DNA of 64,000 nt from assembly GCA_964016885.1 (NCBI GenBank), contig OZ024751.1, forward strand, positions 25,110,001 through 25,174,000. The letters run 5' to 3'. The notes beneath the pieces are model-generated. The model was not told the DNA's origin. It searched no databases and saw nothing but the letters and a program-made list of their open reading frames with translations. The position numbers were made by a program, and so were the translations under genes. Below, one piece after another: positions 1 to 64,000 of this stretch. Position 1 is the first letter of the stretch. Every line of letters starts with the position of its first letter. This DNA comes from Eledone cirrhosa. Its lineage: Eukaryota.

Positions 1-67
1 GCACCCATGTATATACACATATACATATACATACATATGTACATGTGTATATACATATTTACACACT

Positions 68-255
68 TTTGGCTGGCCGTTGACTCTTATGAGTTCTTCC
101 GCCCTTTATCAGGTTTTGTTTTTTGTCCTGCAGGGTGTCCAAAATCACCCTCCTCACCAAGTAAACTTGGTGGGGTTGCCGGTTTAGTCGCCGACGACCA
201 TGCGACAGGTTGTACCGGGTTACATGTTATCAGTAGCACTCAAGAGTGACCCGAC
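68..255 (-). mobile_element. ~190-bp interspersed element, copy A; resembles an RTE-type LINE 5' UTR with a partial HDV-like ribozyme motif
   Basis: Reverse complement aligns end to end with 61784-61977 (GGTCGTCGGCGACTAAACCGGC, CACCAAG-TTTR-CTTGGTG hairpin, GTCAACGGCC). Both copies are bounded by microsatellite. Confidence 0.6.
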
Positions 256-594
256 CACATACATACATACATACATATATAGTCATTGCTATAATATATT
301 CAGATGAAAGCGATAGAGACGAATGGACACAGCCCAAAGTAAAATCTATAGACCAGCGTCTGTGGAGCACTCTATTGTATTGAATCTCGTATAAGAAGCT
401 GTAATAGGAAAGATTGATGTATTCTCAGCATGAAAGAAACGTTTAAATAATCATTTTCCGTGTCATTCTAACAATAATTGCTTCCTAGATTCAACACATT
501 GGAGATATATCACACTGGAGGAATCAATACTTTTCTACTACTACTACTACCACCAACACCAATACTAGTACCACCACCAACATCCTGCCCCCCC

Positions 595-648
<54 letters not shown>

Positions 649-650
649 TA

Positions 651-832
651 TAAAATTATAAGTTTGAAGAACAGTCAGACAAAATATATCCAATTTTTCT
701 TCTTAGTCCGTAGAAGTTACATTTTAAACTTAGCTCAGTTTAAATTATTATTTATTTAGTTAATTTCTACGGACTAAGGAGAAGAAAAATTGGATATATT
801 TTGTCTGACTGTTCTTCAAACTTATAATTTTA
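651..832. repeat. Fold-back inverted repeat, ~66-bp arms, ~48-bp spacer; probable Penelope-like terminus remnant
   Basis: 651-716 is the near-perfect reverse complement of 765-832 and follows a (CTA)n tract. Confidence 0.85.
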
Positions 833-949
833 AATAGCTCTGATTAATAATTATTTGCTTAATTAATTTTTCTATTGAGCCACACCGTGGAAGGTAGCCA
901 CACTCATATATGTATCTGTGACTATGTCTAAATATATACATATATATCC

Positions 950-1175
950 TTATGAATTTATTCTATACTCCCTTTCGGTTGAGTAAACCTTAGGCGATAA
1001 CTACCTGCTCTTTCTAGCAGCAAACCTACCTGCCATCCGGCCTACCCTTCACACCCTTCTAATTTGACCGTTGGCCACATGATCCTTCTCACCCAATTTG
1101 AATTAATTCTGGAGTGATCACTGTAGAAATTTTAGTTCTACTGAGAGGTCTCTTGAAAAGCTCGAAAACTCATGG
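950..1175 (-). pseudogene. Highly degenerate Penelope-like GIY-YIG endonuclease C-terminal remnant
   Basis: Minus strand reads ...VCC*KEQVVIA*GLLNRKG, resembling the PLE CxLCxxEKxxI...LLNxRxE motif. It lies just upstream of the 651-832 fold-back. Confidence 0.3.
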
Positions 1176-1344
1176 ATAATTGTTTCAACTTTAGGCACAA
1201 GGCCAGCAAATACCCAGTGCATTACTGGTACTTTATTTTATCGACCCCGTAAGGATGAAAGGCAAAGTCAACCTCGGCAGGATTTGAACTCAGATCGTAA
1301 AGGGATGTAACTATGCTGGAAAGCATGGTGGCTGACCCTCTACC
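1176..1344 (-). mobile_element. Meta/MESC-domain tRNA-derived SINE, young family, 5'-truncated
   Basis: Reverse complement of B-box GAGTTCAAATCC, GCCTTTCATCCTTACGGGGTCGATAAAATAAAGTACCAG, and the GGCCTTGTGCCTAAAGT..AAACAATTAT tail. Confidence 0.9.
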
Positions 1345-1601
1345 TCCACAGTAATAATAATATATATCCACTTTAGCCAGTCGCCCTCAATAATCATAGT
1401 ATAATAAACCTTTCAAGGATTTACACAAGTCCAGCCTCCTGTTATTTTATTATTATATTTAACTCCGTACTCGCACCACCAACTGCACAAACAAAGACGG
1501 TTCAGGTGCTTTACGTTGAGTACTCTCCATATTATTACATCAAGATTGACCACACGGAATTGACCAGCTCTATCCAGTGGTGAACCCTCAAACCTAAATA
1601 A

Positions 1602-1632
<31 letters not shown>

Positions 1633-1640
<8 letters not shown>

Positions 1641-1884
1641 TGTATATATAGTGTATTTTGCAATACACTGTATGCTTAATTAAAAGCATTTCGAAGACCT
1701 TACGCTTTTGATAAGCACCAAAAAGTGCGAAACAGCTCTGTCAGCTTTATCTCCCCTGTTTGCTGAAAATTAAAGTAAGTGAGACTGTCACTACTCTAAA
1801 ACAATAGCGTAAGTTCTTCGAAATGGTTTTAATTAAGCATACAGTGTATTGCAAAATACATTATATATACATTCATATATATAT
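1633..1884. repeat. Fold-back inverted repeat (~75-bp arms, ~100-bp spacer) between (TA)n tracts
   Basis: 1633-1705 versus 1807-1884 are reverse complements with a few mismatches. Confidence 0.85.
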
Positions 1885-1906
1885 CGCTATTTCAGAGCAC
1901 CAATTC

Positions 1907-1937
<31 letters not shown>

Positions 1938-1944
1938 AATATAT

Positions 1945-2011
<67 letters not shown>

Positions 2012-2035
2012 AATATATATATTTATATATATATA

Positions 2036-2125
<90 letters not shown>

Positions 2126-2148
2126 ATATATATATATATCTATATAAA

Positions 2149-2180
<32 letters not shown>

Positions 2181-2283
2181 TATATATCTATATAAAATAT
2201 ATATATATATATATATAAAATATATATATATCAATATAAAATATATATATATCTATATAAAATATATATATATATATTTGGTT

Positions 2284-2321
2284 CCTTTACCGGTTTCGCA
2301 GTTCTTCTGCTTTTCAAAAGG
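2284..2321 (-). ncRNA. Type I hammerhead ribozyme motif, U3-A8 core variant (minus-strand arm of palindrome)
   Basis: Exact reverse complement of 2382-2419. Confidence 0.7.
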
Positions 2322-2381
2322 TGAGTTGAGATGGAGGGTCTGTGGTTTTTCTCACAACCACAGACCCTCCATCTCAACTCA

Positions 2382-2419
2382 CCTTTTGAAAAGCAGAAGA
2401 ACTGCGAAACCGGTAAAGG
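2382..2419 (+). ncRNA. Type I hammerhead ribozyme motif, U3-A8 core variant
   Basis: CCUU | UUGAAAA | GCAG-AAGAA-CUGC | GAAA | CCGG | UA ^ AAGG. Stem I is CCUU/AAGG, stem II has 4 bp, stem III is the palindrome ACCGGU, and the cleavage triplet is GUA. Confidence 0.7.
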
Positions 2420-2550
2420 AACCAAATAAATATATATATTTAAAAAAAAAATAAGACTCCAGTTGCATTTTCGATTTCATCTCTTTTTCTTTATACTTTC
2501 ACTCGTGTAGGGGACCTCGGTTATTTTTCATTTTGTAAAAAAAACCTCAC

Positions 2551-2686
<136 letters not shown>

Positions 2687-4131
2687 ATATATTTATATAT
2701 AACTATTAAAAAAGAAAATTACACAGTGGAACTGAACTCCAAACAACCTGGTTATGGAACTATACGGACGATTCACAATCAACCAGAAAAACGTAAAAAC
2801 TGTACATCTATCCACCAGTTATATAAAACCAAGGAGAGGATTAGAGATTTGTGTTTACTTTACTCTAAGAAGGGACCGATAAATTAATTGTAACTATAAA
2901 TATAAATAAATTAGATTTAGATTCCTAAATTAGACCTAAAGCAAAACTATCCATACAAGTGAGTAGGAGACTTGAGTAGGAGAAAATTAAAGTGATAAGA
3001 ATTTGGAACATACAAAAATGAAGAAAGTTAGAAAAAGGACTAAGACGAATATTTGTTTCTAAATTTAAATATTGATTTTTAGATAGACTTCTAAATAAAA
3101 ATCGAACTCAATGCCAAAAATAAGATTATGGGTATACGTACGCCAATACTACCCAGTAATAAACTAACAGGTTCAGTGAGGAATCGGAAATTAAGTAAAT
3201 TGAAGAGTACGGATAGAAAACGTAAGAAAATTCTCACCCCCTTTCCAACAACCCATTACACTAAAGCTGATATAAATAAGATACCAATTATGAATGGTAG
3301 AGAAACCTGTTGTGTTGCTAACAGAGAACTATTACAAAGTAACTAAAATCCGTCTTGAAAAATACTAAATTTATACTATAAGTATGGGAGGATTAGAATG
3401 TCAGAGTTTATGGGCAAAACCAACCGACCGGAGACACATGGGTGGACCCTGAGCTAGATAGTTGGATAACGTCCATGAGCTTGGCTGGTCACGCTCGGGG
3501 ACCCAGCCGGATCAGTTGGAGACGGTTGCTTCTGACAAGACCAACTAGAAGGAGTATTTGAGGACTCTCCCCCCACGACCCTCTCAGGAATAAGTGGAAG
3601 AAGAAGATATTTCACAACGGATGAACAATAGCATTGACAAGCAAGCAAATGAGGTCTAGGCCAGTTGTAGAAATATAGTATAAGTAAGTATCAGTCCCAG
3701 AGACTGTAGCAGATTCTAACAGAAAATGGAAATGATGTGATTCTCTAAGATATTCAAGTACATAAACGAGAATCGACGGCATGTCTTAGAGTCCATCATT
3801 TTCTAAGTTGAAACACGGCTAATTTTTTCCAGATAATTAAATAGATAGATAAAGAGATAAAGAGAGAAAGGCAGAGAAAGAGAAAGTGATAGAATCGACC
3901 CCAATATTCAATTGCTACATCAATTTAGGACCACAAAAGTAGAGTTGATTTCAGTGCGATTTAAAATCAAATGGCAGAGAGATGGTGGAATGTATTCTAC
4001 CTAACGATCTAATAACGCTACCACTTCACCAGTGCATAAAGAGATAAGAAAAAAAAGAGAAATTTATCTTAAAAGTAAATGTCTTTTGGTTTCATCAGGA
4101 TCTGGTATGAATAAATGCCGACATAGCTGAG

Positions 4132-4266
4132 CTAGCCAGCCGCAGGTGTGAGCCCTGCGAGTTGGAATGGCTCTTCCAGCGCGTCTCCCTCACCGTCCTC
4201 CGGCGAAACGCCTTCTCCATTCTGTCCGCCGGGACTGTGGGTGGGCCCCATCGCGTACCGTTGTAG
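4132..4266 (+). pseudogene. 3' end of a CRE-like (restriction-like endonuclease) non-LTR retrotransposon ORF
   Basis: Translates LASRRCEPCELEWLFQRVSLTVLRRNAFSILSAG...*, matching the C-terminal 'EPRE..WLxQRxSLAVxRGNAxSIL' signature. It forms a GC-rich island in AT-rich DNA. Confidence 0.7.
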
Positions 4267-4873
4267 TTGTTGTAGAAGAAACAGGAAGACAACAACTGGA
4301 AAGTTTGATTTTCTAGAACTTGATGTTTGCTTAGTATTTCGATGGTCCTTTCAAAGATAGTACTGTCTAAAATCAGATAGAATTTCTTTTGACAATCCAA
4401 ATTGCCTCTCTCATTTACCTCTCTCCCCTATAGCTTACATTTCCCCTCAAATACATTCTCTATGAAAATAGTTAAATAAGTATACCCCAATACAGATTAA
4501 AATTGTTCAAGTTTAGAGCCTGGAAGAGGCACATGTTAGCAGTTAATAACAAAAACAACAACAAACTAAAACAACACATACCCACCACCACCCTAACCAC
4601 TTCTCCCGCCATCATCACCACCACAAGCACCGCCATCACCACCACAACCACTACTACCGTCACCATCACCACCACCACAACCACCACCATCACAACAAAT
4701 ACTAGCACCACCATCACTGCCGCCACTACGATCACTACCATCATCACCACCACTGACGCCACCGCCGCCACCTCCACCATCACCACTAATAATAATAATA
4801 ATAATAATGAAAGCGATGACAAAGTCTATCGTATATGTTTTGCTTTCTGACCCCTTTCTGAAACCACTGACCT

Positions 4874-4906
<33 letters not shown>

Positions 4907-4922
4907 GTCTCACTATATATTT

Positions 4923-5122
4923 NNNNNNNNNNNNNNNNNNNNNNNNNNNNNNNNNNNNNNNNNNNNNNNNNNNNNNNNNNNNNNNNNNNNNNNNNNNNNN
5001 NNNNNNNNNNNNNNNNNNNNNNNNNNNNNNNNNNNNNNNNNNNNNNNNNNNNNNNNNNNNNNNNNNNNNNNNNNNNNNNNNNNNNNNNNNNNNNNNNNNN
5101 NNNNNNNNNNNNNNNNNNNNNN
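4923..5122. other. Assembly gap (200 N)
   Basis: Run of N flanked by (CA)/(TA) microsatellite. Confidence 0.99.
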
Positions 5123-5385
5123 CAGACACACACACATATGTGTAAGGGTAACAAATTACATTTATTATATGGTGATATTGTGGGCGAAACTTTGAAATAA
5201 ATAGTCACAAGAAATAAAAAAAATAGTATATTTACTCTATATACCAAACCGTGCAGTTTAGTATGTTTACCACATAAACCGATAAAACAAGCACTTATAT
5301 ATACGTGTGTGTGCTTCCTGTATCTATATATGTGTATATACAAATACTTTCGTATTCATTTTATATACACACACATATACATACA

Positions 5386-5453
<68 letters not shown>

Positions 5454-5670
5454 CATAGATATAAACATATATATATATATATATTTATATATATGTGTGT
5501 ATATATATGTGTGTATATATATGTGTATATATATGTATATTTATATGTATATATATATATGCCCAAAACGTCGTCCCCCCCAACCTCCCACTCTCAAGCG
5601 TGAAACTAATACTAATAACATTTGTACTGCATCTTCGTTTTTCTGTTTTATGTTCTATGTTTATTTATTA

Positions 5671-5725
<55 letters not shown>

Positions 5726-5948
5726 TATATATATATAACAAGGGTTTGTTACAATGTCTTTTTCATTTATGAAAAAGTACCCTTACAGATATCAACTATT
5801 TTTAAATGCAGTCACGTGATCTGCTGATCAGACTTCAGAATGTTAAAAAATATATAAAATCCATAAGACACTCTATTTCATATTAAAGTACTTATGTATA
5901 TAATATACCATATTAAATCAACACATTCACACACATATGTATATATGG

Positions 5949-6009
<61 letters not shown>

Positions 6010-6021
6010 TCACACAGACAG

Positions 6022-6085
<64 letters not shown>

Positions 6086-6762
6086 GATATTAAACAAATG
6101 GAAACTATATTTATAAAACCATATTTATTTCGTTATATATATTTCTGGGATATCATATTAAAAATATGGTATGCCTTCCTCAGACAAAATACAATACATA
6201 AGCTGTTTTATAAATAATTTTGACATACCTTATAATAATGCAACTTCCATTTAAAAAGTTGATTTGGTATATATATATGTATTTTTCTATATATACATAC
6301 ATAATTTATAAATATAGAAATCTATATCAACTCTGACCTCTTGTATGAGATATCACTACCTAGACAGCCTCCTTAATAAATTATGTATAAACCTTTCCAG
6401 TTAAGTACTACTTTATCGTTTATCAAATGATATCAAGTCATTCTTCTGGCGATTTCTATAAGTTTTGCCCGCGGTATATGGATAGGTGCATAACTTAATG
6501 TACATTTATAAATAACTGCGCATAAATACCAATTTTTCTAAACTTATCCACCCGTTACTAATGTACCTTAAAAACACACATGTACACACATAGATATATA
6601 TACACATGCTTGTATATATACATATATACATTTATATACATACACATATACATATACATATACCTATATATATATACACACACACATACATATATATATA
6701 TAGACACACACATATATATATATATGTATGTATGTATGTGTATATATATATGTATGTATCTT

Positions 6763-6793
<31 letters not shown>

Positions 6794-6958
6794 ATATGTA
6801 TAGTTTTATCTGCTACATTAATATCCACTATGGAGATAATCGTATTACCATGGTACTTTATCCGATAAATCAATTTTCTTATCCCTCTCTCTACCTCCTC
6901 TCATAACATATATGTGTAGATATCTGGGTGTATATGTATACATTGCACATAAATACAG

Positions 6959-6997
<39 letters not shown>

Positions 6998-7073
6998 GAA
7001 AATTTAATTTATATATTAATTTCTCTTCAATTAAACATGCATACACATACACAGACACAGACACATACACACA

Positions 7074-7139
<66 letters not shown>

Positions 7140-7326
7140 GAAATGTTGGATAAATACTCTATTGGGGCCACCGCGAAGGGGCCGCTTTCGGTTATTTGTC
7201 GGAAATTTCTTCATAAGAGCCTTTATTCTTATAGCTTGGTCTAATTGATTTTTTATATGGTTAATTATGCTAATTGGGAGAGGAAATGGTATATACTTTA
7301 TCTAATAATTCTAAGGACATGATTTA

Positions 7327-7373
<47 letters not shown>

Positions 7374-7749
7374 AATCATTGTCTTTATATATTGTGTATG
7401 TAAATAATTTTATTTTCAAGCAAATCAATGTGTAGGTTAAGACTTATTTGTAGCTATATGTATCGTTTTCTAAATAAACCATTACACACACATATATATA
7501 TATATAATGGTTTGTATGTGTTTATAGCTATACATAGTGTGTATGTAAATAACAATATTTATATTGTTACATATTGATATTTTCTATAACGAAAATTCCA
7601 TATATAGCTATAAATGTTTCTTTAGACTACACATTGGTTTGATTCTATACATGTAGTCTTCTATATTCTGATATATACATGGATGGATGTTTTTCAAATG
7701 TACTTGCATATGCATAACAATCGGAAAAGTTTTCTTCAACCTCAAGCAT

Positions 7750-7915
7750 TACATGGCTCTGTGGTTGAGTATTGTTTCATCCTCGCAACATTGTGGTTTC
7801 TAGCTTCAATTCCCCGTGTACCACCTTAACTAGATTTCTTATGCCATATTCTTGTGTCGGCCAAAACCTTATGAGAAAATTCTGGGTGGTAGAAAACTGT
7901 ATAGACACCCGCTGG
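7750..7915 (+). mobile_element. Old tRNA-derived SINE; related diverged copies near 36350-36510, 40840-41000, 46020-46150 (+) and 33545-33710 (-)
   Basis: Head CATGGCT.TGTGGTT with a degenerate B-box and a GGAAACTG-like tail shared among the copies. Confidence 0.5.
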
Positions 7916-8109
7916 AAGAACCATTTCTGCTTTTATGTAATGAACTTAAAATGCCACCTTGTTTAACAGCATCTCTTGGAACTGGGATGTTTTACGCGGG
8001 ACGTGTCTAACGATATCACATTAACTATTGCAAGGCTCCAGGAATGGCTTACATCAGCTCCCTTCTCTGAGATGGAGTCGGTGTAAACCCTGTTACACGT
8101 AGATACTTA

Positions 8110-8450
8110 TGAATATTTCGGGACATTGACAGTAAGGTTCTGCCACTTCAAACGACTGCCAGGAATTAGAGCACAACTGAGAAGATGTGAAATATCTCCA
8201 GACGACTGCCAGGAGTTAGAGCACAACTGAGAAGATGTGAAATATCTCCAGACGACTGCCAGGAGTTAGAACACAACTGAGAAGATGTGAAATATCTCCA
8301 TCAGGTCCTCCTGGAATATTCTGTACTTAGTATTTTGAGAAGTTTTTCTCTTCCGTTTAACCTCTGGTAAGGTCCAACAAATCGCTACCTTTGCATGCCT
8401 GTTGTCTGGAAGCCGCTATGGGATGAGTTTTTTCCAATCGAAACCAACGC
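8110..8450 (-). pseudogene. 3' end of an RTE-clade LINE ORF with an internal 50-bp triplication
   Basis: Minus strand reads RLPDNRHAKVAICWTLPEVKRKRKTSQNTKYRIFQEDL ... GSRLKWQNL, like the RTE C-terminal 'R.P..R..K....W.P..KR.RGRP..TW....EDL...DR..W' motif. Confidence 0.65.
8152..8300. repeat. 3 x 50-bp tandem repeat
   Basis: The unit ACGACTGCCAGGARTTAGARCACAACTGAGAAGATGTGAAATATCTCCAG starts at 8152, 8202 and 8252. Confidence 0.95.
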
Positions 8451-9257
8451 CTTGACTAGACTCTAAAAAATAAAATAATAAATAGTGTAGAAACCACAGA
8501 ATGAACTGGTTTGAATCTGGAGTTAATATTCTTTTGAAAAAATATCGTGAAAAACAAATGTTCAAACAATACAAATGTAATTATATAAACTTTTTTATGG
8601 TTTGTAGGGGTGATTATCTTTATGACAAACATATTCAAATCTTTTCACTTTTTATGACCTTGCTCTTGTACTGGAAATATTGAATGTCAAATAAATTCAT
8701 TTACTTCTCGCAATAAGAAAGGGCTACTATAGACCTCGTATATAATATGTATCTAGCTTTAATGGATGTATTTTAATATGAAAATTTTAGTGTAGATTGT
8801 AGCTTGGAGGACAGAATAGTTTATCTTTGCAAAATGAATTAAATATTGGATTTTACAATTTTGAAACCATTCAGCAAATAGTCCCAATCAATGATATTCA
8901 TTACAGTTTTATAATAATAGAGGCAGAGGGCTACCATAACAATCATATATGGCTTGTGATCAGCATTTCTCTCGAAATATATTTAAAAAATGGAGATGTT
9001 CGATTTCATAGAATTTTTAAAAAATCTAAAATGTCACCAGTGCTACAACACAAGCACACATCCACTTACCCACACACAATGTTGAAGCTGAGTTTTCTTT
9101 CACACTACTCGAATATCACGCCACAGTGATCTTTAGATCGCTGTTGCCTGAGACTCGAATAGCGAGAAAGAAAAGTCAGTATTAATAAAACCACACACGC
9201 TACAACATGTATTGAGTGCCACATCCTTCGTTATCACACAACAAGCAACATTATATA

Positions 9258-9441
9258 TGGATTGGCAGTATCGGTAGAGGGTCGGACGCCTTGCTTTGAC
9301 GCATAGAGTTAAGGTCCTTGCCATTCTGAGTTCAAATCCCGCCGAGGTTAACTTTGCCTTTCATCCTTATGGGGTCGATAAAATATTGTACCAGTAATAC
9401 ACTGGGTTTTTGGTGGCCTTGTGCCAAAAGTAGAAACAATT
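9258..9441 (+). mobile_element. Meta/MESC SINE, near full length
   Basis: A-box-like TGGCAGTATCGG, B-box GAGTTCAAATCC, Meta domain and tail. ATTATATA occurs on both flanks. Confidence 0.9.
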
Positions 9442-9712
9442 ATATATATATACATTTTAATATGTTCCCTTACGGAACTATGTGTTCTTACATCCTATAC
9501 AGATTTTCTCCTGTTAAAGTTTCACATATTATTTTCTGCATTTATATCACTTCATATGTATATATTTATATATATATTTATATATATATATATATACGTC
9601 ATTCAGTATTTTAAAATAAATGCTCGGATTTATTCCTTAAACTTTTCTTTGGGCTTATTCTACAGGTTATAAGGCGCATATTTAAGATTTTCTCAGACAT
9701 GGAACCTATATT

Positions 9713-11693
<1,981 letters not shown>

Positions 11694-11901
11694 ATAAATA
11701 CAATATCGGAGAAAGCTTTTTAGCGATACTCCGGCCAAATTCCAACTCACTCAACAAACATTAGGAAATAAGTGATTATATTCCCAATTATGCGTTCGGG
11801 CTGCTAACTAAAAGTATTGCGTGGAAAATTGGTTGTATTATTTCATATGAGACATATCTAATATATCTCTTCCTATATATATATATATCATATCATATAA
11901 T

Positions 11902-12028
11902 ATAATTGTTTGTACTTTTGGCACAAGGCCAGCTATTACCCCTGTGTATTACTGGTACTTTATTTTATCGACCCAGTAAGGATGAAAGGCAAAGTTAACC
12001 TCGGCGGGATTTGAAATCAGGATGGCAA
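11902..12028 (-). mobile_element. Meta/MESC SINE, 5'-truncated
   Basis: Reverse complement of the B-box to tail portion. Confidence 0.85.
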
Positions 12029-12220
12029 TGTGTGTTTAAAATACCATAGTACTTAAACAATTAAGACATTAACTGAATGAGCACTCAAAATGTGTAACTA
12101 GAGCGTAAATTTGAAGTAGAGGCAGTGATTTCTAATTTCCAGCTAGGACACTTCATATATGTATTATTGTCTGAGTAGAAAAATGGCTGTGACTTCGACG
12201 TTTCTGCTCTTCTCGGTTGC

Positions 12221-12255
<35 letters not shown>

Positions 12256-12266
12256 TAAAAAGGGCG

Positions 12267-12297
<31 letters not shown>

Positions 12298-12403
12298 CTT
12301 ACACTCAGCTCGCCATCGTGACACAAGCGTTAATTTAATATATTTCTTCCATGTACTGTGCCGTTCATTTTCATACTTTTGCTATTTCTGTTTACCTTTT
12401 ACA

Positions 12404-12533
<130 letters not shown>

Positions 12534-12597
12534 AAAAGGTTCAGGACGCCGGCGGCAGAGGTCAAGCCGTTTCGGCGGCTATATCTGGACGGTTATA

Positions 12598-12628
<31 letters not shown>

Positions 12629-13273
12629 TTCCTTTTTCTTTTTTCTTTTCACTTCTTAAACCTTCTTTGTATATAACATTATTCTTTCTGCACCTTCTGT
12701 TTAACATGTGCGACACCACACTAATACATTTCACTATCATTTGATAATGCATATAAATGCAGAAACCGGTCATAGCCAATAATTAAATATATAAATAGAT
12801 AAATAAATGCCATTGTTAAATAATAAATAAATCAACTAATACCTTAACACTTCACACAAAGTAAAACATTTCGTTTTAATCATTTTCTAACCCAGAAAAA
12901 AGAGAGAGAGACAAAAAAAGGAAAAAAAAAAATTTTCCTTCCTCATAATCGTCTCTTTCTCCCTGTTTTCATATATATATATATATTGAGAGAGAGAGAC
13001 AGATGAGTGAGTGATAGAGAGAGTGAGAAAACGAGGTTGTGTTTGAAAAAGAGAAAAGTAAAATTGGGCGGGGGGGGGGGGGGGGGTTATGTAAAAAGGG
13101 ACTCAATACATTTGTAGAGTAAAACTTTAAAACCATCACAACAGGACAAGTCAATATATAATGTTATAAATGTAGTTAAAACTATAACTCTAATGGAACC
13201 TCATGTTTTTGTTCTACTTCATCAGTATCTCTTCAATTAGTATGTCTTTTTAAAACACATTATCGTTCACAAA

Positions 13274-13400
13274 CCTTTACGATCTGAGTTCAAATCCCGC
13301 CGAGGTTAACTTTGCCTTTCATCCTTACGGGGTCGATAAAATAAAGTACCAGTAATACACTGGGTAATTGCTGGCCTTGTGCCTAAAGTAGAAACAATTA
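13274..13400 (+). mobile_element. Meta/MESC SINE, 5'-truncated, with an 18-bp target-site duplication
   Basis: ATTATCGTTCACAAACCT (13259-13276) and ATTATCGTCCACAAACCT (13397-13414) flank the insert. Confidence 0.92.
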
Positions 13401-14045
13401 TCGTCCACAAACCTATATTGAGCAGTATTCTCCATCAGAGTGTTACGTGATTGGTTGTTGCGCTATCTTGCTACCGTGCATATAAAAGACATCATACAAC
13501 TTTGCACGATTAGTTTTACGTTTACCAGGTAGATGGCAGTTCTGTTTCTCGGGGGCTTGTCTCTCTCTCTCTCTCTCTCCACGCCATCACCACCATTGTC
13601 GTCAACTTCATCATTGTTGTTATTGTTTAGTTCCAGCTAAGATCTATGGAAAAGCGTCCCTGCCATGACCACCTCATCTTTTTCTATGTGTATCTTGGAC
13701 TACAGTATTTGATGCGTCGTTCATTCTTTAAGATGTCGGAATTTAAATTTTAGGAAGATTTGGCTGCTAATTTTAGTAGTATAAGAAACATAAAATATGA
13801 AACATAGTAACATAAAATATGAAACATTAGAGACACAGAATTGATGAAAAAGAAATGGAAACAAAGGGAAATTTCATTGTTTTGGACAACGAAAATTGTC
13901 ATGAATCCATTCTAGAAAAAAACTTACACTTAAATGAAGGTAAAAACCTGAAAACTACACTTTGTAATTATCATTGTGAAGAATAAAGTGAAAAAAATTT
14001 TTTTTTTCTTTAAACCTTCAGAGAACAGAAACGAAACAGCTGATT

Positions 14046-14088
14046 ATCTTTACGCGTTTTAGCAATTATTGTCTCCTCGTCAGAAGAT
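14046..14088 (-). ncRNA. Degenerate type I hammerhead motif (G12->A)
   Basis: Minus strand: AUCUU | CUGACGA | GGAGACAAUAAUUGCU | AAAA | CGCG | UA ^ AAGAU. Stem I has 5 bp and stem III is the palindrome ACGCGU. Confidence 0.55.
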
Positions 14089-14910
14089 TACTATCCTTAT
14101 GATTCTGATTACATGATCTTTGTAACGGTCACTATTTATATCAAGCTTGCATGCGATTTCTACATTATGGATTATAAAAGATATTTGATAAAAGTCAAAT
14201 CTTCTCACTTTTCAAAATTATCTTTAAAAAATTTATGAGTTGTGATTAATGAAGAACAATTGAAAATAATCAGTTTTGAATAATTTCTGTTGTTTGCAGT
14301 AGATTTAAACAATGCTTGTGTGATGGGATAATATTTTGTAACCTAATATTACATCATAAATTAGAAGGAAAACATGATATACGTGAAGAATTCTTGATGT
14401 TGTTGATGATGATATTGATGTAGAGGAAATCTTATCGAAATTAAGTTTTTCTTTAATCTTTTCGGAGTCGATAAATTATATTAGCTGTCCAGAAAAATTG
14501 ATTAGTGGATTTATTAGAGTATCAAACGAAGTACCTTGCGGAATTTGTTTTCCGTCAATTAAATCCCATCGTGGCCTACACTAATAACTTCAGCCCGTAT
14601 ATATATATACATACGGGAAGATGAATAAAGTTTCGTTTTTGTATGTAAAATCAATTATGTTTGAGGTGAATGCGCAGACGAAATATGGAAAGGCTGCTTA
14701 CCAAATATATTGCACGACAGCTGTGTAGCATAGGTATCGAGGTAAAGTGGTTATGATGCAATTGCCAAGGAGAAGTTAATGGAGTATTTAATAAATATAA
14801 TGGATCCAGGAAAATAATTACACAGGAAAAAGTGGACAGAATAATAATAATAATACACAATAAATCCTTCTTTTGTCCACATCTACCTGCCTAGTTTTCT
14901 CCTGGTACGT

Positions 14911-14947
<37 letters not shown>

Positions 14948-15130
14948 ATGTATGTATGTATGTATGTATGTATGTATGTATGTATGTATGTATGTATGTA
15001 TGTGTATATATGTGTGTGTGTGTATGTATGTGTGTGTGTGTATGTAAAAGGTAAACACAAATAACAACACAATCGGTACAGTATATAGAAGGGATATATT
15101 AGGTTAACGCTAGATATAGCAGGAAGAGGG

Positions 15131-15166
15131 TCTAACGCTTCGGACGCTAGACCTTCATCAGAAGAA
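15131..15166 (-). ncRNA. Degenerate minimal hammerhead motif
   Basis: Minus strand: CUGAUGA-AGG-UCUAGCGU-CC-GAAG-CGUU. A15.1 is replaced by G and stem I is weak. Confidence 0.35.
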
Positions 15167-15220
15167 AGGAGAAATAAGATAGATTGAGGGGATGGGCGGT
15201 TTGTAATTGGAAAAAAATGT

Positions 15221-15269
<49 letters not shown>

Positions 15270-15274
<5 letters not shown>

Positions 15275-15550
15275 ACTTCGTTTCTGTATTTGTTTTCCAA
15301 GATTTCTTAACTTGAAAACGTGTGTTGAAACAGATATTGTTATACATTGGGAGCGTCATGCTGCCAATAGAAACACACGCATCTGCTGATTTTCACTTCA
15401 ATTTATCATAATTCTCCAGTTGGTTAGTTTAATAACCGGAAGGTTATTTATTTGTTTATTGTGAAGGCTCTTTCGTCACATATTTTGTGACCTACTCAGT
15501 GACTAATTTGATGTTTTCTTACTCTCCTTTGTTCTGTCCTGCGTCATCTT
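15270..15550 (-). mobile_element. Penelope-like terminal repeat family copy; relatives at 33205-33350, 62015-62190 and 62200-62490
   Basis: Shared TGAAAACGTGTGTTGAAAC.GATATTGTTATAC..TGGGAG.GTCATG block. Carries a mutated hammerhead at 15461-15504 (CUGAGUA...GAAA) homologous to the one at 62266-62308. Confidence 0.6.
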
Positions 15551-15599
15551 CTTTTCCTAGGTATATTTTATTGGCGGCATATATTTTATAAAATAAAAT

Positions 15600-15710
15600 A
15601 TAGAAATCGCTTCAACAGGACTAAAACTTAGAAGTGTTTCAGTCGAAGGAAATCATCAGGATTTCCTTCGAATGAAGCAAATCTAGTCCTGTAGAAGCTA
15701 TTTCTATACT
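15600..15710. repeat. Imperfect fold-back containing a degenerate hammerhead of the same family as 57058-57162
   Basis: Minus strand: CUGAUGA-UUUCCUUCGACU-GAAACA...UAGUCCUGUUGAAGC. The plus arm ends CTAGTCCTGTAGAAGC. Confidence 0.55.
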
Positions 15711-15879
15711 AAATGTTGTTGTATTTACTCAACAGATATATTGAGCACTTTACTTGCTATGGTTACCCCCGATAAACCCGACACACACACACACGCACAC
15801 ACACACGCACACACACGCACACGCACACGCACACACACATACATACATACATACATACATACATACATACATACATACA

Positions 15880-15911
<32 letters not shown>

Positions 15912-16220
15912 GTTAACTGACACCAATATAGGTTCATGCAATTTCTTCAACATCATTGTCGACTATATTTATGTCTTGTTTTGGGTAGTTGAAGTAATAT
16001 AATTATTAAATATTCGTGTATTAAACTGTGGGATGCTTGCAAACTCCGATATTCTATAGATAGATCTATTTTATATACCTTGAAGACATAAAATAGGTTT
16101 CTCTATAAACTTTGAGTTCTTGAATATCAATCTCTTTGAACTCGGGTATGAAAAGTTTTGAGACCGTACCTCACAAAAATTGATCAATACTTATACATAT
16201 AGATATACAGATAAAGAGAT

Positions 16221-16270
<50 letters not shown>

Positions 16271-16305
16271 GTATATATCATGTATTAATATTCATTTTCT
16301 CTCAC

Positions 16306-16355
<50 letters not shown>

Positions 16356-16468
16356 CGTATATATCATGTATTAATATTCATTTCCTCTCACTCACTATAT
16401 ATATATAGTGAGTGAGAGAAAATGAATATTAATACATGATATATACGTGTATATATATATATCCATCT

Positions 16469-16508
<40 letters not shown>

Positions 16509-16512
16509 ATCT

Positions 16513-16562
<50 letters not shown>

Positions 16563-17504
16563 ATCTCTTTATATATATATATATATAGTATATATATATA
16601 TATATATATCCATCTCTTTATATATATATATATATATAGTATATATATATATATATATATCCATCTCTTTATATATATATATAGTATATATATATATATA
16701 TAATATATATGCGAGTGTATGCGTTCGTCTGTCTGTATAGACCACCTAGAAAACTAGCGAATCTTAGAATTCACACTTGCACGAACGTATTCATTCAAAT
16801 AGAAACCTAGACGTGTGTAAAGTCTGCTGAAATCCTGATCAGCTTGGAGCTTTCTTCTTATTGCGGTTGAAAGTAAAGAGAAACCATTTACACAAATACT
16901 TACAATGTTAGCCATTATTTCTCCCTCATAGCATACTTTTTTCAAAGAGTGGTGTCTCCACGAATACCACAATGCCATTTTCATACCACTCTTTGCGTGT
17001 GTAGGTTATAAATGTCGTAGTAATTATTTTTACACCTCCTGGGTTGGTAATTTATTTTTAATTCATCGACCTCGAAATTTGACTTCATCGTGTAGTGCAC
17101 TGGAACATTTAATCCAACGTAATACATTTGATTGAACTTTGCTATTTCTCCGTCTTGTCCCCAAATGTTCAATATAATAAAAACTAAACAACCAGTGTAC
17201 AAAATGAAGGTCATGCCTGGAGATGTCGATGTGGCTAGTTATAAACTTTAACTGTTTGGTTATGAGAGGGATAGACTAGAGCTAGGGACATAAAGAAGCT
17301 TAGTGCAGTATTTGGTGAGGCATACATCATAGATGAAGACGGGAGTTGATAGAGATGTGTGCACAGACCGAGGGCTTCGCTAGCAATTTGCTATTTAATA
17401 AGAGCAGAAATCTTTGTAGTTGGGATAGAAAAATATATTATTATGGTTTAATTTACTGGGGATGAAGAACACGTTTTGTTAGAAGTGAAAATGCATACCG
17501 GGAG

Positions 17505-17650
17505 GTACATTATGTCCTTGAGCAAGCTACTTTATTTCAGGCTGCTCTTTTTGCGAGGAGTTACGACCGGTAGATAGTATCAGCCAAGTAAAGACCAATG
17601 GAAACATTGTTTCCATTCGTCTGATTTGACTAGTTCCACACCATTTAGTA
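17505..17650 (+). mobile_element. CORE-type SINE fragment, same family as 61509-61740
   Basis: TGTCCTTGAGCAAG.CACTTTATTTCA core plus the GATAGTAT...AAAGACC..GGAAACATTGTT tail. Confidence 0.65.
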
Positions 17651-18179
17651 AGCGAATGCTGTTTGATAACTTGTCGATCGATTCGATTTGATTCGATTCG
17701 ATTCAATAGAATTTGCCTCAATTTGAAATAATTTATCAATACTGTACTGTATAGGTCTCCTGGCATTGACTAGGTTTTAGTTAAGTTGCAATAGTAACAG
17801 TACAAAGTTTGTGACTCTTTCAAGGGCTTTAGCAAAATAAATACTGATAATACCTTTATAGTTGATGCTCCCTCCTGGTGAGGGCAAATCCTCAGCATAA
17901 CAAATACTGCATCATAATAAATGGCCTATCACCCAAAATTGAGTACATCCTCAAGATCTGGGAAATTGTTGTTGCTATACACACACACACGCACACATGC
18001 ACACACGCACGCACACATACATACACTCACATAGATACGCACACACATAATGGACCACATGCCTCCAAGAAAGATTGTGAATTGATTGAAAAGAAGTCAC
18101 TCAAACTTCAACCATTGGTCCACTGACCTATCATGTCCGCTGTTTGCCATTTTTTACTACAACAACAACAACAACAACA

Positions 18180-18241
<62 letters not shown>

Positions 18242-18829
18242 CTCTGCCCAGTATTTCCGTCCTCTCCCCAATGCCAACCTTTCTATATATATTTTTGTCA
18301 AGTTCAATATTAGTTATATGTATAACCGCAGGCAATATAAATCTACAATAATTATCTTGGGCAACTTATTAGATTTGAACCATTAGAAATGGTTGGATAT
18401 GACCTTCCACTAATTAAAACTAGTCGTTAAAACTTTTTTTTTCTGTTATATAATCACCATGGATTGAGCTCTTGTTCATCCTGTGTCATTTCTTCTTTGG
18501 TAATCGCCTGACAGGCAAAAATCAATCATCAAAATTAATCCAATAGACTGATTACCTAATCAAATTTTATAATTTTCTATTTTCTTTTCTCTCCAAGAGA
18601 CAAATTAATTAGAATCCAAAGTGAATCAGTTGAAAGATGATTTAAATTGTAATCAGAGTTTCCTCTTTCTCCGCCTCAAATATTTGTTTATCGTTCGCCA
18701 TAGAAGAGAATTTTATAATTTATTATAAAACCGTCAAAATTGTGACCGAAACAATAAATACGTAACACACACAAACGCAAATAACAAAAGACTACTAATA
18801 CTACTACTGCTGCTGCTCCAATCTCTCTC

Positions 18830-18896
<67 letters not shown>

Positions 18897-19400
18897 GACA
18901 TAAATTTAAAGAGAGAGAGAGAGAGAGCGAGAGAAGACATAAATTTAAAGAGAGAGAGAGAGAGAGAGATACAGGGGGGGGGGGGGGGGATAAACATAAA
19001 TTTATTTGCTTGATTATTTCTTTTCAATTTATATTATATCTTAAATGTCAAAAGCAATTTCTCACGAATAAAGAGAAAAAGTGCAATTTAGAATAAGCAG
19101 CAAGCCGACAGACCGGAAATGAAGGTTATGTCCCAAGTTTGTTCAGAATTATTCACTGAATCAATAGAAATACATTTGCTGGAATTAAATAATTCTTCAT
19201 TGAATGTTTGTCTAAAATCGGTTAATTCCCACGTATGTTAACATTTGGTTAAATATGATTCCTTTGATAATACACGGCAGACATCTTGTCAATAGATGAA
19301 GAAACAGAAAAAGAAACCTCCATCGGTTTTGTGTAACTTTCCTCTAAATTTCTGATAAGAATTATGACTTTTTATATGCTTGTATGTCATTATTATTCAA

Positions 19401-19760
19401 GTGGATTGGCAGTATCGGTAGAGGGTCGGACGCCATGCTTTCCAGCATAGTTACGTCCCTTTACGATCTGAGTTCAAATCCCGCCGAGGTTGACTTTGCC
19501 TTTCATCCTTACGGGGTCGATAAAATAAAATACCAGTAATGCACTGGATAATTGCTGGCCTTGTGCCTAAAGTAGAAACAATTATTATTCAAGCGGTAGA
19601 GGGTCGGACGCCATGCTTTCCAGCATAGTTACGTCCCTTTACGATCTGAGTTCAAATTCCGCCGAGGTTAACTTTGTCTTTCATCCTTAGGGGTTCGATA
19701 AAATAAAGTACCAGTAATGCACTGGGTAATTGCTGGCTTTGTGCCAAAAGTAGAAACAAT
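19401..19760 (+). mobile_element. Tandem dimer of Meta/MESC SINEs separated and flanked by the same 13-mer
   Basis: ATTATTATTCAAG occurs at 19389, 19581 and 19759. The two copies have different 5' truncation points. Confidence 0.92.
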
Positions 19761-21210
19761 TATTATTCAAGCATTTTAGGTTCATTTTCCCAAGAGGTTA
19801 TCCTTGCCGGCCTTCATGAGATTCTTTCTTGAGGCTGTGGGTTACGGCAGGACACCATTCTTTGCTAGAGCTAACCCATTTAGTCACCTCTTACCATACA
19901 CACGATTACGGTCTACCTATACTAAATTGGATATACACGGCAATCGTGTAAGTTTTTATGTAGGTGTATATGTTTGTGATTATGTGTGTGAAAATGTGTG
20001 TATATAATTGCACATGTGGCATTGAAACTGGCAATGGTTTGGGCACGTTCACAGAATATCAGATCATCAAATGCCAACAATGATAATTATCTGAGAATAG
20101 CAAGAAGGAATGCGTGAAGTAAAAACACCGAGGCAATGATACAAGGATTAACTAAAGCGAACTTTAAACTTTTAATAAATATTCATGCTTTATGGGCCCA
20201 GAAAAGATAAAACGTAAAGAGAGCCTGAATGAGATTTGATCTAAAAAAAAACAGATTACCCGGATTAAATATCGAATGCTCTAACGACTCTGTCAAATCT
20301 ACAACCGTTTCGGAGGTAGTATCTTTTTGCGAGAGTTCCTTCTGGATATTTTTGTCTTAATTTCTCCAAGGAGTACACATATTTGGTTAGCGGTCACGAT
20401 TACGTTGATACCATACGCGTCTCATTGCATAGCTGATCCAGGGTTCTGAGAAGCATGATGACTTTACTCTTCAATTACAGGTTGTGTGGCAATTTGGTTA
20501 GCATATTTGGTTAGCTCTATTTATTAGTTTCCGTCTGTTTCTCTAATTTCTTCTCTTATAATGCAGCATCCTATGAATCAGATTTCTCCATCATTCTCAT
20601 TGACTTGACTTTCCCCTTCATAACCCTCCATATAAAACTAACCTGACTACTAACCAACTTACTACTGTTAACATTGAAATTATTTTCTTACTTTATATTT
20701 AACCCTAATTCTCTTTATTAAAATTATTTATTTATTTGTGAACATCTTCAAGACTATTCTATGAAGAGGTTTTATGAATACCTTTCACAATTTTACGCTG
20801 TAATAATCTTACTTTCTGTGCATTCTTTCACTGAACCAGAGCCGTTACATGCTTTCATCTTTAGCACAACTTAGAAAGGTTTTAGATAGATTTTGAATAA
20901 TTTTTACACAGATCTATCTAAACGGAAACATAAATTGCTTTCCTATTAATATGTATATTCAAAGTAGGTTCACAAAAGAATAAGAGAAGATACTTTGATC
21001 ATGCTGTGATACAATGTATTGGTTTGTCTGTGTTTTATAATTATTTTCGATGAAATAAACAAGTGTACACTTAAGTATTGAACTATATTCACCATGTCAC
21101 ACGTTGTAGGCATAACCTAGCCATAATATAGCGAAATACATTTCTCTGCAGGACTAACTACAGTCGATTACGTTCAGACACATCTCCATATATAGACATA
21201 CATACAAACA

Positions 21211-21246
<36 letters not shown>

Positions 21247-21339
21247 AGATATAAATATATAGAGATATTTATATTTACATACATACTTACAGACACAAAC
21301 ACGATTTCTTGCGAATGAAACAGCTCTAGCCCTGTAGAA

Positions 21340-22138
<799 letters not shown>

Positions 22139-22982
22139 TTAGAAAGTGAACAATACAATATATAATTAATCCATTACCAAAGGTTTCTGGACCCTAGACA
22201 ATATTAACATACGTCTATTTCGCTCATCAGTGAGAGAAGTTATGGAATGAAAATACGAAATGAGATTGAAAATCTGTTAAAATTGAAAGTGAGGCTGGAA
22301 AATTGACGGAAAATAAATATACATAAGAAAGAAAATATATAAAGATTATAAATATTAATATATAAAAAATGATATAGAAAATTATAAAAGCACATGTGTA
22401 TATACATAAACACATTCAGATTTAAGTAATATGTATATATATATATATATACGACAAATGCGTGTGCACATTCATGTATATAAAATAGACACATAGGTAT
22501 AAACACACTAGCCTATATAGGTATACATACGTAAAAATACATAGGGAAAACAGGTAAAATAAAATAAGAATTAATCGGTGAGAGAGTACGCTACAAAGAG
22601 TCACACACATAAGTATGAGAAAAGCGTGTACATGCACACACATACACATACATACACACACACACACACACTCCTACATACAGATACATGAGATCTACTG
22701 ATATGACTTTGTTCCTGTCTAGAATATGAAAATGCGAAGTAGGTTCAGATATCAAAGTACTTTATTGATTAGGCTGCGACACACATCTCTATGACGTCAT
22801 TGGCCACGTGATTCCATGTACCCGGTGCCATGATGTCATCAGACAGCTCTTTACATAATAAGGTTACCTTCTCCAGGCAATCCAAATTAAAATGACAAAC
22901 TTGATGTTCTTGAAACCTTTGCCCGTTCCTCTTATATTTACCAATTTATATCTGCCATCTCACACATACACACACCCACACA

Positions 22983-23078
<96 letters not shown>

Positions 23079-23197
23079 ATACCTACACTATTCTCTCTGT
23101 ATATATACACATTCACACATAGATATATAGATATAATACCTGTTCTCTTTTATATGTATAATACCTACACTATTCTCTCTGTGTATATACACACATT

Positions 23198-23252
<55 letters not shown>

Positions 23253-24497
23253 CCTACGCTATTCTATATGTAGAATGCCTTTTGCTCCATCGTAATAAAA
23301 TTACCAACATAGCCTTCCTAATATATTGCCTTCTAAAAGATGTTTCTAGTTATATTAAGGCTTGAAATGTCAAACAAATAATATTAAAACAGGCACTCTT
23401 TGATTTATGGAGGCCAATGGTGGATTTTATATAGCAAACTGGGCAAATTTTTACCTCTTTGATCTTGAAATTTATTGATTTAAAATTCGTTATAATTATG
23501 ATATTATTTAGAGAAGCCGTCTTTATTCAGCGGTGTTGTTCTAGGGGAAAATTAGTTATATAAAACGCCAATTAATGTCATTTTATCAAACGATTCGCGA
23601 ATTATTTTATACCAGATATCACATAATTAAAGCATATAAATAGCATATAACATAAAAAAATATTATTTTATTAATGTGTATAACATCGTACACATTTTGA
23701 GCATTGATCGAACGTAGAAGAAAATAACAACAAAGCATAAACAAGTAATACATTGACTGATTATTCCAGTGTTTACTCAGAAGGAATAGCATTAGAACAT
23801 AATATCGCAGTATTAAATTAGAGCATCATATTTCATTATTGAATTAGAATGCGATGTTTCAATAATATCAAAATAAACATATAATATCCAACTGCGAAAT
23901 AATCAGTATTTTGTGGAGAAGATTGCGTTAAGAATATTCTAATTGGACACTTTAAAATTGAATGGACTGGGCATCCGTATGTTGTGACGATGTATGGTTC
24001 AAGTTGCTATAACAACAGAACCACCTGCCCGTGAAATTAAAACGTGCGAGTGGCTGGGATTTACGCAGTCATATGGACAAATAATGTAATCTCAGGGAGA
24101 TGCAGCGGGATGGACTGCATGTTACAAGACAGTACCTTTGAATTAGAGTTAATGTCTTTCTTGTATTATAAGGTAATTTGCTGAGTATTCCACTAACACG
24201 TGTACCATCAACCCAATTCTCAGGTAGATTCGGTGCGATATAGAGTGTGCAACATTGCTACGTCTATGAATTATAGTACAAATGACAGAGCATTGCTGAA
24301 ACACGTGTACAGTTAATAAAATTGTTAGTGAGCTTCAGTGTAACATAATGTGTGACAAGACTGACAAGTGTGTTACATGTAAATCAGTTTCCGTTTACCC
24401 AGTTTTATTACCAAGACATGGGAAAACCCGAGGCTACGGTAAATGACAATTGCTCTAAAGGCTCCGCAATCGGCTACAATCCAATACGTTATTATTG

Positions 24498-24670
24498 CAG
24501 ACCTGACAAGTCTCCCCGTCCGACGGGGAGATCCACCGCCCACTTTCGGTGTAAAAATGGGTATAGATTTCATTACGTAAGATATCTTCCATTTTGTCTC
24601 ATTTCTTTCCGTTTTGGAGCACTTTTCTTCATGGTACTCCCATTTGGGTTTTTAGAGGTTGGCAGGTCTG
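24498..24670. mobile_element. MITE with CAGACCTGNCAA terminal inverted repeats, copy 1
   Basis: Begins CAGACCTGACAA and ends TTGGCAGGTCTG. A diverged inverted copy lies at 42092-42289. Confidence 0.7.
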
Positions 24671-24949
24671 TAATACAATGTATGCCAAGACTGACCTTTG
24701 TGTTGCATGAACAGTCTATCCGACAAAGCCATTAAGCAGTTTCCGCATACCAAGTTTCATTACCAAGGCATGGGTGGATGACAATTGTTACGGTAAATGA
24801 CAATTCAACTAAATGCTACGCAATCGACTCAAAACTATGATGTTATTATTTTGAAGGGAAATTAGTCATTCGGTTATGCTGCGTCCTCAGGAGTTACATT
24901 TATTCTTTTACTTATAACATTCATTAGGTATTATTTTGTGAATATAATG

Positions 24950-25286
24950 TCATGATCCCGTAACTTCTAAAGGAGTCGCAGAGGTCTACACTGACATAGG
25001 GCTTTTCTAGGACATTTTTAAACATAGCGGAACCCATCCCTCTCCAGGTCTGAATGCAGCAGATTTCTTCCAGAGAAGTATAGACAGTGCAGGAGAGGAA
25101 GCGGGAAAAGAAATATAGAAGAAGAATCGACGTCAGTACTAGACTGGTACTTTTTTTATCGACCTCGAAATGATTAAAAGCAAAGTTGACCTCGGTGGGA
25201 TTTGAACTCACAGAGCAGATAGTTGAAACGAATACCACAATGCATTCTATCCGACGTTCTAACGACCCTGCAAATTCGCGGCCTTA
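24950..25286 (-). mobile_element. Older long-tailed Meta/MESC SINE subfamily (~330 bp)
   Basis: tRNA head and Meta domain plus a distinct tail (GAAGAAATCTGCTG.ATTCAG...GAAGTTAC..GA.CATG) shared with 37851-38171 and 49145-49472. Confidence 0.75.
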
Positions 25287-26225
25287 GAAGAAGAATCATT
25301 ATTGTCAGATAAACTATCTTCTTGTAGTATTTTTTACTGCCTTTTACTCTTTCAGTTCAAATCCCACTGAAGTGAACTCTGATTTCTTTCATCCTATACA
25401 ATTTCTTTCAGTGGCTATACAATATAGTACAGGTGAAGAATAGGTCGATATAATCTACTCTCCCATCCTTACAAATTGATGGCCTTGAACCTAAGCTAGA
25501 AAACATTAAGTGGAATAGATTGACTGAGACGTTAGAGAAACTGAGTAAATATCTTGCAGTATTTAGTCAGGGGTAATTACATTCTGAAAAAAACCAGTGA
25601 GAGGTATCGTTAAGTAAGTTAGAAAAGTAGATGATAGGCATAAACTTGGCTTGGGAGAAGGCTGGTGAAAGGGCTTGCGACAGTGCTGGATGCAAATCGC
25701 TCGTCACTTGCTGCTCCACAGCGAACAGCAGGAACTATGATGGAGTTTAGTGCCTTGTAGCTTGGTGATTGATTGATATTTCAGTATCAGATATATACTG
25801 CGATAGAGACAATCGACTAGAATGTCTTCTTTGCGCTCGCAACAAAACAAAAATCGATATTTATGTTTTTGGCAATCACGAGTACTGGAAGATGATTATA
25901 TACCGTACATAACATAAAAAAATTACTTGTTTAGATCAATGTAAAGTTTCTGGGTTCAATTACAACCGATAACAATTGTCTAAAGATAGACCCATGCATC
26001 CCTTTCTTTATAGAGATTATTAGCTAGAGAATTGAGAGTTTGTCTATGGAGGTTATATGTGAATATATTTGAAAACATTGTAAAAAGATCCAACAAAATG
26101 GCAGACTAACAAATCAAAATCTATTGAAAAGGGTGTGGAAGTTGAACTCTCCTTGTTTTATTTGTTTGTTAGATCAGTAGTGAAAAGTGAATCATAACTA
26201 GTTGATTTGTGAAATGAGATGAATA

Positions 26226-26610
26226 TCTATATATAAATTACTGTGAGTCTGTCACAACACATAGAGAGGAGTTGTTTGACTAGCTCATACTACACCCCTC
26301 TCTTTACGTCTGCTGCTTGCGTGAATCTATGTGTGTGTAAAAGGAAGACAGAGGGGGGAGGGTGAAAAAACTATAGCAAAATAGCGACTAGCGTTCTATT
26401 TGTTATGCTGTGTATGTATGTATGTGTTTGTGTGAATGTATGTGCGTGTTTGTGTGAATGTATGTGTGAATGTATATCTGAGTATGTATTTTTGTAAGTG
26501 TGTCTGTGTTTGCATACTCATACATATAAATGTACACATATGCACATACATACACTCAGACACATATACACATACGTGTCAGCGTGATGAAAACAATCCT
26601 AGTACTCGAT
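26226..26610 (+). mobile_element. Possible non-autonomous Helitron 5' portion
   Basis: A|TCTATATATAAA...GTCTGTCAC start resembles Helitron 5' termini. The 3' end was not convincingly located. Confidence 0.25.
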
Positions 26611-27476
26611 AAGTACGAAATTCATTCACCATATTTATATCAACTGTTTTACTCGGAGTTTCCCATACCATTTAAAATACCCCCTCCCTTATAAAGAAAA
26701 TATCCCCTCCGCCACACTCTAGTTGGAAGAATTATACCCTATATAATTAAATTTTTCATAATTGAAAAAAAACAAAACAATCAAGCATTTGTCAGATAAT
26801 TAACAGTAAGAGCATACCTCCTTCAAACGACCCCTTTATCACCTTCTTGCCTTTATGCCCTTCTTGAATTCCCCGTGCACATTGAGGTAGGGGAGAAGCT
26901 GTACCTCCCACTATGAAAACTATTCTTTTAACTCTTTAATACATTTTTACTGAGAAAAATCTATTTTGAAATTCATATTCCATACAGGACCGAATTAATT
27001 TCTCCTTTTTTTATGGAATAATTTCTACATCAAACATGGCGGTCGATTGTCAGACTTGTTAAAACGCCGGATAGAATGTGTTATGTTATTGGTTCCGGCT
27101 GACTACATCTACACCTTTAAACTATTACCAACAGCATCGTACATGCTGCTGCAACCGCATCCCCAATTGCGAGTGACTGCTATAGTTTTTAATATATCAA
27201 ATAATTTCACTTGTTCAAGTCAACGCTACAACACAGCCACCTGTTAAACATTTTAATAGAATACTACACACCAATAATTTCAGACTGGGACTAAAACATT
27301 TATCTTGCAGTGGTTTCTAAACATTTCACTGCAATTTAAATGAACTTAAAATTTAAATGAACTACTACGGATTCCTCAATACAATTACGATAGTCTTATG
27401 ACAAAAGAGAATACATAATATACAAAATAATGCTTATACATAGAGAAGTGCATATATATAACATCTATATTCTCTA

Positions 27477-28240
27477 CTAGCAGAATGGCCCGGCGTTGCT
27501 CGGGCTTCTAAACATAGATTGTCATGTTTATCCCTCCTTTCTGAAACAGTACAGAGAAGTACGGAATACCTCGGCCTGGAGATGGTGTCTACAATTTGTG
27601 CTTAGGCAAATAATTTTCCATTAAGATTTTTGAATACCATGTAACTGCGTTCCCTCTCTTTTTTGTTGTTGTTTTTTATGCTGTTGGTGTGATAGCAGCC
27701 GTTGGTCATACTACTAACACAGTCTCGTCCTTCTTCAGCCAATCGTGTATATCCCCTTCTGCCTCGTCTACCTAAACAATGATTGTAGCACCTCATCGTA
27801 CACAATGTTCCTTGTTCTTCCGTGTCGGGCATATGCAAAGAGATTTGTCTTGCTTCCTACTCTTGAGCAGTCAATGTATAGTTGCCCGTGTGAAAAACAT
27901 GACTCTTCCAAAAGAAAACCAGCAACAGCTAGGGTCTGACCCTGGGATTTGTTGATAGACATTGCAAAGCTGACGCGGTTCGACAAATGGTTCGTTGGTT
28001 GTCTGTTTCAAGTGCTCTTTTGGTGGCAGTACGTTCAGGATCTTGCGACCATCGAATATCAGATTCCACTGACGATTTGTTTGCCCGCCTTGTTCTTTTT
28101 CTTGCCGCTTTCGCAGTATTTCGGCCAATGAAGAATCTCTTCCTTCAAGGCATGACCTAAAAGCAGGACGAAGTACAATAAGACTAACTAGTAGAGTAAG
28201 GAGTAAACTCGTCAGTGATGCATGTGATTTCCGAACCGTT
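27477..28240 (-). mobile_element. Internally deleted Helitron with an intact 3' terminus
   Basis: Minus strand ends with a GCCCG-AGCAACGC-CGGGC hairpin, 7 nt, then CTAG|T. It contains RepHel N-terminal-like and helicase C-terminal coding remnants. The 5' boundary is approximate. Confidence 0.85.
27768..27977 (-). pseudogene. Helitron PIF1-family helicase C-terminal fragment (motifs V-VI)
   Basis: RVSFAMSINKSQGQTL...CFSHGQLYIDCSRV...TRNIVYDEVL matches the PIF1/Helitron FAMTINKSQGQT and FSHGQLYVAxSRV motifs. Confidence 0.88.
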
Positions 28241-28532
28241 GACTATGTAATTACTGGCCTTGTGCCAAAAGTAGCGGCAGTAACAATGACGACAAGCCGT
28301 CTGTACTTTTGTGAAATAAATACGTTTGTGTATATTTTGTTTTTGTGTATGCAAAAATATCTGTACACGAATATATATATATATATTCGTGTACAGATAT
28401 GACCCCGTTTCGAAACGGCTTGAGCTCTGCCGTCGGGGGTCATACATTTTCCTACTACCCACTCTACTACCCTAAGTATTGAGTACTCTGGTGCGTTATG
28501 GTCCATCTGAGTCCTTACCACAACCCCTTCGT

Positions 28533-28567
<35 letters not shown>

Positions 28568-29508
28568 TGACCGCAAGTTTTGTATGTATTTATATATATA
28601 TATTAATATATTAATACATGCAAAGATTGTGCTCAACAGTTTTGAAAATGAAACATTAATCTTTAATATTCTCAATCGAAGGCTTACTACTGTCCCTATA
28701 TTAATGGAGGCAGTTTAAAGGTACTAATAACTATATTCACCCCTATTATTTTCTAAACTATAATTCTTTGCTGATTTTATCATGCTACTGAGTCACCATT
28801 TCGTTTAGAAAGTTATTTGATAGGGTTCATTATTAATATAAAACCTTCTTCTTTTAATGTTTCATACTATATCTAATTGAATCTTGAAGCTGATTAAATT
28901 TTGAGATATCTAATAAATATAGTTGAAGCCGCAATGAGGATGGATAGAGAAGGAAGAGCGAAGCATTAAGTATTAAGTTGTTTCTTTTAGGAAGCATCAA
29001 ACTGCCTGACATATAGTACTTAATAAACAAATGTCAACTCCACAAACTAAACGCCATTTCCCACGCCAGAAATGACTCTTTACAGTCTTTGCCTTTAGCA
29101 CATCCTATTATCCATTGAAGTCAAACGATGTTATCGGAAACTTTCGATCAACAGTTGTTTGCATGATCAATATTCAGCTCAATAAAGTATTGATAAAATT
29201 CATTCGAATAATATTTGTTTTATTGATTTTCCTTAACCCGAAAGTCAAAGATTATATATTTTTTTTAGCTTAACGTAAAGCAAAGCCAGTAAATTATTTG
29301 TTTTTAGATTCTCTTTTTAGATTCTTCATTTATCCTGATAATGTTTCCCACACTTCAACAGAATTATGTCTCCTCTGCACGCGCACACACATTCTCTCTT
29401 TCACATATATATAGATATATATACATTCAAACACACACATACACACACACACGCACACACACACGCACACACATATATGTACATACATATATAATTATAT
29501 ATATCTAC

Positions 29509-29539
<31 letters not shown>

Positions 29540-29551
29540 CATGAAATTATG

Positions 29552-29595
<44 letters not shown>

Positions 29596-30590
29596 CATAT
29601 GAACACACACACACACACACATATATATATATTCCATACGTATAAACGTTCTTTTGGCTGCTGTGGCGTACGTCGTCTGCCACGTAGTTGTATTGTTAAA
29701 CACCATATGCTAATACTTTTCCCTACACTCATCGTTCTCAGTTCTTTGTATCGTATTTGCGGTGCCGCATTAAGTTTCTTAGTCAATATGGTTTCGATTT
29801 CAACTTGGAACTATTTCCCTGTAATTACGTTGCTAATGAACTTGGCAAAGAAAGCCGTCATTTACAATTGCCATCCTATGAAATATAAGCAATCACGTTT
29901 CGAGCAATCATGCTATGTTAACTTAGTGAAGAAACAAAAATCAAATGAATTAGTAAACTTTGGCGACGAATAGACAGAGTCCTTAGGGTGTTGAATAGAA
30001 TATCTCGTGTTATTTGTTCTGAATTTCTATGATCTGAGTACAAATGACCAACTCCGCTCAAGATCAAATTTGCCTTTCATTCTTTGACAGTCGATAAATA
30101 AAAATACTAGCTCATAGTTGTAGATTGGTGGAATTGTTAGAGCGTCGAAAGGGAAGCTTTGTGGTATCTATTCCCATTGATTCGTGTTCTAGGATCAAAT
30201 TTCCATTCAGAATCTCATATTCCACCGCTGGCTGTTTCTGGAACACTGGGAGACGTTGTCAAGACCGACCAAAACAAACTGTGACACTTGCACCTTTTTG
30301 CAATCACGAATACTTCCCTTTTTATCTCAATGCAGTTTTGTGCTATGGGTAGAGATTAAAAATCCCAAGCAGTGGAGTGTGGGGGAGGCTCGAAGTTTCG
30401 CAACGCCATGCGTTCAATCCATGAAACGGGTAGCGTATTATGTCTTTGAGGAAGACATTTCATATTGGCACTCCCAATCGTCTAGTCAGCTGAACACTGA
30501 TTAGTAGCATCAAATCGGTGTTAATCTCGTAACAGATTCTTGTCCTCTCCAAGTGAGAGAGAAAGAAGAGTTGAGAAAGAGAGAGAGAGT

Positions 30591-30673
<83 letters not shown>

Positions 30674-31011
30674 AAGATAGTATTGCATTCGCAATCACTT
30701 AATGCTACGTAGTACCGTGATAATCTCCGATTTGATAAACCACTATTTTCGAGAAAGAGTTTGATATGAACCACCAAGCAAAATAATAACAGAGATCAGA
30801 ATATATATTCTACAGAATAAAAAGACAAAAGCCACTTCAGATAAAAACAATAAAAGCATAAAATAAACACTGCAGCAATGTAAGAGAAATGCGGCATATA
30901 GATATACTTTTACATTGAATACGTGAGCGTAATGATGATGAAGATAATGTTCATGATGATGATGATGGTAATAATGATAATAATAATGTTGATCTTGAGG
31001 ATGATGATGAT

Positions 31012-31048
<37 letters not shown>

Positions 31049-31307
31049 TTTATCATCATAATGAGGATAATACTTTCTTTTTGTGATAATAATAATGATA
31101 ATCTGAATTCATCAGATTCGAAACAGAAATTTTCCAGCTGCTCCTGAAGCACTTGATTGTTTGTATAATCAAATCATTTTTTATTAATCTCGTAACCGAC
31201 GTCTGAGATGCCTACTTCATACGAAACCAATCTGATTTGATTAAATGTAAATTAAAATCATATATATTTCTTTAAAATCTGCATTGTGGGTCTCAAAACA
31301 ACGTGAA

Positions 31308-31348
<41 letters not shown>

Positions 31349-32599
31349 GTATATAGTGAAAACTTGTAAGCAACTTGACAAATATCTGGTGTAGAATTAG
31401 TGTTTACTGTGTTTTTGTTATGAGGAAGGTATAGAGAAATGGAATATTAAACTTCGGTTTGCGTGACGGAGATGTGTCAAAACATTTACACGAGCTGTAC
31501 TATATTGCTAAGGAAGTGTAGTGGATTTAGCATCTTAAACCGTTTTAAAGCCAAATTTAAGGTAATATAATAATGATAATATAACAAGCATCTATAATAA
31601 AATAAAATAGGCTAGTTCTTTTAAAAGATTAAAACTCAATTCTTTGTTTGGAGAATATTATTGCTCGGCAGAGAATGAAAAATAAAACTGAGAAAAATAA
31701 AAATAAATACTAAAAGAACTCATAGCAAAAATAATTCTAATACAATATTGTGTTATGTCAAATCGCTGCAGAAGACACACAAGACAAAAGCCGATAATTG
31801 TATAGTTATTTCATTAGTCTAATAGAAAGTATTGAATTTCTTGAGCAGCAGAGAAGGAACGAAGATTTTTCCATCATCAAAAAGACCGTTGGTGTTATTC
31901 ATTCATTCGTTGGCAATAAATAAATAAATAAAAATGTCTCTTGCAAACATATTTAAATAACGAAAAAAGAAAATCACGCATATATGTTGAATATTTCGTA
32001 TGAGGCATATTGCAAACGTCGCTTAATATTTTTCAAGTTAATATCAGAGCAAAGTTAATAGAGATTCAAGCAACGAACTGGCAAAGCCATTAAAGTGTCG
32101 GATAGAAAGAATGCCTTGCGGTATTTGTTCAGGATCTCCGCACTTCAAGTTCCATTCCCAACGAGGTTGGCTTTGATGTTCTTCCTTTTCGGATCTTTAA
32201 ATAAAGTAGTAAATAAACAGGGTGGACTGCTGGAATTGTTAGAACACCAGAAGAGATGCATGTCAAGCTTTTTATAGTCTTATACCTCTTCCCTGAACAT
32301 CTTAGGTATCAGGAAAAGGCGAGACATCCATAAATGGGCAACTATAGGTTTCTACAAAATATCTCACCCGGACCTGCCCCATTGAGAAGAACATTTTTCA
32401 GTTTTAAGACATATGGAGGTTCCGCATATATATCTCTTATTTTAACGCAAGACTGCGCATCAACATGAGATATTTTTTCCACAAAGTTCGATCACCAATA
32501 GCAGGGTTTCAAGAGCAAACATCAAGTCCAGCGTATTAATAAAATAGGGTTTTGATAATAGTTTGATTATCAAGTGAGAAAATGAAAATAGAGAATAAA

Positions 32600-33180
32600 A
32601 TGTGCCTAAGTTAATGGGGAGGTCAGGTTTATTAAACTATATAAGGGGGAGTTATATAAAGGAATACAAAAATAGAAGATTTAGATGATTAAAATTCAAG
32701 GTACAAATGTTAATGGAAATGTGGGGTTAGATCTGACATCGTTATAAATTAGCTGCTGGGTTTAAACTAGTGTAAAGTAGAGAAGATTTCTGGTTTTCTA
32801 TTTAGTAGCTTTAGTTTAGAGTGCGAGACTCTAGGAGACAGAGGTCACAAAATTCGTTGGATGGTTTATGAGAGGGAGATTTAGCTAACACGTTCCATTG
32901 TAGGGTGTAAGGTTTGTTGCTAGTTCTCAATGAAGCTATATGTATATAGATAATGAAGTAGCATGTTTTAGTTTAGAACTTTTAGAATTTTTTCAGAATT
33001 TTTTCAGAATTTTTAGAATTTATAAACATTTTTTACTTTTTAAATTCTAAATTAGGATTAGGAATTTATTTGTTTTAACATTGTATATGCTCCGATGATT
33101 CCAGACATATGCCTGGAAGATACGACCGTTAGCAATTAAATGCATTAAACAAAAATGTTATTGTTTTCTATGTTGTGTGT
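32600..33180 (+). mobile_element. Degenerate Penelope-like 3' region: GIY-YIG remnant followed by a mutated hammerhead
   Basis: Fragments ...HKIRW...GCKVC..LNEAMYI, then UGCU|CCGAUGA|UUCCAG..CUGGAA|GAUA|CGACCG|UU^AGCA at 33088-33134. A similar fragment lies near 17255-17410. Confidence 0.4.
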
Positions 33181-33418
33181 GTGTGTGTATACATATGACG
33201 GCGGTGAATTTGTTTTGCAAGGTTTTTGATATGAAATCGTGTGTCGAAACAAATATTGTTATTACATGGGGAGAGTCATATTGTTGTAATATTGCCAGGA
33301 ATAATTACAGAATACACTCATTGTTTGGTTGGTTTTCGCTTCTGTATCTTATATCTCCACAGTTAATTTATTTGGCAATCAATGTTTATCATTGATTGAC
33401 CAGCGGTTAAAAATACAG

Positions 33419-33453
<35 letters not shown>

Positions 33454-34816
33454 ACAAATAAGAAATTACACTCTCATTTGCTATTGAAAACGGTATAAGT
33501 TTAAACGTAGAGCAAAGATCCCTATAATACACATACATGATGGGATCCACATAGTTTTCTTCGACTATGGAAAACTAGTCATTAGTGAAGTGACTCATCC
33601 GGGATTACAGTAGATTACGCTTAACGGAAACGCAACGGTAATGGAGTCAAACTCGAAACCACGAAGGTTGCGAAGCGAATGCCTAAACCACACGACTATA
33701 TCTGCGACTATAATTTGTAAACATACAAATCAATTTATAAATATGAATGAAATACAACTAAAATATTCATAACAAACTCGCTTGACAGATTTTCTATTTG
33801 TTGAAGAATATTTTAGAAAGAAGGAAAGAGGGATACGTTTAAATTGTATAAGAGAAAAGAAGATGAGCGAGAGGATGGTGAGGGATGTAGAGGGGAGAAG
33901 GGAAAATAGAGAAGAATAAGTAGGAAAGGCATAATGTTGAATTGGTATAAACGTACGATTCTCTCACACAATATAAGATAAAATATTAGGCATTGAACAC
34001 CATGCTGCTCACAACTACTCGATGAGTCTTATGCAGGTATTATCATTGTATTATGTAGAGATCATATGTAGCAGAAGAACGAGTGAAATATTTAAGCTAG
34101 GTGAAAGCTCGATATGTCAAGTCGAGATTGTTGAGAGGTTATTGAAAGATCGCCTATTTAAGTCATTTCAGAAATATGATTTGACATTTATGACGACTGC
34201 CATTTCCATGGAAAATTCAACTTGGTTCGTTCGTGCGTTTGTTGTTCACCTCTTGTCCATTAGCACGGTGACATTCTACCACATTAATGGCGAGCTTTCT
34301 GTTTCTGCTGTTTTCATGTTTTTACAATGGTTTGTTTGTTTGTTTGTTTGTTTGTTTGTTTGTAAAATTAATGTTACAATATGAGGAATGTTCTCTTTAA
34401 TAACCGAGTTACGCATCCAAATGATAGAAATAAGGTGAGGGCAACGTAACTTGATCTGTAAATGGATAGGCAAGGCGTCTTTAAACGTCTCGTGTAATTT
34501 CCTGTAACGTTGACTATTTACAGCAAGTGAATTTGTAGAAACTAGGTGTTATGTTAAGAAGAATATGTAAATAATATCTACTGCTTATTTCTCTGGGTCT
34601 GTTTTTTGATGGGGGAGTGTGTTGCTACAACGGTTCACTGGGGCCATGATACGTCACCAACTTTCGTTGCTGTCTACTTAATCATATCAGTACTACTATC
34701 ATTTTAGGCTCATTGTTATTTTATTGATTTTGATTCATTTTTATAGAATAGCTAACTGACACGTTTTTGCACAAATAGGAGTTCAAAGGCCTAACAAAAG
34801 TCAGACACAGACACAC

Positions 34817-34866
<50 letters not shown>

Positions 34867-34923
34867 CTAAATTATATTAAGGATGTCATATCTGAGAATA
34901 TCACAATCATGCGTCATACCATT

Positions 34924-34981
<58 letters not shown>

Positions 34982-35115
34982 TATAATAAGGGTTGACCGA
35001 CCCACCATATTTATATATATATTTATGTATGTATGTATATATATATATATATATGAATGTGTGTGTAAATTCACTACTATCCTTTTCTCATTCTCTCTCT
35101 CCCTCTCTACCTATC

Positions 35116-35189
<74 letters not shown>

Positions 35190-35497
35190 TAACAGATTAA
35201 CGTTTAAGCAAAGAATCGATGCTTTCGCCCTTGACGGGATCTTCTGAAAGTCAACAAAATCAATCTGTGGACGCCGAAGAAATATTTCGAAAAACGTTGC
35301 AACCGAAGGAAATCAGGAAGACGATACTTTGGTTTGTGAAGACGTTCCTTGGCAATGAGGGTTTTGGTATATGTACGTTTGTTGGACATATGTGTATTTA
35401 AGAGTAGGTATGTGTGTGTGTATGTTATATGTATATATGTGTGTATATTTATATATGTACATATAATTATATGTACACACACTCACACACACACACT

Positions 35498-35536
<39 letters not shown>

Positions 35537-35770
35537 GTATATATATAGAGAATTTAGTATATCTACTAACATATGCGTACAGATGTACGCTAATGCTAGC
35601 AAATACACAGGTTATGTCATAGTACCTAGGTGGTTCAATGCAGGAGGATGCAGAACAATAATATAAAAGACGTAAAATAAGAAAATTTTAAAAAATTTAA
35701 AAAATTAACTTACTTACTAAATTTTTTAAAATGTTCTTATTTTACGTCTTTTATATGTGTATATATATAC

Positions 35771-35810
<40 letters not shown>

Positions 35811-36844
35811 ATTTGGTGTATACGTTCGTATGTGTGCGGGTATATGTGTTTTGCCTGGTTTGCGTACGTGTGCGCGTGTCTATGTCTATGTGCATGTATA
35901 TGTCCGTAGGGCGTGCGTTTTCGCGTATAGCACGTGTATGCAGGTATATAGATGTGTGTATGTATATATATATAATTGTATAAACTTAAATATTATTACT
36001 TTTATGATTTTGATAACCTCGGTCATTTTCGTTTAAGAGCCAAATATCACTGGAACAGTTAAGTGTCGTATTTCCTATTTACTACCAACTACAAAGAATT
36101 ATAGAATGAATTATGTTATATTTATGGTTATATAAATGGTTACTCTACTGTTTTGACTTCATGTGAATTATGAAGCACTTCTACATAAATCTCCGTTATT
36201 CATCATCTTTAGAAGGTAGAGTTAACTGCTACACATTATACATATTTAATTATTTGTGAAATATTCAAAACCTTATGCTTGAATGGATTAATAGGTTTCA
36301 TATAGCTTTGGTTATGACTAAATATTTCACGATAGAAAACATCTATTAAAGAGGCGGAGGTATGAATCCATGGTTAAGAAGTTCGTTTAAAGACAATGTG
36401 ACTTTGGGTTCTCTCCCAATATGTGTCACTTTGCAAGTTTGTCTTTTATCATAGACCTGGGTTGTCTAATACCTTGTCATGTGAGTTTAATTTGGTCAGT
36501 GGTACAGATTGAAAGGTTTAATTATACACACATACAGACACGTACATAGATACATACACACACAAACGCACACATATATATATAGTAGTTTATTCGTTCA
36601 CTCGATGGAGAAGGGATGGGGCCGTCGTCGAGCGGTGGTCTATTTATTTGGTGCGAAGCGTGCGATGCATGACGTGCGCGCTTTGACGGGCGACGACTCA
36701 ATCGTTAGTCGAGAACAGTGTCGGTCGGTGAGTTTAACTGGAGCGAAAAGTCTATCAAAGGGTAACAAAGGTGTCCCAAGGTAAGCTTACCGTTGACGGA
36801 AACCACGCATTGGGCAAAAGGGCAGAAGCTCGCTCGATCTCGAT

Positions 36845-36896
<52 letters not shown>

Positions 36897-37850
36897 TACT
36901 TTTATCGATTCCTCTTTAGATTTTCGTCTTTGTATTTATTATTACTATAAAGTTACCTGTCCGTTTTTCCATTTTCCCTCGTTGCCTGTATCCTATGGTC
37001 CCTCCTGTTTTGGATACATATCACATGCCGATATGTCTAGTTTGAAGCATCCAATCACTAAAGATTTCCTAGAGCATTTAAGGATGAGTTTAAATGTTAA
37101 TGTGTTTGACTCCCGATCATATGGTCATGCGTTCGATTCCTGCACCGAGTGGCATGGTGTCTCCTTGATCAAGGTACCCTATTCCATGTTATTTAAGTCT
37201 ATTCAGCTGAAGAAAAAATAAATTGTCGCTGTATTTTAAATGGCCAGTCTTGTCTCATACTTTCATCCTGAATTTCCATGAGAATTATCTCTTAATTTTA
37301 CACGTGTCTGTTGATTGCTCAGCCCCTTGCATGGTAATTTCATGAGTATCCCGTTCCCTTGTTCGAAAAACTGGAACGCTGAACGCCGATGTTGATAGAA
37401 GTTCCACATACACATGCAAATCCATATTCATGCACATATATATCTACAATATTTTATTAAACATCATTTGTTGTGATAGGAAAGGTGAACCTTCCTTTTT
37501 ATTTTACAGAAATGAATCAAAACTGAGTGAAGAATAGGTTAGAAGGAACTTACATCGATATATTCAACTCGTTGACAGTTCTTATTCAAAAGTTCGTACA
37601 ACATTGTAACATTCGTTGCCAAGAGATTTTGTTATACTTATATTAAATTTCATTGTTCTGTTATGGTAGAAAAGGTAGTACCCATGAGCATTTTCAGAGA
37701 CACTGAGACAGAATTGAGGGAGATACGTAAATATAAAGACATCCTTAAAGCAGGGAACTGATCTGGAGTCTATGAATTTGCCAGGGCTGGATGTTTGCAA
37801 AAAAAAGGTCAGGAAGGCGTCTATTAATTTGCCGCTAAAATATATTTGTT

Positions 37851-38171
37851 AAGGTGTCAAATTAGCAGAGTCGTTAGAATATCAGATAGAATACTTTGCG
37901 ATTTTTGTTTCAGCTCTCTGCTCACTGAGTTCAAATCCAGCCGAAGTCAACTTTACCTTTCAGCCATTCAAGATCGATAAGAAAAATCACTAGTACTGTG
38001 GTCGATTCTTCTTTTATATATCCTTCTCATCTCCTTTCTATCCTTTTCTGGAAGAAATCTGCTGTATTCAGACCAGAAGTGGATTAGGCCCCACCAGGTT
38101 TTAAAATGTTCAAGAAACGTGGTATTGACATGCGGCGCCCCTACAACTCGATCAGGAGTTACAGAACCATG
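37851..38171 (+). mobile_element. Long-tailed Meta/MESC SINE subfamily copy
   Basis: B-box GAGTTCAAATCC, a degenerate Meta domain and the shared long tail. Confidence 0.75.
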
Positions 38172-41015
38172 CAAGCATATATTATTTAGAAAAACATATT
38201 TATCTCCTAGAATCTAGCGTAAGACAAGCGGCATGTGGAATATGTGATGATTTTCGATTTTTTTTAAATTCTATAAGATTGAACATATTGTTGGTAACGT
38301 AGAAGAAAAAATACATATTAATTTTGAGAGCATATTTTAAACCTAAGTGTAATGGTAGCACATGTCACTATTATTGCAAACTTCTATTAATGTAATTGAC
38401 AGGAGCAACTTTATACAACCAGAAGTATTAAAGCTATTTCTCTCTCCATTTCTTTTCCTCTCACTCACACCATCTTTCTCTTCCCCTCCTTCTCTCATAA
38501 TCTCTCTCCCTCTCTATATCTAGCTGTCTATCGATCTATTAAGTATAATTAATTTTGCCATCCGTCCATACCATATGAAGAGTTTTTAACAAAATTCAAT
38601 GAAGATATAATTTGAATACACATTCTGTCATATTTCTCCAATTCGTTTTATCACCAAAATAAGACATTTCCATAACATTTCATAACATTTCATAACATTC
38701 CATAACTTCTCTCCATAGTTCTCATAGTATGACTTCCGTTTGTGGAAAACTACATGAAAACCATTTCGATCGAGGAAAGTGAAGAAAGGAAAATGATAGA
38801 AAAGTCTATGATACAACGTTATAAAATATGTATTGAAGAGTAAAATATTTACATGTTAAAGGAATTATACAAAGGCTGTTCCATATTAATAAGTTTCAAT
38901 GAATTATTTTATTCTGTTAGTCATTTGACTTAGACCAAACTGGAGCACCACCTTGATAACTCGTAAATGAAAAGGAAATATGAGAGAACTCCATCTGGGT
39001 TTGAATCTGGGACCTCTCATGCTCTAAGACAAAATTGCACATGTAGATCGATAATTCAATATTATTGTTTAATGTTTTAAGAGTTATATTTCATGTTATT
39101 TTATTTTATTACAACATAGAATGAACTGAAAATATTTCGGGATCCGAACGGACAAAATAGCCAAAGTATTTCTTTAATGAATGGCGAGAGGGATGCGTTA
39201 AATGAACCATTCAACATTGAGGTACGACTGTCTCTATCCCAGTAGAAGGTGGTATGAAAAGAAACCTATCAGAGGGAATCTAGTACTTTTCTAGTCTATG
39301 ATCTTCAACCCCTCGGGCGATGGAACTTGGAGCTGATGCCAATTTCAGCGGTCACATTTTCTATCAGAACTTAATCGCTTCCGAAAGAAAAAAAACAGCG
39401 ATGGTGTCAAATTTACAGAACTTCTTTTTGTTTTACCCTATTTTCAATGAAATACACTATTAATTTTTAAGATTATGAAGAGTTTGAGGGAATAACCGAA
39501 TCTTTCATCATTAAACTGAGTCTTAGATCTTAACTGGTAGAACTTATTTTACACAAGATGAAAAATTATAATCTAAATACGAATTGTTTTACAAATGTTA
39601 ACGAATTATTTTACAATATTTGTATCATAGAACCAGACGTGACTCCGAGAGTATTAGTACAAACATATTTAAGGAATATAATCTTTTTAATTATCTCTTA
39701 AAATTGATTAACTAATTTTCAAAATATTTACCACTCTTTAAATAGCTAGATGGGCAAAGAAATAGTAAAAAATCTAAACCCAATACTTAAGAATAGACAC
39801 TTGTACCAATATTTAGTGTTGGGGTGAGAGCGATTGGTTGGTAGAGGGTGATGAATTAGAAGAGGGTGGTAAATTGGCAAGATTGGTAGAGCGTCAGAAG
39901 TAATGTTTTGCTGTATTTAGCTACGACGTCCTGGGTTTATATGTCGCAGTGGGAAACTGTCACTTTCTTTATTCGAGGGTCGATAAAATAAAGTACTGTG
40001 GGATTGATTTAATGAAATTTGCCATTCCCCCAAATTTGCTGGCTTTCTGCCTAAACCACAAATCAATATTTAATACTGGATCCTATTAGCAATTTTTAAA
40101 GATGGCCTCAATCGAAATATTTAGACAGAGACTTTTTGTACGACTAATCAGGGTTAACGATAATCCGAAATGTTGTCTGTCTACGTAAATAGAATTTTTT
40201 CACATTTCGATTTTGCTTTCATGCTTCTGGCGTCGATAACTTAAATATCTTTCATGCATTGTAGTCGATTTTATCATATATGCTATTATCCTCTTTGCCA
40301 AAAATAGCTATCGTGAGTAATCAAAAGAAATTTTTTAATAAAATAATCATTCATATTTCGTCTAAGAATCAGTCTGGATATCAGTAAAGACAAATAGAAA
40401 CTGTATCATACTGGACTGCTAAAACATCATCATCTTATTCTGTAATGAAGAAGGTGGTGAATTGAGAGAGTGGGCAGTGTGTAGGATTTATTCCGGTTCA
40501 GCGGCCTTTGAGTTCAAATCCCACTGGTGTCACCTTAGCAGTTCAGCCGTTTAGAGCCGATAAATAAATTATAAATCAGGAGGCATGGATAGTGGAAATT
40601 GTAGAAGTGATGGACGGGATCATTTGCGATATTTGAACCTTCATCTTTTCTGTTAAGAGCTGTGGCCTGGAGATAGCGGCGTAGGAAAGACTAATGGAAA
40701 CATTGTTTCCAGGGATCGATTCAAAGATCGGCCTCTTTTATTGTTTTCTTTTATAACAAACACGACATCGATAATCATTTGTAAATGTTTCCCTTTTTTA
40801 AATTTACCGCCACATTATATACAACATGAGGATACAGTGTAGGCATGTCTGTTTATTTAAGAAGTTCGCGTCACAATGATAATCTTTCGGGTTCCATTCG
40901 AACCTCTTGTGTGACACCAAGGGAAAATTAACTGCCATCACATAAACACGGCTTGATCAATTGGTTTGATAGCGTGATTTGGTAAACGTAATCGATGAGG
41001 AAAAAAACACCTCAT

Positions 41016-41091
<76 letters not shown>

Positions 41092-41186
41092 GGCTCTCGA
41101 CTCTTTATAATATAGCCAAACTCTACTATTTCAAGTATCGAGTACTCTGGTGGGTAATAGTCTAACTAGTTTTAAGCTGGTTCTCT

Positions 41187-41291
<105 letters not shown>

Positions 41292-41296
41292 CATAT

Positions 41297-41350
<54 letters not shown>

Positions 41351-42091
41351 TTGACTTATTTGAGGTGTTGATTCGCTTCTTAATGTTAAGCTGTTCTTCT
41401 GTATAAATCCCTCCCCCGGACGAATGCACAACCCTATATTAAGCCATGCCAGCATACAACAGCTATAAAAGAGTGCAATAATCACGAAACTGGGGATCCT
41501 CGTGTCACTGGTAGAGCTTTACAGCTGTAATAAAATACAAATCACTCTTCCTTTATACCGAGTTTTGTTTCACCCGTTAGCTCCTCAAATGGTGGACAGT
41601 GATACCATCTTTGTCGTCTCAAGAGACACATTATCAACTTTATTCAGGTATTATTTATAATTATCAAACATTATTATAGTTATCTGCGTCGTAGCGACTA
41701 TATTTTGAAAAATCAGAAAATTCGATGGAAGTCTCTTGTGATAATTGTTCAGCACTGAATAACAGACAGTCCTTTGTTACTATTACCCTCAATAATGAAG
41801 TAAACCAGTTATTGCCTCATTGGAGACAAGTAGTAATAGAGAATTAGATTACTATTGGCGTTATTCTGTTCTTTAGCCTCGGAAAAGTTGAGGTTAAGTA
41901 GATCTATGATGAAAACTGTTATAGCGATGACATTACGTATTCGTTTCAGGCATTGTATCTCAATACCTGGTTATACTATATAGTCCAAAGTATCAACGTT
42001 TTAAGATGCTAGGGTGAGATTTAAGGGAAATGTTGTTGCTATTTCTATCACGTTGAGCTACCACGTCATGGTTTCTCTGGTGGTTTATTAC

Positions 42092-42289
42092 CAGAACTGC
42101 CAACGTCTAAAAACCCGAACGGACAGTACCATGAAAAAAGTGCCCCCAAACGGGGAGAAATGAGGTAGAATGGGAAGATTTTACATAATGAGATCTATAT
42201 CCATTTTCACAAGAGAAGACATCTCCCATCCACTTGGGTGAGGTGGACAGCCCCCCCCCCCCGCCGGACGGGGAGAGTTGTCAGGTCTG
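42092..42289. mobile_element. MITE copy 2 (inverted relative to 24498-24670)
   Basis: CAGAACTGCCAAC...GTTGTCAGGTCTG termini. The interior aligns to the reverse complement of copy 1. Confidence 0.7.
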
Positions 42290-42945
42290 TCTTTACTGCA
42301 TTTAGTGTTACAACAATTTTAACTTCACTCTTGCTGCTGGTATTTCTAGCATCTAACACGTTGAGTGACCACAGTAATGGCTTCCTTGGTGGCTCATTTA
42401 TTTTTGCAAGAGTTTTAACCTCACTCATTTATTTTTTTCATGCTAATCTTAATGTTCTTAATGTTGCTGCTACTTCTAGCACGTTGAGTCGCAGCTTCCT
42501 TGGTGGCTCATTACTGTATTTATTATTGCAACAGTTTTAACCTCACTCATTTATCTTGTTAATGCTAATCTTAATGTCCGTAATGTTGGTCTCGTGGCTG
42601 ATACTGAAACAGCTAATGCGATAGCTTCAGCAGATTAGAAAAAAAAACGAGAAACTTAATTGTCTAAACAATGATATTGCTGTGATTAGTCGCTATATTC
42701 ATTGATCAATCAATCTTGACTGTTTAGATATAGAGATCAATGTTATTTCGATACTTTGATCAGTAAAATTCACATAAAAGATTTATAGGTCAATTTCAGA
42801 TTTGCTTTGTAGTCTGTTCAAACGTTATTGTGAAAATATTACATCAATATTCAGAAAGGTTGATAAAATTTGTAAAGAGAATTGATAAAGTTTTTTTTCG
42901 TTATTATTATCAAAAGAATTTTACTCTTCTTTTTCCTGATTAATT

Positions 42946-42989
<44 letters not shown>

Positions 42990-43009
42990 GTGTGTGTGTG
43001 TGTGTTATA

Positions 43010-43071
<62 letters not shown>

Positions 43072-43115
43072 GATATATATACGATGTATCCCAACAATTT
43101 AAATAGAACTTTACC

Positions 43116-43150
<35 letters not shown>

Positions 43151-43156
43151 ATGTGT

Positions 43157-43207
<51 letters not shown>

Positions 43208-43876
43208 TTTAGAGCTTTAAAATTATAAAATAAGAAGAAATAATAGACACAGATTTATAACCATTTTTTCTTCAAAGTCCCGACTGTACAGTTTCGCTGT
43301 TCCGTTTGCAACAATTGCACATTATATGTGCAATAGTGTTTTGAGGTGCACCAGCTTCTCAAGGAACACCTCAGGGAAGGACGTGTTTGTAGCAATAGGC
43401 GGCAGGAGGAATTAACACGTGATGCATCGGTCCAGAAAGGGGACTGATTCCCTCATAGCAAGTGAAAAATATCTCAAAAGGCGGAAGGAGAGATTAATGC
43501 ACGATACAGAGGTTACAGGCGGGTAGTAAGATGGACGGAAAGCGAATATAGTGTTTGCTTAAGAAAGCAGTTATTACACTTTCGGGTTAACTCAGCCGTA
43601 AGGGAGTTTGAGGCAATATAATAATTTAGTATATACATAAATATATATATATATATACACATATATATTTCCATATGTATGCGAGTGTGTGGTGTCAACT
43701 TTAGCCAGTTTTGCTCGATGATCAGGAGAGGCAAGATAATCAAAATAATTAAATTGACTCAATATCAGAGCTATATATCAAATTATAAAATAATAAGAAA
43801 TAATATTTGTATATATATATATATTTGTGTATATATATCTAAACATATATATATATATATATTTGTGTATATATAT

Positions 43877-43947
<71 letters not shown>

Positions 43948-44117
43948 TGTATATATATATTTGTATATATATATATATTTGCATATATATATATATTTGT
44001 ATATATATATATTTGTATATATATATATATATACATATATACATATGTATTATATAATATATATATATATATATATATTTGTATATATATATATATATAT
44101 ATTTGTATATATATATT

Positions 44118-44182
<65 letters not shown>

Positions 44183-44186
44183 GTAT

Positions 44187-44259
<73 letters not shown>

Positions 44260-44969
44260 TATATTTGTATATATATATATATATATATAAAATTTGTTTC
44301 TATTTTGTTTTCTGATTTCAAAATAGTAAATATGTACGTTTATATTTTAATAAAGTTTTACATTGACGCGAATGTTTCTGTGTTCATCGTTTGAACATCT
44401 GATAACATCGCTGCTAAATCTTTAATGAGGAGGGAACAAACAGTGAAAACTGAAAGAAAAATATTGTTTGTTAAAGCAGGTTAGAGATGGAAGCAATGAC
44501 GCTAGGTGTCGTTGTAAAAACATTAACTGCTTATTTTTCTTGTCATAATTTTTGATTTGATTGATGTTAATCCTGAGCATCACAAAACCCAATAATACTC
44601 TTGAAGTTAAATCTTTAATTCTGTGAATAAAAAATTATTAGCGATCAGAAGTATACTATAATGAAAATATTTAAAATCGAATAAAATAATGAAATGACAC
44701 CGAGAATGGACAAATAAAAAAAAAGTGCAGAAAAAATTATATAACGGAAACATTGGAATAGGGAAGGTGAGGGCAAAATTTATACACATCGCTGGGTGAT
44801 ATATCTTAGCTGAGCCCTGCGGACAAGACGGCGAAAGCATTGCCATGTAGAACATCCAACGACACCAATATTTGGGGCGGGAGCTCCTATCTGCTTGCAA
44901 TAGTGAGAGGTGGGGAGAGCGGGAGAAACAGAGGCAGTGACAGTGATAGTTTGGTTCCATTATGTTTGA

Positions 44970-45158
44970 GGGCGGTGGATTGGCAGTATCAGTAGAGGGT
45001 CGGACGCCATGCTTTCCAGCATAGTTACGTCCCTTTACGATCTGAGTTCAAATCCCGCCGAGGTTGACTTTGCCTTTCATCCTTACGGGGTCGATAAAAT
45101 AAAGTACCAGTAATGCACTGGGTTATTGCTGGCCTTGTGCCTAAAGTAGAGACAATTA
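44970..45158 (+). mobile_element. Full-length Meta/MESC SINE with a 10-bp target-site duplication
   Basis: ATTATGTTTG occurs at 44959 and 45155. A related uninterrupted site is seen at about 52320-52365. Confidence 0.93.
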
Positions 45159-45519
45159 TGTTTGGACCTGGTATATATGTAAATATATATTTACCACACC
45201 ACTTTTATATTATAAACTATCACCTAAGTAACCAAAATTATATTTTCTTTTTCAATCAGTTGACGTTTGTAATGTTGTGAATTGTATTCAAAATAGAAAT
45301 ATTTTATGAAATTCATGTTCTATTTTGTTCTATTCTATCAGTGGAAACATCTTACAGTTTAAATGTCCGTGATTGACATTAGCTTGTTTGTGTCATTAGT
45401 GCACATTAGTCATGGTGTGAAAATTGAGCAAAATAAAATGTCAAGTTAATAACACACAAAAAAACATTGAAATAGCATTTTAAAAGAACACAGGTCATGA
45501 ACACGTCATGTTTACGTGT

Positions 45520-45992
45520 TGATGACGTGAGGAAAATGTGGTAAGACGTGAAAAGAATGTGGTGATGACGTGAGGAGAATGTGGTGATGACGTGAGGAGA
45601 ATGTGGTGATGACGTGAGGAGAATGTGGTGATGACGTGAGGAGAATGTGATGATGGCGTGAGGAGAATGTGGTGATGACGTGAGGAGAATGTGGTGATGA
45701 TGTGAGGAGAATGTGGTGATGACGTGAGGAGAATGTGGTGATGACGTGAGGAGAATGTGGTGATGACGTGAGGAGAATGTGGTGATGACGTGAGGAGAAT
45801 GTGGTGATGACGTGAGGAGAATGTGGTGATGATGTGAGGAGAATGTGGTGATGACGTGAGGAGAATGTGGTGATGACGTGAGGAGAATGTGGTGATGACG
45901 TGAGGAGAATGTGGTGATGACGTGAGGAGAATGTGGTGATGACGTGAGGAGAATGTGGTGATGACGTGAGGAGATTGTATTGATGACGTGAA
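45520..45992. repeat. 22-bp minisatellite, about 20 copies
   Basis: The unit is TGATGACGTGAGGAGAATGTGG, with degenerate units at both edges. Confidence 0.97.
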
Positions 45993-46573
45993 GAGATTCG
46001 TTTATATCGTGAAGTAAAAATAAGCATGGCTGTGTAGGTAAGATGTTCGTTTCTCAATAAAGAGATACCGGGTTCGATCACACTGCGTGGCATGTGTCTT
46101 GGGCCTTTACTATAGACGCATACCTATCCATGCCTCATGAAAGAAACTGGAAAGGCAGGAATTGTAGAAGTGTCTTGGTCATTCACAAGGTTTGCGAAAG
46201 AAATTGGGAAGATAGAAATTGTAAAAGTGTCCTGGTCTTTACTATAAACACGGGTAAACCTATACTCTACTAATGTCTTGTGTACTTTGTTTGACTCTGG
46301 TTACCCCCTACATAACACAGAAATCTCTGTCTCTCTCCCTCTCTTTTTCTCTCTTATATATATATGTATATTATTACATTCAAATTAAACGATGTCATGA
46401 ATGATACAAAATCAAATATATGCCTTGTCTCAAGATATAATTCAGAGAATAAAATGGAGCCTTAATCATTATAAGAAAGTGAATGAAAAATATCCATACA
46501 GAGTATTAAGATATATCAAAACTTAACTACAGACAATCTGTACTGAATGTAAGATTACATTCATTCACTTTGT

Positions 46574-46654
<81 letters not shown>

Positions 46655-46783
46655 GTAATCTGAGTTTTTCGAATATTAATAATAACATTCGATTCGTTTG
46701 CAATTATGAAAACAACCCTCAATTTTATAGCCATGTCAGTAGAATGAACACTTCATTCTTGCTCTTGTGTTGCCATGCGAACA

Positions 46784-46833
46784 GAACTGCAGACACTAAT
46801 GTTTCTGGGTATCACCCTTCATCAGTACAGCTC
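46784..46833 (-). ncRNA. Type I hammerhead ribozyme motif, intact core
   Basis: Minus strand: GAGCUGUA | CUGAUGA | A-GGGU-GAU-ACCC-A | GAAA | CA-UUAG-UG | UC ^ UGCAGUUC. Stem I has 8 bp and the triplet is GUC. It lies in a ~230-bp island between two (TA)n tracts. Confidence 0.82.
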
Positions 46834-46883
46834 ACTGTGAACAGATTACATTTATTGTATTCACCCATTTAGTGCCAAATTTT

Positions 46884-46933
<50 letters not shown>

Positions 46934-47546
46934 GAAGAGAGAGAGGGAGAGAGAGAGAGAGACAGAGAGAGAGACAAGGAGAGTGAGTTGTAAAATTCTG
47001 ACCGGTTATTAGATTTTTCTGGAGTTTTAAATAGTCTTACTTTATTATTGATAGGAAGGTTTTCAATTGTAGGACACGATAAACATTATATCAAGCCATA
47101 AATAAACATTAATAATGTATTTATCAAATCAAATTACTTTAGTGTTTTGTAGCTGCCAGGAAATGTTTTACGACAAAATTATTGGCTAAAATTATCACTT
47201 AAGATGATGTCAAGGGAGATTTTAATGTTTTTAATGAGGTTTATATAGTAATATTTGCAGTCGGTATTATCTCTATCACTATGTTTAAACCAGATATGTA
47301 GGTACAAGCGATAGATTAAAGCTGTATGTAGAGTTGTAGGCGTTATTTATAGCAGGAGGCATCAGCTACAGATGTATATATAAGCTACAGATGTAGACAT
47401 AAGCTACAGATGTATCTATAAGCTACATATGTAGATATACAGTCAAAGCTGGGGGACAGAGTTGTTCTTCCACATTTCGCCTCCGTTTTTATTTATTTTT
47501 CATTTTCTTACTATGATAATGTAAACGTATATCAAATATAGTATAG

Positions 47547-47634
<88 letters not shown>

Positions 47635-47717
47635 ATAATAATAAATTTGAAGACTAAAATCGAAAGAGGGCTCGATAAGGATAAATATATATCAAATATA
47701 TAAGAACCGTAGAGCAA

Positions 47718-47854
47718 ATATTTATTAAAATAACAGATTAAAGTTTAAGCAAAGAATCGCTGCTTTCACCCTTAACGGGATCTTCAGAAGATACCGTTAA
47801 GGGTGAAAGCAGCGATTCTTTGCTTAAACATTAATCTGTTATTTTAATAAATAT
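47718..47854. repeat. Fold-back palindrome (~65-bp arms) with a partial hammerhead core; a single-arm relative is at 35184-35250
   Basis: The arms are reverse complements around TCTTCAGAAGA. The minus strand reads CUGAAGA-UCCC-GUUAA-GGGU-GAAA, but stems I and III are poor. Confidence 0.8.
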
Positions 47855-48160
47855 ATATATATATATCCGGCTCTTATGTTCGAAATGAATTATTGACTTG
47901 ATTTTTTCATTTTTCCTTCTCTTTACGTTACCTCACCATTCGTGTCTGTTTACATGTCTTTCTCTTTCTCCGCCCAACTCTTTTTATCCCAATAACTTAC
48001 TTTAGTTATTGTATCACCCTAGGCGGAGCTATATTGTCTGTAATACGAAGAAATACCTATGATGCCTAGTAGACAACTGATGATGGATAATCCTAACTTC
48101 TATTTCTAACTCTTCATTTGTTATACTTATTTGCAACAACACAGCTTGCCATTTTTGATT

Positions 48161-48205
<45 letters not shown>

Positions 48206-48383
48206 TTTGAAAACCATAAAATATATTAGAAAAGTATAGGTGCCAAGAAAACGATAGAATCTTACCTTACCAAATTTAATTATCCAAAATATTTTGGGGT
48301 TCAAAAACCCGTTATCAAGGCTGAATCCCTGTGATGATCTTAAAAGATCGGTCGGAGATGAGTTGTTAGAAAGACAGAATTTA

Positions 48384-48425
<42 letters not shown>

Positions 48426-48519
48426 GAATGTATTAACAAATAACAGACGTGCACTCCATGATACTAGAGACCAGTTATCATTATCTGTTCTAATCCTTCC
48501 TTCCGTATCATGAATGCCC

Positions 48520-48910
48520 TAGAGAAAGATGTCAACCCCTTAACCCCAGCCTATGATTTACTGTGACAAACTGTTGTTTTGTTTTTCTGTACGAACTAAA
48601 GTATAAGATTACAGAGGAAGATCATTAATATATGTCAAAATATTCCTCTCAATCATGTTATTGTTCAATTGCAAACGGTAAATCTCAGTCGTCTTCAGAT
48701 AATACTTCTATTATTGATAATAACAAACTAATAAACGATATGTGAAAACATTGAGGAACTATTGAACAATTATTACCTTTAAATGTACCGAGTATTTATC
48801 GAATGTAATGTTATAAATTTGAGAAAAGAAGAACATACAGCATATCATCAGTTGAACATGTGCCAGTTATTGATGTCTTCAAATTAGAGGGCAGACATTT
48901 TGAAACAGAG
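48520..48910 (+). pseudogene. Possible highly decayed Tc1/mariner-superfamily transposase C-terminus
   Basis: Fragments ELKYKITEE and CLQ..EGRHFE resemble 'ELK..I' and the terminal 'C...GG.HFE'. Confidence 0.3.
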
Positions 48911-49144
48911 CTATGAAAGACACATTTTCCCTACCATCTTATTGATTTACATTTAAATGTCACAATTTGAGTATAAGTGTGATTTATCACGTGATGCCTT
49001 TATTATCAGTTATATATTCTTTCTGAAATGGTGATGCTAGTATATCAGACTTCTCCATAGATTAGTATAATACACGTTACATTTCGTCATGCCGTTTGTT
49101 TTTCTTTTCATTTCGTAGCCTTACACGACGTATGTATGTATCGT

Positions 49145-49472
49145 CATGTAACTTCTGATTGGGTCGTAGGGGCGCCATGTTGACATGCAGCGTTTGTTGG
49201 GCATTTTAGCCTGGCGGAGCACATCCCTCTCCAAGCCTGAGTACAGCAGATTTCTTCCTGAGAAAGATAGAAAGTGAGAGAGAGGAAATTGAGAAGGAAA
49301 TATAGCTGAAGAATAGACACGAATACAAAACTGGTACTTTTTTTATCGACCTCGAAAGGATGAAAGTCAAAGTTGAACTCGGCAGGATATGAATTCAGAG
49401 AGCAGAGGGCCGGAACTAATACCATAAAGCATTCTATCCGAAGTTCGAAAGAGTCTGCCAATTCACTGCCTA
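49145..49472 (-). mobile_element. Long-tailed Meta/MESC SINE subfamily copy
   Basis: Aligns along its length with 24950-25286. Confidence 0.75.
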
Positions 49473-49656
49473 TCCTTACACTATACATGCTTTAATTTCC
49501 TAGTTCACATAACTTTTTTCTCATCTAGTCTCATTTCGAATAATATATATTATAGACTTATTTTTTAATAACGTAGAGTTTAATTCAGAAAACACCAATC
49601 CAAATGATTATTACCTTAAATAAGAATTTATAGGTCTTTAAGTCAGGGTAGTAAAT

Positions 49657-49716
<60 letters not shown>

Positions 49717-49831
49717 GGTGTTGGATGCTTAAGCGCCCGTATGCGATCGTGCCTCGAGCTGGTCGCCCAAGAAACAATTGTAATATGTCCAATAAATTCC
49801 TTTCGTCACAACACTGATTCTCTTTTTTCTG

Positions 49832-49888
<57 letters not shown>

Positions 49889-50092
49889 TGTATATATACA
49901 TATATATAAACACTACATAGTGTGTTGTATTTCTCAAGGGTAAGCTTTGTTGAAACGCACATATGGATTCTGGTGTTACTGGTGTGACAAGCATGGAAGT
50001 AAATAGGTAAACATATATATAAACACTTCACTCTACAGTCCAGAATTAGCCGTCGAAACGGCTTGAGCTCAGCCGTCGGGGTCCTACTCGTT

Positions 50093-50139
<47 letters not shown>

Positions 50140-50664
50140 ATGTGGGTTTACTTTTTTATATCTTCCCAGTTTGTTTCGTATAAATTTTACATAGAAGTTC
50201 CATCAGGTAAAAATGGGTGAAAGTTAATTAATTAGACATAACATGTAAACCATTTGTTATGATTTTCTAAGAAGATCTGTGATTATATAAAAGTAGAAGA
50301 CAATCATTGTTAATGTCGTCTGCTTCTGTGAACTAGAAAGACACAAACGGAACAAAAAACAGCTGTTAAAAAATGAGATACACTGAAAGAGAAAAAAAAA
50401 AATCTCAAGAGAAAGAAGTGAATTGTAAGTATGAGAGACAGGGTAAGGTGATATGGGGTTGTTACTGACCTAAATGCATTGACAAACAAAAAATAAATCG
50501 TTAACACATATGCTCTGTTGCCGGAAGTAAGAAATCCGTCACATTACATACAGCTAAGAAGCAGAGTATACAAGCTTTCAGAGAGAATAGGAGCGAGAAA
50601 GAGAGGGAAAGAGAGAGATGGAGAGAGAAATATAGAGCAATAAGAGAAGAGAAAGAGAGAGAGG

Positions 50665-50746
<82 letters not shown>

Positions 50747-51177
50747 TGGGATGAGCGAAAGAAGGGAGAGGTGACGGAGAAGAGAGCGAATAGATTGAGA
50801 GAGAGATGGAACTAAACTAAAGAATGGCTCTCTCCACCACAAAAACCACCCCAAATTGTTGTTTTATTCTGGTTTATAATTTTGATATTCCATTGATTCA
50901 GTTTATTTATTCATTGAAATCAATCTAGTTTTTTGTTTGTCTTTATCATAAAACTTTGATCATTCTACTGTGACATAAGCATGATCTGTCATCCTCTTCA
51001 TTTTCTATTTTCTTCTTTTGTTTTATTTTTATTCTGCTATTAGATATTTTAGATGACTTGAAATCCTTTCAGCGTAAATAACTTCTAGGAATCAATGAAA
51101 TGCATTAGAGTGCGGTGTTGTTTACACGTTCACCTGAACTTCTAGAATATTCAAAATCTATCTCTAATGTAACCATC

Positions 51178-51217
<40 letters not shown>

Positions 51218-53217
51218 GACGAAGAAGAATTTAACACGAAAGGTCACATGGGATTTACACTTATATAAGACTGTTCGAATTTTTTTTTTTTTTTTTTGCA
51301 TGGGTGAAAAGTATTTTCGAAATTAGATTTCTTAAAGTGCCGCTGTCAAAGCTTACCCTGCCTCGCTGAAATGAAAACATTTTTACTATTAATTTTTTGA
51401 AGCAATGGCCGCTTAGCTTTAAAGACAATGGCTTATAATCAACGAATTTCAGGTGTGAAACTGATCCCATCATACTATATATTACCGAAATGGGGTAACG
51501 ATTTCACTAAAAGGCTACTAATTCCTTCATCTCAAGTTGTATAATGACTGTATTCTGTTTGTTTGTTGTTAAGTACATACAGATATATTTATGTTTTCGT
51601 TACGTTATTTCTAATTAAAGGCACTATGTATGATTTAGAATTAAATTAAAGAATTATAGAAATATAACAGAATGAATTAGAAGTTTTATTGTAAAAAGTA
51701 CAAATAGCTTTCGTGGTTATGAAACCGGAAAAGGAGAGAAATGCAAAGGCTTTAGGATCACGGAAGAATGGAGGGGGTGGGGATGGAGGCAGATGGATTC
51801 TAGGTCTAACGCGCGGCGGTATTGGGGCTACGATTAAAGAATTGTCTTGAATTTTGAACATAAACTAACTTCTCACTATTAAAGTAGTGTTCGACTTTTG
51901 AATATATACTTACAAACATACGTACATAAGGGAATGTTTTCAGATAAATATAATAATTAAAAACAAACAATTTTCTATCATAGATCAGTTTTGGGCGTTT
52001 TGGTAACAAAAGGGATAAAGAAAGTCAATAGCAATCAATAAGGTGTTGATTGCGGGCTTAACCACCCGTATTTCAGTAGGTGGCGAATTGACAGATTTGT
52101 TAGAACGTTCCGACTCTCTGCGCTTTCAGTTCAAAACCTGTCGAGGTCAATTTTGCCTTTCTTCTGTTTAATGTCGATAAACGAAATACCAGCCCAGTAA
52201 TGAGTTTGATCCTTTCTCTATATCTCATTCTCAACAATGTCTGTGGTCACATTCACCTCCTTGTTTCCGTAGTCAAACATTTGCTCATAATAGTGAGAAA
52301 TGGAGAGAGACAGGGAAGTGATAGTGGAGTTTGGTTCGTTTGTGTTCGGACCCGGTGTATCTGTAAATGTTTCATGGACAAACATTAGAGCAGGTAGTAT
52401 ATTGAGGTAAAGTCTTTATTGATTCTACATAGGCTACATAAGTTGCTTAGAAATAAGAAAGCAAAGACCTTTATATGACTGAACACGAAGACCTTACTGG
52501 GTACTGTCAGGGACAGTTCAGATCATAATTCGCTACAGACATGGAAATTACTTCTTGAAATAGCCACAACATCCGTTATATGTAAATTCAACGCATACTG
52601 AAGGACGTTTGCGTTCTATTTTTTTTTTAACTTTAGTTACAGCATATCCGTCTTTGTCTGAGCCATAAAAGAAAAGATCTGCAATGAGGTATTTCAAAAG
52701 TAAACAGATATGTAAATTCAAAAATAAACAGATATGTAAATCAACATATAAATGTAATAATAATTATTTTGAGTTGAATTATGTAAGAAAAAAAAGGAAG
52801 ACAAATAAAGAGAACGGAAATCCAAAACTAAGGTTGAAATAAAAAATAAGCTGTTTGGAGGCATAGACTTGAAAATAATACAGATATTGACTTAATGCCA
52901 AAGTAGAATCTTAATGAGGATATAAAAATTACACACGGACATTGAAACTTAGTTCATCCACACGGGAAAGGAAAGGGAAGTTTAGATGATTAAAACCAGG
53001 AGGTCTTTTATTTGAAGTATCTTAAATCGACATGTCAGCAAGAACGTTAAGGTAAGTGCAGAATATAAATTACCGTCAAACTTACACATTAGTTCTAATA
53101 GTGAATCTTCTTTACCGCTAACTTGATATTATATACGGATGTGGTTGTTTCAAGGTGTTTCAGTATATGTATATATGTATATATGTATATATGTACGAAT
53201 GTATGTACCTATGAATG

Positions 53218-53316
<99 letters not shown>

Positions 53317-53410
53317 ATAATAATAAAATTGAAGACTAAAATCCAAAGAGGGCTCGATAAGGAAAATATATATAAAATATATAAAATATAAAATATATAT
53401 CAAATATATA

Positions 53411-53456
<46 letters not shown>

Positions 53457-53509
53457 GTATATATATATATAAATGTATATATATATACTTTTATATATAT
53501 ATATATACT

Positions 53510-53543
<34 letters not shown>

Positions 53544-53570
53544 CATATATATATACTTATATATATATAC

Positions 53571-53617
<47 letters not shown>

Positions 53618-53658
53618 TTCAAAATATTAACAAAAATAGACATTCGTGTGATCAAGTA

Positions 53659-53725
53659 TATTTTATTATACATATTTCAGAGGTACTGAGCTAACTTCAA
53701 CAGTACGTCCTCATCAGATAAAATA
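53659..53725 (-). ncRNA. Type I hammerhead ribozyme motif, second copy of the 21917-21983 family
   Basis: The same 67 nt with one substitution in the stem II loop. It sits in a ~175-bp insert between (TA)n tracts. Confidence 0.8.
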
Positions 53726-53779
53726 AGATGATACATGACATTAATATTAATTAATATTCATTGAACCTTGTTTAACCTT

Positions 53780-53835
<56 letters not shown>

Positions 53836-53836
<1 letters not shown>

Positions 53837-54452
53837 GTGTTATCCGGGGATCCATGGATAACTTCTAGAAATCCCTGGCCTGGCAGGGATAAACTCTACA
53901 GTCATGGAAGTGTCGTCAGCCGGGCCTGTCCGAGATGGGCGCAGGGCGACGAAACCGTCCTGCTCGCGTTCGTCCAGTGTCCACGTATTGATGACTTGTG
54001 GGTTATGTCAAACACCTGAAGACGAGCACTTACCTCTTCGGTAATGCCCTGATTTACTTTTTCAAATTTCATTTGTAAAGGAAAATCACGGTGCAGAGGG
54101 AAGTGCCCTCTTCTCAGCAATTTGTTGCAAGATGGGTGAGAGTTGCAAACATGGCCCGAGTGAATGGGCCTGCTCTGAGTATGCGCCTACAAATTGAAAG
54201 TGGAAAACTGGGAGAGGGTACTTGCCCTGGTGGTCAGGGTCACCGTGGCTTTTTTAATGGGATTTCTCCACGATGGCCCTTGGAAGTCACCCCCCCCTCC
54301 CTATTGGGGAATTTTTCATTGTTTCTTTTTATGTTACATCCTCTATTTTTGTTTTTGTTTTACACGCAGAAATGCCCATTTGTACCGTCCTGTATTGTCG
54401 TGTATTGTCCTTAATGTCTTACTTTGTGTAAACCCTTGTGCTTAATAAAGAA
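53836..54452 (+). mobile_element. GC-richer unique island, possibly a solo LTR truncated by a SINE
   Basis: Starts TGT directly after (TA)n, has a T-rich 3' part and AATAAA at about 54444. No terminal CA or TSD was found. Confidence 0.3.
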
Positions 54453-54645
54453 GCGGTGGATTGGCAGTATCGGTAGAGGGTCGGACGCCATGGTTTCCAG
54501 CATAGTTACGTCCCTTTACGATCTGAGTTCAAATCCCGCCGAGGTTAACTTTGCCTTTCATCCTTACGGGGTCGATAAAATAAAGTACCAGTGATGCACT
54601 GGGTAATTACTGGCCTTGTGCCTAAAGTAGAAACAATTATTATTA
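54453..54645 (+). mobile_element. Full-length Meta/MESC SINE with an expanded (ATT)n/(AGT)n tail
   Basis: Matches the family consensus throughout. Confidence 0.93.
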
Positions 54646-55841
54646 TTATTGTTATTATTATTATTATTATTAGTAGTAGTAGTAGTAGTAGTAGTAATAT
54701 GATTATTGTTGTGGCTGTTGCGTAATGATACAAGATCGTATAGATAAATAAGTGGTTAGCTAGCTAAGTTACATAAAGATTGGAAGAGAGAAATAGAGAG
54801 AGAGAGAGACAGAGAGAAAAGGAGAGGGAGAAAGAGACAAAGAGAGACATACAAGTGACATTATTATAGCTGTTGTTTAGTTCTGAGGCTTTATTTGTAA
54901 ACTAAAATTAGGAAAATGAAATATGTCAAAACATCTGTCTTATCTTTAATTACTTTTATGATTTAAAACAAATCAATAACATGTACATATATCAATTGAA
55001 ATTACAATTATTGGTTGTTAGATTTCTCACCAATACGGATAATGATTATTTATTTGATATACAAACATTGATTTCGGATCGAAAAATTGTATTTTTTTTT
55101 ATTTTTGAAGATATTACTTGAATTCCAAAATATTACATTTCTTCTTCTTCTTCTTCTTCTTCTTCTTCTTCTTCTTCTTCTTCTTCTTCTTCTTCTTCTT
55201 CTTCTTCTTCTTCTTCTTCTTCTTCTTCTTCTTCTTCTTCTTTTTCTTCTGTTTTTTTCTTTTTCTGTTTCTTTTTCTTTTTCTTTTCTTTTTCTTTTTC
55301 TTTTTCTTTTTCTTTTTCTGTATATGTATGTGTATATGTAAATATTTATATGTATTTGTATGTGCATATGTATATATTTATATGTATTTGTATGTGCATA
55401 TGTATAGGTATATGTATATATATATATGTGTGCATGTATATGTATAAATATATGTATATGTATACATATATATATATATATTAGAACATTATCAACCACA
55501 TTAATTAGAAAAAAATGTTAACCCGGTGAATAAACATATGAGAGAAAGAGAGGTATATATTGAATAACGGCGGAAGTTAAGTGTTTAGAATAAATATTTG
55601 TTTAGAACATGCAAAGAAGATTTATATCTCACGGTGGATTGGCAGTATCAGTAGAGCGTCGGACAATATGACTTGCAGCATAGAGTTATGGCCCTTTACA
55701 GTCTGAGTTGAAATCCTGCAGGTGGTCAACTTTGCCATTCATCTTTTCGATGTCGCTAAAATATTATACTGGAGATCGATATAATTGCCTCTCCTTTCGT
55801 CTCACATTTGACAGACATCTGCCTGAATTAATAAACATTAT

Positions 55842-56005
55842 AGGGTCGGACGCCATGCTTTCCAGCATAGTTACGTCCCTTTACGATCTGAGTTCAAATC
55901 CCGCCGAGGTTGACTTTGCCTTTCATCCTTACGGGGTCGATAAAATAAAGTACCAGTAATGTACTGGGTAATTGCTGGCCTTGTGCCAAAAGTAGAAACA
56001 ATTAT
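55842..56005 (+). mobile_element. Meta/MESC SINE, 5'-truncated; an older copy precedes it at 55632-55775
   Basis: Consensus match from AGGGTCGGACGCC to the tail. Confidence 0.9.
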
Positions 56006-56048
56006 TAATATTCGAAAAACTTAGATTACATTTATTGTATTCAGCTAT

Positions 56049-56628
56049 GTAGAGGGTCGGATGCCATGCTTTGAAGTATAGAGTTACGGCCCTTGCCATT
56101 CTGAGTTCAAATCCCGCCGAGGTTGACTTTGCCTTTCATCCTTACGGGGTCGATAAAATAAAGTACCAGTAATGCACTGGTTAATTGCTGGCCTTGTGCC
56201 TAAAGTAGAAACAATTATTTATAATGCACAAGGGCGGTGGATTGGCAGTATCGGTAGAGAGTCGGACACCATGCTTTGAAGCATAGAGTTACGTCCCTTG
56301 CCATTCTGAGTTCAAATCCCGCCGAGGTTGACTTTGCCTTTCATCCTTACGGGGTCGATAAAATAAAGTACCAGTAATGCACTGGTTAATTGCTGGCCTT
56401 GTGCCTAAAGTAGAAACAATTATTTATAATGCACAAGGGCGGTGGATTGGCAGTATCGGTAGAGAGTCGGACACCATGCTTTGAAGCATAGAGTTACGTC
56501 CCTTGCCATTCTGAGTTCAAATCCCGCCGAGGTTGACTTTGCCTTTCATCCTTACGGGGTCGATAAAATAAAGTACCAGTAATGCACTGGTTAATTGCTG
56601 GCCTTGTGCCTAAAGTAGAAACAATTAT
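56049..56628 (+). mobile_element. Tandem trimer of Meta/MESC SINEs, 205-bp period
   Basis: Copies start at 56049, 56232 and 56437. The spacer TTATAATGCACAA is repeated, and copies 2 and 3 appear identical. Confidence 0.92.
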
Positions 56629-57057
56629 GTGTAGTCGGTTAGAAGTATTGGTAGAGAGACTGACAACATGTAGTATGGCATTGATTACCGGTGTCGTAGT
56701 AATGATAGTCCCCCAGAAACAGTTGGCCTTGTACTTAAATCAGAAACTGTTATAATTGTTGTTGTTAGATTCCTAATTGAAATTTGAGTTACAAAATTTC
56801 TTCAAAACCCATATCTCAACATTTAGCTAGGAATTCCATAACCATTTAAGGTATCACTCTGCAATGTTAACATTGAAACATGGAACCATACTCACTCTGT
56901 AACCCAGAGAAATGCATATATATACATAAATATGTATTATATATGTATATATATATACGTATATATATATATACATACATATGTCTTATATCTATATATA
57001 TTTATATATATATATGTATATATATGTATATATATATATAAATATTTTAATATAGAT

Positions 57058-57110
57058 GAGATTCTACAGGACTAGAACTGTTTCATTCTTTAGAAATCAT
57101 CAGGAATCTC
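57058..57110 (-). ncRNA. Type I hammerhead ribozyme motif with intact core, in a fold-back (57045-57175)
   Basis: Minus strand: GAGAUUC | CUGAUGA | U-UUC-UAAA-GAA-U | GAAA | CAG-UUCUAGUC-CUG | UA ^ GAAUCUC. The plus-strand arm (57112-57162) has G12->A. Confidence 0.8.
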
Positions 57111-57386
57111 GGATTCCTGATGATTTCTAAAGAATAAAACAGTTCTAGTCCTGTAGAATCTCATCTATATTAAAACTTTTATACTCTGCAATGTATTGAG
57201 TACCTTACTTACTGTGGTTACCTCCGATTCAACCCGGAATAACGTATATATATAAATATATATATATATATAAGTATGTATACGTACATACATATATGTA
57301 TATACAGACGTACAGTAGTATGTATATATATATACATACATGCACACATATATATATGTACGTATGAAATTTCGTTTCATTTTTTC

Positions 57387-57427
<41 letters not shown>

Positions 57428-58315
57428 TAAGACGTATATGTATGTGTATATATATATATATATATATAATATTGTATATTAGTCTGTCTGTGTGAATCTG
57501 GGAACTATATTTCCATATGTCTGTATATGTATGTATTATGCATATATGTATATGCATATGTGAAAGTGTATCTATATATTCCATTAGATATGTGTGCACG
57601 TGTGTGTGTGTGCGTGTGTGTGTGTTTTAATGTGTGATTATACACATACATATACTTTCTATTGGTTTCTGTATCAAATTTACTTTTTGTATGTATTTAT
57701 GTATGTATGTGTTTTCCAAGAATGTGTGTATGTATGTATTTATGTATGTATGTATGTGTTTTCCAAGAATGTATGTATGTATGCATGAATTTATGTATGT
57801 GTTTTCCAAGAATGTATGTATGTATGCATGTATTTATGTATGTATGTATAGATGGACGGATGTTTGTAAGTCTGCATGTATCTATTTATCCATGTATTTA
57901 TGTATTTATGTATGTATATATGTATATATATTTGCATGTATGTATTTATGTATGTATGTATATACACATATAGGTACATACACATGTATGTATGTGTCTA
58001 TGTATGTAGGTAGGTATGTAAATGAGTAACCATATAGGTATATACACATATATGTATATATAACTATACTTCAGAGTCTTAGTAACAGCCCCAAAACATA
58101 TTCAAATAACCGTTTCTGTTCAGGAAAAAAAAGCTTTATACCTGTGAATATGTCTATTTTTCTTTGTCTGCGGAAAGAACACACACACACACACACCTAC
58201 ACGCCCCCCACACACACGCCCACACACACAGACACCCACACAAACACACACAAACACACAGACACACACACACACAAACACACACAAACACACACAAACA
58301 CACACACGCACACAC

Positions 58316-58394
<79 letters not shown>

Positions 58395-58401
58395 CATATA
58401 A

Positions 58402-58445
<44 letters not shown>

Positions 58446-59183
58446 TATATAATGAATATATATATATATGTACACACATTTATATACACATATATGCATA
58501 TATATATATATATATATACAAGATACCGACGGGAGTACAAACATACACATACGTGAGTACATGAATAGCAACGTAACTAATGGAAGATCTACAAATATAT
58601 TTAATGGCTTGGTAGGAGAAAAATAATAATAATCATCATCATCATCATCATCATAACAACAATATGCAAATGCTCGTTAAAAACGGTAAAAAGAGAACAA
58701 GAATGGAGAAAGAGAGAAAGAATAAATAAATAAATAAATATGTAAGTCATTAAATAAAAGAAGCTGATCGTTGGATGATCGATGGCTTATGCTGTTTCAA
58801 AAATCAATATAGTACATTATCCGAATAACTGATCTATGCTGTCACATAGCAGGACATGTTACAAGCGTTTGACACTATCTGAGGAGTTGTTGTTCTTACC
58901 GTTGTCTTGTAAGTGTCTGTATGTGTGTATGTGTGTATGTGTGTATATGTGTGTGTGTATGTGTGTATGTGTGTATATGTGTATGTGTGTATATGTGTAT
59001 GTATGTGTATGTATGTGTGTATGTGTGTATGTGTGTATGTGTGTATGTGTCTATGTGTGTATGTGTATGTGTGTATATGTATGTGTATGTGTTGGTGTGT
59101 GTGTGTGTGTATGTGTATGTGTGTGTATGTGTGTATGTGTGCATGTGTATGTGTGTATGTGTATGTATGGGGTGTTTGTTATT

Positions 59184-59364
59184 ATAATTGTTTCAACTTT
59201 TAGCACAAGGCCAGCAATTATCCCAGTACATTACTGGTACTTTAATTTATCGACCCCCGTAAGGATGAAAGGCAAAGTTAACATCGGCAGAATTAGAACT
59301 CAGAACGTAAAGGGACATAACTCTATGCTGCGAAGCATGGTGTCTGACGCTCTACCAATACTGC
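59184..59364 (-). mobile_element. Meta/MESC SINE
   Basis: Reverse complement of the consensus, head-to-head with the next copy. Confidence 0.9.
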
Positions 59365-59398
59365 TTTGTTACTATTATTATTATTATTATTATTATTT

Positions 59399-59590
59399 GC
59401 GGTGGATTGGCACTATCGGTAGAGGGTCGGACGCCATGCTTTGCAGCATAGAGTTACGGCCCTTTATGATCTGAGTTCAAATCCCGCCGAGGTTAACTTT
59501 GCCTTTCATCCTTACGGGGTCGATAAAATAAAGTACCAGTAATGCACTGGGTTATTGCTGGCCTTGTGCCTAAAATAGAAACAATTATTA
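59399..59590 (+). mobile_element. Meta/MESC SINE, full length; followed by an internally deleted variant (59603-59755)
   Basis: Consensus match with ATT-rich flanks. Confidence 0.92.
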
Positions 59591-59798
59591 TTATTTTTAA
59601 AAAGGGCGATGGATAAGCAAAATCGGTAGAGCGTTGTAGAAGATCCTTACAGGGTCGATGAAATAAAGTACCAGTAACGCATTGGGGTCGATTTAATCCA
59701 CATTCCCCTTCCCCCAAATTGATGGCCATGTGTCTAATTCAGAAACCATTATTATTATTATTTTTAAGGGGCGGTGGATGAGCAGAATCATCATCATC

Positions 59799-59844
<46 letters not shown>

Positions 59845-59945
59845 ACATCATCACCACCATCCTCATTATCATCGCCTTCACCATCATCAAAAACAACTTC
59901 ATTATCAGCATCGTCATCATCATCACCACCAACATCAGTAACAGT

Positions 59946-60332
59946 AATAATTGTTTCTACTTTTGGCACAAGGCCAGCAATTACCAGTGCATTACTGGTA
60001 CTTTATTTTATATCGACCCGGTAAGGATGAAAAGCAAAGTTAACCTCGACCGGATTTGAACTCAGACCGTAAAGGGCTGTAACTCTATGCTGGAAAGCAT
60101 TGCGTCCGACCCTCTACCGATACTGCCAATCCACCGCCAATAACAGTAATAATTGTTTCTACGTTAGGCACAAGGCCAGTAATTACCCAGTACATTACTG
60201 GTACTTTATTTTATCGACCCTGTAAGGATGAAAGGCAAAGTTAACCTCGACGGGATTTGAACTCAGAATGGCAAGGGCCGTAACTCTATGCGTCAAAGCA
60301 TGGCGTCCGACCCTCTACCTATACTGCCAATC
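59946..60332 (-). mobile_element. Tandem dimer of Meta/MESC SINEs (59946-60138, 60148-60332)
   Basis: TAACAGTAATAATT at 59939 and 60141 flanks the first copy as a TSD. Confidence 0.92.
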
Positions 60333-60598
60333 GACAATAACCACCACATAATATCAATTAACTATAATAAAGTTACATTAGTTAAGTACATTAGCAAAAT
60401 TGATAAATGTTTCTCTCACTATTTTTCTATTTCTCTTAGTAAAAGTATTTTCTTAATCAACTCAAGTCAAGGAATTCTAAATTAATGAAGAAATCAAAAT
60501 GGCTGCTCTGCTTCACAGAAACAAAATCTGTTTGCTAGTTAAAAAAAGCATTAAAATTCCATCAAAATATTTAACTACACCCTTCCTATTACGCACGG

Positions 60599-60645
<47 letters not shown>

Positions 60646-60668
60646 CTCAGTATATCTCTTTTTCGCGC

Positions 60669-60717
<49 letters not shown>

Positions 60718-60987
60718 GTCTCTTTCTGTTTCTCTCTCTCTCTGTCTCTCACTCTCTCTCTATCTATCTGTCTCTTTCTGTTACTCTTTCTCTCACTCTC
60801 TCTCTCTCTCTCTCTCTGTCTCTCACTCTCGCTCTATCTATCTGTCTCTTTATGTTACTCTTTCTCTCACTCTATCTCTCTCTCTCTGTCTCTCACTCTC
60901 GCTCTATCTAACTATCTATCTCTTTCTGTTTCTTTCTCTTCTCTTTCCCTTTCTCTGTCTCTCCTAAAATGACATTATTAACGACAT

Positions 60988-61171
60988 TGGATAAGCTGTA
61001 TCAGTAGAGGGTCAGACGCCATGCTTTGAAGCATAGAGTTACGTCCCTTTATGATCTGAGTTCAAATCCCGCCGAGGTTAACTTTGCCTTTCATCCTTAC
61101 GGGGTCTATAAAATAAAGTACCAGTAATGTACTGGGTATTTGCTGGCTTGTGCCTAAATTAGAAACAATAT
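60988..61171 (+). mobile_element. Meta/MESC SINE
   Basis: Consensus match. Confidence 0.9.
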
Positions 61172-61390
61172 TACATAATATCTATATATGAAATATTTAT
61201 AACCATTGACAGATTGCAGCCTAGCTGCTCTAATCTAATATTGACAATTTCTCCGTTGTTTTCTTTGGTCATTGTAAATATTTACAAACAATTACTGACT
61301 CATTATGTTCATTTATTTTACAAACACCCTAGTGTAAATGTATGAGCCATGAGACACTATCATCTCTCTCCCACTCTCTCTTTCTCTCTA

Positions 61391-61508
<118 letters not shown>

Positions 61509-61738
61509 AAGGCGTGTGGCGGAGTGGTTAGAGAATTGGATTCGCAATCGTAAGGTTGTGAGTTCGATTCCTGGACCAGGCGATGCGTTATGTCCTTGAG
61601 AAAGACACTTTATTTCACGTTGCTCCTTCTACCTGGAGTTGCGACCGATAGATAGTATTAGCAATTGGAAAGACCGACGGAAACATTGTTCCTTCGGTCC
61701 GATTTGACGAAAGCCGATCGTTTCCTTTTCGTTTCCTT

Positions 61739-61740
<2 letters not shown>
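61509..61740 (+). mobile_element. tRNA-derived CORE-type SINE
   Basis: A-box TGGCGGAGTGG, B-box GAGTTCGATTCC, then a TGTCCTTGAGAAAGACACTTT CORE-like block. Flanked by (TG)n. Confidence 0.75.
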
Positions 61741-61783
<43 letters not shown>

Positions 61784-61786
<3 letters not shown>

Positions 61787-61977
61787 AGGTTGCTCTCGAG
61801 TGCTACTGGTAATATGTAACCCAGTACTACCTGTCTCATGGTGGGGTCGTCGGCGACTAAACCGGCAAACCCACCAAGTTTGCTTGGTGAGGAGAGTGAT
61901 ATTTGGACACCCTGTGGGAAAAAGTACAAGTCCCGTCAAAGGGAGGAGGAACTCAACAGAGTCAACGGCCATCCAAA
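61784..61977 (+). mobile_element. ~190-bp element, copy B, with an HDV-like ribozyme candidate
   Basis: Homologous to 68-255. Contains CCAGT...GG-TCG-TCGG-CGA-CTAA-ACCGG. Confidence 0.6.
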
Positions 61978-62014
61978 TAGTACATTTTTTTTTTACTTCA
62001 TATACATATATATA

Positions 62015-62487
62015 TGTTGTTATACTTTGGGAGGGTCATGCTGCCAATAAGAAACACACGCACCAGTCGATTTCACTCCAATTTATTATAAATTAAATTT
62101 TTAAATTTAAGAATTTATAAATTTCTGGTTGGTTGGTTCCACAACCGGACGGTTGTTCATATATTGTCAAATTTCTTTCGTCACACATTAAAAAAAAACA
62201 AAAAAAAAACAAGATGGCGTAGTACAGAACAAAGGAGAGGCACAAAACAAAGAAAAGAATCCCCAGTCACTGAAGAAGTCACAGAATGTGTGACGAAAGA
62301 ACTTTGACAATATATGAACAACCGTCCGGTTGTGGAACCAACAAACCAACCGGAAATTCAAAATAAATTGGAGTGAAAGCAACTGGTGCGTGTGTTTCTT
62401 ATTGGCAACATGACCCTCCCAAAGTATAACAATATCGGTTTCAACACACGTTTTCAGATAAAGAATCTTGCTAAGCAAATTCAGAAA

Positions 62488-62490
<3 letters not shown>
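62015..62490. mobile_element. Inverted pair of Penelope-like terminal repeats
   Basis: 62017-62187 is the reverse complement of about 62285-62432, and the pair is bounded by TA repeats. Confidence 0.7.
62266..62308 (+). ncRNA. Minimal type I hammerhead motif
   Basis: GUCA | CUGAAGA | A-GUCAC-AGAAUGU-GUGAC | GAAA | G-AA-C | UU ^ UGAC. Stem I is GUCA/UGAC and stem III is very short. Confidence 0.65.
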
Positions 62491-62554
<64 letters not shown>

Positions 62555-63192
62555 GAAACGCATTAATCTATCTCCCTATCGCTGTTATCTGCCTTGATAT
62601 ATCCCATCAACACTTTAGTGTTGATGGGATATATACATTCACTTTACATGAACATCTTCATTATATGGTTTACAGACAGCATTATTCTGAATCACGCTGT
62701 GTTAGACTGCATTGTTAATTTAATGGATTAATGAGAGATGGACGGGAAGTGCTAAGGTCCCTCTTTCGGAGCCTTTAACATTGCTGGGAAGAAGAGAGTA
62801 GGAAAGAAATTATTCTCAGAATAGAGATCTGACATAATTACTTTTATCAGTTATGTAATCCGCTAAAATGCAAACATGGGCCTGATAATAGTGTTGATAA
62901 ACCGAACAAGTGATTAAGACTACCAACACTCAGTTTCTTCAACTCCCTAAATGTCCCACACAAAGCTCCAGCTAACTCGGTATAATAACAGAGTGCAGAA
63001 CACAGAAGTCAGAAGTCAGCGAGCTAATATGTTACGCAATAAGTTCTCAAACTCTTTGGACCACCGTCCCCCTCACGGCCACGTTATACCCTCAGCGCTC
63101 CTTAACCCTATTTCCAGAGAGAGAGAGAGAGCTGCCTACAGGCAAATTTTAAACAATATATAATACATAAAATCATAGATTTATATATATTA

Positions 63193-63383
63193 AATAATTG
63201 TTTCTACTTTTTGGCACAAGGCCAGCAATTATTCCAGTGTATAACTGGTAGTTTATTTTATCGACCCCGTGAGGATGAAAGGTAAAGTTAAATTTCGGCG
63301 GGATTTGAACTGAGACCGTAAAGGGCCGTAACTCTATGCTGCAAAGCATGGTGCCCGTCTCTCTACCGATACTGCCAATCCAT
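63193..63383 (-). mobile_element. Meta/MESC SINE
   Basis: Reverse complement of the consensus. Confidence 0.9.
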
Positions 63384-63920
63384 AATAATGTAATATATTC
63401 TATGTATAAATAAATATATTATATGTATATTTTAATTTTAGTACATTTATATATAATATGTATCATTTGATATTTAATATACATTTATATCATTTCTACC
63501 ACTAGACTCCACCATCGCCTTCTGGACCCCCCCCCCCCCTCCCCTGATAGCAGCGCCCGATTTGAGAACCTCTTTGTTACGCTGTAGCATTGGATCTGAA
63601 ACCAAATGCTTACTAAGCAAACCTGTTAACCCCAGAGTTAGGCTTGCGTTTTATAAAGTAGAAATCATTCATATCAAATTCCTCTCAAATATTTTTGAAA
63701 AGAAAGCCGAGAAAATATATCGAACGAAAAAAAAGAAAAAAACGTTATTAATCATCTCCAATGGATTGACATTAATAGTACTAGATCGATAGTAAGTTAC
63801 ATTTAGAAGACTTGACAACCTCTTCATATTTGACTCATTTAACATGTAATGTTAGTACGAATTGACACTTTTGTGTGCATTGTATCTCTACTGTAGTTGA
63901 GCGTTCTTTGTTTAAACTAA

Positions 63921-63971
<51 letters not shown>

Positions 63972-64000
63972 TATGTATGCATAAATATGTATATAACGTA

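What the first reader, a model, noticed from the sequence alone, without database searches (positions are those of the whole stretch)
2270..2430. Ambisense hammerhead palindrome with a compensatory U3-A8 catalytic core
Seen: a perfect fold-back with ~72-bp arms and an 8-nt loop. Each arm encodes CCUU-UUGAAAA-GCAG(AAGAA)CUGC-GAAA-CCGG-UA^AAGG. The usual CUGANGA is replaced by UUGAAAA, so both C3->U and G8->A have changed. Established: positions 3 and 8 form a Watson-Crick pair in the active fold, so U3-A8 preserves the pairing, and canonical CUGANGA searches miss it. Inference: this is either a family with a functional covariant core or two chance transitions copied by the fold-back.
Basis: partly seen in the sequence, partly recalled or inferred. 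Interest (0 to 1): 0.75.

Follow-up and report, generated by a model that had tools for sequence, protein, structure and literature searches.

The report
Penelope retrotransposon remnant with variant hammerhead
This hairpin is one of thousands of doubled-back leftover ends of a Penelope-like jumping gene carrying an already described hammerhead ribozyme variant, and rare sister copies fused to U6, ribosomal and messenger RNA pieces exactly at the predicted cut site suggest that the ribozyme likely does cut its RNA in the living animal.

Summary
The fold-back is real (73-bp arms, 8-nt spacer), but it is not a stand-alone ambisense ribozyme. It is the 5'-truncated 3' end (pseudo-LTR) of a Neptune/Nematis-type Penelope-like retrotransposon plus an inverted copy, in (TA)n; the right arm runs on to 2557. 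U3-A8 is the family consensus: 11,134 of 11,231 anchored arms; C3-G8 0. Four other families with unrelated stems also carry U3-A8. Within the family, position 8 varies no less than the free position 7 (35 vs 37), so conservation alone shows descent, not selection. The new part: about 69 arms begin exactly at the predicted cleavage site (32 one base further in; 39 at a loop control, intervals overlapping), and among them U6 3' ends (2 loci), a 28S rRNA piece, a TBL1XR1-like mRNA piece and element ORF pieces are joined precisely there, mostly mirrored in both arms. This is a likely genomic footprint of in vivo cleavage and 5'-OH ligation, on a question the literature calls open. No RNA data or assay was available.

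The parts
2275..2355 (-). Inverted, 5'-truncated copy of the element end (about -38 to +42 from U3; merges into the TA run on the left); includes the 8-nt 'loop' 2348-2355
2284..2321 (-). Minimal type I hammerhead, U3-A8 core, mirror copy; predicted cut between 2288 and 2287
2356..2557 (+). Direct, 5'-truncated copy of the PLE 3' end (pseudo-LTR), -30 to the long 3' end
2382..2419 (+). Minimal type I hammerhead: stem I 2382-2385/2416-2419, U3 2386, A8 2391, stem II 2393-2396/2402-2405, palindromic stem III 2409-2414, predicted cut between 2415 and 2416
2492..2557 (+). 'Tail': about 66 nt between the two recurrent 3' end points of the family; in head-to-head pairs usually on one arm only
1909..2274 (.). 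(TA)n microsatellite, left insertion flank
2558..2700 (.). (TA)n microsatellite, right insertion flank; a target-site duplication cannot be read in it

Best explanation
The palindrome is a short, 5'-truncated insertion of a Penelope-like retrotransposon end joined head-to-head to an inverted copy of itself, and its U3-A8 hammerhead is the inherited family ribozyme, which likely self-cleaves (predicted as a dimer) in transcripts of the parent element but would be sequestered in this copy. Shown: family membership, link to an RT+GIY-YIG ORF, two recurrent 3' ends (one per arm), a recurrent 5' end 39-45 nt upstream of U3, both arms from one template, foreign RNA pieces joined at the cut site. Inferred: the element protein nicks (TA)n and primes reverse transcription at internal UA-rich sites; most short copies run off an uncut RNA 5' end near -43 (a likely transcription start); the second arm comes from cDNA fold-back or from twin priming of both target strands on the same sense RNA; a small fraction of RNAs is cut by the ribozyme, leaving a 5'-OH that an RtcB-type ligase would join to the RNA's own 3' end (a circle, invisible in DNA) or by accident to U6, rRNA or mRNA fragments, which are then retrotransposed.
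For: L061 holds the same end downstream of an RT (PF00078) + GIY-YIG (PF01541) ORF with a CX4CX2C linker, an inverted truncated copy at its 5' end, and the tail sequence running into the ATG. 3' ends: 133 of 260 arms at +175, 77 at +108; 66 of 91 pairs carry one of each. Subfamily marker identical in both arms in 57 of 60 pairs (shuffled mean 33, max 45); 6 private variants shared against 0.9 expected. Independent contigs show loose ends at -40 and +107 and opposite-strand joints. U3-A8 also in four other families with different stems II/III and N7; 51 of 54 non-family hammerheads held have a Watson-Crick 3-8 pair; a U3-A8 tandem family is 75-79% identical in its flanks to a C3-G8 family. Junctions exactly at the cut site: 55 of 101 arms examined of 126. 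Joined there: U6 3' end with five T at two loci, one with full-length U6, LSU rRNA, a TBL1XR1-like coding piece, element ORF pieces at two loci. Foreign junction mirrored in both arms: 7 events among 101 arms, against 1 element-internal case among 70 arms at +1 and 0 among 75 at loop II. Dimer fold with 6-bp stem III -18.9 kcal/mol against -4.7 for the monomer without stem III. U6 >p to 5'-OH ligation by RtcB is shown for L1 (PMC6789731); U3-A8 cores are stated to be active in vitro (PMC3088659).
Against: No within-family selection signal: non-A at position 8 in 35 arms, at the free position 7 in 37. The excess of plain junctions at the cut site is only about twofold (69 [56-81] vs 32 [19-47] at +1 and 39 [16-76] at loop II). 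Sites upstream of the cut (-1, -2) were not tested, and only 75 of 399 loop II rows were read. The rRNA and ORF junctions have 1-3 nt of microhomology, so template switching is possible. More than 99% of arms span the cut site uncut. In context (-45..+178, a copy with the 3-bp stem I variant) stem I has pairing probability 0.0 and stem II 0.34. In a lizard PLE the ribozyme was dispensable in vitro and no reads ended at the site (PMC11167929). The arm with the longer 5' end carries the tail in 31 pairs and lacks it in 18 (extents are noisy), and lacks it in this window, which simple fold-back does not predict.
Confidence: 0.78

Rival explanations
1. Same retrotransposon remnant, but the U3-A8 motif is a dead or near-dead vestige carried by descent; junctions at the 'cut site' come from ordinary RNA breakage, RT stalling at the stem or microhomology.
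For: Positions 7 and 8 vary equally; only a twofold junction excess with overlapping intervals for loop II; poor predicted folding in context; microhomology at several junctions.
Against: U3-A8 kept with different stems in five families; intact U6 3' ends joined at exactly the predicted phosphate at two independent loci and at none of the other arms among 478 held; mirrored foreign junctions 7 vs 0-1.
Confidence: 0.15
2. The ribozyme cuts, but the chimeras arise by the reverse transcriptase jumping from the cut 5' end onto the 3' end of another RNA, not by ligation.
For: 1-3 nt microhomology at the rRNA and ORF junctions.
Against: The far commoner 5' end near -43 shows no identified foreign RNA: 258 arms classified, 15 'other', read by eye, five of them scanned with Rfam without a hit. 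U6 carries the cyclic phosphate that RtcB needs (PMC6789731). This rival still requires cleavage in vivo; its confidence is for this one step only.
Confidence: 0.25
3. A MITE or fold-back DNA transposon whose terminal inverted repeats happen to hold a hammerhead-like motif.
For: Short, high-copy, inverted arms, TA flanks.
Against: Outer ends are unequal (66 of 91 pairs), inner ends vary from tens of bases to 5.7 kb, long copies hold an RT-GIY-YIG ORF, and RNA-derived pieces sit in the centre.
Confidence: 0.02
4. A selected host locus making an ambisense ribozyme pair or hairpin RNA, or else an assembly fold-back artefact.
For: Perfect arms in this copy.
Against: One of thousands of near-identical dispersed copies; arms elsewhere carry 71 unshared later mutations in 60 pairs and unequal ends; opposite-strand joints occur in short-read contigs; a read-through RNA would pair the ribozyme with its complement.
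Confidence: 0.03

Closest known systems
Minimal hammerheads in PLE pseudo-LTRs, including the U3-A8 variant of Schistosoma mansoni Cercyon (Cervera and de la Pena 2014, PMC4209133)
   Same: Type I, short stem I, palindromic 15.2-16.2, U3-A8 covariation (about 1,300 hits there), dual motifs 100-700 bp apart on opposite strands, few copies in full elements.
   Different: Here stem II is 4 bp with no bulge before 10.1, the family has over 11,000 arms at >99% identity in the core, and there is a genomic footprint of cleavage; that paper states it had no in vivo evidence.
Neptune/Nematis-type EN+ Penelope-like elements (described in PMC8557442, PMC3846280)
   Same: RT with C-terminal GIY-YIG, CX2-5CxxC linker, partial tandems, inverted 5'-truncated copy, tail on one end, (TA)n targets.
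   Different: Tail about 66 nt rather than 30-40; Neptune versus Nematis not resolved by a tree; chimeras point to a sense RNA template, whereas PMC3846280 proposed self-priming on an antisense template.
Poseidon element of the green anole, PAc (PMC11167929)
   Same: Two internal RT start sites defining the tail; AT-rich target; both target strands extended; uncut RNA is the main substrate.
   Different: PAc has a C3-G8 core overlapping the ORF start and no reads at the cut site; here the ribozyme lies about 200 nt before the ATG and cut-site junctions exist in the genome.
U6/LINE-1 chimeric pseudogenes made by RtcB ligation (PMC6789731)
   Same: Intact U6 3' end with its U tract joined to a 5'-truncated retroelement in sense.
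   Different: L1 junctions fall at variable positions; here both U6 junctions found lie at the ribozyme cut site (only three positions were searched specifically).
Natural U3-A8 hammerheads (Perreault et al. 2011, PMC3088659) and non-LTR retrozymes (PMC7229834; bioRxiv 10.64898/2026.07.22.740005)
   Same: Same core covariation; the genome also holds tandem 310-470 bp hammerhead arrays, one with U3-A8.
   Different: The focal family is an autonomous PLE end, not a tandem non-coding array.

Membership tests
Type I minimal hammerhead ribozyme | Core N3-U-G-A-N7-N8-A ... G-A-A-A ... U-H with a Watson-Crick 3-8 pair | tested here: met
   U3-A8 in 11,134 of 11,231 arms
Type I minimal hammerhead ribozyme | Stems I and II, G10.1-C11.1, palindromic stem III allowing a dimer | tested here: met
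   the second subfamily has only 3 bp of stem I
Type I minimal hammerhead ribozyme | Match to an Rfam hammerhead model | tested here: not met
   no hammerhead family among the 150 of 217 rows shown; expected for a minimal variant, so not taken as exclusion
Type I minimal hammerhead ribozyme | Self-cleavage 3' of position 17 | tested here: inconclusive
   no assay; indirect genomic footprint
EN+ Penelope-like element | Single ORF with RT and C-terminal GIY-YIG linked to this end | tested here: met
   L061, broken by frameshifts and a stop; ORF ends also upstream in L031 and L095; absent from the window copy itself
EN+ Penelope-like element | Pseudo-LTR with hammerhead, inverted 5'-truncated copy, tail on one end | tested here: met
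Neptune/Nematis clades | CX2-5CxxC linker before the endonuclease; (TA)n targeting | tested here: met
   linker at residue 380 of the L061 frame; TA flanks
Neptune/Nematis clades | RT phylogeny placing it in Neptune | not tested
   no reference set was fetched
MITE / fold-back DNA transposon | Equal terminal inverted repeats at both outer ends | tested here: not met
   66 of 91 pairs have one long and one short end; 2 have equal ends
Non-LTR retrozyme | Head-to-tail tandem non-coding units of about 300 bp | tested here: not met
   focal family is dispersed and ORF-linked; tandem arrays belong to other families

The most novel reading that the evidence does not exclude
The genome keeps a fossil record of a Penelope-element hammerhead working in the germ line: the U3-A8 ribozyme cuts, an RtcB-type ligase joins the 5'-OH end to U6, rRNA, host mRNA or the element's own RNA, and the element then retrotransposes the chimera from a sense RNA into both arms. 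This would be genomic evidence for the cleavage-and-ligation step proposed in 2014, a route by which PLEs capture host mRNA pieces, and a sequence-only assay for which of the roughly 80,000 hammerhead motifs in this genome have been active.
Probability: 0.55. Interest if true: 0.72.

Novelty: new member of a known kind. Interest (0 to 1): 0.52.

Why it matters
The U3-A8 core and the palindrome are known features of Penelope-like elements. What matters is the by-product: reviews and primary papers read here call the role of PLE hammerheads unclear (PMC8557442), report very low in vitro rates and no in vivo evidence (PMC4209133), and found no RNA ends at the site in a lizard PLE (PMC11167929). 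Cellular RNAs fused exactly at the cut site make that question testable from genome sequence alone, bear on sense versus antisense templating of the inverted arm, and show host mRNA capture at a ribozyme end. I did not find this footprint in print in searches; two key papers were not held, and no supplements were read.

Tried and rejected
Rfam scan of the window: only microRNA-type hairpin matches in the rows shown. First anchored search used a wrong gap and returned 37 insertion variants only; repeated. Position 7 vs 8 as a selection test: no difference. Run search: no RNA holder listed; no evidence either way on expression. Laying contigs of X1 and X2 on the ribozyme to get position-wise 5' ends: no row at the cut site among the 12 of 87 loose-end rows shown; uninformative. 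Loop II control: most of the 399 matches are a 3-nt slippage; the automatic classifier miscalled them, so junctions were recounted by eye as 7 of 72. Three doubtful cut-site rows (L219, L221, L346) were dropped from 58 to give 55 of 101; L203 and L308 were dropped from the mirrored-junction count as trivial self-palindromes. First arm analysis had an offset error, corrected; 5' extents there are ungapped and fail on 68 arms with the slippage. L214 looks like an 18S rRNA piece by my recall only; Rfam was blank. Upstream pieces in L291, L299, L304, L336, L341, L215 were not identified. Lunse et al. and Przybilski and Hammann 2007 were not held; they are known to me only through citing passages. 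Earlier scan notes: nothing. MITE, host ambisense ribozyme and assembly artefact rejected as under rivals.

Full report
Observation. The window holds perfect inverted arms at 2275-2347 and 2356-2428 with 8 nt between them, and each arm reads outward as a minimal type I hammerhead with U3 and A8, a 4-bp stem I, a 4-bp stem II and a self-complementary stem III. Rfam shows no hammerhead family in the rows displayed. The genome is 3.0 Gb in 1,796 contigs and rich in (TA)n; it looks cephalopod-like by my recall, which I did not test.

It is a repeat family. A DNA search returned 82 matches from 40 scored candidates at 87-100% identity. A core-plus-stem-III pattern gives 19,836 matches against 21 for the reversed control. 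Anchoring on both flanks, leaving the core free, gives 11,231 arms. Of these 62 lack U3 (34 C, 15 A, 13 G), 35 lack A8 (10 G), none is C3-G8, and 37 differ at the unconstrained position 7 (letters counted from the full lists). So U3-A8 is the consensus, but within this young family it decays like a neutral neighbour. Counts are arms, not insertions.

It is the end of a Penelope-like element. Opposed arms lie from about 50 bp to 5.7 kb apart. In L061 the gap holds a broken ORF with RT and GIY-YIG domains and a CX4CX2C linker, followed by 1.4 kb, the ribozyme and the family 3' end; an inverted truncated copy sits at the 5' end, and the last bases of the pseudo-LTR run into the ATG. The 8-nt 'loop' of the window copy is the next stretch of this element on one arm. 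3' ends fall at two points, +175 (133 of 260 arms) and +108 (77), both at internal TA-rich words; 66 of 91 head-to-head pairs have one of each. In 41 of 68 pairs not selected by the window query the longer arm starts 39-45 nt upstream of U3; contigs of run X1 show a threefold depth step there and loose ends at -40 and +107 (the run may be the assembly's own sample). The two arms come from one template: subfamily marker equal in 57 of 60 pairs (shuffled mean 33), 6 shared private variants against 0.9, on top of 71 unshared later ones. This anatomy is that described for PLEs: inverted 5'-truncated copy, tail on one end, TA targeting tied to the linker (PMC8557442, passages; PMC3846280, passages), and two internal RT starts that define the tail (PMC11167929, parts 1-2 of 4).

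The core variant is known. Perreault et al. report natural U3-A8 covariation and state it was already shown active in vitro (PMC3088659, passages). Cervera and de la Pena report about 1,300 U3-A8 minimal hammerheads in Schistosoma PLEs and opposite-strand pairs 100-700 bp apart, low dimer activity in vitro and no in vivo evidence (PMC4209133, parts 1-2 of 4). Here U3-A8 recurs in four further families with unrelated stems and a different N7; of 54 non-family motifs in the 1.19 Mb held, 32 are C-G, 19 U-A and 3 mismatched singletons, and of the 17 in loci not fetched by a pattern fixing these positions 16 are paired. A U3-A8 tandem family is homologous to a C3-G8 one, so the double change has occurred between relatives. 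Mismatched families were not counted genome-wide.

This copy is probably inert. A transcript through both arms folds at -141.5 kcal/mol with the ribozyme paired to its complement; on either strand only one arm is a ribozyme. The isolated motif cannot close stem III as a monomer (-4.7) but can as a dimer (-18.9; best dimer -20.3). In its natural context, folded for a copy of the 3-bp stem I subfamily, stem I is not predicted.

Does the parent ribozyme cut? If cut RNA is reverse-transcribed, some copies should start at the cut site. 126 arms have a non-A base just before it; of 101 read, 55 are true junctions after dropping three doubtful rows, about 69 in all. One base further in: 15 of 50 read of 106, about 32. 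At a loop II control: 7 of 72 read of 399, about 39, interval 16-76. The plain excess is therefore modest. The kind of junction is more telling. Two independent loci have the U6 3' end with five T joined exactly to the site; in L326 one arm holds the whole U6 from nucleotide 1 and both arms share the junction. No other arm among 478 held has U6. L305 has a 110-nt LSU rRNA piece (3-nt microhomology), L414 a 105-codon TBL1XR1-like piece, L318 and L324 pieces of the element's own ORF. A uniform test for a foreign junction mirrored in both arms finds 7 events among 101 cut-site arms, one element-internal case among 70 at +1 and none among 75 at loop II. Twenty control loci with unexplained junctions gave no Rfam hit, nor did the 258 arms around -43 show an identified foreign RNA. 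Positions upstream of the cut could not be tested by this design.

Mechanism. Hammerhead cleavage leaves a 5'-OH (established chemistry). RtcB joins U6 ending in a cyclic phosphate to 5'-OH RNA, and such chimeras are retrotransposed by L1 (PMC6789731, passages); RtcB also circularises cut retrozyme RNA in vitro (PMC7229834, passages). I infer the same here: rare cleavage, ligation usually to the element's own 3' end (which restores the sequence and leaves no mark) and sometimes to a bystander RNA. End-to-end template jumping is the alternative and also needs a 5' end at the site. Because U6 is joined in sense on the 5' side and copied into both arms, the template was a sense RNA, which argues against the antisense self-priming suggested in PMC3846280. 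Whether arm two is made by cDNA fold-back or by priming both target strands on one RNA is open: the tail-bearing arm has the longer 5' end in 31 pairs and the shorter in 18, and the shorter in this window.

Novelty. The object is a new member of a known kind. The cut-site chimeras were not found in print: no paper held Penelope, U6 snRNA, chimer and hammerhead together; two related searches returned only L1/Alu and method papers (PMC8782182 passages). The library lacks most subscription papers; Lunse et al. and Przybilski and Hammann were not held and are known only from PMC6765202 (passages) and PMC3088659; bioRxiv 10.64898/2026.07.22.740005 was read in part 1 of 5; no supplements were read and they may describe such cases. 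Verdict: headline already known; side result likely real and testable. Interest 0.52.

Noticed in passing
window 1636-1905: Second head-to-head element next door: U3-A8 hammerhead at 1708 (+) with a different stem II and a longer stem III; 86% identical to a 316-bp tandem (retrozyme-like) family whose flanks are 75-79% identical to a 310-bp C3-G8 family.
   Followed up: partly
window 12741 (+): U3-A8 hammerhead of a second PLE family; in L065 this family flanks an RT-GIY-YIG ORF about 51% identical to that of L061.
   Followed up: partly
window 21975 (-) and 53717 (-): Canonical C3-G8 type I hammerheads with long stem II; the first lies in an inverted arrangement 21866-22101.
   Followed up: no
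window 47718-47854, 57045-57175, 62017-62432: Further hairpins whose arms hold hammerhead-core-like remnants by eye; likely the same truncated-plus-inverted architecture from other families. 651-832 and 35661-35756 are hairpins without an obvious core.
   Followed up: no
G000 genome-wide: 61,900 matches to a C3-G8 minimal-hammerhead pattern (control 593) and 5,978 to a U3-A8 pattern with non-A at 7 (control 741); tandem arrays of about 310, 316 and 466 bp often switch strand head-to-head like PLE insertions.
   Followed up: partly
L326:351-501 (G000:C4:274669385-274670385): Full-length U6 (111.6 bits) on one arm and its 3' part on the other, both joined to the cut site; the turn lies at U6 nucleotide 1.
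   Followed up: yes
L414:517-911 (G000:C10:11572878-11573878): 315-nt open TBL1XR1-like coding piece captured between the arms and joined to the cut site on both.
   Followed up: partly
L206, L211, L301, L319, L412, L413: Short element pieces from downstream of the cut site joined back to the cut site, as small RNA circles or self-ligation would give.
   Followed up: partly
family, loop II and the T/A run after +46: A 3-nt slippage in loop II is common (most of 399 matches), and the boundary of the T-run/A-run shifts between the two arms of one insertion.
   Followed up: no
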